Virus genome (UHGV): UHGV-0283685
Direction: 5' to 3' (one strand)
DNA: 10,034 nucleotides
Source of the DNA: a virus
Shown here: piece by piece, positions 1 through 10,034 of the stretch
Layout: every line of letters starts with the position of its first letter
How positions within the stretch are numbered: position 1 is the first letter of the stretch
Notes under the pieces: model-generated
What the model saw: the letters and a program-made list of their open reading frames with translations, nothing else
What the model was told of the DNA's origin: nothing
The model's database searches: none
Made by a program: the position numbers and the translations under genes

Positions 1-144
1 GCGATATTCTGCCTGGGTGTGTTCACGCGCAATGAAGAACGTACAACCGGCTATCGCACCGTAAGCCCAGTTTCCGGTAGAAAGGCCAACCAGTATCTGC
101 GCAATAACCGCGCATACTGCATGTGTTATTGGTGTTGTATCCAT
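1..144 (-). CDS. Hypothetical membrane protein, N-terminal 48 codons only (runs off the window)
   Basis: ATG at 142-144 (minus) preceded by AAGGAT about 6 nt upstream, 36 nt downstream of the tailspike stop. Translation MDTTPITHAVCAVIAQILVGLSTGNWAYGAIAGCTFFIAREHTQAEYR is open to the window edge and strongly hydrophobic (likely a TM helix). No family recognised. Confidence 0.4.
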   Translation of the reverse strand, partial: MDTTPITHAVCAVIAQILVGLSTGNWAYGAIAGCTFFIAREHTQAEYR

Positions 145-180
145 ATTTTTATCCTTTTTTAATTTAGCAAATTGATACAA

Positions 181-2832
181 TTACACTCCTGATACTTCAA
201 TAGATAGTTGAATCTTATTTGGCATCTTGTTGCTTAAATATATGGTTGCAAAGTCAAACGAAATATTTAAGTTATTTTCATCACCATCATTATCTGAAAG
301 AACTCCGGTTTTCAATACAACATTTTGCTTATTAATTTCTTTTAAAGGAGAAAAATCAATTGCCTCACCACGATGAATAAGAACACCAACTGCAACTACC
401 CCATGAATATCAAGTATGTCGTGCATATCAAGGCGAACACATGGGACGTATCCACCAACAAGGATACTTGTAGATTTGTTGGCTTCAAGTGTTATTAGAT
501 ATTTTCCGTCTGGTTGAACTATTGTTCCTGCTATTCCATCTGGCGTGTTGAACATACCGCAGTATCTGTATCCTGCTCCAACAGGAACAATTCTGTTACC
601 GCCAAGATCATGGAAATTTCGAACAATTATTGCACCAGGAACTGATGAATAAACCATTACTGCCTCTGTTTGCCCTGATACAGAGTCTGATGTTTCTGGG
701 TTCGCCATGCATAAATTACCACCAAAATAAATATTTTGGATTAGAGGGGTGAGGCCATCATTAACCTCAAAACGTAAAAAGCCCTTGAGAACAGTCCTTG
801 CGGTATTATTCTTAATAACAACAGGAAGTTCTTTATAGTAAGAGTTTCTGTCTGTCTGTGCCAGAGTTGTTTCAATAAAAACAAAAGGTCTGTGATTACG
901 TTGAGTTGCATTCACAGGTTTGTACCTCAAGTTGTATGGCAAAGACATCTCAGTAAAACCATCAATATAATTACAGTTCTGAATCGTGAACCCACCACCA
1001 CTATATCTTACAAAAAAAGGAGCCGGTCCGCTAAATCCCCTGGCGTTCATTCCATCATACACTTCATTTAATCCGCGTATTACACCAGCATAATACAAAT
1101 TGACTGAATTGCCGCCTGTAAAAGTTGTTTCGTATGATGGGCCGTGTCCACCGCAACATGAATTTCTTGTATCGCCATCAGGGAAAAATTTAACTCCATC
1201 ATATGCAGTTCCACCACCCATCATCGTTGGATTTATAATGTTATTATACAGTGATACCATTTGAGTCCCGCTTACATCAAGCCCCCTCCTGCAAGCAAAT
1301 GCTATCATATCCACGACTGTGCAATAGCTGCTATTGTATATTTCAACACCATAACCAGTGCCGTTTGTTAAATCATATGCACGGTTTGAGTATTCAATAT
1401 ATGGCTCTATTATTTTCGTTCTGTAGCATGACTCAAGAAAAATTCCAGTTTCTGAAAAGCCGATTAGTTTTATTCCTTCTATATGCATATCAACAGCGCC
1501 ATCTATCACAAGACCACGGAACCCCAAATCACCAGGAGATGCGTTCTGCGTGACAGGTCTTTCAAAATTGAAATCACCGACAATTCTGCCGTAGCATGGT
1601 TTTCTTTTATATATATTTGCCTTTCTTGTGATTTTAAACACGTCTCCAACAGATGGTTTAAACGGGAATGGTCCCTGAGCATATTCAAATTTTGCTGTTT
1701 TAGTGTCGTAATCCCAATGAGTTATGTATCTTGATATTCCGGCGTTAGCTCCGGTGACACCTGTTACTTTTACCTGATTGTATTGTTTTGTTAATGTTGC
1801 ATCATTACCAAATGAGAATTCACCTCCGGATACAGATGCTGTTACGGTCGTTGAGTAATCATTGCTCGCAGAGTAGAAAAAATAAAATGCACCTGATATC
1901 TCCGCTTTTTTTGTTGCATTATCAAAAGCAGTAACAACATGCATTTCACCTTCACAAGCCTGTCCTCTATTATCTGTCTGAATTAAGCGATTGCCATGAA
2001 TCATAATTATATCGCCTGCATCAACAGAATATGCTGAGTTAATTGATATTGATGTGTCACCAGGATTTATTGTTGAATTATAGTCAATTGGCGTGGCATC
2101 TCCACCTTCGAGTCTTATGAAATAATCATCAATCCAGTTTGGACCAAGAGGCTCTTTTGCGGTTGACTTTAAGACAACCTTGCCATCAGCTACCCAGTCA
2201 TAGTTATAATTATCCCCGCCGCATTTTATGCGGCTAATCAAATACACACCAGAATCCCACTTCAGGCGTTTTCTGTTAGATGCGCAGTAAATGATGGCAT
2301 TTGTTATTGCGTATGTATCGTCAGTAATGCCATCCCCTTTTGCACCAAAATCGCGAACATTTACATGGTCATCAAGTTTATCCTGTAGCGTCCTTTGTGT
2401 TGCTCCGTCTACTTCTTCTGGAAGACCGTACTTATAATTTATAATTGATGGAGTTGAACCATTGTTAAACTTATTCTCTAGTTCTTGTTTAAACTGATCA
2501 GGATCATATTTCAGAATGTTTGGAAAATAGAACTGCTGCGCCCCATAAGCATCGTAAACAGCCATAGAATGGCCTTGCACGGTTACGAATTTGGCAATCT
2601 GTCCGTTATATACCGGATATCCAGCAGCGTTAATGATGATTGGTTGCGAAACAGGAACGTGAGAACCGTCTTCGTTCTCCACATAAACCTGAATCTGGTT
2701 TTCAGGATTTACCGGGTCAGTGTCAATTTTTCCGATATAAATTTTGCCATTGGCTACGGCTTTAAAAGAACGAGCCATAGTGAAGAGTTGCGAAGGCATC
2801 GATACGATCACATTGGCTGTAATGTCTGTCAT
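181..2832 (-). CDS. Tailspike protein: P22 gp9-like N-terminal head-binding domain fused to a long, different receptor-binding region (883 aa)
   Basis: N-terminus [11 protein letters not shown]...[37 protein letters not shown]...[15 protein letters not shown]...LKYDPDQ closely matches the recalled P22 tailspike N-terminal domain; the remaining ~770 aa does not resemble P22 gp9. ATG at 2830-2832 with GGAG 8 nt upstream; stop TAA at 181-183. Confidence 0.9.
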
Positions 2833-2964
2833 TTAATTTGCTCCAGATACAAGGAATCACCGAAGCATGGCTACGGTTGATGTTTGTTGCATACCGAAAT
2901 GGTACGATTGTTGATTTGTACAGTAGGTTTTACGATGCCATTCCACCCATTTGGTGAGGCATTG

Positions 2965-3222
2965 ATGATGTACAGCAAATACGATGAGGCGCAGTTCCAC
3001 TTGAGGCTTACGCACGAGTTGCACGCTAAGATTAAGCAGCGTGCAAAAATGAATAACAGGTCTATCAATTCCGAAATTGTGGCTACGATGGAAGAATCAC
3101 TCTCCAAACCATCACCTGTAAGCGGGTATCGTGATGAAGAAGAGAGGTTGGCCTCATTAATCTCGGAGCGAGTAAAAGAAGTTGCGGCTGATATCCTTAG
3201 AAAAGAAAAAACCCGCGATTAA
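2965..3222 (+). CDS. mnt: Mnt-like ribbon-helix-helix repressor, second paralog (85 aa)
   Basis: FHLRLTHELHAKIKQRAKMNNRSINSEIVATMEESLSKPSPVSGYRDEEERLA aligns along most of its length with recalled P22 Mnt (…NGRSMNSELLQIVQDALSKPSPVTGYRNDAERLA…). Start moved from the track's TTG at 2884 to ATG 2965, which has GGTGAGG 5 nt upstream and gives an N-terminus of Mnt-like length. Stop TAA 3220-3222. Confidence 0.75.
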   Translation: MMYSKYDEAQFHLRLTHELHAKIKQRAKMNNRSINSEIVATMEESLSKPSPVSGYRDEEERLASLISERVKEVAADILRKEKTRD

Positions 3223-3230
3223 GCGGGTTT
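3211..3230. terminator. Bidirectional intrinsic terminator between convergent genes
   Basis: GC stem CCCGC (3212-3216) / GCGGG (3223-3227) with loop GATTAA, flanked by AAAAGAAAAA upstream and TTT downstream. The U-tract is stronger for minus-strand transcripts. Sits between the Mnt-like stop (3222) and the 73-aa ORF stop (3237). Confidence 0.6.
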
Positions 3231-3236
3231 AGTTGG

Positions 3237-3458
3237 TTAGTTATCAAAAAGTCCGTACGTTTCTTCTTCTTCAGGTGTAAGGGGAAGAATCTCTACTCTA
3301 TCTATAGATATCTTTTCAATGTACCCATGAGGTCTACTTAAAATTAAAGCTCTCTCATGCCACAGAACTCCAAGAATGTGATACCTTCCAGCATCGCCTT
3401 TTACCCTGGCTCTTCCTTTGATTCTTGGCGGCATAATGCCATATTTTTTCTTTGCCAT
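3237..3458 (-). CDS. Hypothetical basic protein (73 aa), translationally coupled to the upstream gene
   Basis: ATG at 3456-3458 overlaps the upstream stop as TAATG. N-terminus is Lys/Arg-rich (MAKKKYGIMPPRIKGRARVKG). No own SD within normal spacing. No family recognised. Confidence 0.5.
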   Translation of the reverse strand: MAKKKYGIMPPRIKGRARVKGDAGRYHILGVLWHERALILSRPHGYIEKISIDRVEILPLTPEEEETYGLFDN

Positions 3459-4186
3459 TATGCAACATTACTCCCATGAATCAGGTGTTGTAGTGCTTTA
3501 ACACCTTCCTCATTGTAGCGGAATGCTTCCACCTGTTTGCTGGAATGCGCAGATTTATCCAGGAAGAACTTCCCGTACTGCTCAGTTTTGAGGTTGTTTG
3601 CGTTAGCAATGCGACCAATCTTGTTGGCCGTTACTCCAAGCTGCTCTGCAACCTCCCCTGCTGAGTAGTAATGCTCTTCTATTGCTGGAAGAGGTATTGC
3701 ATTAAAACCAACGATCGGGTTGATTATGCTTGCTGCCGCAGTCTGCTTTGCTTCCGGCGCAAGATTTGGCATCAAATCGAACAGATTGGTAACAGCTTCA
3801 ACCGTCATTTTCAATGTTCGCGCCTGGCGATACTCAACAAGTCCACTAGACGATTTACCGCTTTTAATGTGCGCTTCTTGCATACTTTCAAGTTGGTCTA
3901 CAAGTGAGCGGCGAACAGCTTTAGATTCACGAGCAGCCACTCGAAGGGCTTGCTTAATTGACATAACAACTTTTTCAGAAGTTGTCTTGTTTGATTTTTG
4001 AACTACGAAAATTTCGTAGTGCTCACCTTCAAGTTCATCCTTAATGCGTGCAATAAAGTCGTTATTGCGGACTTCTTTTTCCCCGCACTGTCTACGAGCA
4101 TGATTGACCATCTCTAACAGGTACTGGCTATCAATGGTTTTATCCGTGACAACGGATCCGATGTTTGCTACATTCTTAAAAGTCAT
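3458..4186 (-). CDS. Phage antirepressor/regulatory-like protein with C-terminal KilA-C/ORF6C-type HTH-like segment (243 aa)
   Basis: C-terminal YSAGEVAEQLGVTANKIGRIANANNLKTEQYGKFFLDKS...GVKAL has the look of the DNA-binding C-terminal domain of phage antirepressors. Start set at ATG 4184-4186 (AAGGAA 6 nt upstream) rather than the track's GTG at 4237, which lies inside a terminator hairpin. Confidence 0.65.
   Translation of the reverse strand: MTFKNVANIGSVVTDKTIDSQYLLEMVNHARRQCGEKEVRNNDFIARIKDELEGEHYEIFVVQKSNKTTSEKVVMSIKQALRVAARESKAVRRSLVDQLESMQEAHIKSGKSSSGLVEYRQARTLKMTVEAVTNLFDLMPNLAPEAKQTAAASIINPIVGFNAIPLPAIEEHYYSAGEVAEQLGVTANKIGRIANANNLKTEQYGKFFLDKSAHSSKQVEAFRYNEEGVKALQHLIHGSNVA
4146..4174 (+). 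promoter_or_regulatory. Candidate antisense promoter (sar-like copy 2)
   Basis: -35 GTGACA (4146-4151), 17-bp spacer, extended -10 TGcTACATT (4166-4174), located just inside the start of the minus-strand gene at 4186. The motif TTTGCTACATT nearly matches TTTGCTACAAT at 4885-4895. Confidence 0.35.
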
Positions 4187-4255
4187 TAGGCATTCCTTAT
4201 GTGGTAGTAAGGGTGTGACATAGGCCGCCAGCAGCACACTGGCGGTTTTCTTTTT
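4181..4255 (+). ncRNA. Candidate sar-like antisense RNA 2 (about 75 nt), complementary to the RBS and start codon of the antirepressor-like gene at 3458-4186
   Basis: Predicted start about 7 nt after the -10. Ends at a strong plus-strand intrinsic terminator: stem 4224-4231 / 4239-4245 (7 bp), loop CAGCACA, then TTTTCTTTTT (4246-4255). On the minus strand the same hairpin lacks a U-tract. Confidence 0.35.
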
Positions 4256-4274
4256 GCGCCGTCCGGCGCACCAA

Positions 4275-4901
4275 TCAATGAATCCATTCCTCGCCGCGCA
4301 GTTTTGCCAGCATTGGCTGAGCGTTCTTTACGACAAAATTGTTGGTATCAAGATTCTTCATTTCACGAAGAAGTGATTTCTTGGTTTCTTCTGACATGTA
4401 GCGAGTCTCATATGCAATATCGTAAATCCTTCCTGAAAGCTCAGAACCAATTTGCTTCATTCCTGGGTAGATGTGTTTGCACATTTGTTGACTCTTCTCC
4501 ATCCACAATTGTAAGTAGCAGAGATTAACCAGTTCTTCGTCAGTAAACTGTTTTGCAATCGGTGAGCATTCTGCCTGCCGATCCAAAATATCCAGCACCC
4601 AGCGGCGGAACTCTTTGGCTACCTGAGTGCGAGCAAACATCGCGATTAGGTGGGCACCGCGTAGTGAGAAAACACGCACTTTTTTACGATAATTTCCTGA
4701 GGTACTCACTTCGAGTACCTGAGTCATTCCGGCGCTAAACTCATCGCTATACTTGTTATAAATCATTGTTACTGCACGACTATTTGCGTATTTAAGTGCA
4801 GATGCAATATTAGATGATGTAAACCAAACACCATGCATATCACGGGTGGGCACCAATTCAACTCCGTGGAAGTTGTAATCTGATTTTGCTACAATATTCA
4901 T
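4275..4901 (-). CDS. ant: Antirepressor with Bro-N domain (Ant-like, 208 aa)
   Basis: YNFHGVELVPTRDMHGVWFTSSNIASALKYANSRA...LIAMFARTQVAKEFRRWVLDIL fits the Bro-N fold pattern. It sits directly downstream of arc, as ant does in P22. Start set at ATG 4899-4901 (AAGGAA 6 nt upstream) rather than the track's 4985, which overlaps arc. Confidence 0.75.
   Translation of the reverse strand: MNIVAKSDYNFHGVELVPTRDMHGVWFTSSNIASALKYANSRAVTMIYNKYSDEFSAGMTQVLEVSTSGNYRKKVRVFSLRGAHLIAMFARTQVAKEFRRWVLDILDRQAECSPIAKQFTDEELVNLCYLQLWMEKSQQMCKHIYPGMKQIGSELSGRIYDIAYETRYMSEETKKSLLREMKNLDTNNFVVKNAQPMLAKLRGEEWIH
4887..4895 (+). promoter_or_regulatory. Candidate Psar-like antisense promoter (extended -10)
   Basis: TGcTACAAT (4887-4895) on the plus strand, immediately next to the ant start codon (4899-4901). 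No convincing -35. Confidence 0.35.
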
Positions 4902-4976
4902 GTTAGTTTCCTTGCATACGGTTACTGACATAGAGGCCCGGTTTGTGTTCACGCACTGCCGGGCTTCACTATTTTT
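4902..4976 (+). ncRNA. sar: Candidate Sar-like antisense RNA (about 75 nt), complementary to the ant RBS and the arc-ant intercistronic region
   Basis: Position and orientation match what is known for P22 sar (a small antisense RNA of about 68-69 nt from the arc-ant intercistronic region). Plus-strand hairpin GGCCCGG (4935-4941) / CCGGGC (4959-4964) followed by TTCACTATTTTT (4965-4976). Confidence 0.4.
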
Positions 4977-5148
4977 ACTGGGCATTAGCTCTTTCCTCTC
5001 TCAGGCTTTTAGCCAGTCGCTGCACAATCGCAGAGTTGATAGAAATTCCATCCATTTCAGCAACACGTCTAATCTCCTCCTTCATTCGCGCTGGCAAACG
5101 AAGCTGGAAACTTTGACTTTTACGACCTGTGTAAAGCACATCTTTCAT
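4975..5148 (-). CDS. arc: Arc-like ribbon-helix-helix repressor (57 aa)
   Basis: SFQLRLPARMKEEIRRVAEMDGISINSAIVQRLAKSLREE aligns with recalled P22 Arc (QFNLRWPREVLDLVRKVAEENGRSVNSEIYQRVMESFKKE). Start set at ATG 5146-5148 (GGGAGAA about 6 nt upstream) rather than the track's GTG at 5161-5163. Stop TAA 4975-4977. Confidence 0.8.
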   Translation of the reverse strand: MKDVLYTGRKSQSFQLRLPARMKEEIRRVAEMDGISINSAIVQRLAKSLREERANAQ

Positions 5149-5169
5149 AAGTAATTCTCCCACAATGAT

Positions 5170-5223
5170 ACCAACTTGGTTCTAGAACCAATTTAACACC
5201 ATTTATTTTGATGTCAAGTTGGT
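5170..5223. promoter_or_regulatory. Operator cluster: 16-bp perfect palindrome TTGGTTCTAGAACCAA plus extra TTGGT/ACCAA half-sites
   Basis: Perfect palindrome at 5176-5191. Overlapping palindrome ACCAAcTTGGT at 5170-5180. A further caagTTGGT at 5215-5223 overlaps the -35. All lie between the divergent arc (-) and Mnt-like (+) starts. Confidence 0.55.
5190..5217 (-). promoter_or_regulatory. Candidate Pant-like promoter for arc-ant
   Basis: On the minus strand: perfect -35 TTGACA (plus 5212-5217), 16-bp spacer, -10 TAAATT (plus 5190-5195). Predicted start falls inside the 16-bp palindrome. Confidence 0.5.
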
Positions 5224-5259
5224 GCTATTGTTTAGCGAACATCTTTACGTTGAGGTCAT

Positions 5260-5580
5260 ATGAGCAAGTTCCCTAGTCATGAAATGGATAGGTTCAATAT
5301 CAGGCTTCCTGCAGGAATGCGGGATGCTATAGCTGAACGAGCCAAACGTAACGGCAGATCAATGAACTCAGAGATTGTTCAGATACTGGAAGATGCCTTG
5401 AATGCAGAAAATACACTCGGGGAAATAGCAGATAAAATCAACAGCGTCTCGGTTCCGCTAAATGTTGATGCGCTAGTTCAACTTCAAGCCCAGGTTATCG
5501 CCATGCAAAAAGAAATACAGGAAAAGTTCAGAGAGCAGAACGAAAAGTTGAGAGAACTGCTAAACAAAAAAACCACCTGA
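5260..5580 (+). CDS. mnt: Mnt-like ribbon-helix-helix repressor with C-terminal coiled-coil, divergent from arc (106 aa)
   Basis: RFNIRLPAGMRDAIAERAKRNGRSMNSEIVQILEDAL closely matches the recalled P22 Mnt RHH region (RAEANGRSMNSELLQIVQDAL), and the C-terminus ends KKTT as Mnt does. The C-terminal half is heptad-like (LVQLQAQVIAMQKEIQEKFREQNEKLRELL). ATG 5260 with GAGG 4 nt upstream. Occupies the mnt position opposite arc. Confidence 0.8.
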   Translation: MSKFPSHEMDRFNIRLPAGMRDAIAERAKRNGRSMNSEIVQILEDALNAENTLGEIADKINSVSVPLNVDALVQLQAQVIAMQKEIQEKFREQNEKLRELLNKKTT

Positions 5581-5606
5581 CGGTGGGTTAATTTTTGCCT
5601 TTTTTG
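5572..5606 (+). terminator. Candidate intrinsic terminator after the Mnt-like gene
   Basis: Stem CCACC (5573-5577) / GGTGG (5582-5586), loop TGAC, followed by GTTAATTTTTGCCTTTTTT. The stem is short (5 bp), so this is only moderate. Confidence 0.45.
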
Positions 5607-5678
5607 GACCATATTGACTACTCATAAAATGAGATCAATATTTAATCGCCCAATAACGGGTGCATGTTGAGGTATATC

Positions 5679-5858
5679 ATGGCGAAAAAACCAGGTGAAA
5701 ACACAGGAAAAAACGGCGGAATATACCAAGAAGTTGGCCCGCGCGGAGGTAAGAAAGACAATTTTGCCACCGTCAAGGACAACGAAAGGCTTCCGCCAAC
5801 AACAAAGCCAGGTCATGGCTGGGTATTAGATAAGCGAACTCCAGACAGCAAAAAGTAA
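5679..5858 (+). CDS. Small hypothetical protein (59 aa), possibly YjzC-like
   Basis: ATG 5679 with GAGG 6 nt upstream (the track's 5664 start lacks an SD). MAKKPGENTGKNGGIYQEVGPRGGKKDNFATVKDNERLPPTTKPGHGWVLDKRTPDSKK is Gly/Lys/Pro-rich. The pattern KPGE..G.NGGIYQEVG...G...LPPT...G..W resembles the small YjzC-like proteins as I remember them. Candidate promoter upstream: TTGACT at 5614-5619. Confidence 0.55.
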   Translation: MAKKPGENTGKNGGIYQEVGPRGGKKDNFATVKDNERLPPTTKPGHGWVLDKRTPDSKK

Positions 5859-5864
5859 TAATCA

Positions 5865-5886
5865 AGCCGGGTCACTCCGGCTTTTT
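5865..5886. terminator. Bidirectional intrinsic terminator between convergent genes
   Basis: Stem GCCGG (5866-5870) / CCGGC (5877-5881), loop GTCACT, then TTTTT (5882-5886). An A-rich run on the other side (5851-5865) serves the minus strand. Overlaps the stop (5872-5874) of the 121-aa gene. Confidence 0.5.
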
Positions 5887-6237
5887 GATATGTCGCTCGC
5901 AGAACTCAACAAGCCTGCTCATTAAGTAGCAGTAAGTCTCGTTGGCTCTTCCTGGTTCAACATCAACGCCGACCCTTGAGCAGATATCGAATGCCATGTG
6001 AGCGCACTCATGGGCAATAGTAGATAGTTTACCATTGAACACACCTATCACATGCAAAACACCATTCTCGCTGCTCATTGTATGAGACGCTCCGTTGGCA
6101 TCCGAGTCCTGCACGTCCACGCCAAGTTTTTGATGCAGGCGTTGCCATTCTGGAAAGTCTCTGCAAAACACAATTGTACCGCTCTCAAAGAGCGGAACGA
6201 GCATTTTTGGTACGTTTCCAATGTTAACTTTTTTCAT
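5872..6237 (-). CDS. Hypothetical protein with HExxH zincin-like motif (121 aa), possibly a minimal metallopeptidase
   Basis: Uninterrupted 122-codon frame with ordinary coding composition. ATG 6235-6237 with AGGA 4 nt upstream. Contains STIAHECAHMAFDI, with several Glu residues 14-30 aa downstream that could supply a third zinc ligand. No family assignment possible without a search. Confidence 0.6.
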   Translation of the reverse strand: MKKVNIGNVPKMLVPLFESGTIVFCRDFPEWQRLHQKLGVDVQDSDANGASHTMSSENGVLHVIGVFNGKLSTIAHECAHMAFDICSRVGVDVEPGRANETYCYLMSRLVEFCERHIKKPE

Positions 6238-6267
6238 GGTATCCTGCTCAAAACTAAGGAGGTTGGT

Positions 6268-6495
6268 GTGAAGCGATGGTTCCTCATAATTACTGTTTTC
6301 GCGATCATTTACACTATTTTCCCTGCATTAAAAGCACCAATGCAAATAATTTCACTAGCAATAATTTCGATTAGTGCTTTCATTGCAGTAGCCGTACTTG
6401 TGTTTAAGGTTTTAAAGTTTTTAGTTTGGCTATCAAAAGATGATGGATGCAAAGTTCATCAAGAAAAAGAAGGCAAAATAACCAAAGTTGACTAA
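6268..6495 (+). CDS. Small hydrophobic protein with two predicted TM helices (75 aa), GTG start
   Basis: Strong SD AAGGAGG (6256-6262) 5 nt before GTG 6268. Two hydrophobic segments (WFLIITVFAIIYTIF and MQIISLAIISISAFIAVAVLVFKVLKFLVWL) then a charged tail. AT-rich. Its stop overlaps the gp16-like stop on the other strand by 3 nt. The track's N-terminal extension to 6052 is antisense to the 121-aa gene and was rejected. Confidence 0.5.
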   Translation: MKRWFLIITVFAIIYTIFPALKAPMQIISLAIISISAFIAVAVLVFKVLKFLVWLSKDDGCKVHQEKEGKITKVD

Positions 6496-8615
6496 CTGTC
6501 ACTAGCGAGCCATGTAATAATCCCCGTGCGGGCAATGGTTTTTGCTTCATCTGTTGATAAGGTTTTCTCCCATCTCTTAAATGCCCCAGATTGCATCAGT
6601 TTCCTTTCTATTGCGCGTCTCACTTCTGCTCTGTCTACTGGTGCGTTTTGCAGGCGAAATAGCATTGATTTAAACTCAGGAGAAGATAGCAGAGCATCAG
6701 CAGCCTTTATCCTGCTTGTTTTCCCTGACATCAATGCAGACGTTATCACCCCTGTTGCACCTACACCAGGGAGACCAGATAAGCTTGTAATACCTTCCGC
6801 CGCAGCAGCTTTTGAGGCTATTCCATAAATTTTTGCGAGACTACCCTTTTCTTTCAGAAAGTTATTAACTTGCTGATCCACAAGACTACTAGCATACTGC
6901 TTACCAGTATTGAGTCTATTCATAGCCTTAGCTGCTTGATAAATCGTATCAAGGCGCTTTGATGCATCTGTGCCAATAGCATCACGGAGAGCCTTCATAT
7001 TGGCCCCATTGCGTGACATTCCGTTATACCATTTTACAAATCCATCAACTCCTAATTGCTGACCAGGTGATTTGGCATAGCTGGTAAATGCTTTATTCAT
7101 TGAGGTGAGCGCAACTTCCTGCCGCATATCCTTTGGAATCGACTTCATTAATTGCCTAAAGTCGCCACCGTTTCCTTTTGCCATATTAACAACAGCACTT
7201 TCAACTTTTGGAATTGCTGATTGCTGAAGTTTTCTACCCAAGACGGTTACAGCATCATCTTCAATGGATTTTCGTTTTTTTACCAACTCCTTACCAAGCG
7301 TCCATAATTCCCCTGCGCCATATTTTTCTGCGACAGCCTGTTGGTCATCTGTTATGGCTGCATATAACTTTTTAAGAACACCTGTTTCTTCATCCTTGAA
7401 TGGACCAGAGCCTTTGCCAATAGCTTGTCCAACCTGCTTTCTAGCGAGATCTAAACGCCCATACGTTGGCAAGGTGTTTGGATCAAGTCGGTTCAATGTC
7501 CGCTTCATTATTGGAGATAATTCATCAATTCCACCTATGTCATCAGCAAAATCCTCTAAAAAATTCAATGTATTAGTTGCCTCAATCCGGTCTCTTACAG
7601 GAACCTTTTCGGCAATTTTGTTGTAGATGTTATCTGACTGATTTTGTAATGATGAAATGGTTTTATCAAAATTATCTGCAAGCCTGTCAGAAACCAGTTG
7701 CTTATCAAGGCTTCCCCCAAATGAAGTTATCATTTCATCAGCTTTTCTTCCTAATTCAGTAATAAAACGCTTATGCGCCTCACTAATCTCTGTTCCAGGG
7801 AGACTTGCCACTGCATTATCAAGAGCCCTGACAGCAGGATTATTAGAGATCATGCCTGGAGTGGCATAATTTTCCAGTTCTAGCTCACGAATAGCATTTA
7901 TCGCGTTAAAATCAGGATTAACTTCATCGGCGAAATCTTGAATAGCTCGTTGCCCGCCGATAAATTTATTGTCCATTGCGCCAGCAGCTTTCTTTAACGT
8001 TGCTTTAGATGATTTACTACCCATCCCTACGGATGAGCGATAAATATCTCCGGCACTATTTTTAATTTTTCCTGCAATCTTCCCAAGCGCTGGACCAACA
8101 ATCTCGGCTACAGGGCCAGCCACAGCGCCAATAGCAGCGCCGGAAGCAACATCGCTATTTGTTCCATTGGCTACAATAGCCCCTTCTCCAGCACCAAGCC
8201 CTGCGGCGGCAGCCAGCCTTGCCGCCCCTTTCGGAACCTGAGAAATAATCCCACCACCACTAACAAATGGCGCTGCTTGTCCAACGAACTCACCAACATC
8301 TTGTGCGGTTGATGGTTTTGCCGCTAACTTCTGCTGTAGAGACTGAATTGCGGCTTGCTCTTCTGGTGTCATGTCCTGAAACAGGCCAACACCTTTACCA
8401 ACATCCATCAATCCACTGAGAACGCCATACATAAAACGGTCGAAGCCGTTAGCATTATTAACAACATTTTCCTGTCTGGAATTTTCCTCTAGTGAAACCA
8501 AAGGAGATTGCTGCTGTTCTGGTTGTGCATCAAGCACAAAGCCATCAGGAAGCTGTGAGTTATCAGGCTGATTATCGAGAACAAATCCTTCGGGTAAACC
8601 TACATCGGTTGCCAT
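6492..8615 (-). CDS. DNA-ejection (injection) protein, P22 gp16-like (707 aa)
   Basis: Last of three consecutive late-operon genes just before the immI-like region, in the same order as P22 genes 7-20-16. ATG 8613-8615 with AGGAA 6 nt upstream, overlapping the upstream gene's stop by 16 nt. Gly/Ala-rich segments and an N-terminal tandem repeat. Assignment rests on synteny and size, not a verified alignment. Confidence 0.7.
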
Positions 8616-9943
8616 TGTCCGTTCCTATAAATGAGTTTCTGACCAGTTTTAGGGTTCGTTGCCGTCGCGCCTTCTGATATCCCACTTGGCGCAGCTTTTG
8701 TCTGCCCATTACCACCTTGTGGTGTAGGCTGCGCTGGGACATCGTCAAATAGCTTGGCCTTCCTTCTCCCTAAGCTTTTTTTCAGCCCTTGAGGAATAGT
8801 ATCTCCATACGTATCCAGATATTCGTCTACCTGCTGGTTAAACTGCTGCCCCATAGCGTTGGCGTTAATTTTGGCTGCGTTAACAATGTTATCCCTCGCT
8901 TCCTGTGACAAGCCATTCCCTGCATTAAGCTGGTCTACATATCCTTTTATCTGCCCCCATATGCCATCAGAGCGCATGACCTGAACCTGTTCACCTTCGC
9001 GAACAACTGACTGAGGGTCGAGAGACTTCATGTAATTAAAGATAATCCCAAGTTGGGCAGCGCCAGTATTTACCTTGCTAAGGGCTTGCAGAGAGTTTGC
9101 CGCCGCTCTGACAGAGTTATAATTTTTGCCAAAATTGGTAATATCAGAATTTAATCCCTTAATTAAGTCTGCTGACGGCTTACCTTTTTGCCCCAGCTCC
9201 ATTAGCTTCAATCCCATCTCATCTGAGTGCATTTGTGCCCGCTGAGCCCTGTCTAGTTGAGCATTTTGGATATTTGCCCATCCTCTCGCGTTCTCCATGT
9301 CAGCCTGACGGATGCTTTCATCCAATCGCCCTTTCTCAAGTTGGCGACCAACCATCTTATCCTGATAATCCAGCATTTTATCCGGACCAACAGCCCCTAG
9401 CGTCATAGTAGTCAGCATGTGTGATAGCTGCTCTGGATTCTGAATACCTGTCTGAATCATCCAGTCAGCATTAGCACCAACGCGATTTAACCTGTCCTTG
9501 TTGTCAGTAATGAATTTACTGTAGGCTTCCGGCCCCTGAGAAAGAGCGACGTTAGCCCTCATGGCTAAATCGCCCATATCGTTGCGTTGCTGATCATTAA
9601 GACCGGAAAACGCCTGTTGTGCCTGTGCAACAAACGCTGGATTTTCCTGGGCAAACTTAAATAGTCCCGATGGATCACCAGAAGCCCATGCATCAGCGTG
9701 AACCTTATTGAACGCACTAATAGCTTTCTGTTGCTGTTCCTGATTGTAAATATCAGCAACTCCAGCCAGACCACGTAACGCGGTCAGACCAACGTTATTT
9801 GCACCTGAGCGAGCCAGTTCATTGTTTTCGCGGATCAGACCAAGCGTTGCGTTAATGTCGCTTGCCTTTGGCGCATTCTCATTTTGCGCACCAATGCCAG
9901 CCAGAAAACCACCAGAATTAATACCCTGTTGCCACGTAGCCAT
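8600..9943 (-). CDS. DNA-ejection protein, P22 gp20-like (447 aa)
   Basis: Middle gene of the three-gene set (P22 gp20 is about 471 aa). Start set at ATG 9941-9943, 4 nt after the upstream gene's TAA, rather than the track's GTG at 9955, which lies inside the upstream gene. Gln/Asn/Ala-rich. Assignment by synteny and size. Confidence 0.7.
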
Positions 9944-9947
9944 TGAT

Positions 9948-10034
9948 TTACCCACGTCCAGTTAAAGTGTAAGCCAGCGCCTTATCCATTAATCCCCGAG
10001 CAATTTCGTGGATCGTTGGCGCAACTCCTACCTC
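9948..10034 (-). CDS. C-terminal fragment of the upstream late gene (gp7-like position), 28 codons plus stop
   Basis: Minus-strand frame is open from the window edge to TAA at 9948-9950 (…[28 protein letters not shown]), immediately followed by the gp20-like start. Identity inferred from position only. Confidence 0.4.

What the first reader, a model, noticed from the sequence alone, without database searches (positions are those of the whole stretch)
181..2832. Mosaic tailspike: conserved P22-type head-binding domain joined to a long, AT-rich receptor-binding region
Only the first ~110 residues (nt about 2500-2832) resemble P22 gp9. The remaining ~770 residues are unrelated by eye, and the DNA encoding them looks noticeably more AT-rich than the N-terminal module or the ejection genes. 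This is the usual signature of tailspike module exchange and implies a receptor specificity different from P22. At 883 aa it is about 200 residues longer than P22 gp9, so there may be an extra C-terminal domain.
Basis: partly seen in the sequence, partly recalled or inferred. Interest (0 to 1): 0.5.

Follow-up and report, generated by a model that had tools for sequence, protein, structure and literature searches.

The report
Mosaic prophage tailspike, probable capsule depolymerase
This gene is a prophage tailspike in which the standard P22-type virion-attachment module is fused to a swapped-in, uncharacterised sugar-cutting module that, by its host distribution, most likely targets one particular E. 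coli capsule (probably K53) and not the O-antigen; the mosaic itself is ordinary.

Summary
ORF 181-2832 (-) encodes 883 aa. Residues 1-113 are a P22-type head-binding domain, and nothing downstream matches P22 gp9 by sequence. The rest of the gene is modestly more AT-rich (GC3 29% against 42%).

The gene sits in a P22-like prophage whose backbone is nearly identical to the E. coli 55989 prophage. A 2.46-kb cassette (receptor-binding module from about aa 157, plus a small downstream ORF) is 99.7% identical to one in epsilon15-like prophages, where it carries a different anchor.

[quoted passage not shown] It is a remote homologue of the Pseudomonas phage LKA1 gp49 O-polysaccharide lyase (hhalign 95.8%). 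The family's most conserved polar residues (R289, R515, H563) map onto gp49 active-site residues.

All 10 of 5426 complete E. coli genomes carrying it have at least four O types (O4, O6, O11, O51). Yet all share one rare group-2 capsule locus (40/5426 genomes; encodes glf, a UDP-sugar dehydrogenase and an acetyltransferase; probably K53). A homologue with 31% identity shows the same restriction (4/4).

Best reading: a capsule-specific depolymerase tailspike, probably a lyase. This is a new member of a known kind (precedent: CUS-3).

The parts
2494..2832 (-). Head-binding (virion anchor) domain, aa 1-113, P22 gp9 type
   Evidence: Pfam PF09008, E 2e-66, aa 1-113. Matches solved P22, Sf6 and CUS-3-type chains. 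80-95% nt identity to many Lederbergvirus tailspikes.
2593..2676 (-). Zone holding the most recent recombination crossover with the 55989-like backbone (gene nt ~157-240), inside the head-binding coding DNA
   Evidence: Against E. coli 55989 there is 1 mismatch in gene nt 1-239, 13 mismatches in nt 240-324, and no relation from nt 340. Upstream, positions 2833-9953 show only 5 mismatches.
2365..2493 (-). Linker/neck, aa 114-156. It travels with the receptor module in P22-type carriers but is replaced in epsilon15-type carriers.
   Evidence: 99.2% identical to HB37. Divergent from 1517k up to aa ~143-157. AF2 pLDDT is below 50 here. Weak similarity to the CBA120 TSP3 and Sf6 neck.
2101..2364 (-). 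N-terminal cap and first rungs of the right-handed beta-helix, aa 157-244 (motif [16 protein letters not shown]); 5' edge of the mobile cassette
   Evidence: Pfam PF12708, 31.5 bits, aa 157-187. Identity to 1517k starts here. hhalign to LKA1 gp49 residues 179-283.
1615..2100 (-). Insertion domain interrupting the beta-helix, aa ~245-406. The first half is homologous to the LKA1 gp49 beta-barrel insertion; the second ~70-100 aa have no counterpart in gp49. Holds the conserved R289 (nt 1966-1968).
   Evidence: hhalign alignment and its gap. hmmsearch stretch against 4ru4. Weak Pfam K1-lyase_Rider hits in the homologues P0010 and P0012. R289 is conserved in 104/107 family members.
565..1614 (-). 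Beta-helix core with the putative active site, aa 407-756: N483, Y494, R515 (nt 1288-1290), D519, H563 (nt 1144-1146), R586, Y622
184..564 (-). C-terminal beta-sandwich (jellyroll-like) domain, aa ~757-883
1..144 (-). 5' part (48 codons) of a 95-aa membrane-protein ORF that lies downstream of the tailspike and forms the 3' end of the mobile cassette
   Evidence: The full ORF is annotated in HB37 and 1517k. It matches PHROG 1443, function unknown. The segment shared by HB37 and 1517k is 2460 bp, equal to window -98..2361.

Best explanation
The gene encodes the tailspike of a P22-like (Lederbergvirus-type) prophage, assembled by homologous recombination. The conserved N-terminal head-binding domain (aa 1-113) docks the trimer on the tail. 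A mobile cassette supplies the linker, the receptor-binding/enzymatic module (aa ~157-883) and a small downstream ORF. [quoted passage not shown] It is a remote homologue of the Pseudomonas phage LKA1 gp49 O-polysaccharide lyase. I infer that it binds and depolymerises one acidic group-2 capsular polysaccharide of E. coli, which lets the virion bore through the capsule to the outer membrane. The locus for that capsule encodes Glf, a UDP-sugar dehydrogenase, an acetyltransferase and GT2 enzymes, and is probably K53. Cleavage is most likely by beta-elimination at a uronic acid. H563 and Y494 would act as base and acid, and R289, R515, R586 and N483 would neutralise the carboxylate. Shown here: the mosaic structure, the fold, the homology to gp49, the residue conservation and the host association. 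Inferred: capsule specificity, the K53 identity, the lyase chemistry and the trimeric state.
For: Mosaic. The 55989-like backbone is near-identical up to inside the head-binding DNA. The cassette is 99.4-99.7% identical behind two other anchors, one of them of Uetakevirus type.

Homology: hmmsearch against 4ru4 gives E 2.5e-4. hhalign of the family profile against gp49 gives probability 95.8%, E 8e-9, over 339 columns. R289, R515 and H563 align to gp49 Arg329, Arg459 and His499. The gp49 paper places all three in its putative (not mutationally tested) active site (PMC5701251). They are the most conserved polar residues among 136 family members.

Receptor: carriers are O11 (four genomes), O6, O51 and O4. 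All 10 carriers lie among the 40/5426 genomes that hold one kps region 2 (random expectation 1.4e-22). The 31%-identical homologue P0011 occurs in 4 genomes, and all 4 are among the same 40. Region 2 encodes GLF, a UDP-Glc/GDP-Man dehydrogenase family enzyme, a hexapeptide acyltransferase and GT2 enzymes, so a uronic acid is expected.

K type: supplementary tables of PMC13171598 type ST457 O11:H25, ST12 O4:H5 and ST127 O6:H31 isolates as K53. They list glf in only 3 K loci, and KL53, KL164 and KL93 cluster together in their locus tree.

Precedent: CUS-3, a Lederbergvirus with a K1 endosialidase tailspike on the same anchor.
Confidence: 0.6

Rival explanations
1. It is a classical O-antigen-specific endoglycosidase tailspike, like P22 gp9, HK620 or Sf6, for one E. 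coli O serogroup (for example O11). The capsule association is a by-product of lineage structure or of later O-antigen switching in the lysogens.
For: Most characterised Lederberg- and Uetakevirus tailspikes are O-antigen specific (PMC10408124). O11 is enriched among carriers (4/10 against 66/5426). The closest characterised homologue, LKA1 gp49, cleaves an O-antigen.
Against: Carriers include O4, O6 and O51 as well as O11. All 10 share the same rare kps region 2. So do 4/4 carriers of a divergent homologue. The carriers span two prophage types and at least three integration sites.
Confidence: 0.12
2. It is capsule-specific as proposed, but a glycoside hydrolase and not a lyase.
Against: The only sequence-detectable solved relative is a proven lyase. 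The conserved set is Arg/His/Tyr/Asn-rich with no conserved acidic pair. The predicted substrate contains a uronic acid. The RefSeq name probably rests only on the N-terminal cap motif PF12708.
Confidence: 0.22
3. It targets a polysaccharide common to all E. coli (colanic acid, enterobacterial common antigen or LPS core), which would explain its presence in several O serogroups.
For: The hosts span several serogroups. All hosts examined have wca (colanic acid) clusters. A PHROG annotated 'tail spike protein with colonic acid degradation activity' (sic; i.e. colanic acid) matches aa 1-199.
Against: A universal receptor does not predict restriction to 40/5426 genomes with one kps type. The PHROG match covers only the anchor, linker and cap, not the catalytic module.
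Confidence: 0.04

Closest known systems
Enterobacteria phage CUS-3 tailspike (K1 endosialidase on a P22-type head-binding domain; Lederbergvirus prophage of E. coli RS218)
   Same: It has the same anchor (94.7% nt identity over gene nt 1-341). It sits at the same genomic position, after the immI/antirepressor region. It follows the same logic of a temperate P22-like phage whose tailspike attacks a group-2 capsule, not an O-antigen.
   Different: The catalytic module is unrelated: an endosialidase beta-propeller for polysialic acid, against a beta-helix of the LKA1 gp49 type here. The predicted capsule is different.
Pseudomonas phage LKA1 gp49 / phi297 gp61 tailspikes (PDB 4RU4, 4RU5), O5 O-specific polysaccharide lyase
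   Same: The domain order is the same: a beta-helix interrupted by a beta-barrel insertion domain, then a C-terminal beta-sandwich. hhalign gives 95.8% probability over 339 columns. Equivalents of Arg329, Arg459, His499 and Tyr438-Gly439 are conserved.
   Different: Identity is about 22% at most, and gp49 Asp497 and His494 are not conserved. The insertion domain is about twice as long. The N-terminal anchor differs (T7-like particle-binding domain in gp49, P22 head-binding domain here), as do host and substrate.
P22 gp9, Sf6 gp14 and HK620 gp9 tailspikes (Lederbergvirus O-antigen endoglycosidases)
   Same: They share the head-binding domain, the gene position and the general beta-helix architecture. 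[quoted passage not shown]
   Different: There is no sequence similarity after aa ~124 (P22) or ~185 (Sf6). Foldseek ranks them well below the lyase-type spikes. The predicted receptor and chemistry differ.
Tailspikes of epsilon15 and phiv142-3 (Uetakevirus)
   Same: The identical receptor module (99.7% nt, 3 aa differences) is carried by Uetakevirus-type prophages in six E. coli genomes, as a 924-aa protein.
   Different: A different ~190-aa N-terminal anchor (95-96% identical to phiv142-3, 71% to epsilon15), and a different prophage backbone and integration site.
Klebsiella phage NTUH-K2044-K1-1 K1 lyase (PDB 7W1C) and K64-1 S2-4
   Different: No significant sequence similarity to the window protein itself; different substrate.

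Membership tests
P22-type (Lederbergvirus) tailspike architecture | N-terminal head-binding domain (Pfam PF09008) | tested here: met
   E 2e-66, aa 1-113, full-length match. Solved P22 and Sf6 anchors align.
P22-type (Lederbergvirus) tailspike architecture | Gene lies at the end of the late region, after the ejection-protein genes and the immI (ant/arc/mnt) region of a P22-like genome | tested here: met
   gp20-like, gp16-like, Arc/Mnt-like and two antirepressor genes lie upstream. The same order is annotated in the 55989 and HB37 prophages, together with the P22 capsid, gp4, gp10 and needle genes.
P22-type (Lederbergvirus) tailspike architecture | Receptor-binding part is a right-handed parallel beta-helix | tested here: met
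P22-type (Lederbergvirus) tailspike architecture | Homotrimer, six copies per virion | not testable with these tools
   Only a monomer was modelled.
P22 gp9 endorhamnosidase receptor-binding family | Sequence homology of the catalytic beta-helix to gp9, including its acidic catalytic residues | tested here: not met
   The phmmer alignment to gp9 chains ends at aa 124. No phage record matches beyond nt 341.
LKA1 gp49 / phi297 gp61-type polysaccharide lyase module | Detectable homology of the beta-helix and insertion domain | tested here: met
   hhalign probability 95.8%, E 8e-9, 339 columns. hmmsearch E 2.5e-4. Top Foldseek hit, E 9e-14.
LKA1 gp49 / phi297 gp61-type polysaccharide lyase module | Beta-barrel insertion domain contributing a conserved Arg (gp49 Arg329) to the groove, and an opposing Arg (Arg459) | tested here: met
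   R289 aligns to Arg329 and R515 to Arg459. They are conserved in 104/107 and 129/134 family members.
LKA1 gp49 / phi297 gp61-type polysaccharide lyase module | His494-Asp497-His499 cluster proposed as catalytic | tested here: inconclusive
   H563 aligns to His499 and is invariant (135/135). Asp497 and His494 align to G561 and S558. The alignment may be off by a few residues locally.
LKA1 gp49 / phi297 gp61-type polysaccharide lyase module | [quoted passage not shown] | tested here: met
LKA1 gp49 / phi297 gp61-type polysaccharide lyase module | Beta-elimination products (4,5-unsaturated uronate) | not testable with these tools
   Requires enzyme assays.
Glycoside hydrolase family 28 (the RefSeq name of the epsilon15-type version says 'GH28-related') | GH28 catalytic motifs (NTD, DD, GHG, RIK) with three catalytic Asp residues | tested here: not met
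   Only the N-terminal cap family PF12708 matches (aa 157-187). No Pfam GH28 model matches. Inspection of the conserved residues shows a GHG-like H563-G564 but no conserved DD pair.
Capsule (K-antigen)-specific phage depolymerases | Occurrence restricted to hosts with one capsule type, independent of O type | tested here: met
   10/10 carriers, and 4/4 carriers of a homologue, lie within the 40/5426 genomes with one kps region 2. The typed carriers are O4, O6, O11 and O51.
Capsule (K-antigen)-specific phage depolymerases | Demonstrated degradation of the capsule; halo formation | not testable with these tools
   Requires experiments.

The most novel reading that the evidence does not exclude
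This is the first identified depolymerase for the E. coli K53-type (GlcA/Galf, O-acetylated) group-2 capsule. It would represent a large, structurally unsolved family of LKA1-gp49-like lyase modules with a doubled insertion domain: at least 178 clusters at 50% identity in metagenomes, on at least four kinds of anchor. It would also show that some 'multi-serogroup' tailspikes of Lederberg- and Uetakevirus prophages are K-antigen specific and not O-antigen specific.
Probability: 0.45. Interest if true: 0.5.

Novelty: new member of a known kind. Interest (0 to 1): 0.4.

Why it matters
Mosaic tailspikes are textbook, so the finding as written is ordinary. What it adds is a specific, cheap-to-test prediction: a prophage-borne enzyme for a capsule type found in extraintestinal E. 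coli lineages (ST457 O11:H25, ST12 O4:H5, ST127 O6:H31). I know of no described depolymerase for this capsule, and no sequenced phage isolate in the collection searched carries this module.

Such enzymes are used as capsule-typing reagents and as anti-virulence or therapeutic agents, and they can retarget phages and tailocins. The result also cautions against assuming that tailspikes of P22-like and epsilon15-like prophages report the host's O serogroup. It further gives a conserved residue set (R289, Y494, R515, H563, R586) for mechanistic work on an unsolved enzyme family.

Tried and rejected
(1) O-antigen specificity. I located the O-antigen loci of four carriers and used the O11 wzx-wzy region as a query. 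The seven carriers typed are O11 (four), O6, O51 and O4, so a single O serogroup is rejected. At most one of the three untyped carriers (201609, KC-Dl-1, 2452) can be O11, because 65 of the 66 O11 genomes were listed and none of the three is among them.

(2) Isolated phages with this module. Megablast and tblastn against 50,697 phage records gave nothing beyond the anchor, linker and cap.

(3) A solved structure by sequence. phmmer and a family profile against PDB sequences hit only the anchor, the cap motif and, weakly, LKA1 gp49.

(4) An extra C-terminal domain as the source of the extra length. A C-terminal beta-sandwich exists, but relatives have one too; the excess is the insertion domain.

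(5) The CUS-3 'boundary sequence' bsq1 as the anchor/receptor-module junction. It is intergenic, upstream of the tailspike gene, so it is not relevant.

(6) A third family member (P0010) as a further test of the capsule association. It has no match in complete genomes.

(7) Confirming the K53/K93 chemical structure from the literature. The old papers are not held in full text. The GlcA-Galf repeat is therefore my recollection only.

(8) Matching to the K53 and K93 reference genomes of PMC13348134. By record length they are not among the hits, so the K type remains indirect.
Full report
**1. The observation**

The window holds an 883-codon ORF on the minus strand at 181-2832. Pfam Head_binding (PF09008) matches aa 1-113 end to end (E 2e-66). 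Against the sequences of solved structures, P22 gp9 aligns only to aa 1-124 and Sf6 gp14 to aa 1-185. CBA120 TSP3 aligns weakly to aa 114-198.

Against 50,697 phage records, megablast matches only gene nt 1-341 at 80-95% identity (CUS-3 94.7%, HK620, Sf6, epsilon34). tblastn with aa 115-883 gives only short or weak hits.

The compositional shift is real but modest:

| Segment | GC | GC3 |
|---|---|---|
| Head-binding part | 0.431 | 42.5% |
| Linker | 0.349 | 23.3% |
| Receptor-binding part | 0.389 | 29.0% |
| Linker + receptor-binding part (rest of gene) | 0.387 | 28.7% |
| Rest of window | 0.444 | n/a |
| Pooled: two antirepressor genes, gp16-like, gp20-like | n/a | 39.1% |

Fisher tests against the rest of the gene give p=0.004 for the head-binding part and p=7e-7 for the pooled genes.

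**2. Context**

The neighbours are gp20-like and gp16-like ejection proteins, Arc/Mnt-like regulators and two antirepressors. This is the immI/late end of a P22-like prophage. Window 2494-9953 is 99.8% identical to a prophage of E. coli 55989. No complete E. coli genome contains the whole window.

**3. Anatomy of the mosaic**

Against 55989, positions 2833-9953 differ at 5 sites. Within the gene there is 1 mismatch in nt 1-239 and 13 in nt 240-324. The sequences are unrelated from nt 340, directly after the KYDPDQ codons. The family-level junction is therefore at aa 113. The latest crossover in this lineage lies inside the conserved head-binding DNA, at gene nt ~157-240 (window ~2593-2676).

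The receptor part occurs at 99% nt identity or more in only 10 of 5426 complete E. coli genomes:

- Four carry it behind a P22-type anchor. HB37 has an intact 883-aa gene in a P22-like prophage at bioA/ybhB. YP3 and 266917_2 carry it too, and strain 2452 has a remnant next to thrW.
- Six carry it as a 924-aa protein behind a different ~190-aa N-terminus, in a prophage next to yfgI with holin, GH19 endolysin and DUF2514 genes downstream. That N-terminus is 95-96% identical to the Uetakevirus phiv142-3 spike and 71% to the epsilon15 tailspike.

Window against HB37: head-binding part 93.8%, linker 99.2%, receptor part 99.4%. Window against 1517k: 99.7% over the last 2184 nt, with 3 aa differences.

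The segment shared by the P22-type and epsilon15-type genes is 2460 bp, equal to window -98..2361. It runs from the cap motif [11 protein letters not shown] (aa ~157) through the intergenic spacer into a 95-aa membrane-protein ORF downstream.

The gene thus has three parts: anchor, linker and receptor module. The module is a cassette flanked by conserved sequence on both sides. Exchange of receptor modules between Lederberg- and Uetakevirus prophages is documented (PMC10408124).

**4. What the module is**

The family is small among named sequences. One cluster of 511 sequences holds the epsilon15-type version. Relatives at 65-74% identity include one named from Citrobacter portucalensis (the rest are unnamed), and there is a Plesiomonas relative at 49%. 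More distant relatives reach down to 26%.

A profile search of 1.84 billion cluster representatives finds 178 clusters at E<=1e-30. About 100 cover the whole 727-position module, behind N-terminal parts of 14 to about 1000 aa. Anchors seen on relatives include the P22 head-binding domain, the T7 tail-fibre N-terminal domain and the TSP1/Gp66 N-terminal domain. PHROGs v4 already holds the family as phrog_14558, 'tail spike protein'.

An AlphaFold2 model (pLDDT 80.4, mostly above 85 from aa 157) shows a beta-helix, a beta-rich insertion and a C-terminal beta-sandwich.

- Foldseek ranks LKA1 gp49 and phi297 gp61 first, then K1-specific depolymerases and AP22 gp54. P22, Sf6 and HK620 rank far lower.
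- By sequence, the family profile hits only LKA1 gp49 among solved catalytic modules (E 2.5e-4, two collinear stretches).
- hhalign against gp49 gives probability 95.8%, E 8e-9, over 339 columns (module positions 5-469 to gp49 179-555).

The gp49 paper defines a beta-helix (181-283 and 371-675), a beta-barrel insertion (284-370) and a C-terminal jellyroll (676-769). It proves beta-elimination and describes a putative active site built from Arg329, Arg459, His494, Asp497 and His499 (PMC5701251).

In the alignment, R289 matches Arg329, R515 matches Arg459, H563 matches His499, and Y494-G495 match Tyr438-Gly439. Asp497 and His494 fall on G561 and S558.

Across 136 family members the most conserved polar residues are:

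| Residue | Conserved in |
|---|---|
| H563 | 135/135 |
| R515 | 129/134 |
| R289 | 104/107 |
| R586 | 127/135 |
| Y494 | 123/134 |
| N483 | 116/130 |
| D519 | 113/134 |

An Arg/His/Tyr/Asn set with no conserved acidic pair fits uronate-acting lyases and epimerases better than hydrolases. This is an inference.

The insertion domain here spans aa ~245-406 against 87 aa in gp49, and about 70-100 residues have no counterpart. This accounts for most of the ~216-aa excess over P22 gp9.

**5. Which receptor**

RefSeq (PGAP) names the wzx and wzy genes of each carrier by O type:

| Carrier | O type |
|---|---|
| 1517k, KOr019, FDAARGOS_1268, 7CC | O11 (66/5426 genomes overall) |
| HB37 | O6 |
| 266917_2 | O51 |
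| YP3 | O4 |

One O-antigen cannot be the receptor.

YP3 carries a group-2 kps locus. Its serotype-specific region 2 encodes UDP-galactopyranose mutase, a UDP-glucose/GDP-mannose dehydrogenase family enzyme, a hexapeptide acyltransferase, two GT2 proteins and two proteins with no Pfam family.

That 10.2-kb region occurs at 80% coverage or more in only 40 of 5426 genomes, and all ten carriers are among them. Nine match at 100% coverage and 99.9% identity; 266917_2 has a variant at 91% coverage and 99.1% identity. The probability of this under random placement is 1.4e-22, which ignores relatedness between genomes.

As an independent test I took P0011, a homologue whose receptor module is 31% identical and which has a P22-type anchor. 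It occurs in four complete genomes (LH10-b-1, ECCWS199, XH992, LS45). All four are among the same 40.

The carriers span four O types, two prophage genera and at least three integration sites. Simple clonal hitch-hiking is therefore unlikely, although MLST was not done.

None of the 70 genomes with only a partial match (26% coverage, about 94% identity; perhaps a sister K locus) carries either module.

**6. Which capsule**

Supplementary tables of the E. coli K-locus typing paper assign K53 to ST457 O11:H25, ST12 O4:H5 and ST127 O6:H31 isolates. They list glf in only three K loci and place KL53, KL164 and KL93 together in the locus tree (PMC13171598). This matches the carriers' O types and the gene content, so KL53 (K53), with a KL164-like variant, is the likely type.

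From memory only, K53 and K93 are O-acetylated GlcA-Galf disaccharide polymers with 4-substituted GlcA, which would be a lyase substrate. I could not verify this in the library.

**7. Mechanism and comparison**

The best-supported picture is a trimeric tailspike anchored by the P22-type domain. Its cassette-borne module recognises and depolymerises a K53-type capsule, probably by beta-elimination.

The closest functional precedent is CUS-3, a Lederbergvirus prophage whose spike carries a K1 endosialidase on the same anchor. The closest structural and sequence relative is LKA1 gp49.

It is a member of the P22-type tailspike architecture but not of the gp9 endorhamnosidase family. It is a remote member of the gp49-like module family with a partly conserved active site.

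**8. Verdict**

The added value is the second junction, the shuttling between phage genera, the homology to a lyase with a defined conserved residue set, and a strong host association pointing to a specific capsule and not to an O-antigen. This is a new member of a known kind, of moderate interest.

Noticed in passing
window 1-144 (-), full ORF in L003:11857-12144 and L001:7860-8144: A 95-aa predicted membrane protein (PHROG 1443, function unknown) lies just downstream of the tailspike and travels with the receptor module between P22-like and epsilon15-like prophages. Related copies (~86% nt) lie next to tailspike genes in about 1800 E. coli genomes, so it may be the 3' recombination anchor of tailspike cassettes.
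   Followed up: partly
L008:18312-19546 (strain 1517k) and L009:45290-46544 (strain HB37): The O-antigen flippase gene wzx is annotated as frameshifted in two unrelated carriers (O11 and O6). This could be assembly error, or loss of O-antigen in encapsulated lysogens.
   Followed up: no
L018:1501-4104 (P0011): A second tailspike module of the same family, only 31% identical, is also confined to genomes with the same capsule locus (4/4). Two very divergent enzymes therefore appear to target one capsule, or its acetylation variants.
   Followed up: partly
rows H291-H310: Seventy genomes match only the last 26% of the kps region 2 (dehydrogenase plus GT2) at about 94% identity. This is probably a sister K locus (K93?). 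None of them carries either tailspike module.
   Followed up: no
window 6492-8615 (-): The gp16-like ejection protein is 707 aa and matches its own PHROG (6704, function unknown) end to end. It matches the usual 'DNA transfer protein' family only weakly. The DNA at 7950-8400 is a GC-rich patch (0.51-0.54) in a window that averages 0.43.
   Followed up: no
window 3237-5580: The immI region holds two different antirepressor genes (236 aa Ant-like and 259 aa, PHROG 1726) plus at least two Arc/Mnt-like genes on opposite strands. This is more elaborate than P22's single ant.
   Followed up: no
NZ_CP054388.1 (strain 1517k): The ppx-yfgI region that carries the epsilon15-like prophage sits at 0.6 Mb in inverted orientation relative to the K-12 order of the neighbouring regions. 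This suggests a large chromosomal rearrangement in that strain.
   Followed up: no

Follow-up and report, generated by a model that had tools for sequence, protein, structure and literature searches.

The interval between genes 16 and 9 of P22-like phages is a hypervariable region that has been termed the 'ant moron' (Villafane et al. 2008, PMC2629481), and an mnt gene lying next to gene 9 and divergent from it has already been drawn for phages ST64T, L, SE1, Sf101, VSe13 and Gally (PMC2629481; PMC8022706). For Gally, whose orphan mnt beside the tailspike is of the ST64T class, residence in macrophages is accompanied by an approximately 20-fold increase in expression of the tailspike gene and a 40-fold increase in that of mnt, with a neighbouring moron gene also up and the injection genes at background (PMC9928086). 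As tailspike and mnt are induced without the upstream late genes, local transcription enters gene 9 in this related arrangement. Host survival in macrophages is the same for a Gally delta-mnt lysogen as for the wild type (PMC9928086), which is consistent with the orphan mnt being dispensable for prophage silence, survival rather than induction being what the paper reports for that strain.

Here we analysed a 10,034-nucleotide stretch of viral DNA (the window, by which we mean this whole stretch), corresponding to the gene 20-16 ... gene 9 end of a Lederbergvirus-type prophage. It is 99.76% identical to a prophage of E. coli 55989 over positions 2494-9953, and the identity stops at 2494, inside the tailspike gene, at a mosaic joint; the tailspike, encoded by the final gene of the late operon, combines a P22-type head-binding N-domain with a different receptor-binding part. 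The region flanked by gp16 (6492-8615) and the tailspike occupies, inside the late operon, the location of the ant moron. An earlier, sequence-only reading had pointed to some 1.4 kb of DNA intervening between ant and the tailspike start relative to P22, holding a second antirepressor-like gene, a 73-codon open reading frame coupled to it by TAATG and a second Mnt-family gene; this description is borne out for the E. coli P22-like prophage, with every element where it had been placed or a few bases away (Table 1). Close relatives have the same gene content, with functions that are not characterised, and the interval amounts to a new, recurring mosaic form of the published ant moron. We consider it fairly probable that it represents half of a compound ant moron, a mosaic of two known kinds of module, in which Mnt2, the product of the tailspike-proximal mnt2, would be an orphan rather than a regulator of Pant or ant2.

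Table 1. Features of the ant-tailspike region, by position in the window; the regulatory elements of the locus are all consensus or comparative predictions.
Feature	Position	Strand	Basis or remark
Tailspike gene	181-2832	-	ORF list; Pfam Head_binding N-domain 2e-66
Spacer tailspike/mnt2	2833-2964		132 bp
Tailspike 5' leader hairpin, CCGAAGC-ATG-GCTACGG on + strand	2860-2876	-	Within P22 'boundary sequence'
Predicted Mnt2 operator, 15-bp palindrome ATACCGAAATGGTAC (ATACC-GAAAT-GGTAC)	2891-2905		Position of annotated P22 Omnt; conservation
Predicted mnt2 promoter Pmnt2, TTGTTG-17-TACGAT	2908-2936	+	Alignment with annotated P22 Pmnt, position for position
Decayed Pant homologue, ATGGCA-17-CAAATC, would face tailspike	2913-2941	-	Positional alignment with P22 Pant
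mnt2, full-length Mnt-family ribbon-helix-helix repressor	2965-3222	+	85 aa from 2965; PGAP start 2968
Shared terminator hairpin, mnt2/orf73	3209-3230	both	mnt2 stop codon within loop
orf73, 73-codon ORF coupled to ant2 via TAATG	3237-3458	-	PHROG 4977 1e-53, function unknown
ant2, antirepressor-like, 242 aa	3458-4186	-	PHROG 1726 'anti-repressor' 1e-100
Predicted sar-like antisense unit (sar2)	4146-4257	+	Promoter and terminator scans
Spacer ant2/ant	4187-4274
ant, BRO-N + P22AR_C antirepressor	4275-4901	-	Pfam; PHROG 245
sar1, sar homologue for ant	4887-4976	+	Extended -10 TGCTACAAT at 4887-4895; predicted RNA ~4902-4976
arc homologue, first gene of Pant unit	4975-5148	-	Pfam Arc 9e-12; PGAP
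Pant region, TTGACA (5217-5212), 16-nt spacer, TAAATT (5195-5190)	5162-5231	-	Promoter scan 10/12
mnt1, distal Arc/Mnt-family repressor gene, divergent from arc-ant	5260-5580	+	Pfam Arc 2e-20; PHROG 1287

The gene 16-proximal part of the region parallels P22 immI (mnt, Omnt/Oarc, Pant/Pmnt, arc, sar, ant), with which the window shares its genomic slot. Homologues of Arc, Mnt and the BRO/P22AR_C-type Ant are all encoded, with two Arc-family genes at P22 positions, mnt divergent from arc-ant, ant co-oriented with gene 9 and a terminator ahead of the latter. The sar homologue, sar1, has the same predicted fold as P22 sar, a 5' hairpin followed by a terminator (-33.3 kcal/mol, z -6.4), and its sequence parallels that of P22 Psar/sar; the Pant region contains the palindromes ACCAACTTGGT (5170-5180) and GGTTCTAGAACC (5178-5189), as well as an inverted copy at 5215-5231. 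Although mnt1 sits at the P22 mnt position, the C-terminal half of its product is different, and the identity of Mnt1 to P22 Mnt (54%) extends over 37 residues only, in the ribbon-helix-helix domain; Mnt1 and Mnt2 are 38% identical over 45 residues. Compared with P22, the window has two Mnt-family genes instead of one; it adds after ant an unrelated second antirepressor-like gene with a sar-like unit and orf73; its full-length Mnt homologue, Mnt2, is encoded apart from Pant, beside gene 9 and a decayed partner promoter; its operator and recognition strand (QFHLR, in Mnt2) are new; and sieA is absent from it.

By alignment, it is the tailspike-proximal protein, rather than Mnt1, that is the true full-length homologue of P22 Mnt. 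A Pfam Arc match (PF03869, 4e-15) covers residues 8-53, corresponding to the N-terminal ribbon-helix-helix of the Mnt family, and the alignment with the P22 Mnt structure 1mnt extends along the whole protein, over residues 7-79 (E 3e-16; 46.6% identity over 73 residues), including the C-terminal oligomerisation part with the stretch SKPSPVsGYRdeeERLA; by homology, Mnt2 would be tetrameric. The gene, annotated as encoding an Arc-family protein in 55989, is under purifying selection, as judged from its comparison with ST64T mnt (dN/dS 0.155). The sequence-only reading had treated Mnt2 as an added paralog, a view at odds both with this closer kinship to P22 Mnt and with the widespread arrangement of mnt beside gene 9.

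The spacer between the tailspike and mnt2 is arranged like the Omnt/Pmnt region of P22 minus arc-ant and aligns with it position for position, the operator/Pmnt geometry being kept. The predicted operator, whose only exact copy in the 48-kb prophage region of 55989 is at this site, lies 59 bp upstream of the tailspike start codon and, on its other side, abuts the -35 element of Pmnt2 at 2908, the position expected of a Mnt-family operator. In relatives it takes the form GTACC-N5-GGTAC, and 55 unique sequences agree without exception in the arms (TACC/GGTA) and the central AAA but differ in the flanking bases. An ATTG in the -35 region and TACGATGC in the -10 region of Pmnt2 are likewise invariant in 55 sequences; the promoter is weak relative to consensus and falls under the 9/12 threshold of a simple promoter scan. 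The spacer had earlier been credited with short repeats and a possible repressor site. TACGAT does occur twice, one copy (2931-2936) being the invariant mnt2 -10 element and the other (2903-2908) overlapping the right arm of the operator. TGTACA (2917-2922) lacks conservation among relatives, and the site now predicted is a palindrome that was absent from the repeats then listed.

In the sequences compared, palindrome and Mnt recognition strand switch class together at the same position: HFNFR accompanies AGGTCCACnGTGGACCT in P22, QFNLR accompanies AGACCACnGTGGTCT in ST64T, SE1, Gally and the locus L073, and QFHLR accompanies rTACCnAAAyGGTAy, the AGACCACnGTGGTCT palindrome replacing the operator where the Mnt N-terminus reads DDPQFNLRLP. 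The independent classes number at most three, and with only some 70 bp between operator and recognition strand a single recombination block could carry both, so that they would switch together by co-inheritance and not through selection. The comparison points to binding of Mnt2 at 2891-2905 with a DNA specificity that would be new. The parts of this spacer are shared with the 'mnt-only' morons of ST64T, L, ST104, SE1, Sf101, VSe13 and Gally, in which mnt diverges from gene 9 across some 120-135 bp containing the boundary sequence, a palindromic operator and Pmnt; Sf101 and VSe13 have the operator class of the window, and ST64T, L, SE1 and Gally the AGACCACnGTGGTCT class. Antirepressor genes are absent from these morons or reduced to fragments, whereas in the window a complete mnt1-arc-sar-ant, as well as ant2 and orf73, lies between gene 16 and the orphan mnt.

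On the strand that faces the tailspike, the positional counterpart of Pant appears decayed, its -35 element being variable (AT/TC/CA/TA-GGCA) and its -10 element always without the final T in tailspike-linked loci. An intact TTGACA-17-CATTAT is found in 7 of 77 IMG/VR loci, where a ST64T-class operator lies ahead of arc, and the tailspike-facing promoter is degenerate in every orphan arrangement; in the window, the promoter scan found nothing on this strand over 2600-5189. Repression of a strong divergent Pant driving arc-ant, as expected of the Mnt family, has no counterpart at mnt2, where neither arc nor ant stands behind the facing promoter. If that promoter is dead, autoregulation of a gene without another known target would leave the strong conservation of the operator partly unexplained.

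Ant2 would be an antirepressor by virtue of its context and its membership in PHROG 1726, a family with 1,922 matches in Enterobacterales and without a Pfam model; it matched no Pfam or NCBIfam family and is hypothetical to PGAP. The protein combines a P1-Ant-like N-domain with a MerR/excisionase-like winged-helix C-domain: residues 15-107 are 59% identical to residues 112-206 of P1 Ant1 (E 2e-32), and the remainder is unrelated. The likeness to P1/P7 Ant1/Ant2 (P1 immI) thus comprises a segment of about 95 residues, located at the start of the shorter P1 Ant2 product, and antisense-RNA control of translation, which is predicted for the window. The C-terminal halves of the Ant proteins are unrelated, however, and where P1 has the C4 RNA and icd coupling upstream, the window has a predicted sar-like countertranscript and a small ORF coupled downstream; the target of its Ant2 would be a lambdoid C2-type repressor, in contrast to C1 in P1. 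Members of PHROG 1726 in Stx2a-converting and other lambdoid phages, for which the annotations Roi and KilA are also in use, are 63-67% identical to Ant2 over the full length, and in Stx phages the gene has other antirepressor genes close by, in the early-left region, with neither mnt nor orf73. No experimentally characterised member of PHROG 1726 was found in the literature searched, the studied Ant of Phi24B being of the P22AR_C type. PADLOC defence-system models gave no match for mnt2, orf73, ant, orf59 or orf121, and a weak, HTH-level one for Ant2 (0.002).

As for P22 sar, the promoter of the putative sar2 is antisense to its antirepressor-like gene and lies within that gene, close to the 5' end. 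This promoter, GTGACA-17-TACATT with a TGn (4146-4174; 9/12 in the scan), has the -10 context TTGCTACAnT of P22 Psar and sar1, and the predicted RNA (~4181-4257) would run over the start codon and SD of ant2, with a terminator hairpin at 4222-4248 followed by a U-tract. The sar layout of approximately 70 nt with a 5' hairpin across the RBS complement and a 3' intrinsic terminator is reproduced in the prediction, three diverged lineages share the two-hairpin fold (z -2.8, -4.3 and -4.0), and promoter and terminator are retained in the L077 and L054 lineages although the overlapping Ant2 N-terminus has diverged. Compared with 4,227 Rfam families, the putative sar2 reached the gathering score of none. 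At the other end of ant2, the stop codon is overlapped by the ATG of orf73 (CATTA on the + strand at 3456-3460, TAATG on the - strand). This short frame is known from eight protein clusters only, all from E. coli or Salmonella; its presence is polymorphic among IMG/VR loci, and it adjoins an mnt2-type gene in two diverged loci and in every orf73-bearing locus among 80 IMG/VR loci. Residues 20-73 form an invariant core, and the indels in its N-terminal part are frame-restoring. The dN/dS is 0.48-0.82 and the AF2 model is poor (pLDDT 62); the case for a coding gene is modest.

The convergent orf73 and mnt2 meet at the hairpin 3209-3230, previously taken for a bidirectional terminator. The hairpin is indeed shared and folds on both strands (- strand, -12.4 kcal/mol, z -4.0; + strand, -13.8 kcal/mol, z -3.0), but it is asymmetric: a good U-tract follows it on the - strand alone, in the ant2-orf73 direction, and the + strand, whose tail is UUUAGUUGG, did not pass the terminator scan. 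It is a strong terminator for the - strand, at the end of the arc-ant-ant2-orf73 unit, and a weak one for the + strand.

In our preferred reading, the compound moron would consist of two juxtaposed units. One is the Pant unit arc-ant-ant2-orf73, of which ant2 and orf73 would be the distal cistrons: between ant and ant2 no promoter was found, and the hairpin there has its U-tract on the opposite strand only. ant2 would have a sar-type antisense RNA of its own, covering its translation start as in P22 ant. Pant transcripts would end at the hairpin 3209-3230, short of gene 9, and polymerases transcribing the late operon would need to pass it, presumably helped by a Q-family antiterminator of the prophage. 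The other unit, mnt2 with its operator and promoter, would be a 'mnt-only' immI remnant of the ST64T/L/SE1/Sf101 type, derived by loss of arc and ant from the stretch separating the Pant/Pmnt control region from gene 9, with subsequent decay of the Pant-side promoter. Bound immediately upstream of its own -35 element, Mnt2 would probably be an autoregulated orphan repressor, with Pant and ant2 controlled by Mnt1, Arc and the two antisense RNAs.

The modules recur elsewhere, also in other combinations. The arrangement of the window is present in phage JEP4 and in dozens of IMG/VR contigs, and at least 80% of the interval is found in 55 of 5,426 complete E. coli genomes. Among 80 IMG/VR loci, the Mnt2-type gene adjoins and diverges from the tailspike in every informative case, its other flank being occupied variously by gp16, ant, ant2 with or without orf73, or other genes; among the matches listed, mnt2 is intact in about 150 loci from E. 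coli, Salmonella, Shigella, Buttiauxella and Serratia. In 72 of 76 real IMG/VR loci (among the matches listed), and in all four real loci of GTDB, which was scanned with one genome per species, it is the tailspike/mnt2 spacer that contains the operator pattern; a window-class operator beside arc or ant was seen at none of these 76 or four. The order 9-mnt-ant2-ant-arc-mnt is kept in a lineage with diverged genes (ant2 68%, with different ant and arc). Two unrelated Pant regions accompany one and the same Mnt2 and operator, the Pant region of the window is also found, unchanged, in loci whose tailspike-side Mnt belongs to another class, many of the IMG/VR loci have Mnt2 without ant2, and ant2 with the same 5' region co-occurs with the other Mnt class. 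In these sequences, the Pant of the prophage co-varies with Mnt1 and Arc and not with Mnt2, and the natural swaps show that Mnt2 is paired with neither Pant nor ant2.

The same swaps contradict the second antirepressor circuit that the sequence-only reading had envisaged, in which Mnt2 would repress ant2-orf73 or cross-repress Pant. A near-operator, ATACCAACTTGGTTC (5168-5182), does lie between the Pant -10 and arc, the Omnt position in P22, with one arm mismatch relative to the Mnt2 operator (9 of 10 arm positions), which leaves some room for Mnt2 to cross-repress Pant in this particular phage, and mnt2 and ant2 have moved jointly into Klebsiella phage phiKp_30. Pattern matches at that stringency are nonetheless at chance level (7 found against 6.96 expected), the Pant region is unchanged when the tailspike-side Mnt class switches and wholly replaced while Mnt2 stays 100% identical, the 5' region of ant2 is alike with either class, loci with Mnt2 and without ant2 are many, and the phiKp_30 mnt2 is truncated and without the recognition strand; such a circuit appears very unlikely. 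Alternatively, Mnt2 at 2891-2905 could govern the tailspike, by repressing a weak or conditionally active promoter directed at gene 9, or by acting as a roadblock that limits entry into that gene of moron-derived transcripts in the lysogen and, possibly, of late ones. Regulation of the tailspike had been raised before, and what stands of it is a predicted operator beside that gene, conserved more than the surrounding spacer and, like the Mnt2-type gene, always adjoining the tailspike start in some 150 loci (among the matches listed). The ant moron, possibly through Mnt and Arc, has moreover been suggested to modulate read-through into gene 9 (PMC2629481), and the induction of the Gally tailspike together with mnt and its moron neighbour, with the injection genes at background, points the same way. 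The facing promoter, however, is intact where arc follows but degenerate in every tailspike-linked variant, with an unconserved -35, descent from an arc-ant deletion explains the adjacency equally well, and a terminator already separates the Pant unit from gene 9; on balance we find this role improbable. P22 Mnt represses the Pant of superinfecting P22, and Mnt2 might in parallel be kept as a trans-acting immunity factor that represses the Pant of superinfecting same-operator relatives and blocks their antirepressor from inducing the resident prophage. The purifying selection on mnt2 would suit this, and the 7 of 77 IMG/VR loci with AGACCACnGTGGTCT at an intact Pant ahead of arc mean that orphans of the AGACCACnGTGGTCT class do have potential targets; the lack of rTACCnAAAyGGTAy at arc or ant in the 76 IMG/VR loci (among the matches listed) and four GTDB loci speaks against it for the window, and we deem it improbable, slightly more so than control of the tailspike.

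It is conceivable, though not likely, that the Mnt-operator pair at the tailspike is a selected free-standing device outliving its antirepressor, which gates tailspike transcription as a roadblock to transcripts from the moron or the late operon, or serves as a portable trans-immunity determinant directed at the antirepressor promoters of relatives; if true, an orphan repressor in at least two specificity classes would be kept beside gene 9, in this prophage together with a second, complete immI whose two antirepressors are under antisense control. That mnt2 and its operator are, on the contrary, a functionless, decaying immI remnant, an option left open for phage L (PMC8022706), would accord with the decayed partner promoter, the truncated phiKp_30 copy and the Gally delta-mnt lysogen, which has no reported phenotype. 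An mnt2 intact in about 150 loci (among the matches listed) of the taxa named above, its low dN/dS, operator arms and promoter hexamers that are invariant amid varying neighbours, and the induced transcription of Gally mnt in macrophages make this the least probable of the readings considered. A more substantial doubt attaches to the ant2-orf73 pair: Ant2 might belong with the DNA-binding proteins of the Roi/KilA type and serve lytic growth in some other way, with orf73 spurious or decaying. The missing Pfam and NCBIfam assignments, the hypothetical status in PGAP, the Roi or KilA annotation of relatives and the limited extent of the P1 Ant homology would agree with this for Ant2, as would, for orf73, its absence from many otherwise identical loci, the tolerated N-terminal frameshifts and a dN/dS of 0.5-0.8. 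Given the place of ant2 after ant in an antirepressor operon, the conserved antisense unit of sar type at its start, as in P22 ant control, identity to a segment of an experimentally defined P1 antirepressor and, in orf73, an invariant core with frame-restoring upstream indels, we regard it as a doubtful alternative, though one of some weight.

A further structure in the spacer is the hairpin of the tailspike 5' leader. Across 17 variants, 88% of cells are paired, the changes are mostly one-sided and the comparison with shuffles is not significant (61/500); the hairpin sequence is common to the window and the P22 ant-9 spacer.

The stretch comes from a P22-like prophage of the Lederbergvirus type and represents the distal end of its late operon, in the orientation opposite to that of the P22 map. 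Positions 2494-9953 share 99.76% identity with the prophage that E. coli 55989 carries at argW. This identity begins directly past the head-binding domain of the tailspike. Over the first 2.5 kb, where the receptor-binding part of the 883-aa tailspike is encoded, the sequence departs from 55989, a typical tailspike module swap whose mosaic joint follows that domain. This receptor-binding part carries a pectate-lyase-like signature, and the 55989 counterpart protein measures 659 aa. ORF listing and family searches bear out the gene content, order and spacers (2833-2964 and 4187-4274) that the sequence-only reading had described between ant and the tailspike gene, including the TAATG overlap of ant2, a second antirepressor-like gene, with the 73-codon orf73 (plus strand 3456-3460, CATTA).

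Features of the tailspike-proximal interval and its surroundings, with the gene order taken from ORF listing and family searches
Feature	Position	Strand	Basis or remark
tailspike	181-2832	-	ORF listing/family searches
palindrome ATACC-GAAAT-GGTAC	2891-2905		at the P22 Omnt position
-35 TTGTTG	2908-2913	+	its ATTG directly after the palindrome
-10 TACGAT	2931-2936		17-nt spacer from -35; at the P22 Pmnt -10 position
mnt2	2965-3222	+	ORF listing/family searches
hairpin	3209-3230		mnt2 stop codon in its loop; next to orf73
orf73	3237-3458	-	ORF listing/family searches
ant2	3458-4186	-	ORF listing/family searches
predicted sar2 promoter GTGACA-17-TACATT	4146-4174	+	TGn extension; just inside the ant2 5' end
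predicted sar2 terminator hairpin, followed by a U-tract	4222-4248	+	~45 nt downstream of the promoter
ant	4275-4901	-	ORF listing/family searches
arc	4975-5148	-	ORF listing/family searches
sigma-70 promoter (Pant)	5217-5190	-	10/12
mnt1	5260-5580	+	ORF listing/family searches
P22 orf59a homologue			past mnt1, before orf121
orf121	5872-6237	-	
gene 16 and gene 20 homologues			beyond orf121

The interval is a further, compound variant of the known hypervariable "ant moron" between genes 16 and 9, the slot that holds the P22 mnt/arc/ant control region immI, rather than a new kind of system. Ten moron types have been described among sixteen genomes, and ST64T, ST104 and a Paratyphi prophage retain only mnt there (PMC2629481). 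Phage JEP4 has the order tailspike-mnt2-orf73-ant2-ant at 93% identity, and the interval is contained at ≥80% coverage in 55 of 5,426 complete E. coli genomes. Among the 80 IMG/VR loci retrieved with Mnt2, orf73-ant2-ant lies beyond mnt2 in ~35 and ant2-ant without orf73 in ~15, and the order 9-mnt-ant2-ant-arc-mnt also occurs in one clearly diverged lineage (ant2 68% identical, with a different BRO-type ant, arc and distal mnt). A PADLOC search returned no defence system.

Mnt2, the Mnt-family repressor encoded beside the tailspike gene, aligns over residues 7-79 with P22 Mnt (PDB 1mnt; E 3e-16, 46.6% identity), the alignment spanning the SKPSPV-GYR-ERLA linker and the C-terminal helix. Mnt1, the distal Arc/Mnt-family repressor encoded divergently from arc-ant, shares just the ribbon-helix-helix domain (38% over 45 aa with Mnt2, 54% over 37 aa with P22 Mnt). 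By sequence, it is Mnt2 that is the true P22 Mnt homologue, of the mnt-next-to-gene-9 arrangement: in every informative locus of the 80 a Mnt2-type gene is directly divergent from the tailspike head-binding domain while its other side varies, and mnt is likewise placed in VSe13, Sf101, ST64T, SE1 and Gally. The Mnt proteins are themselves mosaic, with the joint near the conserved KPSPVSGYRDE linker; two IMG/VR loci (L073 and L077) combine an SE1-type N-terminal half (QFNLR) with a window-type C-terminal half (..LISEQVKEVAADILRKEKTRD), and Sf101 Mnt combines a window-type N-terminal with a P22-type C-terminal half. The Klebsiella Lederbergvirus phiKp_30 carries at 3956-4953, in a different genomic arrangement, a 98-99% identical mnt2-ant2 copy without orf73; this mnt2 is a remnant, since its 5' end, recognition strand included, is missing.

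Within the 132-bp spacer between mnt2 and the tailspike gene, the ~48 bp nearest the tailspike gene (2833-2880) are common to the P22 ant-9 spacer and include the Casjens "boundary sequence" GCATGGCTACGG, of which the P22 spacer has two copies whereas the window has one (2865-2879); a search of the window for a second copy as an insertion scar found none. A hairpin of the tailspike 5' leader inside this sequence (2860-2876, the mRNA sense being the minus strand) is paired in 88% of cells across 17 variants, with changes that include AGC/GCU to AUC/GAU and G-C to G-U; its covariation is not significant against shuffles (61/500), though the hairpin is maintained. The other 85 bp match the annotated P22 Omnt/Pmnt/Pant region position for position. 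TACC, AAA, GGTA, ATTG and TACGATGC are invariant across 55 unique sequences of the window's class, the variable positions being two symmetric ones within the palindrome and the tailspike-side bases. Furthermore, the palindrome changes class together with the Mnt N-terminus, which reads DEAQFHLRLT in the window's class: proteins beginning DDPQFNLRLP (ST64T, SE1, Gally and IMG/VR loci L073, L076, L077 and L079; hereafter the sister class) are accompanied by AGACCACnGTGGTCT at the same place, whereas P22 pairs DDPHFNFRMP with the operator AGGTCCACnGTGGACCT. This joint change identifies 2891-2905, with good confidence, as the predicted Mnt2 operator. Since operator and recognition strand lie ~70 bp apart, they would move together in one recombination block, and joint switching among at most three classes identifies the site but is alone no proof of ongoing selection.

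The opposite, tailspike-facing side of the spacer has fared differently. P22 Pant is TTGACA-17-TATATT, whereas the window has ATGGCA-17-CAAATC at that position, and other variants combine TCGGCA, CAGGCA or TAAGCA with TAAATC, TATATC, TAACTC or TGCATC; all tailspike-facing variants lack the final T of the -10 element, and the first two -35 bases are variable. A promoter scan of the minus strand over 2600-5189 returned no promoter. The sister-class operator AGACCACnGTGGTCTnATTG adjoins the tailspike gene in 62 of 77 IMG/VR loci, with degenerate hexamers, and adjoins arc in 7, with TTGACA-17-CATTAT. Given this contrast between degenerate and arc-linked intact hexamers, the best reading of the mnt-gene 9 arrangement is an immI control region that lost arc-ant and whose Pant side then decayed.

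The module described in the sequence-only reading is confirmed and its interpretation is supported in part; its suggestion that Mnt2 could run a second antirepressor circuit is contradicted by natural swaps. One IMG/VR locus (L073) carries the other Mnt class at the tailspike gene but an arc-mnt1 control region identical to the window's, and eight loci with a 100%-identical Mnt2 have a wholly different arc-mnt control region, with ATGACATCA...TGATGTCAT palindromes and a different distal Mnt. Also against such a circuit, the ant2 5' region is unchanged with either Mnt class, ~30 of the 80 loci have Mnt2 without ant2, and the operator has a single exact copy in the whole 55989 prophage, with no further exact site in the window. 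Among the IMG/VR matches listed, the operator pattern lies between tailspike and mnt2 in 72 of 76 real loci, the rest being cut by contig ends, and a Mnt2-class operator in front of arc/ant occurs in none. Likewise, in GTDB species representatives (one genome per species) the four real operator loci (E. coli, Buttiauxella, Serratia and one more) are all in the tailspike-mnt2 context and none precedes arc/ant, ~100 of the 106 matches being chance hits in unrelated phyla. A one-mismatch operator copy at 5168-5182 sits exactly at the Omnt position relative to Pant; matches at this stringency are in the chance range (7 found, 6.96 expected). We rejected, as a general rule, the idea that this copy makes Mnt2 the Pant repressor, as the swaps link the region to Mnt1/Arc; cross-binding by Mnt2 is possible in this particular phage. 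The Pant control region (5162-5231) contains two palindromes, one of 11 bp (ACCAACTTGGT, 5170-5180) and one of 12 bp (GGTTCTAGAACC, 5178-5189), and 17-nt inverted copies (5162-5178 and 5215-5231) flank Pant; presumably these sites serve as operators for Mnt1 and Arc.

We propose that Pant would drive arc-ant-ant2-orf73. Mnt1 would keep it repressed in the lysogen, Arc would restrain it once derepressed, and sar1 and sar2, the predicted antisense units over ant and ant2, would dampen translation. Pant transcripts would end at the hairpin 3209-3230 and would therefore not reach gene 9; late transcription, which would need the prophage's Q-family antiterminator to get past this terminator, would continue across the entire moron and on into the tailspike gene. 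Transcription of mnt2 would begin at its own conserved promoter, and Mnt2 would bind 2891-2905, centred ~45 bp upstream of the predicted mnt2 transcription start, which is most simply an autoregulatory site.

Beyond autoregulation, Mnt2 may gate transcription into gene 9, in keeping with an earlier proposal that the ant moron, and possibly Mnt and Arc, may influence read-through into the tailspike gene (PMC2629481). This reading is kept alive by Gally, an LF82 prophage with a sister-class orphan mnt adjoining the tailspike gene, where transcription from the moron can enter gene 9: expression in macrophages goes up 40-fold for mnt and about 20-fold for the tailspike gene, with the adjacent co-oriented moron gene highly expressed and the injection genes at background (PMC9928086). 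Decay of the tailspike-facing promoter speaks against it. A role in trans-immunity against the Pant promoters of relatives is plausible in the sister class, for which live targets exist in the arc-linked intact promoters, but neither the IMG/VR matches listed nor the GTDB species representatives contain a Pant target for the window's class. Finally, the mnt2 unit may be in slow decay, a reading to be weighed with the column-wise conservation and the dN/dS of mnt2 (0.155 against ST64T mnt), which argue for maintenance of the operator-mnt2 pair. A delta-mnt Gally lysogen has been built, and its host survived in macrophages like wild type (PMC9928086); this result, which concerns host survival and not induction, fits an orphan Mnt that is dispensable for keeping the prophage silent.

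Ant2 (242 aa) matches PHROG 1726 "anti-repressor" (1e-100), and its residues 15-107 are 59% identical to residues 112-206 of P1 Ant1 (E 2e-32). It is "hypothetical" in RefSeq, and Pfam, NCBIfam and PDB sequence searches returned no family; its 1,922 homologues spread across Enterobacterales, with a precomputed Pfam domain in 0 of the 120 listed, and those of Stx2a phages are 63-67% identical. From this homology and the genomic context it is therefore reasonable to regard Ant2 as a putative antirepressor. The Phi24B antirepressor paper was uninformative as a guide to Ant2, its protein being of the P22AR_C type. The predicted sar2 RNA (~75 nt) spans the ant2 start codon and Shine-Dalgarno sequence, and its promoter shares the -10 context TTGCTACAnT with P22 Psar and the window's sar1. 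The sar1 fold (4902-4976) is exactly that of P22 sar (z -6.4), and the predicted sar2 fold, a 5' hairpin with a terminator behind it, recurs in three diverged lineages (z -2.8 to -4.3), with promoter and terminator kept despite changed overlapping codons; in the ant-to-ant2 direction the hairpin at 4222-4248 lacks a U-tract. Searched against Rfam with a permissive E-value, 2600-6400 gave no match at gathering score, and a weak SymR-like match over sar1 (E 0.95) was treated as chance.

The coupled orf73 falls into just 8 protein clusters, limited to E. coli and Salmonella, and is polymorphic for presence among the 80 IMG/VR loci, adjoining a mnt2-type gene in all of these that bear it and in both diverged loci looked up. 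Residues 20-73 are invariant, and the first ~19 codons vary by frameshifting and then frame-restoring indels, a pattern that suggests a translated core but is tempered by a dN/dS of 0.5-0.8 and by an AF2 model too poor for structure search (pLDDT 62, shallow alignment). Pfam, NCBIfam and PDB sequence searches found no family. One variant, P0004, opens with the peptide of the window's alternative frame 3355-3477 on the minus strand (MHNGKEKIWHYAAKNQRKSQ) and returns to the orf73 frame at VKGDAGRY; at the protein level, the N-terminal third is therefore unconstrained.

P22 immI is a textbook model of repressor-operator recognition (Arc, Mnt) and of antisense control (sar). The present locus leaves this understanding intact; it is the kind of product that the high genetic flux known for the site ordinarily yields. 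What it adds is a predicted operator assignment with a third natural Mnt specificity class, of use for studies of ribbon-helix-helix recognition, along with the evidence against any Mnt2-antirepressor circuit. It also adds a comparative case that orphan mnt units retain operator and promoter while Pant decays; the constraint on operator, promoter and gene in mnt-only morons, despite decay of the partner promoter, sharpens the phage L question of the orphan repressor's role. A candidate second sar-type RNA, sar2, would control a large, uncharacterised, Pfam-less antirepressor-like family that is "hypothetical" in PGAP and most source records and occurs also in Stx2a phages, and a pair of antirepressors of different build within one operon could broaden the set of repressors, and hence of co-resident prophages, open to induction by this phage.

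Further along the stretch, no family or function turned up for orf121, whose amino-acid sequence is matched at 100% identity by an unannotated part of the P22 RefSeq record (NC_002371, 4039-4404), between orf59a and the sieA promoter; the SE1 annotation of its homologue reads "similar to HK620 unknown protein". A RefSeq-annotated hydrophobic ORF of 75 aa (6268-6495, plus strand) overlaps the end of the gene 16 homologue, at roughly the position of P22 sieA.

Follow-up and report, generated by a model that had tools for sequence, protein, structure and literature searches.

Results

The window, a stretch of 10,034 nucleotides from the virus genome UHGV-0283685, belongs to a P22-like (Lederbergvirus) prophage, of which it covers the late-operon end. 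The region of interest within it, at positions 3237–4186, occurs unchanged (100% identity) in E. coli 55989 (NC_011748.1), and phage JEP4 matches it at 91.5% identity. One end of the window is occupied by the genes of ejection (DNA transfer) proteins (8600–9955 and 6492–8615) and the other by a tailspike gene with a P22 head-binding domain (181–2832). Small unknown genes lie between the ejection-protein genes and a Mnt-like gene (5260–5580, plus strand), which is divergent from an arc operon on the minus strand. Upstream of arc is a Pant-like sigma-70 promoter (TTGACA-16-TAAATT, 5190–5217, minus strand), which was recognized by consensus match alone, agrees with the consensus at 10 of 12 positions, has an extended -10 TG, and is the sole minus-strand promoter-like site between positions 5700 and 2700.

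The first gene of the operon (4975–5163, minus strand) encodes an Arc-like ribbon-helix-helix repressor (Pfam Arc PF03869, E 1e-11), for which RefSeq calls a shorter frame, 4975–5148, as 'Arc family DNA-binding protein'. It is followed on the same strand by the first antirepressor gene, ant (4275–4985; RefSeq start at 4901), with BRO-N and P22AR_C domains (Pfam P22_AR_C, E 4e-14; Bro-N, E 1e-9; PHROG 245 'anti-repressor Ant', E 5e-65), and then by a P1-Ant-like antirepressor gene of 242 codons (3458–4186) with the Shine-Dalgarno (SD) sequence AAGGA at 4198–4194. The Ant-like gene is followed by a frame of 73 codons (ORF73; 3237–3458, minus strand), whose 8.4-kDa product belongs to PHROG 4977. 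Seven nucleotides past the ORF73 stop codon there is an intrinsic terminator on the minus strand (3201–3230), with an 8-bp G+C-rich stem and a T-run; each of the 42 IMG/VR loci likewise has a terminator downstream of ORF73, which comes in two sequence versions. In the interval between ant and the Ant-like gene, a site scan of the minus strand detected neither a promoter-like nor a terminator-like site; inside the operon its only other terminator-like match on that strand was a weak 5-bp one within ant (4845–4831). ORF73 is the last cistron of an immI-type operon, arc–ant–P1-Ant-like gene–orf73, and the Pant-like promoter is the presumed start of this operon.

The terminator hairpin also serves the 3′ end of a convergent gene outside the operon (2968–3222, plus strand), which encodes a second Arc/Mnt-like ribbon-helix-helix protein of 85 residues (Pfam Arc, E 1e-14; 'Arc family DNA-binding protein' in RefSeq, 'regulatory protein mnt' in JEP4) and brings the genes of the window that match Pfam Arc to three. 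The locus occupies the slot of the P22-type ant moron, with ejection-protein genes on one side and the tailspike gene on the other, and has the ingredients of a P22-type immI, Arc/Mnt ribbon-helix-helix repressors and an Ant homologue. This 'ant moron' (immunity I region) has been called the most fluid section of the P22-like late operon and is a gene-flux hotspot, of which ten types were distinguished among sixteen genomes (PMC2629481); the arc, ant and sar genes of the P22 immunity I region are part of the background given in PMC12111858.

Opposite the start region of the Ant-like gene (ribosome-binding site and start codon) we found a candidate antisense RNA unit (4146–4258, plus strand), made up of a promoter-like site (4146–4174) and a hairpin with a T-run as terminator (4222–4258), and predicted to give an RNA with two stem-loops. 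The block is 100% identical in 12 loci, where the adjoining coding DNA has diverged. The unit had no match in Rfam at E≤1, and we therefore dropped its assignment as P22 sar. If real, the unit would gate the coupled ORF73 too.

The Ant-like gene runs on the minus strand from an ATG at 4186–4184 to a TAA at 3460–3458. Its product matches PHROG 1726 'anti-repressor' with E 9e-101, a label that is annotation only. Residues 14–106 are 59% identical to residues 112–206 of P1 Ant1 (E 2e-32), and the C-terminal halves of the two proteins are unrelated; no match to the Ant-like protein was found in Pfam or NCBIfam. Judged by its sequence, the protein is a true homologue of the phage P1 antirepressor Ant1. 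An earlier note on this DNA had called the gene antirepressor-like, and the PHROG 1726 match together with the identity to the characterized P1 protein justifies the label.

ORF73 itself runs on the minus strand from an ATG at 3458–3456 to a stop codon at 3239–3237, and residues 1–73 of its product align with positions 1–73 of the profile of PHROG 4977, a group with no assigned function, with E 1.1e-53. Among seven ORF73 alleles there are 15 variable nucleotide sites, 11 of which are third-position (one within the stop codon), and three amino-acid changes, all conservative (K5R, I49V and V55I). In the most divergent allele pair pN/pS is 0.012/0.149 (~0.08), and both alternative frames across ORF73 are full of stops. 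By this pattern of substitution ORF73 is a genuine gene under purifying selection.

Variants with N-terminal frameshifts (P0003, P0004 and P0006) were considered as evidence that the basic N-terminus is dispensable, and rejected as such because the contigs of P0003 and P0004, the two of the three variants that were checked, are error-rich, with fragmented neighbouring genes, so that these two are assembly errors and not true variants. The frameshifts fall in homopolymer runs (A6 and G3), and the N-terminal motif is kept in distant homologues. Programmed frameshifting at the A-run was also rejected, as the run, read directly from the sequence, is not in the X XXY YYZ register.

Exhaustive HMMER and profile searches gave ORF73 homologues in 91 clusters, with profile E-values down to 5e-28, from the genera Pseudomonas, Stutzerimonas, Serratia, Klebsiella, Citrobacter, Salmonella, Burkholderia, Vibrio and Aeromonas; relatives of 33–49% identity are carried by elements of Pseudomonas, Serratia, Klebsiella, Burkholderia and Vibrio. 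The gene is conserved in related phages, both through PHROG 4977 and through these relatives across many genera, and the family shares the motif (K/R)KYGxMPP...A.V(K/R)GDAG.Y.VWGxDW...R.G...V, followed by an acidic tail. Neither ORF73 nor eight remote homologues matched Pfam or NCBIfam, no member of the family has a Pfam domain, and the PADLOC defence-system models had no match to ORF73 or four homologues at E≤0.01. A literature search returned no papers on these protein accessions or PHROG numbers. For the Pseudomonas-type member no related loci were found in viral contigs, and for the ORF73 protein of the window no match was found among species-representative genomes. Together, these searches show an undescribed family whose members occur in gamma- and beta-proteobacteria, carried by phages, plasmid-like contigs and genomic islands.

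The N-terminus of ORF73, described in the earlier note as strongly basic, indeed has eight Lys/Arg and zero acidic residues in its first 20 positions; the first 25 residues have a net charge of +8, and the pI of the whole protein is 9.4. In this respect the window's ORF73 is the basic extreme of its family, in which the median charge is +4 for the N-terminal 25 residues and -3 for the C-terminal 15, the pI has a median of 6.7, and of 63 members 38 are acidic and end in an acidic tail. R12, K14, R16 and R18, which add to the basic charge of ORF73, are confined to the window's lineage. An AF2 model built from a 10-sequence alignment (pLDDT 81) has five strands and then a C-terminal helix, forms a five-strand barrel, and finds structural matches among SH3, Tudor and KOW domains. 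Homology and structure searches of the small protein thus gave the PHROG 4977 family and a predicted fold of five strands in an SH3-like barrel, flanked by a basic N-terminal KYGxMPP arm and an acidic tail. A Foldseek search of the model against the viral BFVD returned uncharacterized proteins alone, at E>0.01, and the ORF73 profile found nothing below E 0.19 among PDB sequences. The predicted fold would fit a small binding module, for which protein and nucleic-acid ligands are not told apart.

At the junction (GCA TAA TGG) the TAA of the Ant-like gene shares one base with the ATG of ORF73, exactly as the earlier note had placed it (TAATG). The same note held that ORF73 has no SD of its own, which stands insofar as none is present at canonical spacing; it does not hold for GGGAG, an SD-like motif 12 nt upstream of the ORF73 ATG (3471–3475, minus strand), within the Gly-Ser codons among the last codons of the Ant-like gene. 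A spacing of 12 nt is suboptimal for an SD. Both TAATG and GGGAG are invariant in all 49 ORF73-bearing loci (7 of 7 annotated and 42 of 42 from IMG/VR). The start is predicted to be masked by an RNA hairpin over UAAUG (3431–3463, minus strand; 8-bp stem, ~-12 kcal/mol), in which GCAUAAUG pairs with CAUUAUGC, 17 nt downstream, in the codons of the conserved GIMP motif. In a 181-nt context every base of UAAUG is predicted to be paired (P ~1.0), and GGGAG is mostly unpaired in the predicted ensemble (P 0.08–0.37). All 42 IMG/VR loci keep the hairpin, in which a single G-U change and a single mismatch are seen, and the z-score of the junction fold is modest, -2.3.

Alleles of the Ant-like gene without ORF73 encode the same C-terminus, HGSNVA, by GGC TCA AAT GTG GCG, a codon choice that contains neither the SD-like motif nor TAATG nor the 5′ arm of the hairpin. 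Distant free-standing ORF73 homologues have their own SD, AAGGAGG or GAAGGA, 6–8 nt upstream. We infer that the coupling is derived, lineage-specific wiring, because these free-standing homologues carry their own SD. Stop-start overlaps are common among phage genomes; here the overlap is joined by a downstream start that is predicted to be poorly accessible, two features of a coupled pair. The proposal of the earlier note that translation of ORF73 depends on the upstream gene thus finds in silico support in the UAAUG overlap, the start-masking hairpin and the distant, weak SD. ORF73 is probably translated just by ribosomes that finish the Ant-like gene, and GGGAG at its 12-nt spacing might allow some independent initiation.

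The Ant-like family (2,099 clusters) is about 20 times the size of the ORF73 family (91 clusters). Ant-like proteins related to that of the window form three allele groups, with 86–91% identity between groups, and within each group there are ORF73-bearing and ORF73-less members with 98–100% protein identity. The isolated phage phiKp_30 has the Ant-like gene and no ORF73; in it, as in E. coli EN-1077, 'numer 3' and OZ040950, the Ant-like gene is followed directly by the same terminator, a clean indel, and in strain 3CM the first 29 nt of ORF73 are left after a deletion. In complete E. coli genomes the Ant-like gene is present in 76 and ORF73 in 54. The earlier note had proposed that ORF73 modulates the upstream protein or serves as its chaperone; this distribution speaks against the idea, since ORF73 behaves as a gain/loss cassette and every Ant-like allele group occurs with and without it.

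Outside the close lineage, profile and BLAST searches found no Ant-like neighbour of the ORF73 homologue in 24 of 25 remote loci, the single exception being a Serratia prophage, in which a distant homologue is two genes away from an Ant-N-type antirepressor. Some remote homologues lie in islands and plasmid-like contigs, surrounded by small unknown genes, and others come last in late operons, behind the genes of ejection-like and small membrane proteins. In the close E. coli/Salmonella lineage ORF73 is always behind the Ant-like gene (49 of 49 loci), and the pair is also found in the tail-gene region of a non-P22 prophage with baseplate genes. Across relatives, the two genes do not show the co-occurrence and co-variation of an obligate two-protein module. 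The loss of ORF73 in prophages shows that it is dispensable, which is no proof against interaction with the Ant-like protein. ORF73 may have a functional link to antirepression, a possibility we keep because of the linkage in 49 of 49 close-lineage loci and the Serratia homologue near an antirepressor.

Discussion

The reading that we consider fairly probable, on the genomic comparisons and the models of fold and RNA structure, is that ORF73 is a real, translationally coupled gene which ends the antirepressor operon and encodes an accessory ('moron') protein that works on its own and is neither subunit nor chaperone of the Ant-like protein. Transcription would start at the Pant-like promoter and run to the terminator just past ORF73. 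As the ORF73 AUG would be locked in the 8-bp hairpin and overlaps the stop codon, free ribosomes would be unable to start there. A ribosome ending the Ant-like gene would melt the hairpin, would probably be held by GGGAG 12 nt upstream of the AUG, and would then re-initiate on ORF73. By such melting and re-initiation ORF73 output would follow that of the Ant-like gene, the protein being made solely together with the Ant-like protein and in approximately proportional amounts. ORF73 would come under Arc/Mnt control like the Ant-like gene, and probably also under common antisense-RNA control. Its product would act by binding a target of the host or of a rival element, a proposed class of function, and its place in the antirepressor operon would serve timing.

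Several other explanations were weighed against this one. That the frame is a chance ORF or a mis-annotation and is untranslated, as its shortness and the lack of a Pfam or NCBIfam family might suggest, has a negligible chance of being right given the purifying selection, the cross-genus family with E-values down to 5e-28, the confident prediction of a compact fold and the stop-filled other two frames. A more substantial objection concerns the coupling: GGGAG might be an ordinary distant SD and the overlap mere genome compaction, so that ORF73 would be translated independently. The conservation of GGGAG, its mostly unpaired state in the prediction and the general frequency of stop-start overlaps in phages are in keeping with this; however, the AUG is predicted to be fully paired in a conserved hairpin, the spacing of 12 nt is suboptimal by general knowledge, and free-standing homologues use much stronger SDs at 6–8 nt. 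We regard independent translation as distinctly unlikely.

If ORF73 is coupled, it could be a dedicated partner that binds the Ant-like protein as modulator, chaperone or inhibitor, the coupling setting the stoichiometry. Such a role would agree with the 1-nt overlap, with the complete linkage in 7 of 7 annotated and 42 of 42 IMG/VR loci, with the joint travel of the pair into a non-P22 prophage, and with the Serratia homologue that lies two genes from an antirepressor of the same N-terminal domain type. It is nevertheless very unlikely: Ant-like proteins of 98–100% identity do without ORF73 in all three groups, phiKp_30 included; Ant-like sequence does not co-vary with the presence of ORF73, except in the last synonymous codons; the Ant-like family is ~20-fold larger; and 24 of 25 remote loci have no Ant-like gene, the remote homologues having SDs of their own. 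Alternatively, ORF73 may be a small nucleic-acid-binding factor, a role that the earlier note also raised: the predicted SH3-like barrel and basic arm would bind DNA or RNA much as integrase C-terminal domains, KOW domains or Sso7d-type proteins do, and ORF73 would then tune immI, late transcription or host genes. The net charge of +8 in the N-terminal 25 residues, the pI of 9.4 and the seat of the gene in a regulatory operon point this way, but structural matches in the same Z-range include purely protein-binding SH3 and Tudor domains, the family has a median pI of 6.7 with 38 of 63 members acidic, R12, K14, R16 and R18 are peculiar to the window's lineage, and there is no sequence match to solved DNA-binding proteins. 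A nucleic-acid-binding regulator therefore seems to us rather unlikely.

With ORF73 read as an autonomous accessory protein, the gene would be an ordinary, swappable member of the P22-type ant moron that happens to be translationally coupled. It would offer a natural example of a mobile accessory gene plugged into an existing regulatory operon, where the insertion goes with synonymous recoding of the last codons of the Ant-like gene, which creates the SD-like motif, UAAUG and the start-masking hairpin. It also cautions that tight gene overlap is not evidence of physical partnership. The family, with ~90 clusters and no Pfam entry, is common to the mobile elements of several pathogens and would therefore be worth including in functional screens, for instance for anti-defence, antirepression or host takeover. 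More speculatively, and with rather long odds in our view, the family could represent minimal SH3-like effectors of a new class, carried by phages, plasmids and islands and gated in P22-like phages by translation of the Ant-like gene and by an undescribed sar-like antisense RNA. Under such a reading its members could, for example, be mini-antirepressors that act alone, or binders in anti-defence or host takeover that work through the KYGxMPP arm.

Classical termination-reinitiation at UAAUG or UGAUG with a structured downstream start is known from bacterial and RNA-phage operons, and the junction described here resembles it in the stop-start overlap, the start predicted to be buried in a hairpin and the weak, distant SD inside the upstream gene. 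The protein is harder to place. PHROG 4977, which ORF73 matches over its full length, carries no functional annotation, and ORF73 has no other named protein family; beyond PHROG 4977, the wider family extends to plasmid-like and island contexts and to Pseudomonas and Burkholderia. The likeness to SH3-like barrels (Tudor, SH3, KOW and the retroviral integrase C-terminal domain; 6wau_A, 2cub_A, 8a1p_A and 1m1g_A) is generic and model-based, at 6–17% identity with no family-level signal, and the KYGxMPP arm and acidic C-terminal helix or tail of ORF73 are absent from the SH3, Tudor, KOW and integrase families. ORF73 was also considered as a relative of P1 Icd or of Coi, a small repressor-inactivator likewise from P1, and this was rejected as BLASTP gave no alignment at E≤100.

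As a region, the locus resembles P22 immI (mnt / Pant-arc-ant / sar; PMC2629481, PMC12111858) in its slot from the ejection-protein genes to the tailspike gene, in the divergent Mnt-like gene followed by an Arc-like gene and then a BRO-N/P22AR_C Ant gene, in the candidate short antisense RNA opposite an antirepressor ribosome-binding site, and in its high mosaicism. Unlike P22 immI, the window adds a P1-Ant-type antirepressor, the coupled ORF73 and the convergent Arc/Mnt-like gene, and its candidate antisense RNA is at the second antirepressor, whereas P22 sar is between arc and ant. The nearest analogue is the immI of P1 (c4 antisense RNA–icd–ant1/ant2). The window's Ant-like protein shares with P1 Ant1 the ~95-residue domain of 59% identity and differs from it in the C-terminal half. 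P1 icd, which like ORF73 has 73 codons, overlaps ant1 by 4 nt and is recorded as 'apparently required for expression of ant', and is thus another small ORF whose translation is linked to that of an antirepressor under C4 antisense control. The order of the two genes is reversed, icd being upstream of ant in P1 and ORF73 downstream of the Ant-like gene in the window.

Variants and loss of the 73-aa ORF

The 73-aa ORF that closes the antirepressor operon is missing in E. coli 3CM (locus L008), in which a deletion has left only the TAATG overlap with the ORF's first 29 nt (5001-5030), joined to unrelated DNA. The Ant-like protein encoded beside this deletion is identical to that of the window. 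Taken together, the ORF remnant and the identical Ant-like protein show a recent joint loss of the small ORF and the convergent Arc-like gene. In the window the latter, a second Arc/Mnt-like ribbon-helix-helix gene (2968-3222, + strand), runs convergently to the 73-aa ORF, and its stop codon falls within the shared terminator hairpin. Across the loci compared, its presence or absence is independent of that of the 73-aa ORF.

Three homologs of the small protein (P0011, P0017 and P0015) are joined to other domains of no assigned family: two have in common an additional C-terminal segment (YTVWGG...) of about 85-95 aa, and one begins with about 125 extra residues that include a GYFYF motif. A Pfam search of these fused homologs returned no match. 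Seemingly frameshifted N-termini were seen in P0003, P0004 and P0006. They were rejected as real variants and are most likely sequencing errors, because they map to A6 and G3 homopolymer runs (window 3441-3452 and 3404-3406) and because neighbouring genes are also fragmented on the Logan contigs that encode P0003 and P0004 (L003 and L004).

Surroundings and probable remnants of the ant moron

The tailspike gene (window 181-2832, − strand) encodes 883 aa with a P22-type head-binding N-terminus, whereas the prophage region of E. coli 55989, identical otherwise, has a different tailspike of 659 aa. Several relatives have yet other tailspikes or have acquired an insertion sequence, IS5 in the case of EN-1077 and IS3 in that of E. 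coli HS. Such variation is consistent with a recombination hotspot immediately beside the locus of the small ORF and the Ant-like gene. Three more small genes of the ant moron are without assigned function (5664-5858, + strand; 5872-6237, − strand; 6052-6495, + strand); one belongs to PHROG 3202 and gives a weak YjzC-like match, one belongs to PHROG 1365, and one probably encodes a membrane protein.

Fragments of the Ant-like gene, 38-53 nt long and 89-100% identical, are found in unannotated DNA of roughly 290 complete E. coli genomes; they contain a palindrome (ACTACGAAA/TTTCGTAGT) that lies at about 3995-4040 within the gene in the window. In the two loci examined (L085 and L086, about 1501-1540) the fragment-bearing DNA is flanked by a 'phage DNA ejection protein' gene and by TOPRIM/DUF927 or DUF5906 primase genes. 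The fragments probably derive from ant morons that have decayed within another widespread element.

A candidate antisense RNA

Opposite the start of the P1-Ant-like gene, and facing its SD and start codon, lies a candidate antisense unit (4146-4258, + strand), for which an Rfam search gave no match. It has a promoter-like site (GTGACA-17-TACATT), ends in a hairpin and T-run terminator, and its predicted RNA is 78 nt long with two stem-loops. Twelve loci share this block at 100% identity, compared with only 85-90% in the adjacent coding DNA, and in strain A41 identity ends directly after the T-run. In its position over the start of an antirepressor gene, the putative RNA would be sar-like.

Follow-up and report, generated by a model that had tools for sequence, protein, structure and literature searches.

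How does a prophage with more than one antirepressor gene keep all of them switched off? Antirepressors determine whether a resident prophage remains silent, and since leakage is costly, keeping several of them off is a real regulatory question. In phage P22, a cis-antisense RNA of about 69 nt, sar, has its promoter in the first antirepressor codons of immI and is complementary to the Shine-Dalgarno (SD) sequence, its second hairpin being the terminator. The DNA considered here, a stretch of 10,034 nucleotides from virus genome UHGV-0283685 (the window), contains two antirepressor-type genes, and an earlier note, made from the letters alone, had proposed that a sar-like antisense module lies at the start of each. 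P22 sar itself (Rfam RF00262) is a long-known RNA (Liao et al., 1987; Wu et al., 1987; Schaefer and McClure, 1997; as cited in PMC2629481).

From about position 2680 to its end, the window is identical to E. coli 55989, and it is identified from its sequence as the immI or “ant moron” region of a P22-like E. coli prophage. The minus-strand order is Pant-arc-ant1-ant2-orf73. The Pant-like promoter, whose position corresponds to that of P22 Pant between mnt and arc, would drive arc-ant1-ant2-orf73. The genes and their signals are as follows.

3209–3230, minus strand: intrinsic terminator at which the arc-ant1-ant2-orf73 unit ends (8 pairs plus TTTTCTTTTCT in the terminator scan).
3237–3458, minus strand: orf73, with which the operon ends and whose ATG overlaps the ant2 stop (TAATG); PHROG 4977, function unknown.
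3458–4186, minus strand: ant2, the second gene of antirepressor type (242 aa); N-domain like that of P1 Ant, C-domain like that of Roi.
4275–4901, minus strand: ant1, antirepressor (208 aa), with Bro-N and P22_AR_C domains (Pfam).
4975–5148, minus strand: arc-like repressor gene (57 aa); Pfam Arc domain, E 8e-12; a RefSeq CDS.
5190–5217, minus strand: Pant-like promoter, TTGACA-16-TAAATT with TG (promoter scan: 10/12 matches).
5260–5580, plus strand: mnt-like ribbon-helix-helix (RHH) repressor gene, divergent from Pant; Pfam Arc domain, E 1.6e-20.

The mnt-like gene appears in RefSeq as an Arc family DNA-binding protein, and the ant1 start codon used here is the RefSeq start. Ant1 matches PHROG 245, “anti-repressor Ant” (E 7e-53). 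For Ant2 there is no match in Pfam or NCBIfam, and the identification came via PHROGs and tblastn: it matches PHROG 1726, “anti-repressor” (E 9e-101), has 61–64% amino acid identity to Stx-phage Roi over almost its full length, and between residues 14 and 106 is 59–63% identical to Ant1/Ant2 of P1/P7 (E 4e-25 to 1e-29). Ant2 is homologous to an experimentally defined antirepressor and is itself a predicted one. At orf73, a plus-strand hairpin with a T-run at 3426–3449 might mark a third unit, but an RNA ending there would not reach the orf73 ribosome-binding site (RBS).

The three-part arrangement described in the earlier note, consisting of a promoter element, the antisense of the start codon and RBS, and a terminator, is present at both antirepressor gene starts with every element in its place. 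Four plus-strand features define the two modules.

4146–4174, plus strand: Psar2, predicted promoter, with -35 GTGACA, a 17-bp spacer, TGc and -10 TACATT, embedded in ant2 codons 5–14.
4181–4255, plus strand: RNA2, predicted second antisense RNA (~70–75 nt), with +1 at A4181, a 5′ hairpin, terminator hairpin 4222–4248 and a T-run.
4887–4895, plus strand: Psar1, predicted extended -10 TGcTACAAT within ant1 codons 3–5, with a weak -35, TGGAAG, at 4867–4872.
4902–4976, plus strand: RNA1, predicted sar ortholog (~69–75 nt), with two hairpins and a tail, CACUAUUUUU, that overlaps the arc stop codon.

In module 1 (4885–4976), TTTGCTACAAT occupies 4885–4895, CAT at 4899–4901 is the ant1 start codon, TTCCTT at 4908–4913 is the complement of the SD sequence AAGGAA (6 nt from the ATG), and a hairpin at 4933–4967 is followed by a T-run that ends at 4976, within the arc stop codon (4975–4977). 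In module 2 (4146–4255), the -35 GTGACA lies at 4146–4151, TTTGCTACATT spans 4164–4174 with TG and then TACATT at 4169–4174, CAT at 4184–4186 is the ant2 start, TTCCTT stands at 4193–4198, and the hairpin at 4222–4248 is followed by TTTTCTTTTT to 4255. The good -35 at 17-bp spacing that had been noticed for Psar2 is confirmed by the promoter scan (9/12 plus TG), and the terminator is also called (10 pairs), while the -10, TACATT or in some relatives TAAAGT, matches the consensus at only 4/6 positions. The promoter and terminator of module 1 are not called by the scan tool, because of the poor -35 of the former and because the T-run of the latter is 4 nt from the stem. From a reading of its sequence, P22's own sar terminator would fail the same terminator scan for the same reason.

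Could two unrelated gene starts simply happen to hold TGnTACAxT downstream of hairpins? In the window, a loose promoter-like site followed 50–110 nt on by a terminator-like site occurs twice (mean of 0.54 in dinucleotide shuffles), and at least one such pair is seen in 38% of shuffles; the pattern alone is not significant. Nor are promoter-like sites enriched in the region (4 found vs 6.5 expected). Because promoter-terminator pairs are not rare enough, the argument rests on comparative data. What is non-random is the exact placement over two ribosome-binding sites, together with conservation. The 11-mer TTTGCTACAWT is found exactly twice in the window where 0.02 would be expected, both units sit exactly over an RBS, module 1 has an ortholog that was characterised by experiment, and module 2 is conserved, with covariation, in at least six genera. 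Coincidence is effectively refuted by these comparative data, and its probability is negligible.

Module 1 is identified as the positional and sequence ortholog of P22 Psar/sar. It has the arc-ant intercistronic position, a predicted two-hairpin RNA of ~68–69 nt with the anti-SD in stem-loop I, and sequence homology. The annotated P22 Psar reads GTGTTA-17-TGcTATACT with its +1 seven nt after the -10, and Psar1 is in the same register: the predicted +1, G4902, lies seven nt past the -10 (4890–4895), directly after the CAT. The motifs TTGCTAyAmTATTCATGTTrGT and TTACTGAC are common to both, and the -10 of Psar1 is conserved across diverse first-ant genes. The arms of the RNA1 5′ stem, GUUAGU/ACUGAC, which hold the anti-SD UUCCUU between them, correspond to GUUGGU/ACUGAC in stem I of P22 sar, the 6-bp stem being kept via a change from G-U to A-U. 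Stem-loop I has the predicted fold ((((((..((........))..)))))), with the terminator hairpin next. Folding gives two hairpins in both cases, at -33.3 kcal/mol (z -6.4) for RNA1 (4902–4976) and -29.5 kcal/mol (z -5.3) for P22 sar, whose terminator likewise abuts or overlaps the arc stop codon. The Rfam sar model, which gives 97.8 bits on P22 as a positive control and 44.6–87.3 bits on related loci, has no match in the window at E<=10, so that module 1 falls below the gathering threshold (43 bits); graded intermediates link it to P22 sar, one of them (L082) standing above that threshold at 44.6 bits. A weak cmscan match at 4899–4970 to SymR (Rfam RF01809), a cis-antisense RNA lying over the RBS and start codon of its target, was rejected: at 21.2 bits (gathering score 61; E 2.5), the likeness in shape is no better than chance.

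Is module 2 then a second copy of the same unit? The earlier note had spoken of two copies, and the shared layout stands; recent duplication does not. When modules 1 and 2 are aligned, 74 identities are found over 125 columns (z 4.5), above shuffles and mostly in the promoter and start part. However, a covariance model (R1) made from 21 variants of module 2 has its sole match in the window at 4181–4256 (87.5 bits) and matches neither module 1 nor P22 sar, and the duplicate reading was dropped because this model finds module 2 only. Module 2 is not detectably homologous to sar: it gives no match to the Rfam sar model, and an Rfam search of the whole window at permissive E-values returned nothing at its position. 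Its place is also different, between the ant1 stop codon (4275) and the ant2 start (4186) instead of between arc and ant; its target belongs to the Roi/P1-Ant-like family, its -35 is near consensus, and its terminator is of the canonical U-rich type. Predicted RNA2 starts 6 nt inside ant2 and covers both the start codon CAU (4184–4186) and the SD complement UUCCUU (4193–4198), whereas P22 sar begins just outside ant; the AUG is thus covered too. RNA2 (4181–4255) folds at -25.1 kcal/mol (z -2.8) into two hairpins, as P22 sar does, but its anti-SD is partly base-paired in stem I of the minimum free energy fold, while that of P22 sar is in a loop. RefSeq annotates nothing at module 2, and literature searches (second sar, Roi and antisense, dRNA-seq of such prophages) found nothing relevant and no second sar-type RNA, in keeping with the earlier proposal that the second module lies outside the P22 immI circuit as described.

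Comparison between genomes supports module 2 strongly. It was surveyed in 75 IMG/VR loci, in Erwinia phage Midgardsormr38 and in Proteus, Dryocola and Intestinirhabdus genomes. Among 37 distinct variants, GTGACA, the 17-bp spacing, TGn and TAnAnT are invariant, while the spacer and the encoded residues vary. The third-codon positions of ant2 that fall in the -35, TG and -10 (codons 5, 6, 7, 12, and 13) are all invariant (5/5) in 59 unique genes, as is the predicted +1 A at the third position of codon 2, while those lying between the elements (codons 3, 4, 8–11, 14, and 15) vary. Past codon 16, only 7/226 third positions (3%) are invariant, and the hypergeometric p from these counts is ~1.5e-7; many of the 59 sequences are closely related, for which the remainder of each gene provides an internal control. 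Module 2 shows purifying selection at the nucleotide level on exactly the predicted -35, TG, -10, and +1 positions. The terminator behaves similarly at the level of structure. In its 9-bp stem, compensatory changes occur at 3/9 pairs (G-C to A-U; C-G to A-U or G-U), the seven inner pairs are never broken, the non-pairing cells are confined to the outermost pair (one gap, one U-U), and the T-run is present in all variants. As for the RNA2 5′ hairpin, the two-hairpin fold recurs when diverged variants are folded one by one, with an apparent compensating change in one lineage, and alignment-based analysis (MAFFT and RNAalifold) recovers the terminator only, with no clean covariation in this hairpin. 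Assignment of module 2 to the sar-like cis-antisense units is supported by its own conserved promoter on the opposite strand, its covarying terminator and its overlap with the SD and start codon. The conservation looked for in the second module is found across several enterobacterial genera.

An alternative is that these features are by-products. Constraint on the N-terminal peptide (M-T-x-x-N-V-A-N-x-G-S-V-V-T) would conserve the hexamers, and the hairpin would be a terminator or insulator for longer antisense transcripts coming in from the left (e.g., by read-through from the RHH gene at 2968–3222), or else an mRNA-stabilising or processing hairpin, with no dedicated small RNA made. The leader peptide is indeed fairly well conserved, the promoter pattern alone does not exceed chance, and the terminator of the RHH gene has a poor T tail on the plus strand, which makes some plus-strand read-through conceivable. 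Constraint on the peptide is nevertheless hard to reconcile with conservation at synonymous third positions, which outlasts amino acid replacements: N to T, V to L, and A to T changes in the leader leave TAnAnT and TG intact. The genomic contexts point the same way. Module 2 is retained in loci that lack the downstream genes (orf73, RHH) or have others in their place. In Intestinirhabdus, module 2 and a 15-codon leader precede a Rha-domain protein whose Rha domain begins only at residue 16. In Providencia and Proteus, an RNA body homologous to RNA2 (covariance model E 2e-7 to 7e-5) precedes a Bro-N protein gene whose N-terminal codons are unrelated, and which still has its own promoter, TTGACT-18-TACTAT, at the same distance. 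Finally, Roi of HK022 and the Stx phages belongs to the Ant2 protein family, and the Stx-phage roi homologs provide a natural negative control: outside this setting, genes for the same protein domains have a different N-terminus and an upstream terminator in the sense direction, with neither the leader nor an antisense module. The by-product explanation is therefore quite improbable. A group of IMG/VR loci (L071/72/74/75), considered together with the Stx phages as possible divergent modules, was rejected, as these are roi genes with a sense-direction terminator.

The reading preferred here, to which a probability of about 0.75 is given, is that ant1 and ant2 are each guarded by their own cis-encoded sar-type antisense RNA, which would independently keep its own cistron from being translated, also when the message is a late read-through transcript. 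The earlier claim that each antirepressor gene start has its own sar-like unit agrees with everything that can be computed, the RNAs themselves being predictions. A sigma-70 extended -10 promoter would be written, on the opposite strand, into the first codons of the target gene. For RNA1, transcription would begin at the start codon (G4902), and for RNA2 slightly within the gene (A4181); in both cases it would cross the Shine-Dalgarno sequence and end some 70–75 nt on, at an intrinsic terminator in the intergenic space upstream of the target gene. Complementarity between each RNA and the translation-initiation region of its cistron is perfect, so the RNA would be expected to pair with the mRNA, block ribosome binding and possibly trigger cleavage, cistron by cistron. 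We infer the production of the RNAs, the location of their ends and the translational repression from this anatomy. Why would such silencers be needed at all, when Arc and Mnt repress Pant? Repression of Pant would leave transcription from elsewhere, the P22-like late operon reading through the region to the tailspike gene; arc and ant are also transcribed from Plate, and sar is described as inhibiting the translation of Plate transcripts, although the wording there is “arc translation,” not ant (PMC12111858). Since Pant repression would not stop late read-through, every ant-type cistron here would need a post-transcriptional silencer of its own.

The RNA could also be made with a main task other than silencing in cis: immunity or exclusion in trans against the ant2 mRNA of superinfecting relatives (like STnc6030 of BTP1), transcriptional interference with Pant or late transcription, or action on host mRNA targets. 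An antisense RNA of the P22-like BTP1 prophage does confer superinfection exclusion (PMC7067206). The -35 of Psar2 matches the consensus at 5/6 positions, vs 3/6 for Psar1, so that Psar2 could be active when Pant is silent, and UGACAUAG and the anti-SD are common to RNA1 and RNA2, which makes cross-talk between the two RNAs possible. However, a diffusible RNA complementary to an RBS would act both in cis and in trans, which the data here do not separate, and the transcribed overlap is only ~75 bp, which would limit interference of the collision type. A main role of this kind is considered unlikely.

How do the two predicted RNAs compare with known systems? RNA1 is, by its homology, this phage's version of the known sar, and RNA2 is a candidate unannotated relative of the sar type. 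In the immI region of phages P1 and P7, the c4 antisense RNA controls icd-ant. There too, a small RNA masks a ribosome-binding site and silences an antirepressor homologous to the Ant2 N-domain. Unlike RNA2, c4 arises by processing of the sense transcript that also contains its target, from a part upstream of it, has short non-contiguous complementarity to that target, and has no convergent promoter of its own inside the gene. OOP of lambda and P22 (against cII/c1), P22 sas, and STnc6030 are short or long transcripts convergent to a regulatory or structural phage gene, with their own promoter and intrinsic terminator (PMC13397905, PMC7067206), but OOP is antisense to the 3′ end of its target, STnc6030, ~786 nt long, is an exclusion factor, and none of the three is placed at the RBS of an antirepressor gene. 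Should RNA2 prove real, the classic P22 immI circuit of Mnt, Arc and sar would exist in a common extended form, with a private antisense RNA for each antirepressor cistron, and RNA2 would become a candidate new Rfam family. Module 2 would likewise be a clear example of a promoter kept at synonymous sites within a coding sequence, and an illustration of how regulatory RNAs move with gene cassettes in mosaic phage genomes.

The need for a private silencer would explain an antisense unit that moves with the gene start as a cassette. Around module 2, sequence identity stops just past the T-run, upstream of which at least six distinct contexts are seen. Of the complete E. coli genomes, 77/5426 have the unit, commensal HS and EAEC strain 55989 among them; it occurs also in Erwinia, Proteus, Providencia, Dryocola, and Intestinirhabdus elements, and it is annotated nowhere. 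It is tentatively proposed, at slightly under even odds, that the antisense unit is a portable cassette made of terminator, RBS, and a leader of ~15 codons, that it recombines onto P1-Ant-like, Rha, and Bro-N N-domains, and that the leader mainly encodes the antisense promoter. If so, a gene entering the ant moron, with its late read-through, would arrive with its own translational silencer, and the protein N-terminus would be shaped in part by a promoter on the opposite strand and not by protein function. Phages could then also stack two or three independently silenced antirepressors, and two of the loci surveyed (L070 and L008) contain three antisense units each.

The region is the "ant moron", or immI, which in P22-like phages separates gene 16 from the tailspike gene (PMC2629481). 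Its features are as follows.

181-2832, minus strand: tailspike gene
2968-3222, plus strand: Mnt-like RHH gene, apparently orphan (RefSeq CDS)
3237-3458, minus strand: orf73 (PHROG 4977, function unknown)
3458-4186, minus strand: ant2
4275-4901, minus strand: ant1 (Bro-N and P22_AR_C domains)
4975-5148, minus strand: arc
5217-5190, minus strand: Pant-like promoter
5260-5580, plus strand: mnt
further right, minus strand: ejection-protein genes

The earlier note had placed a sar-like antisense module at each antirepressor gene start, and all its coordinates proved right on reading the sequence. Module 1 (4885-4976) comprises a putative promoter, Psar1, and RNA1 (4902-4976, plus strand) at the start of ant1; module 2 (4146-4255) comprises Psar2 (4146-4174) and RNA2 (4181-4255, plus strand) at the start of ant2. 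The module 2 promoter, GTGACA-17-TACATT with an upstream TG, was reported independently by a promoter scan, while a terminator scan recovered its strong terminator as a 10-pair hairpin (4222-4248) followed by TCTTTTTGCG. On folding, each predicted RNA forms two hairpins, like P22 sar. Two occurrences of the 11-mer TTTGCTACAWT lie in the window, where 0.02 would be expected. Under loose criteria, a promoter-like then terminator-like site is present in 38% of dinucleotide-shuffled windows, and the pattern by itself is no proof of antisense units. The same loose scan returned a second such pair at about 7839-7867, within the gp16-like gene and on its sense strand (minus); being at the shuffle rate, it is probably due to chance.

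The probability that module 2 specifies a working antisense RNA is put at roughly three in four. Start regions were extracted for ant2 homologs in 75 IMG/VR loci, in three bacterial genomes and in Erwinia phage Midgardsormr38; they gave 37 distinct sequences, and the conservation that the earlier note had asked about is indeed found: the unit is kept throughout, with GTGACA, the 17-bp spacer length, TGn and TAnAnT in 37/37 (the -10 being TACATT, TAAATT, TAAAGT or TACAGT), while the spacer sequence and the encoded residues vary. A codon alignment was made of 59 unique ant2-type genes, the remainder of each gene serving as the control for relatedness. Past codon 16 the third position is invariant at only 7 of 226 codons, as compared with all five within the -35, TG and -10 (hypergeometric p about 1.5e-7, our own arithmetic from the counts). 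The third base of codon 2, which is the predicted +1 (A4181), is also invariant, and third positions between the promoter elements are variable. Compensatory double changes occur at three of the nine pairs in the terminator stem, whose seven inner pairs stay intact throughout. In most of the diverged lineages the RNA is also predicted to fold a 5′ hairpin, closed by nucleotides beside the anti-start codon, in a stretch where the alignment is too ragged to support covariation formally. Of 5426 complete E. coli genomes, 77 carry the module, strain HS among them. The Psar2 spacer also holds a perfect palindrome with a Dam site (4153-4160, CGGATCCG); its GATC is present in many variants, though not all, and recurs because it is encoded by Gly-Ser codons.

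Similarity between loci ends directly past the T-run of module 2, where the sequence passes into at least six unrelated contexts, Ant1-type and P22-type ant genes among them. One compared locus (L024) combines a P22-type ant bearing a canonical Rfam sar with module 2 at ant2, and two others (L070 and L008) carry three units each: one of Ant1 type, module 2 and, within a second mnt-arc-ant set, a canonical sar. In Intestinirhabdus, module 2 and a 15-codon leader precede a protein with an Rha domain from residue 16. In Providencia and Proteus, a homologous RNA body (covariance model, E 2e-7 to 7e-5) stands before a Bro-N protein gene, in whose unrelated first codons TTGACT-18-TACTAT lies at the corresponding distance. 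No antisense unit was found at the Stx-phage roi genes and roi-type IMG/VR loci examined, which differ at the N-terminus and are preceded by a sense-direction terminator; before Stx-phage roi this is a conserved intrinsic terminator, AATCCTCGCAyTsGCGGGGATTTCTTTTAT (about 1115-1145 in locus L094 and 1140-1170 in L095). Thus, in the nin-type setting this protein family lies behind a terminator, and in the ant-moron setting behind an antisense RNA.

The Ant2 protein itself has no match in Pfam or NCBIfam. It matches PHROG 1726 "anti-repressor" (E 9e-101), is 61-64% identical to Stx-phage Roi proteins and, over residues 14-106, shares 59-63% identity with Ant, the P1 and P7 antirepressor. Comparison of window 3458-4186 with L085 2501-3205 and L086 2177-2932 shows the Roi-like C-terminal half kept and the N-domain swapped: the window copy has a P1-Ant-like domain, that of Intestinirhabdus Phage_pRha, and those of Providencia and Proteus Bro-N, each of them a domain typical of proteins of the antirepressor type. 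Among 80 IMG/VR loci, ant2 nearly always follows another ant gene, of Ant1 or P22 type.

Is module 1, then, the known sar? In the P22 record, Psar lies within the first ant codons, sar starts one base before the ant ATG, and its terminator overlaps the arc 3′ end. Module 1 has TACAAT as -10 with TG directly before, and G4902 falls seven bases past it, directly after CAT, in the same register as P22. The stem I arms of RNA1 are GUUAGU/ACUGAC (GUUGGU/ACUGAC in P22), its anti-SD lies inside stem-loop I, and its GC-rich second hairpin has a tail, CUUCACUAUUUUU, extending into the arc stop codon. P22 sar scores 97.8 bits on Rfam RF00262 and the window copy gives no score, the first-ant genes of related loci forming a graded series in which an Ant1-type locus (L082) reaches 44.6 bits. 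Register, stem I and this series place module 1, on sequence grounds, as a diverged member of the known sar lineage. A weak cmscan match of RNA1 to the SymR antitoxin RNA (4899-4970, plus strand; 21.2 bits, E 2.5), far under the gathering score of 61, was set aside as a mere likeness of shape between two RBS-covering antisense RNAs.

The earlier note's "two copies" holds for the common architecture and some of the sequence (74 identities in 125 aligned columns, z 4.5, mainly in the promoter and start part), but not as a recent duplication. The covariance models fail to cross-detect: across the window, that of module 2 matches 4181-4256 only, and Rfam sar detects neither module. The likeness may go back to a remote common ancestor or have arisen by convergence under shared constraints.

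By homology with P22, arc-ant1-ant2-orf73 would be transcribed from Pant up to a terminator at 3230-3209, with Psar1 and Psar2 predicted to fire from inside ant1 and ant2 in the opposite direction. Each resulting RNA, of about 70-75 nt, would match its own cistron's SD with perfect complementarity, RNA2 covering the start codon as well, and pairing should block ribosome binding at each cistron, as is established for the sar RNA of P22 (work of 1987 by Liao et al. and Wu et al., cited through PMC2629481 and PMC12111858). Plate also transcribes arc and ant, and sar is said to inhibit translation from Plate transcripts, the paper naming arc, not ant (PMC12111858); late transcription traverses the ant moron toward the tailspike gene (PMC2629481). 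Repression of Pant therefore cannot silence the ant genes, whereas a cistron-specific antisense RNA can, which would give each ant cassette reason to carry its own. As the earlier note supposed, a second module lies outside the described circuit: the literature searched presents sar solely as the single immI antisense RNA, with no second sar-type immI RNA and no antisense control of Roi-like genes, and the RefSeq annotation of E. coli 55989 has nothing at either site. Module 2 would be a new RNA family whose mechanism is of a well-known kind, useful and tidy, unsurprising to a specialist.

The ant2 stop and orf73 start overlap (TAATG, 3456-3460), which suggests translational coupling, so that RNA2 might indirectly control orf73 too. 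A terminator-like hairpin with T-run in the first orf73 codons (3426-3449, plus strand; TGGCGGCATAATGCCA TATTTTTT) was rejected as a third sar-like unit, because it ends before reaching the orf73 RBS; it could be a chance feature, or could halt plus-strand transcripts that read through from the RHH gene.

From about 2680 to at least 8650, the window matches 55989 at every base. The distal tailspike portion (1-2680) is unrelated, its 25-28% identity being random, with an 883-aa ORF in the window where 55989 has a 660-aa CDS; judging from this alignment, the receptor-binding part is a mosaic swap just past the head-binding domain. The RHH gene adjoining the tailspike start is 47% identical to P22 Mnt. 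Since its counterpart in L070 (3468-5142) and L008 (4052-5724) belongs, as mnt, to a whole second mnt-arc-sar-ant set that separates orf73 from the tailspike gene, the gene in the window (region 2833-3222) looks like an orphan mnt whose arc and ant have been lost; its divergent promoter region would now face the tailspike gene.

Follow-up and report, generated by a model that had tools for sequence, protein, structure and literature searches.

The TTGGT/ACCAA elements clustered in the control region of the antirepressor locus analysed here are, in the reading that we hold with moderate confidence, the operators of the Mnt-like RHH protein encoded from position 5260 and not those of the Arc-like protein encoded divergently from it, and they would be organised in three sites, O1, O2 and O3. 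The comparison of related cassettes also leads to the conclusion that the Arc-like protein would not depend on the TTGGT sites. To judge from its sequence features, the locus is a further instance of the well-known P22-type antirepressor switch, and the result mainly corrects a proposed mechanism, i.e., the sharing of half-sites by the two repressors, rather than revealing a new system. The silence of prophages depends on antirepressor cassettes of this type, which are found in many E. coli genomes, including Stx-converting phages. The assignment of a repressor to its sites tells what sets the immunity specificity of such a cassette and how recombination reshuffles it.

Layout of the antirepressor locus

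The window, i.e., the whole stretch of 10,034 nucleotides of the viral genome UHGV-0283685 that was analysed, comes from a P22-like (Lederbergvirus-type) prophage, in which positions 5149-5259 control an antirepressor switch of the immI type. The genes are arranged in the order injection genes, Mnt-like gene, Arc-like gene, antirepressor gene, two more genes, a second Mnt paralog (Mnt2) and the tailspike gene, and the location of the divergent mnt-like and arc-ant genes between the injection genes and the tailspike gene corresponds to the layout of P22 immI. The genes, RNA and promoters in and around the control region are the following:

5260-5580, plus strand: Mnt-like RHH gene, 106 aa, with an RHH domain closest to those of AmrZ and Mnt
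4975-5148, minus strand: Arc-like RHH gene, 57 aa (MKDVLYTGRKSQSFQLRLPARM...), Pfam Arc PF03869, E = 8e-12, aligned to the P22 Arc structures
4275-4901, minus strand: antirepressor gene (ant) with Bro-N (PF02498, 1e-9) and P22_AR_C (PF10548, 4e-14) domains, start taken from RefSeq
4887-4972, plus strand: predicted sar-like cis-antisense RNA, with an extended -10 TGcTACAAT at 4887-4895 and two hairpins plus a T-run at about 4900-4972
5190-5217, minus strand: Pant-like promoter, with the -35 TTGACA at 5217-5212, a 16-nt spacer, TGn at 5198-5196 and the -10 TAAATT at 5195-5190
5202-5231, plus strand: candidate promoter of the Mnt-like gene (Pmnt), with an extended -10 TGcTATTGT at 5223-5231 and a weak -35 TTTATT at 5202-5207

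Both repressors are Arc-family RHH proteins, as stated in the initial annotation, each with a Pfam Arc domain above the gathering score; the three small proteins of the locus reach 45.2, 73.1 and 55.8 bits with PF03869, for a cut-off of 20.4. The RHH domain of the Mnt-like protein matches AmrZ (1e-8) and Mnt (7e-8), and the rest of the protein is devoid of C-terminal homology to P22 Mnt, the BLASTP similarity ending at residue 48. A long helix is predicted in this C-terminal part by single-sequence AlphaFold at low confidence (pLDDT 66), and the monomer model, in which no strand was formed, was used for this helix only.

The promoter of the sar-like RNA lies inside the 5' end of ant, and the RNA is complementary to the ribosome-binding site and the start codon of ant. 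Its fold has a z-score of -5.4, and it aligns to the sar region of P22 and to relatives, in which two-sided changes of the terminator stem preserve the pairing. It is conserved in the cassettes of Oslo, KP12 and the Stx phages, and a search of Rfam with this RNA gave no match at threshold, symR appearing below threshold (E = 0.88).

The Pant-like promoter was recovered as sigma-70-like (10/12 plus an extended -10) by the promoter scan of the minus strand, and its hexamers are kept in all specificity classes of the cassettes compared below; transcription of arc-ant would start near 5183. The candidate Pmnt, which overlaps Pant in a back-to-back arrangement, was not called by the promoter scan of the window. 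Its placement at 5202-5231 is suggested by the conserved extended -10 and the weak -35, T5226, A5227, T5231 and the TG being conserved in class A and positions 5229-5230 being variable. A direct repeat (5128-5145 and 5229-5246) was taken as a chance occurrence; it is absent from the KP12 sequence, as judged by eye.

E. coli 55989 carries the segment 4900-5650 with 100% identity, and 357 of 5426 complete E. coli genomes contain parts of the stretch. The tailspike ORF (181-2832, minus strand) encodes 883 aa in the window, versus a 660-aa head-binding-domain protein in E. coli 55989. Because the tailspikes differ while 4900-5650 is identical, the window would represent a prophage different from that of 55989, with a tailspike exchanged independently. 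On the other side of the locus, positions 5564-6270, which comprise the terminator after the Mnt-like gene, orf59a and the adjacent minus-strand gene, are 97% identical to P22 and to many Salmonella P22-like phages. The neighbouring repressor genes do not share this P22 identity, which marks the 3' end of the Mnt-like gene as a sharp mosaic boundary.

Reading strands and sites in 153 related cassettes

The DNA-reading strands of the two repressors were compared with those of RHH proteins of known structure. Alignments to 1mnt, 1arq and 3qoq reveal an N-terminal strand with alternating outward-facing residues ending in an invariant Arg. The contact roles of the residues listed for P22 Arc and Mnt are established, and those of the window proteins are predicted from the alignment to the Arc, Mnt and AmrZ structures:

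Window Arc-like protein (predicted): S13, Q15, R17
Window Mnt-like protein (predicted): R11, N13, R15
P22 Arc: Q9, N11, R13
P22 Mnt: H6, N8, R10
AmrZ: K18, V20, R22 (PMC3325190)

The strands of the window had been described as near-identical, which is overstated. QSFQLRLPARM of the Arc-like protein and DRFNIRLPAGM of the Mnt-like protein are identical at 6 of 11 positions, for the most part in core or structural residues (F, L, P), and the family-invariant Arg is the only contact residue which the pair has in common. The contrast drawn with P22, whose two repressors recognise different operators, also runs in the wrong direction, since P22 Arc (PQFNLRWPREV) and Mnt (PHFNFRMPMEV) agree at 7 of 11 strand positions and at two of the three contacts, and yet bind different operators.

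To identify the protein that reads the sites, 153 related cassettes were gathered from annotated phages and from IMG/VR; they are phylogenetically related, and some contigs were fetched twice. All 93 loci with a Mnt-like strand of the RFN[IV]RLP type carry at least two intergenic TTGGT/ACCAA elements, and the Arc-like strands found in these loci are SFQLRLP, VFNLRLP, AFNLRLP, QFSLRLP and RFTLNLP. The 23 loci in which the Arc-like strand SFQLRLP accompanies other Mnt-like strands possess 0-1 TTGGT and unrelated sites. Depending on the Mnt-like strand found beside SFQLRLP, these sites consist of TGATGTC/GACATCA (RFT[VI]R[ML]P, 21 loci), GTCACnGTGAC (KFMVRFP) or AACACCAT (KFNLRFP). The assignment of the sites to the Mnt-like protein comes from this double observation, because the sites follow RFN[IV]RLP whichever Arc-like strand is present, and the same Arc-like strand meets unrelated sites. 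Across the 153 loci, TTGGT/ACCAA tracks the Mnt-like strand and not the Arc-like strand, which speaks against the claim that the repressors share half-sites.

The lineage L108-L116 illustrates this situation, with an Arc-like protein 96% identical to that of the window and an unrelated set of sites. The DNA of L108 is at least 88% identical to the window from the 5' end of ant to about position 5124, and the control region beyond is unalignable. All of the observed switches (at least seven) part the sites from arc, and none parts the sites from the Mnt-like strand. Linkage could contribute to part of this covariation, because the operators adjoin the 5' end of the Mnt-like gene.

The pairing of contact residues with half-sites was read from the loci L004, L021, L052, L108, L117, L119, L152, L158 and L165. 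The pairs comprise R-N-R with ACC, R-T-R with ATC, K-V-R with GGC (as in AmrZ), K-T-R with GGC and an AAATT linker, K-M-R with GTC, V-N-R with CCC, and H-N-R with TCC (P22). Relatives whose Mnt-like contacts are K-V-R, i.e., those of AmrZ, carry GGC-ATTAT-GCC, which provides an independent check of the operator format. The comparative set provides matched pairs of a reading strand and an operator.

Mosaic joints occur in the Mnt-like gene at about 5292 and 5372, at or after the strand codons. The Mnt-like genes of Stx phages are 94% identical in DNA from about 5292, inside the strand codons, and other E. coli prophages match the window over 4900-5372 and then diverge. On account of these two joints, the Mnt-like gene behaves as three exchangeable parts: the strand with the operators, the RHH helices, and the C-terminal domain. 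As a separate observation, some class-A relatives possess an 18-bp palindrome of the type TGATACAAATTTGTATCA between the promoter and the start codon of the Mnt-like gene. This palindrome, which does not occur in the window, is perfect in L075 and L076 and near-perfect in L118, L120, L121, L125 and L130.

Format of the predicted operators and nature of the palindrome

The perfect 16-bp palindrome TTGGTTCTAGAACCAA reported previously is confirmed in the window at 5176-5191. As proposed, it lies over the -10 and the likely start site of the arc-ant promoter, covering the final 2 bp of the -10 and reaching about +8. Three more half-sites had been said to flank it: two of them (5170-5174 and 5219-5223) are exact pentamers, and the third (5197-5202) reads CACCA(T), a degenerate form. 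One half-site had been placed over the -35; the pentamer itself sits 2 bp past the hexamer (5212-5217), and it is the extended element 5210-5226 that overlaps the hexamer. The palindrome and the predicted operators are distributed as follows, all without strand assignment:

5167-5183: O1, GATACCA-ACT-TGGTTCT, 17 bp, core ACC-AACTT-GGT at 5170-5180, dyad on C5175
5184-5200: O2, AGAACCAATTTAACACC, weaker and half-symmetric, core ACC-AATTT-AAC at 5187-5197, dyad at 5192, covering the Pant -10
5210-5226: O3, GATGTCA-AGT-TGGTGCT, core GTC-AAGTT-GGT at 5213-5223, dyad at 5218
5176-5191: palindrome, composed of TTGGTTCT followed by AGAACCAA
5198-5202: orphan half-site ACCAT, the degenerate third site mentioned above, conserved as CAcca

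The palindrome says little by itself, since a perfect one of 16 bp turns up in 15% of shuffled windows. The cluster is a stronger signal: CAASTTGGTNCTA has 8 matches with up to two mismatches in the 10-kb window (1.5 expected), four of which are located within 5166-5227, and none of 200 shuffles got to 8. The first suggestion, that operators cluster at the arc-ant promoter of an immI-like region, appears supported. The weight of the palindrome comes from its position and from its conservation in relatives, and both speak against a pure chance origin, which was rejected in spite of the frequency in the shuffles.

The solved complex of AmrZ with amrZ1 (PDB 3QOQ) consists of a dimer of dimers bound to GGC-AAAAC-GCC, with 3-bp half-sites and a 5-bp A/T linker, and the Arg of AmrZ contacts the G opposite the inner C (PMC3325190). 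By comparison, the functional unit in the window is most likely a 17-bp site which would be bound by a dimer of dimers; it most likely comprises two 3-bp half-sites, whose inner C:G would be read by the invariant Arg, and a 5-bp AAnTT linker. Written in this 3+5+3 format, the sites read:

Window O1: ACC-AACTT-GGT
P22 Omnt: TCC-ACGGT-GGA
Class E: ATC-ATTTT-GAT
Class D: GGC-AAATT-GCC
Class C: GGC-ATTAT-GCC

Both the inner C/G of the half-site and the Arg of the strand occur in every class. The AmrZ-type format, i.e., inverted 3-bp half-sites with an inner C/G and a 5-bp A/T-rich linker, was found in O1 and O3, and in one half only of O2; C-AAnTT is common to all three sites of the window.

O1 is located at about +1 to +17 of Pant and reads AGAACCAA.G.TTGGTATC on the minus strand, i.e., over 5167-5183. 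Like P22 Omnt, it is a 17-bp dyad beginning 7 nt past the Pant -10, and the two are identical at 9 of 17 positions, including the CCA...TGG core. Most classes, like P22, possess a palindrome whose dyad falls on a base pair +14 to +17 past the -10; in P22 this is Omnt (+15), an operator defined by experiment. In the Stx class B the best site of this kind is found at +18 (5/8), and in the KP12-type and QFS class-A variants no such palindrome is among the top matches. The symmetry of O1 in the window is only 5/8, with a perfect 11-bp core, and its left half is GTC, not ACC, in many relatives. O2 occupies the position of the second palindrome of class E, at -2 from the end of the -10, and its CCAaTTTa is conserved in class A. 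O3 lies across the -35 of Pant and also across the TG/-10 of the candidate Pmnt. As a direct repeat 43 bp apart, it matches O1 at 13 of 17 positions. The O1-O3 spacing of 43-44 bp is maintained in classes A, C and E, and the O1-O2 and O2-O3 spacings, 17 and 26 bp in the window, are 16 and 27 bp in class C and 18 and 26 bp in class E.

The consensus of class A (atg..acCaA.TTGGt.CTA.aaCCAaTTTa.CAccattt...a.gaTGTCAAGT.GGTGCTAt..T) bears on the nature of the palindrome, even if the conservation of CTA and TGCTA could partly result from constraints on the start site and the -10. The outer TTGG/CCAA of the palindrome is kept in the class-A relatives and its centre (T5181, G5185) is not, C5182 being invariant and its symmetry mate G5185 variable. 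The perfect form of the palindrome is restricted to the window, Oslo and L062 sub-lineages. The palindrome probably forms where the right arm of O1 meets the left arm of O2, as a by-product of adjacent operators; it would be perfect because these two arms are abutting inverted copies of one half-site. Similar junction palindromes occur in classes D and E.

A Mnt-like tetramer is unlikely to use the 16-bp palindrome itself as its primary operator, with dimers on TTGGT and ACCAA, 11 bp apart, and with the elements at 5170, 5198 and 5219 as auxiliary sites on one helical face. In this view, the junction would have become the main tetramer site of class A. In the window and in several class-A relatives no other site is as symmetric as the palindrome (8/8, 7/8), both of its arms are conserved (TTGG and CCAa), and its G-rich strand is oriented as in the GGC...GCC of AmrZ. 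In addition, the TGG/CCA centres at 5178, 5189, 5200 and 5221 are spaced by 11, 11 and 21 bp. However, the dyad would fall between base pairs, within a 6-bp TCTAGA linker, which is a format absent from the other classes, from P22 Omnt and from AmrZ, and the inner base of the arms is T/A, not the C/G paired with the invariant Arg. The variation of the centre, with an invariant C5182 and a mate that is not, also stands against this reading, and the junction palindromes of classes D and E are explained simply by adjacent operators.

With O1, O2 and O3 as operators of the Mnt-like protein, we infer a scheme of binding, stoichiometry and order of occupancy from the sequence features, positions and covariation observed. 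In the lysogen, the Mnt-like protein, which is probably an oligomer assembled via the long C-terminal helix predicted at low confidence, would fill O1 and O2 and shut off arc-ant. This occupancy would free the overlapping, back-to-back promoter of the Mnt-like gene itself from competition, and at higher concentrations of the protein O3 would be filled as well, resulting in negative autoregulation. The sar-like RNA would block the translation of ant, and the Arc-like protein would be made from the arc-ant transcript.

The Arc-like protein, Mnt2 and known systems

An operator for the Arc-like protein was searched for in four Mnt-like classes with the common Arc-like strand SFQLRLP, using position-anchored k-mers (k = 6-10, up to two mismatches) and per-class column consensus from -45 to +72 around the -35, and none was found. 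Between the -35 and the -10 of Pant no Arc operator is recognisable either, and the spacer of the window is taken up by Mnt-type sites.

It is rather improbable that the Arc-like protein binds a short or degenerate site at the junction of the -35 and the spacer (TTGACAT...), overlapping O3/O2 without sharing half-sites. TTGACAT, along with two spacer A's, is the sole element in common among all SFQLRLP modules, the modules with a VFNLRLP strand (n = 3) have TTGACAC instead, and P22 Oarc begins at the final base of the -35. Against this, the shared element coincides with the -35 hexamer, which served as the anchor of the alignment, conservation does not extend to a second half-site, and the association of TTGACAT/TTGACAC with the strand comes from 3 loci.

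An extended version of the operator assignment seems equally doubtful. The Mnt-like protein alone would run a three-operator switch on both divergent promoters, and the Arc-like protein, devoid of an operator in the control region, would act elsewhere, via the -35, or via a protein or RNA partner, and the series of strands and half-sites would constitute a readable recognition code. If true, this widespread cassette family would offer a natural specificity-swap series, and a recognition code for this RHH subfamily.

The model of the initial annotation, in which one set of TTGGT/ACCAA half-sites serves both the Arc-like and the Mnt-like protein on account of near-identical N-terminal strands, is very improbable: the strands of the window share F-x-[LI]-R-L-P-A-x-M, both proteins belong to the Pfam Arc family and a separate Arc-like operator was not found, but the predicted contacts of the two proteins differ at two of three positions, P22 Arc and Mnt are more alike at their contacts and yet have distinct operators, and the same Arc-like strand is met with at least four unrelated site sets and the TTGGT set with five Arc-like strands.

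Besides the pair of repressors of the control region, the locus harbours a true homolog of P22 Mnt:

2968-3222, plus strand: Mnt2, full-length P22 Mnt homolog, 47% identity over 73 aa including the C-terminal/tetramerisation region, Pfam Arc

Mnt2 also occurs in phage JEP4, and its gene faces the tailspike gene head-to-head and runs against the late operon. Its strand residues Q-H-R are unlike all others seen, and it plausibly binds elsewhere than the TTGGT cluster, as had been suggested. A search for its operator in the DNA upstream of 2968 gave no strong inverted repeat, the only candidate being a weak ACC-GAAAT-GGT at 2893-2903; by our own estimate, a motif as short as this one has about two chance occurrences in 10 kb.

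The locus resembles P22 immI (Mnt/Omnt, Arc/Oarc, sar, ant) in its gene order and genomic position, the divergent, overlapping arrangement of Pant and the candidate Pmnt, its RHH repressors and its antisense RNA across the ribosome-binding site of ant. It differs from P22 immI in its operators and base-contacting residues, in having three related Mnt-type sites versus one in P22, and in the lack of a recognisable Oarc in the promoter spacer. [quoted passage not shown] Among solved structures, the Mnt-like RHH domain matches that of the Pseudomonas protein AmrZ best, and O1 has the same format as amrZ1. In contrast, AmrZ is a chromosomal global regulator and the Mnt-like protein a phage switch protein, with R-N-R contacts, ACC/GGT half-sites and G-rich strands oriented outward.

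The region corresponds to the highly mosaic stretch between gene 16 and the tailspike gene described as the 'ant moron' of P22-like phages, with its variable sets of mnt, arc and ant. That study lists the gene content; operators were not analysed, and the specificity type of the window is not described (Villafane et al. 2008, PMC2629481). Homologous cassettes are found in Stx phages, in ES18-like phages (Oslo, SPN3UB) and in Klebsiella phages, Oslo and KP12 having the site set of the window. Unlike the window, these cassettes are inserted in siphovirus tail-gene regions and are known from annotation only, and the strands and sites of the Stx-type cassettes differ from those of the window. Literature searches returned no experimental work on the cassette type of the window, and PDB 9PIO ('Arc family DNA-binding protein') was set aside as irrelevant, since it deals with Arc as a ClpXP substrate.

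Apart from the control region, CTACGAAAATTTCGTAG at 4003-4019, inside the coding sequence of the gene 3458-4186, forms a perfect 17-bp palindrome centred on a base pair, as in the Mnt-type operator format. It is unchanged in 22 fetched loci with different Mnt-like classes and may simply be conserved coding sequence.

Follow-up and report, generated by a model that had tools for sequence, protein, structure and literature searches.

The 'ant moron' is a hypervariable region crossed by late transcription (PMC2629481, PMC8022706), and its left arm has been described as hkcB-hkcC-'HkcD' in phage HK620 and as sieA-hkcC-orf59a in phage P22 (Clark 2001, Villafane 2008), with 'hkcC, 59a' being named among its genes of no assigned function (PMC2629481). 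The sieA gene is carried by 22 of 66 P22-like phages, and its products, types A, B and C, are 162–200 aa proteins of three or four transmembrane helices with a cytoplasmic FxRYPxEAxxFNK motif, about 25% identical to each other (Leavitt et al. 2024, PMC10883804); 85 bp upstream of sieA are enough for exclusion (Leavitt et al., PMC10883804). The viral DNA analyzed here (UHGV-0283685, 10,034 nt in full length, hereafter the window) carries three small genes between an Mnt-like repressor gene and a gp16-like ejection gene, which an earlier note, made from the letters alone, had taken for a compact accessory cassette.

Identity and mosaic make-up of the segment

Three open reading frames were recovered just where the earlier note had called them, at 5679–5858 (+), 5872–6237 (−) and 6268–6495 (+), and the same calls are held in RefSeq: the stretch is 100% identical in E. 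coli 55989, whose entries for the three genes (WP_001085430, WP_000757526 and WP_000832790) are all 'hypothetical'. Each of the three proteins matched a PHROG (E-values 7e-31, 1e-39 and 1e-47), all being families of no assigned function; when the proteins were scanned against Pfam, NCBIfam and PADLOC, no match exceeded the threshold, and an Rfam scan of the window yielded no real match. None of the three was placed by the profile searches in a characterized housekeeping family, such a placement of all three being what the note had named as speaking against it. No functional study emerged from literature searches on orf59a, YjzC, hkcC and phage zincins, and gene-level data for orf59a, hkcC or the slot gene were not found in the one P22 RNA-seq paper searched.

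Alignment of positions 5564–6270 with phage P22 gave 97.3% identity, and the P22 counterpart is annotated with sieA, PsieA and t-mnt. The YjzC-like gene is P22 orf59a and the HExxH gene is hkcC of HK620 and P22, and the membrane gene occupies the position of P22 sieA, in agreement with the exclusion function that had been assumed at this place in P22. By its sequence, the segment forms the left 'ant moron' arm of a prophage that is P22-like and of the type seen in E. coli 55989; orf59a and hkcC are already known P22 and HK620 genes and the region is not new, the idea of a new island being ruled out by the P22 identity and the published 'ant moron'.

On the left, the segment adjoins an Mnt-like Arc-family repressor gene (5260–5580, +; 106 aa; Pfam Arc, E-value 1.6e-20), directly 3′ of which lies a terminator-like hairpin with T-runs on both strands (5573–5586; stem CCACCTGACGGTGG; −8.3 kcal/mol, z = −1.5 in a shuffle test), annotated as tMNT in its HK620 equivalent. 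Because the repressor is only 39% identical to P22 Mnt, the left mosaic junction was placed at the 3′-end of its gene, and the hairpin marks this junction, since homology to P22 starts at 5564. The convergent orf59a and hkcC have a common intrinsic terminator (5864–5883; 't mnt' in P22, 'tORF59A' in HK620), which overlaps the hkcC 3′-end, folds at −12.6 kcal/mol (z = −3.6, with 0 of 200 shuffles equally stable) and has a stem that covaries in other contexts; it is a recombination junction as well, the breakpoint lying inside it where orf59a is missing. On the right follows the gene of a gp16-like ejection protein (6492–8615, −; 707 aa; phrog_6704 and phrog_770, 'DNA transfer protein'), with a gp20-like neighbor that carries Pfam Inj_translocase in related loci.

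Each of the three genes was found swapped separately in related phages at conserved linkers, i.e. the hairpin after mnt, the common terminator, a 34-nt promoter/RBS block and the gp16 stop codon. By presence and absence among syntenic relatives all three behave as morons, and a deviant base composition was found for the 75-aa membrane gene (33.8% GC versus 43% of the whole window) but not for orf59a and hkcC (47%). Regarding an own promoter and terminator on the opposite strand, a conserved promoter-like site precedes orf59a and a strong terminator follows it; hkcC, which runs in the direction of the late operon, does not look like a moron in this respect. The supposed compact cassette thus consists of accessory genes indeed, but it is not one unit, each gene being exchanged separately, and it is the known 'ant moron'. 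The segment would rather comprise three independently exchangeable transcription units with short conserved linkers between them.

orf59a as a proposed YjzC-like moron

The plus-strand orf59a (5679–5858; 'HkcD' in HK620) encodes a basic, Gly/Pro-rich 59-aa protein of the extended YjzC family, which is predicted to fold as a three-stranded β-sheet, and its start is preceded by a GAGG Shine-Dalgarno sequence 6 nt upstream. A putative sigma-70-like promoter lies at 5614–5642 (+; TTGACT, 17 nt, AATATT), of which the −35 TTGA and the −10 A.TA.T are invariant in six contexts from P22-like phages, long-tailed prophages and Pasteurellaceae; synonymous sites are saturated across these six contexts, in which promoter and terminator persist. 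We infer from this sequence conservation that 5614–5642 is the promoter of orf59a. A consensus promoter scan returned 3 sites versus 2.6 expected by chance, and so the promoter claims made here rest on conservation and on the P22 annotation.

The orf59a protein shares with YjzC-like PF14168 the length and the core G-x-Y-Q-E-V-G-P-R-G-G ... L-P-P-T ... P-G, but it scores below the family cut-off (19.4 bits, E-value 0.0013, versus a gathering cut-off of 25). Homologues at 41–49% identity carry PF14168 and are reached by a continuous homologue chain, and the source annotation of close homologues (76–80% identity) reads 'YjzC family protein'. As the YjzC family has no assigned function, membership says nothing about mechanism. 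PADLOC gave no match for orf59a, and a PDB sequence search gave chance matches only. A 5′UTR hairpin was also considered and is not claimed, its stability being no greater than that of shuffled sequence. Versus homologues in other phage backbones, dN was 0.12–0.27 with synonymous sites saturated, and solo copies of orf59a reside on other mobile elements, each with its own terminator. Hence, a self-contained moron is proposed, made of a conserved sigma-70 promoter, a 59-aa basic β-protein and a terminator; lying on the strand used in the lysogen, it would be expressed in lysogeny, as deduced from strand and signals.

hkcC as a probable late zinc peptidase

The minus-strand hkcC (5872–6237) encodes a 121-aa cytoplasmic protein, 100% identical to that of HK620, with HECAH at residues 76–80. 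Its family comprises ∼550 clusters, nearly all phage-borne, and an alignment of 60 diverse members (23–44% identity) left H76, E77, H80 and E100 as the sole invariant columns. The HExxH is thus accompanied by a conserved downstream Glu as putative third metal ligand, as in gluzincins, and the spacing of 20 from the second His to this Glu equals that of thermolysin. Structure prediction gave a confident minimal zincin-like model, and a fold search retrieved zincins among the top matches and ImmA/IrrE types at low score; a PDB sequence search returned a marginal thermolysin alignment only. Weak matches to SprT-like PF10263 occurred in 12 of the 60 relatives (best E-value 1e-4) and a few structural neighbors in BFVD are named SprT-like; hkcC of the window itself has no match to PF10263 and is not assigned to it. 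For Peptidase_M78 (PF06114), no match was obtained for hkcC of the window and one of the 60 family members matched at an E-value of 0.099, and PADLOC gave no match for hkcC. Based on the model and the invariant residues, hkcC is probably a minimal gluzincin-type zinc peptidase.

As to when it acts, hkcC is a late-strand gene in P22-like phages and long-tailed prophages alike, and also where it occupies the lysis-terminase interval, its distant relatives being placed between lysis and terminase genes; versus homologues in other phage backbones, dN was 0.30–0.48 with saturated synonymous sites. Being co-oriented with the late operon, hkcC needs no promoter of its own, and because of its strand it would most likely be made by read-through from the late promoter in lytic growth and act late, on a host or a phage substrate; its transcript would necessarily be antisense to orf59a. 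Repressor cleavage, one of the roles put forward in the note, is unlikely, because hkcC is a late-strand gene, travels into long-tailed prophages with orf59a and not with a repressor, has no meaningful Peptidase_M78 match, and has distant relatives adjoining lysis and terminase genes. It is encoded opposite to mnt and has no repressor neighbor in other backbones, so both the Pfam match and the co-transcribed repressor of the ImmA/IrrE proteins are missing.

The 75-aa membrane gene

The third gene (6268–6495, +; phrog_7294) sits in the sieA slot and encodes 75 aa from a GTG start at 6268, 5 nt after AAGGAGG (6256–6262). It diverges from hkcC with the two starts 30 bp apart (ATG, complement of 6235–6237, versus GTG 6268), is AT-rich and overlaps with its TAA (6493–6495) the TAG of the gp16-like gene (complement of 6492–6494), all as previously described from the letters. 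Two hydrophobic helices (residues ∼4–21 and 25–55) are joined by a short KAP loop and followed by a charged 20-residue C-terminal tail, and the hydrophobicity maximum reaches 2.85 versus ≤1.31 for every other gene of the window, suggesting a two-helix inner-membrane hairpin with both ends probably cytoplasmic. The protein belongs to no Pfam, NCBIfam or PADLOC family, a PADLOC '4TM effector' being matched faintly (E-value 0.068), and has no holin match in PHROG or Pfam; no terminator was predicted for the gene. It was linked by homology to no characterized exclusion protein.

Homologues were found in Escherichia and Salmonella only, at 83–95% identity, and always adjoin the 707-aa gp16 type; the linkage is not exclusive, as a 99-aa cargo was likewise met together with this gp16 (97% identical). 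Fourteen alleles hold 15 nonsynonymous and 9 synonymous polymorphic sites, and the frame is intact in all of them, one with an in-frame 9-nt duplication, as it is in >1,100 assembly blocks; dN/dS between two N-terminal variants was 1.6, which is uninformative at ∼14 changes. Purifying selection is only weakly visible in these sequences, and coding constraint is weaker than for hkcC and orf59a. In its commonest allele the gene comes last in a co-directional mnt-92aa-186aa-75aa array headed by mnt, the repressor gene expressed in lysogeny. EC.P3 and the most frequent S. enterica/E. coli arrangement carry the 75-aa gene while lacking hkcC and orf59a.

Expression block and cargo of the sieA slot

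The equivalent of putative P22 PsieA (P22-pbi annotation L001 3645–3675) was mapped by alignment, with one mismatch, to 6207–6237 (+), within the first 31 nt of hkcC. It meets a nearly invariant 34-nt block (6237–6270, +; TGGTATCCTGCnnAAAACTAAGGAGGTTGGTGTG), which comprises an extended −10-like TGnTATCCT (6237–6245), the Shine-Dalgarno AAGGAGG (6256–6262) and the start GTG (6268–6270), and in which we infer TGGTATCCT to be a putative promoter element. The statement that the two divergent genes keep their promoters inside each other's coding sequence is hence borne out for the membrane gene, with PsieA in hkcC, but not for the HExxH gene, whose promoter could not be conserved inside a slot neighbor that is swapped for unrelated genes. 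The block is identical in the window, P22, epsilon34 and EC.P3, and its end coincides with the start codon of genes that differ between them; its pattern is matched by at least 120 IMG/VR contigs, and isolated 35–55-bp matches occur in many E. coli genomes. These comparisons suggest that it is both the expression platform and a recombination junction of the sieA slot.

The slot was surveyed in two samples of 80 phage contigs, one chosen through hkcC and the other through the block alone. Each sample yielded 11 unrelated cargo families; the block was upstream of every cargo type in the former, and in the latter 10 of the 11 (72 of 76 loci) began with a hydrophobic stretch whose Kyte-Doolittle maximum was ≥1.77 (≤1.31 in every other window gene). 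The cargo includes lipoproteins, periplasmic proteins and membrane anchors, one family being soluble, and SieA is the sole one with a known function. As nearly all of the cargo bears a signal peptide or membrane anchor, the slot appears to collect envelope proteins protecting the lysogen; given the soluble family and a Rap1a-type immunity gene that a Morganella relative carries in the equivalent region on the gp16 side, it may serve envelope functions beyond phage exclusion. On this sequence evidence, the best reading of the slot gene is prophage-expressed envelope defense, most likely superinfection exclusion, and the membrane gene, placed behind the sieA expression signals, is for that reason a plausible candidate, as had been proposed. 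A further-reaching idea, which we regard as rather doubtful, is that the block forms a portable socket for at least a dozen unrelated envelope-protein genes, each a different exclusion or defense device, the 75-aa hairpin being a new, minimal, SieA-unrelated blocker of DNA ejection at the inner membrane; if true, this would explain the cargo of the two-thirds of P22-like phages without sieA.

Discussion

We lean slightly toward a joint reading of the segment as three exchangeable units, in which the 75-aa protein would serve exclusion, hkcC would be a late zinc peptidase and orf59a a self-contained moron. Placed in the sieA slot with the same expression block, the 75-aa gene should be made in the lysogen, and by analogy with SieA its product would most likely exclude at the inner membrane by disturbing DNA entry.

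Other roles of the 75-aa protein were weighed against exclusion. It could be an envelope protein for another purpose, such as orphan immunity to a membrane-acting bacteriocin or a secretion-system toxin, or lysogenic conversion: immunity proteins are typically small and span the membrane with two helices, the slot cargo includes a wide variety of lipoproteins, periplasmic proteins and membrane anchors, and a Rap1a-family immunity gene lies in the equivalent region of the Morganella prophage. We consider this quite unlikely, however, for the protein lacks similarity to any immunity family in Pfam, NCBIfam and PADLOC, the gene is always beside the ejection-protein gene, and the only slot gene of known function is an exclusion gene. 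Very improbable is a membrane toxin of holin-like or type I kind that causes abortive infection or stabilizes the prophage. Although the small size, two helices and charged C-terminal tail resemble class II holins and the '4TM effector' was faintly matched, the gene lies outside the lysis cassette and has no holin match, stays intact in >1,100 assembly blocks, shows no evident antisense RNA or antitoxin partner, and has a strong Shine-Dalgarno sequence behind the sieA promoter block, from which constitutive SieA expression is harmless (PMC10883804); abortive infection, as once suggested for the membrane protein, thus gained no support. A comparably slim chance is given to the view that all three genes constitute one compact defense cassette, in which a membrane effector of exclusion or abortive infection is paired with an HExxH protease directed at a repressor or host target. 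Tight packing next to the immI repressors and the analogous trio in HK620 would fit it, and repressor-cleaving ImmA/IrrE-type proteases are HExxH proteins, met at low score in the fold search; yet neither hkcC nor orf59a accompanies the 75-aa gene in EC.P3 or in the most frequent S. enterica/E. coli arrangement, these two are found with 10 other slot genes, hkcC has no repressor link in long-tailed prophages and no meaningful Peptidase_M78 match, and PADLOC gave no match for hkcC or orf59a, that of the 75-aa protein standing at E 0.068.

The linkage of hkcC and orf59a bears on whether they are separate units or a functional pair, such as a late protease together with a lysogen-expressed substrate, inhibitor or antagonist, which we judge unlikely. 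P22-like prophages of four genera (Escherichia, Salmonella, Morganella and Proteus) retain the convergent layout of the two with the common terminator, and the pair also lies beside the tape-measure gene in long-tailed prophages (Klebsiella oxytoca, Xenorhabdus and one metagenome) and after replication genes in a Pasteurellaceae prophage. Among 11 genome-collection loci, hkcC homologues at 63% and 46% identity adjoin orf59a, which is missing beside the 38–42% group, a truncated Moraxella match (48%) and a degraded Arsenophonus copy (55%). The linkage must be old, as synonymous sites are saturated between contexts, and one solo-orf59a locus keeps a truncated hkcC remnant; moreover, the minus-strand hkcC transcript must cross orf59a antisense before the terminator at 5586–5573, and expression of the two, being convergent, would be mutually exclusive in time. 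On the other hand, orf59a is missing in ∼12 of 80 and 5 of 26 P22-like loci whose hkcC is >90% identical, with the breakpoint inside the terminator and a 74-aa membrane gene in its place. Both families are far commoner alone than together, and known toxin-antitoxin or protease-inhibitor operons are arranged differently from this convergent pair. Obligate pairing is ruled out by the P22-like loci with near-identical hkcC and no orf59a.

Behind these sieA expression signals, the sieA position accommodates at least 11 unrelated and almost wholly uncharacterized proteins, nearly all of the envelope and including the 75-aa protein, and this cargo offers a panel of candidate exclusion or envelope-defense genes testable by the single-copy SieA assay. 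The analysis also gives a first functional handle on hkcC and orf59a, unannotated in P22 and HK620 for >20 years: the former, from a ∼550-cluster phage family, is probably a minimal zinc peptidase and by deduction late-expressed, and the latter is a very conserved, apparently self-contained YjzC-family moron, present on other mobile elements too.

Comparison with known systems

The left arms of HK620 (hkcB-hkcC-'HkcD') and P22 (sieA-hkcC-orf59a) have an architecture identical to that of the window, namely a slot gene, a divergent hkcC, a common terminator and a convergent orf59a, with hkcC 100% and orf59a 98% identical; the window differs from them in carrying the 75-aa hairpin instead of hkcB or SieA and in its flanking Mnt and gp16 types. 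The hkcC protein is like thermolysin-type peptidases, minigluzincins, SprT-like and ImmA/IrrE proteins in having an HExxH helix followed by a Glu-bearing helix, and its predicted model packs a small sheet against these two helices.

With P22 sieA, the 75-aa gene shares the slot between genes 16 and 9, the start codon position and the upstream promoter/RBS block, identical over 34 nt, and both encode integral membrane proteins of prophage accessory genes. The two proteins are nevertheless not homologous (BLASTP E-value 3.8; phrog_7294 versus phrog_7745), and unlike SieA the newcomer has 75 aa, two hydrophobic segments and no FxRYPxEAxxFNK motif. T4 Imm and HK97 gp15, each small and bearing one or two membrane helices, are produced by infected or lysogenic cells and prevent DNA from passing the inner membrane; the 75-aa protein is likened to them as an analogy of its possible action only.

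Gene organization of the window

Gene calls and family matches identified the window as a P22-like prophage segment. On the minus strand lie the tailspike (181–2832), a 73-aa gene (3237–3458), a second anti-repressor of phrog_1726 (3458–4237), the anti-repressor Ant (Bro-N plus P22_AR_C, 4275–4985), Arc (4975–5163), hkcC (121 aa with an HECAH motif, 5872–6237) and the gp16-like and gp20-like ejection proteins (6492–8615 and 8600–9955), and on the plus strand a second Arc/Mnt-like gene (2968–3222), an Mnt-like repressor (5260–5580), the YjzC-like orf59a (59 aa, 5679–5858) and a 75-aa membrane gene (6268–6495, phrog_7294), which is preceded by AAGGAGG 5 nt before its GTG. The positions and orientations of orf59a, hkcC and the membrane gene were exactly those of the earlier note, whose observations were confirmed as well for the 30 bp between the divergent starts of the membrane and HExxH genes, the AT-richness of the former (33.8% GC versus 43% for the window) and the overlap of its stop with that of gp16; the interpretation was partly supported. 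In a mechanical ORF list the membrane gene starts at ATG 6052 and is 147 aa long, a reading rejected because the extension runs antisense through hkcC, is unconserved and has no ribosome-binding site; the true start is GTG 6268, and 6052–6267 lies outside the gene.

The E. coli 55989 prophage carries the stretch of these three genes at 100% identity, with the same three called in RefSeq, each as 'hypothetical', and matches the window at 99.76% from 2494 onwards only. Of the 883-aa tailspike, the receptor-binding part (181–2493) has no match there and the head-binding end (2494–2832) alone is in common, so the window derives from a relative of other O-antigen specificity. The secondary-immunity region is doubled (2968–5580), comprising two Arc/Mnt-like genes, Arc, two differing anti-repressor genes and the 73-aa gene.

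Envelope-protein cargoes of the sieA slot

The membrane gene follows a nearly invariant 34-nt block, TGGTATCCTGCnCAAAACTAAGGAGGTTGGTGTG (6237–6270), which in a four-way alignment was identical in the window, P22, epsilon34 and EC.P3 save the marked position, and whose end is the start codon of four arrangements, i.e. the 75-aa gene (twice), sieA and an hkcB-like gene. The membrane gene thus does occupy the superinfection-exclusion position of P22, as had been proposed. Its promoter had been placed within hkcC, and indeed the putative PsieA of the P22 annotation maps to 6207–6237, within the hkcC 5′ end; 85 bp upstream of sieA are enough for exclusion from a single copy (Leavitt et al. 2024, PMC10883804). 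The block start, TGGTATCCT, reads as a possible extended −10 element, which would account for the block being kept in EC.P3 despite unrelated sequence further upstream. In EC.P3 (3196–4656 of that locus), genes for a SocA/Panacea-domain protein, a 140-aa protein and a ClpP-like protease stand in place of hkcC and orf59a.

Among 80 IMG/VR contigs chosen through an hkcC gene of ≥99% identity, the genes behind the block fell into 11 unrelated families: a 161-aa lipoprotein (17 loci), SieA (11), a 129-aa signal-peptide protein (11), two families of 109-aa anchor plus coiled coil (10 and 8), the 75-aa hairpin of the window (8), and proteins of 106 aa (5), 62 aa (4), 68 aa, 99 aa and 149 aa (2 each). 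A second sample of 80 contigs, chosen by the block sequence alone out of at least 120 matches, again yielded 11 families, 10 of which (72 of 76 loci) possess an N-terminal hydrophobic segment, with Kyte-Doolittle maxima of 1.77–2.92 versus at most 1.31 for all other genes of the window; the sole exception is a soluble 140-aa cargo (MFGILTRSKIKKLRAEL...), lacking such a segment, at four of the block-selected loci (among L122–L201). On the far side of the block from the cargo, these contigs carried hkcC in just 26 of 80 and an epsilon34-gp15-like lipoprotein gene in 21, the remainder having something else. The sieA slot, the gene position behind the block, is therefore a socket for at least 11 unrelated envelope proteins, all of which except SieA belong to PHROGs of unknown function. 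In a Morganella-type P22-like prophage, a Rap1a-family gene (L014, 6662–7015) lies between an hkcC-like gene and gp16. The Rap1a family comprises type VI secretion immunity proteins, a hint that the defences in this region may be aimed at bacterial toxins as well as at phages.

By sequence comparison the 75-aa protein has no relationship with SieA, whose size, helix number and conserved motif it all lacks, and in the profile-HMM searches that the earlier note had suggested it matched no family in Pfam, NCBIfam or PADLOC. Its homologues (83–95% identity) were found in Escherichia and Salmonella only. The commonest allele, 88% identical and present in over 1,100 assembly blocks, has no block before it and stands last in a co-directional mnt-92aa-186aa-75aa array, likewise adjoining a 707-aa gp16 at its stop codon. 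An exclusive tie to this gp16 type was rejected, a 97% identical gp16 lying also beside the 99-aa cargo; the link is physical, not exclusive. In one such array (L117) the 92-aa, 186-aa and 75-aa genes are co-directional with mnt, and the 186-aa protein (3412–3972) combines a coiled coil with a C-terminal membrane helix and has a weak CCDC90-like match; the array may be a second membrane-protein operon. For the 75-aa protein, position and analogy make exclusion the best-supported guess, albeit a tentative one.

hkcC as a probable late zinc peptidase

The profile search gathered 547 clusters at E ≤1e-3 into the hkcC family, nearly all stand-alone proteins of 110–130 aa. Across 60 aligned members (23–44% identity) only H76, E77, H80 and E100 are invariant, and the spacing of 20 residues from the second His to the Glu is that of thermolysin, also the best PDB sequence match, though a marginal one. 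Weak SprT-like Pfam matches occurred in 12 of the 60, and matches in a viral structure library were uncharacterised phage proteins, a few named SprT-like. The AlphaFold model, a check also suggested earlier, is confident (pLDDT 89, pTM 0.83) and zincin-like, in the order strand, strand, helix, strand, strand, HExxH helix, Glu helix. These residues, spacing, model and matches together indicate a probable gluzincin-type peptidase of a still uncurated family, whose catalysis we infer.

The gene shares its strand with genes 20, 16, arc, ant and 9, and late transcription reads through the 'ant moron', the hypervariable region of P22-like phages, into gene 9 (Villafane et al. 2008, PMC2629481). Since the divergent neighbour is swapped for unrelated genes, an hkcC promoter cannot be conserved within it, contrary to the other half of the promoter proposal, and read-through from the late promoter is the economical mRNA source. 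Homologues of 62–63% identity lie among the tail genes of long-tailed prophages (Klebsiella oxytoca, Xenorhabdus and a metagenome), with the tape-measure gene adjacent, and those of 38–42% identity (phage L/ST64T Orf129, epsilon34 gp70, Kluyvera, Citrobacter) between lysis genes and dec or terminase; in both settings all are co-oriented with late genes and none keeps a repressor neighbour. The ImmA/IrrE model gave no match for hkcC either, and the suggested protease acting on a repressor is not borne out. Probably, hkcC is a minimal zinc peptidase expressed late and acting late, not on a repressor.

orf59a as a probable self-contained moron

Upstream of orf59a lies a sigma-70-like site (TTGACT, 17 nt, AATATT; 5614–5642), whose TTGA and A.TA.T positions are invariant across six contexts between which the coding sequence has diverged to saturation at synonymous sites, and a strong terminator follows the gene (5864–5883, z −3.6). 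The protein is basic, Gly- and Pro-rich and very conserved (60–80% identity in Enterobacterales and environmental Pseudomonadota); its relatives merge into the Pfam YjzC family, and its predicted structure, a sheet of three strands, has no informative neighbour in the PDB. More distant copies stand solo in prophages and in integrative elements, and every one has a terminator of its own. Thus, orf59a is probably autonomous, a self-contained moron whose signals are conserved. Its 5′ leader holds a small hairpin (5647–5662) whose stem varies in sequence yet stays pairable, also in L013, L095, L106, L110 and L112; its stability does not exceed that of shuffled sequences (z 0.08). A relaxase-bearing element (L115, 676–4952) has its canonical YjzC gene 18 nt past a gene pair for an AAA ATPase and an S8 peptidase, with RadC following, and an AAA plus S8 pair is also near a second orf59a-like locus (L108, 1–1094).

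That hkcC and orf59a instead form a pair seems unlikely. Three kinds of phage backbone retain the two genes in convergent arrangement with a shared terminator; from one backbone to another dN is 0.30–0.48 for hkcC and 0.12–0.27 for orf59a with dS saturated, and one locus has an hkcC remnant beside a solo orf59a. However, about 15–20% of hkcC-bearing P22-like loci have no orf59a, and each family is mostly found alone. In the loci with hkcC and no orf59a, the breakpoint falls within the shared terminator and a 74-aa two-helix membrane gene (MISAILSVLL...; L015 and L016, 4380–4604) occupies the orf59a position.

Relation to P22 and HK620

Rather than forming one compact cassette, as the earlier note had it, each of the three genes is an independent module of a moron region that was already known, with conserved linkers joining them, namely a hairpin (5573–5586), the terminator (5864–5883), the block (6237–6270) and the gp16 stop. 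Most useful among the new points are the slot as a socket, hkcC as a probable late minimal zinc peptidase and orf59a as a probably autonomous unit. P22 itself carries two of the three genes, and the island is the hypervariable region already described (Villafane et al., PMC2629481): window 5564–6270 is 97.3% identical to P22, the 59-aa gene is P22 orf59a, and hkcC is present without annotation in several P22 records. The hkcC protein is 100% identical to that of HK620, whose layout is the same as the window's, with gene 16, hkcB, hkcC, a 'bidirectional terminator tORF59A' and a possible 'HkcD', the counterpart of orf59a.

What the first reader, a model, noticed from the sequence alone, without database searches (positions are those of the whole stretch)
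5872..6237. 121-aa protein with a zincin-like HExxH motif next to the RHH repressor genes
STIAHECAHMAFDI has the hydrophobic-x-HExxH-hydrophobic pattern of zinc metallopeptidases, with Glu residues downstream that could act as a third ligand. At 121 aa it is shorter than typical ImmA/IrrE or SprT-like proteins. Such peptidases are known to cleave cognate repressors in other mobile elements, so a minimal protease beside Mnt/Arc-type repressors would be a plausible extra induction switch. The motif could also be coincidental.
Basis: inference. Interest (0 to 1): 0.6.

Follow-up and report, generated by a model that had tools for sequence, protein, structure and literature searches.

The report
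Conserved mini zinc-protease-like phage gene hkcC
The 121-residue protein is the known but uncharacterised phage gene hkcC, and its HExxH motif is the invariant core of a large unannotated phage family that looks like a very small zinc hydrolase but is not tied to the neighbouring repressor genes.

Summary
Window 5872-6237 (minus strand) is a real gene under purifying selection. It is hkcC of phages P22 and HK620, which the literature lists as of unknown function. The window is a P22-like prophage "ant moron"; the stretch compared, 5600-6500, is identical to E. coli 55989.

HExxH (residues 76-80) is not a coincidence. In 129 relatives with 19% mean column identity, the only invariant residues are G49, H76, E77, H80 and E100. 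The pattern HExxH-x19-NE...Y has the spacing and the Asn of thermolysin's HExxH-x19-NExxSD.

A confident AlphaFold model (pLDDT 93.8) shows strand, helix, beta-hairpin, HExxH helix, then a helix that starts at E100. Coevolution places N99 and T101 against A79, F83 and C86.

The repressor-cleavage idea is not supported. Only 3 of 31 family sub-clusters have an RHH gene nearby. HK620 keeps hkcC without mnt, arc or ant. Members also occur in virulent T7-like and N4-like phages, and most temperate-phage members sit between the lysis genes and the small terminase gene.

Best reading: a minimal gluzincin-like accessory metallohydrolase whose target is unknown.

The parts
5872..6237 (-). hkcC coding sequence (121 aa), member of PHROG 1365
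   Evidence: ORF list. The region is 98% identical to P22 DNA. hkcC is named in HK620 and UAB_Phi20. PHROG 1365, E=1.4e-39. Purifying selection.
5998..6012 (-). Codons for H76-E77-C78-A79-H80 (HExxH): proposed two metal ligands and the catalytic base
   Evidence: Invariant in 129 relatives. Lies on predicted helix 71-88. Only HExxH in the six frames of the window.
5926..5943 (-). Codons for N99-E100-T101-Y102-C103-Y104: proposed third ligand E100 with second-shell N99 and Y104
   Evidence: E100 is invariant in the 129-sequence alignment. In a 124-sequence alignment N99 is 75%, Y104 96% and C103 81% conserved. The spacing H76 to E100 is +24, as in thermolysin H142 to E166. Coevolution links N99 to A79/F83 and T101 to F83/C86.
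6091..6093 (-). Codon for invariant G49 at the start of the beta-hairpin that precedes the HExxH helix
   Evidence: Invariant. Strand 49-56 in the model. The neighbouring S51 coevolves with M81/D84/I85 of the HExxH helix.
6242..6245 (-). AGGA Shine-Dalgarno-like element, 4 nt before the hkcC ATG
   Evidence: Read directly from the sequence.
5864..5883 (.). GC-rich stem-loop shared by the convergent hkcC and orf59a genes; the hkcC stop codon lies in its loop. Terminator of the mnt/orf59a transcript on the + strand
   Evidence: Terminator scan. Homologous P22 feature 't mnt'. HK620 feature 'bidirectional terminator tORF59A'.
5679..5858 (+). orf59a/hkcD (59 aa, PHROG 3202, weak YjzC-like): convergent neighbour that travels with the closest hkcC subfamily
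   Evidence: The same convergent pair, 14-20 bp apart, is seen in five divergent hkcC sub-clusters.
6207..6237 (+). Promoter of the divergent membrane-protein gene (equivalent of P22 PsieA), embedded in the first 10 codons of hkcC
   Evidence: Inferred by homology only: the P22-pbi annotation places PsieA at L001 4603-4633, which maps to window 6207-6237 within the 98%-identical block.
6268..6495 (+). 75-aa protein gene in the sieA slot (GTG start after AAGGAGG), divergent from hkcC; the sequence has two long hydrophobic stretches
   Evidence: Sequence. PHROG 7294, E=1e-47, unknown function.
6492..8615 (-). Gene 16-type DNA-transfer (ejection) protein: the late-operon gene directly upstream of hkcC on the same strand
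   Evidence: PHROG 6704/770. Synteny with P22 and HK620. No terminator-like site was found on the minus strand between 6492 and 6237.

Best explanation
The ORF is hkcC, a dispensable accessory gene in the 'ant moron' of a P22-like prophage. It encodes a soluble protein of about 120 residues belonging to a large phage family (PHROG 1365). The conserved core of that family is a mononuclear metal site of the thermolysin (gluzincin) type. H76 and H80 on one helix and E100 at the start of the next helix would bind Zn2+. E77 would act as the general base. N99 and Y104 would orient the histidines. The G49 beta-hairpin would form the upper rim of a substrate groove. The protein most likely acts as a minimal metallohydrolase, probably a peptidase. 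In this prophage it lies in the late-operon orientation, so late-promoter read-through from gene 16 would transcribe it. Its substrate is not the adjacent RHH repressors. The distribution of the family points instead to a host protein or a competing-phage protein, that is, a host-takeover or counter-defence accessory function. That distribution includes lysis-terminase junctions of temperate phages, early small-gene clusters of N4-like phages, and T7-like virulent phages.

Shown here: gene reality, family size, invariant residues, predicted secondary structure, coevolving contacts and genomic contexts. Inferred: metal binding, catalysis, timing of expression and target class.
For: Identity and reality: the region is 98% identical to P22. 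hkcC is named in HK620 and UAB_Phi20 and described as of unknown function. There are 25 synonymous-only against 3 replacement variable codons.

Family: 551 clusters at 50% identity with E<=1e-3, nearly all 100-140 aa. All 129 sampled members hit PHROG 1365.

Active-site signature: the invariant columns are G49, H76, E77, H80 and E100. The H-to-E spacing is +24 in 108 of 170 sequences, and +22 to +23 in the virulent-phage members. The query aligns without gaps to thermolysin and neutral protease across HExxH and NE, weakly (E=0.1-0.7). Thermolysin uses H142ExxH-aa19-E166, with Asn165-His146 and Asp170-His142 hydrogen bonds (PMC3268031). Here N99 is 75% and Y104 (E+4) 96% conserved.

Structure: AF2 pLDDT 93.8 and pTM 0.87, with all five models agreeing. 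Element order is strand, helix 28-37, hairpin 49-66, helix 71-88, helix 100-116; from general knowledge this matches the zincin N-terminal subdomain plus a glutamate helix. DCA gave 15 of the top 60 couplings between the two long helices, antiparallel, with N99-A79/F83, T101-F83/C86 and S51-M81/D84/I85.

Weak profile hits to solved structures are almost all zincins (7 of 8). Two collinear segments match myroilysin.

Context: the family is independent of RHH genes. It is present in virulent phages. It sits next to terS of three different PHROG families, 2-3 nt upstream in several loci. [quoted passage not shown]
Against: No curated family matches: Pfam, NCBIfam and PADLOC gave nothing above threshold. 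SprT-like matches cover only the 16-20-residue HExxH helix.

PDB profile searches with alignments A2 and A4 found no zincin.

Model coordinates could not be inspected, so the His-His-Glu geometry is unverified. The coevolution register (i+j about 183) puts E100 roughly one helical turn beyond H80 rather than between the two histidines.

The protein lacks the C-terminal subdomain that forms the lower half of the cleft in larger zincins. There are no expression data, metal data or activity data. The inferred target class rests on genomic position alone.
Confidence: 0.55

Rival explanations
1. One reading: HkcC is a minimal ImmA-like protease that cleaves the neighbouring Mnt/Arc-type RHH repressors and so provides an extra induction switch for the immI region.
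For: Three RHH genes and two antirepressor genes lie within 3 kb of hkcC in the window. The closest hkcC sub-cluster usually has RHH genes in its flanks (71 of 83 loci).
Against: 28 of 31 family sub-clusters have no RHH gene within the fetched flanks, and where one is present it is more than 1.7 kb away at variable positions. HK620 retains hkcC and hkcD with only remnants of mnt and ant. Members occur in virulent T7-like and N4-like phages. There is no match to Peptidase_M78/ImmA in the query or in 129 relatives. From general knowledge, known ImmA/IrrE substrates are XRE-type HTH repressors, not RHH proteins.
Confidence: 0.04
2. The conserved His/Glu cluster binds a metal for a purpose other than peptide hydrolysis. 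It could be a structural zinc site in a small adaptor or inhibitor protein, or a different hydrolytic chemistry; the zincin-like RNase YbeY (from general knowledge) shows such folds are not always peptidases.
For: No zincin peptidase family or fold is recovered at significant scores. The protein is very small and lacks a lower cleft domain. Some relatives give weak hits to a non-peptidase HExxH family, the aKG-HExxH hydroxylase TIGR04267 (13 of 129).
Against: E77, the catalytic-base position, is as invariant as the ligands, which a purely structural site would not require. The second-shell Asn and the spacing copy the thermolysin catalytic site. Most weak PDB hits are peptidases.
Confidence: 0.2
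3. HkcC-family proteins are SprT/Wss1-like DNA-associated proteases that remove proteins from phage DNA, for example ahead of the packaging motor.
For: 33 of 129 members give weak SprT-like Pfam hits (best E=1e-4). Most temperate-phage members lie directly upstream of terS, some 2-3 nt away. Several long members carry a C-terminal acidic plus Lys/Arg-rich tail that could bind DNA, for example mEp021_49, P0065, P0068 and P0116.
Against: The SprT matches are 16-20 residues on the HExxH helix and are far below the gathering score. There is no third His or zinc ribbon. hkcC itself has no basic tail and is not next to terminase genes. In N4-like phages and in Kurepalu-1 the gene lies in early or middle gene clusters. 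hkcC is missing from P22-like phages that package normally, since the ant moron is absent in Sf6 and APSE (PMC2629481).
Confidence: 0.1
4. hkcC and the convergent orf59a/hkcD form a two-gene module, such as enzyme plus substrate, inhibitor or antidote, with an exclusion or addiction-type function in the lysogen.
For: The same convergent pair, 14-20 bp apart and sharing a stem-loop, recurs in five hkcC sub-clusters. These span about 40-100% identity and different phage types, including a Klebsiella siphovirus prophage where the pair sits between tail genes.
Against: 26 of 31 family sub-clusters have no Orf59a-like neighbour. In 11 of 80 near-identical hkcC loci, orf59a is replaced just beyond the terminator by an unrelated sequence. 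In P22 the two genes are on opposite strands and orf59a belongs to the mnt transcript, so co-expression is not evident. There are no PADLOC hits.
Confidence: 0.1

Closest known systems
Thermolysin-type gluzincins (MEROPS M4; HExxH-x19-NExxSD)
   Same: HExxH followed after exactly 19 residues by N-E. Asn sits at E-1, the residue that hydrogen-bonds His146 in thermolysin. A conserved polar residue sits at E+4. The layout is helix-loop-helix. There is a gapless but weak phmmer alignment across both motifs.
Minigluzincins (proabylysin, projannalysin, selecase; soluble archaeal zincins of about 100-110 aa, related to M48/M56)
   Same: Size class, single domain, HExxH plus a Glu on a following 'glutamate helix', and a small sheet plus backing helix before the active-site helix. 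Their properties are taken from general knowledge; the family is named in PMC4559962 and PMC5557861.
ImmA/IrrE metalloproteases (Pfam Peptidase_M78, formerly DUF955; COG2856)
   Same: Small HExxH...E proteases of phages and mobile elements that act in regulatory switches.
   Different: No Pfam match in the query or in 129 relatives. ImmA partners are adjacent XRE-type HTH repressors, whereas here the neighbours are RHH proteins and the linkage is not conserved. The family also occurs in virulent phages.
SprT-like / Wss1 / Spartan zincins (Pfam PF10263)
   Same: A compact HExxH domain. It is the most frequent weak Pfam hit among relatives (33 of 129). Basic C-terminal tails occur in some relatives.
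   Different: Hits are 16-20 residues, at most 14.9 bits among the ten relatives inspected individually (best E-value 1e-4 among all 129), against a gathering score of 25.6. The third ligand there is His, with an extra zinc ribbon in bacterial SprT (general knowledge), and neither is present here. hhalign against E. coli YggI/SprT did not align the motif.
Astacin-like metzincins, including myroilysin (M12)
   Same: Weak collinear profile matches cover the N-terminal 'WP..VPLYGG' strand plus helix, and the hairpin plus HExxH helix.
   Different: No HExxHxxGxxH third His and no sign of a Met-turn. E-values are 0.03-0.3. Other sub-profiles of the family give no such hits.

Membership tests
hkcC of P22/HK620 (PHROG 1365) | Sequence identity to the named gene and a full-length profile match | tested here: met
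   The DNA is 98% identical to P22. The HK620 and UAB_Phi20 records name the 121-aa ORF hkcC. PHROG 1365 E=1.4e-39 over residues 1-121. All 129 relatives hit the same PHROG.
Zincin / gluzincin metallopeptidases | HExxH on an alpha-helix, conserved across the family | tested here: met
   H76, E77 and H80 are invariant in 129 sequences. They lie inside predicted helix 71-88, where pLDDT is about 98.
Zincin / gluzincin metallopeptidases | Third ligand Glu on the next helix, roughly 18-28 or more residues downstream | tested here: met
   Met at the sequence level only. E100 is invariant, with spacing +22 to +24, and opens helix 100-116. The spacing matches thermolysin H142ExxH-aa19-E166.
Zincin / gluzincin metallopeptidases | Three-dimensional convergence of the His, His and Glu side chains on one metal position | not testable with these tools
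   Model coordinates are not returned. Coevolution places N99 and T101 against A79, F83 and C86, which is compatible with the site but does not prove it.
Zincin / gluzincin metallopeptidases | Significant fold similarity to solved zincins | tested here: not met
Zincin / gluzincin metallopeptidases | Zinc binding and peptidase activity | not testable with these tools
   This requires biochemistry.
ImmA/IrrE (Peptidase_M78, DUF955) | Match to the family profile | tested here: not met
   No PF06114 hit for the query at E<=10. It is not among the 25 families most often matched by the 129 relatives at E<=1.
ImmA/IrrE (Peptidase_M78, DUF955) | Conserved adjacency to its cognate repressor gene | tested here: not met
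   RHH genes lie within the flanks in only 3 of 31 sub-clusters. HK620 has hkcC without functional mnt, arc or ant.
SprT-like (PF10263) | Profile match at or above the gathering score of 25.6 bits | tested here: not met
   Best E-value 1e-4 across the 129 relatives. The matches inspected individually score 12.7-14.9 bits and cover only 16-20 residues. The query itself has no hit.
Thermolysin family M4 | HExxH-x19-NExxSD motif within a two-domain enzyme of about 300 aa | tested here: not met
   The x19 spacing and the N-E are shared, but S-D is replaced by C-Y and the protein has 121 aa. phmmer E=0.1 only. No Pfam M4 hit.
Metzincins (astacin/myroilysin) | HExxHxxGxxH third histidine and a Met-turn | tested here: not met
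   The family consensus after the second His is xxFxILxxVGV, with no Gly or His at +3/+6. Profile hits are weak, E 0.03-0.3.
Known anti-phage defence system components (PADLOC) | Match to any PADLOC model | tested here: not met
   No hit for HkcC, four relatives, Orf59a or the 75-aa protein.

The most novel reading that the evidence does not exclude
PHROG 1365 (HkcC) would be a previously unrecognised family of the smallest phage-encoded gluzincin proteases. On this reading it is a mobile counter-defence or host-takeover enzyme that cleaves a conserved proteobacterial protein. It would be carried as a moron by temperate phages, at lysis-terminase junctions and in the P22 ant moron, and as an early or accessory gene by N4-like and T7-like virulent phages. 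In the hkcC subfamily the convergent Orf59a could be its partner or regulator.
Probability: 0.25. Interest if true: 0.7.

Novelty: new variant of a known kind. Interest (0 to 1): 0.45.

Why it matters
hkcC sits in one of the most studied regions of a model phage, the P22 immI / ant moron, yet it has no assigned function and is not even annotated in the reference P22 records. This work shows it belongs to a family of at least 551 clusters at 50% identity. The family is spread over temperate and virulent phages of Proteobacteria and is present in 314 of 5426 complete E. coli genomes. Its only invariant residues form a thermolysin-like metal site. If it is active, it would be among the smallest zincin scaffolds known and a phage enzyme that no annotation pipeline tested here recognises. 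It would also be directly testable with P22 genetics using E77A or H76A alleles. The result also removes a tempting but unsupported link to RHH repressor cleavage.

Tried and rejected
- Pfam, NCBIfam and PADLOC scans of the query and of 129 relatives gave nothing above threshold.
- Foldseek against the PDB found no hit at E<=0.001.
- The AFDB50 library was not available.
- hhalign of the family profile against E. coli YggI/SprT as a single sequence was uninformative: 4.6% probability, and the motif was not aligned.
- I tried to build an astacin/myroilysin profile from a 58-aa fragment, but the homologue search returned only short fragments, so it was abandoned.
- PDB profile searches with the A2 and A4 sub-alignments found no zincin, so I treat the hits from A3 and A5 as weak.
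The A2 scan returned only near-identical P22-like loci. The single genome-contig scan gave only 7 loci.
- Pfam scans of the longer family members looking for fused domains found none.
- The P22 small-RNA paper has no data on this region.
- A literature search for phage HExxH anti-defence proteases found nothing relevant.
- The 'GNAT family acetyltransferase' label on this ORF in phage 34 has no support in any profile search and is rejected.
- The overlapping 147-aa + strand ORF 6052-6495 is rejected as a gene. Only its 3' part, from GTG 6268 after a strong AAGGAGG, is conserved.

Full report
**1. What is at the coordinates.**
The window is the region between the ejection-protein genes and the tailspike gene of a P22-like prophage. 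In order it holds:
- tailspike, 181-2832 (-)
- RHH gene, 2884-3222 (+)
- 73-aa ORF, 3237-3458 (-)
- antirepressor, 3458-4237 (-)
- Ant (Bro-N plus P22_AR_C domains), 4275-4985 (-)
- Arc-like gene, 4975-5163 (-)
- Mnt-like gene, 5260-5580 (+)
- orf59a, 5679-5858 (+)
- the 121-aa ORF, 5872-6237 (-)
- a 75-aa protein gene, 6268-6495 (+)
- gene 16, 6492-8615 (-)
- gene 20, 8600-9955 (-)

Positions 5600-6500 are 100% identical to the E. coli 55989 chromosome. Related sequence is present in 314 of 5426 complete E. coli genomes, where PGAP calls the product 'hypothetical protein'. Positions 5605-6270 are 98% identical to phage P22.

The ORF is the gene called hkcC in HK620 and in later P22-type annotations. 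It is left unannotated in the P22-pbi, BK000583 and NC_002371 records, which show only 't mnt' and 'P sieA' there. [quoted passage not shown]

**2.
HECAH is residues 76-80 (window 6012-5998). It is the only HExxH in six frames of the window, and the chance expectation for all real proteins here is about 0.04.

The gene is under purifying selection. Among 37 alleles, 25 variable codons are synonymous only and 3 change the amino acid.

An exhaustive profile search found 551 clusters at 50% identity with E<=1e-3, and 152 with E<=1e-10. Nearly all are single-domain proteins of 100-140 aa. In an alignment of 129 of them (mean column identity 19%), the only invariant columns are G49, H76, E77, H80 and E100. 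G90, Y104 and L105 are at least 90% conserved (per-column table).

The H-to-E spacing is +24 in 108 of 170 sequences. It is +22 to +23 in members from virulent phages.

**3. How zincin-like is it?**
In favour:
- The pattern HExxH-x19-N-E-x-x-x-Y reproduces the thermolysin signature H142ExxH-aa19-E166. In thermolysin Asn165 hydrogen-bonds His146 and Asp170 (E+4) hydrogen-bonds His142 (PMC3268031). Here N99 is 75% conserved and Y104 (E+4) 96% conserved.
- phmmer against PDB sequences aligns the query without gaps to neutral protease and thermolysin across both motifs, but only at E=0.1-0.7.
- The 129-sequence profile gives 8 PDB hits below E=10. Seven are zincins (tolloid/BMP1 astacins, myroilysin, peptidyl-Lys metalloendopeptidase), aligned over the hairpin plus the HExxH helix.
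- A sub-profile aligns the N-terminal 'KWP..VPLYGG..' strand and helix to the N-terminus of mature myroilysin at E=0.03-0.05, collinear with the other segment.
- AlphaFold2 with the deep alignment gives pLDDT 93.8 and pTM 0.87, and all five models agree. The elements are strands 11-13 and 21-25, helix 28-37, hairpin 49-56/59-66, helix 71-88 (HExxH) and helix 100-116, which starts at E100. From general knowledge this is the order of elements in the zincin N-terminal subdomain followed by a 'glutamate helix'.
- A mean-field DCA that I ran on 268 family sequences (Neff 176) recovers this topology. Fifteen of the top 60 couplings link the two long helices in antiparallel register (mean i+j = 183). 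N99 couples to A79 and F83. T101 couples to F83, C86 and F17. S51, two residues after the invariant G49, couples to M81, D84 and I85. This puts E100 about one turn from H80 on the neighbouring helix, which is compatible with a His-His-Glu site.

Against:
- No Pfam, NCBIfam or PADLOC model matches the query.
- Among relatives, the commonest Pfam hit is SprT-like (33 of 129, best E=1e-4). These matches cover only 16-20 residues of the HExxH helix and score at most 14.9 bits among the ten relatives inspected individually, against a cutoff of 25.6 bits.
- Foldseek against the PDB finds nothing.
- Two other sub-profiles give no zincin hit in the PDB.

My reading: a thermolysin-type metal site is likely (about 0.7). 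Peptidase activity is plausible (about 0.5). Membership in any named peptidase family is not established.

**4. Context argues against repressor cleavage.**
I fetched 235 related loci from IMG/VR and clustered the family members they and the other session loci encode at 80% identity, which gave 31 sub-clusters.

RHH (Arc/Mnt-like) genes occur within the flanks in only three sub-clusters. Where present, they lie more than 1.7 kb away at variable positions. HK620 keeps hkcC and the orf59a homologue although mnt and ant are reduced to remnants.

About half of the sub-clusters place the gene between the lysis cassette (endolysin, Rz) and the terminase genes. Neighbours were confirmed as terS of PHROGs 606, 51 and 1482, with terL downstream of three of them. 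In several loci the family gene ends 2-3 nt before terS (L166, L169, L087, L170).

P22-like phages ST64T, ST104, epsilon34 and L carry a 129-aa paralogue at that junction (38% identical; Orf-129, epsilon34 gene 70). mEp021 has a 194-aa version there.

Members also occur in virulent phages:
- Ralstonia RSB3 ORF49, after the lysis genes.
- Pseudomonas Kurepalu-1 gene 34, between the DNA ligase and RNA polymerase genes.
- N4-like Klebsiella phages such as KP8 gp065, inside the cluster of small genes divergent from the terminase genes. From general knowledge this is the early host-takeover region.

A protein found with and without lysogeny modules, at different positions in the transcription programme, is best viewed as a self-contained accessory enzyme acting on a host or foreign target, not on the phage's own RHH repressors.

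**5. Expression in this prophage (inferred).**
hkcC is on the late-operon strand directly downstream of gene 16. No terminator-like site lies between them. [quoted passage not shown] An AGGA lies 4 nt before the ATG.

By homology with the P22 annotation, the promoter of the divergent membrane-protein gene (PsieA equivalent) overlaps the first ten hkcC codons (6207-6237). The hkcC stop codon lies in the loop of the stem-loop 5864-5883 that terminates the mnt-orf59a transcript. Whether hkcC is also expressed from the prophage is unknown.

**6. Mechanism I commit to, and rivals.**
Most likely (0.55): a minimal gluzincin-like metallohydrolase. H76, H80 and E100 bind zinc, E77 is the base, and N99 and Y104 are the second shell. 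It acts as an accessory host-takeover or counter-defence factor on an unidentified protein.

Rivals:
- A metal site used for non-peptidase or structural purposes (0.2).
- A SprT/Wss1-like DNA-associated protease. This is suggested by terS adjacency and by acidic plus Lys/Arg-rich C-terminal tails in some long members, but it is contradicted by the early-region members and the weakness of the SprT similarity (0.1).
- A functional pair with Orf59a (0.1).

**7. Novelty and score.**
The ORF itself is known. Its family (PHROG 1365) is catalogued as 'unknown function'. No profile library or paper I could search recognises it as a metalloenzyme.

I rate it a new variant of a known kind: a very small, phage-specific, thermolysin-motif family within the zincin world. 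It is of moderate interest. The family is widespread, sits in a model phage and is easy to test. However, it has no demonstrated activity or phenotype, and its fold assignment is unconfirmed.

Noticed in passing
window 5679-5858 (+) with stem-loop 5864-5883; also L003 6380-6565, L004 6384-6563, L181 4383-4562, L205-L213: orf59a/hkcD (59 aa, PHROG 3202, weak YjzC-like Pfam hit) lies convergent to hkcC, 14-20 bp away, sharing a bidirectional terminator. The pair recurs in five hkcC sub-clusters that have diverged to about 40% identity, including a Klebsiella siphovirus prophage where it sits between tail genes. In 11 of 80 near-identical hkcC loci, orf59a is swapped just past the terminator for an unrelated sequence.
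   Followed up: partly
window 6268-6495 (+): A 75-aa protein with two long hydrophobic stretches (PHROG 7294, unknown function) occupies the slot of the P22 superinfection-exclusion gene sieA. It uses the same AAGGAGG-GTG start region and, by homology, the same promoter as P22 sieA, but is otherwise unrelated and much shorter. It could be an alternative exclusion protein.
   Followed up: partly
window 2884-5580: The immI-type region is doubled. It has three Arc/Mnt-type RHH genes (2884-3222 +, 4975-5163 -, 5260-5580 +) and two different antirepressor genes (4275-4985, Bro-N plus P22_AR_C; 3458-4237, PHROG 1726), followed by a 73-aa ORF (3237-3458, PHROG 4977). The Arc-like and Ant ORFs overlap by 11 nt as called, so a P22-style sar antisense RNA interval is not obvious.
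   Followed up: no
L163 3995-4384 (phage ST160); L241 3501-3890 (epsilon34 gene 70); L242 4001-4585 (mEp021_49): Many P22-like phages carry a second, 38%-identical paralogue of hkcC (Orf-129) between the lysis genes and terS, so some genomes have two family members. mEp021-type versions add an acidic plus Lys/Arg-rich C-terminal tail ending in ...VPRVMSFKRG.
   Followed up: partly
L002 1930-2295 (Salmonella phage 34, KR296688.1): This record labels the hkcC ORF 'GNAT family acetyltransferase' and gene 16 'DNA helicase'. No profile search supports either name; they look like annotation errors.
   Followed up: yes
window residues C25, C78, C86, C103 of HkcC (5872-6237 -): Four cysteines are invariant in the close hkcC subfamily, one of them inside the HExxH motif (HECAH). 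C103 is 81% conserved family-wide. This could be a second metal site, a redox switch or a cysteine switch. The subfamily also ends in a conserved KKP[EA] tail.
   Followed up: no
window 181-2832 (-): The 883-aa tailspike has a P22-type N-terminal head-binding domain (first ~120 residues match many tailspike PHROGs). Its receptor-binding part belongs to PHROG 14558, and it is much longer than the 667-aa P22 tailspike. This is an example of tailspike domain swapping.
   Followed up: no
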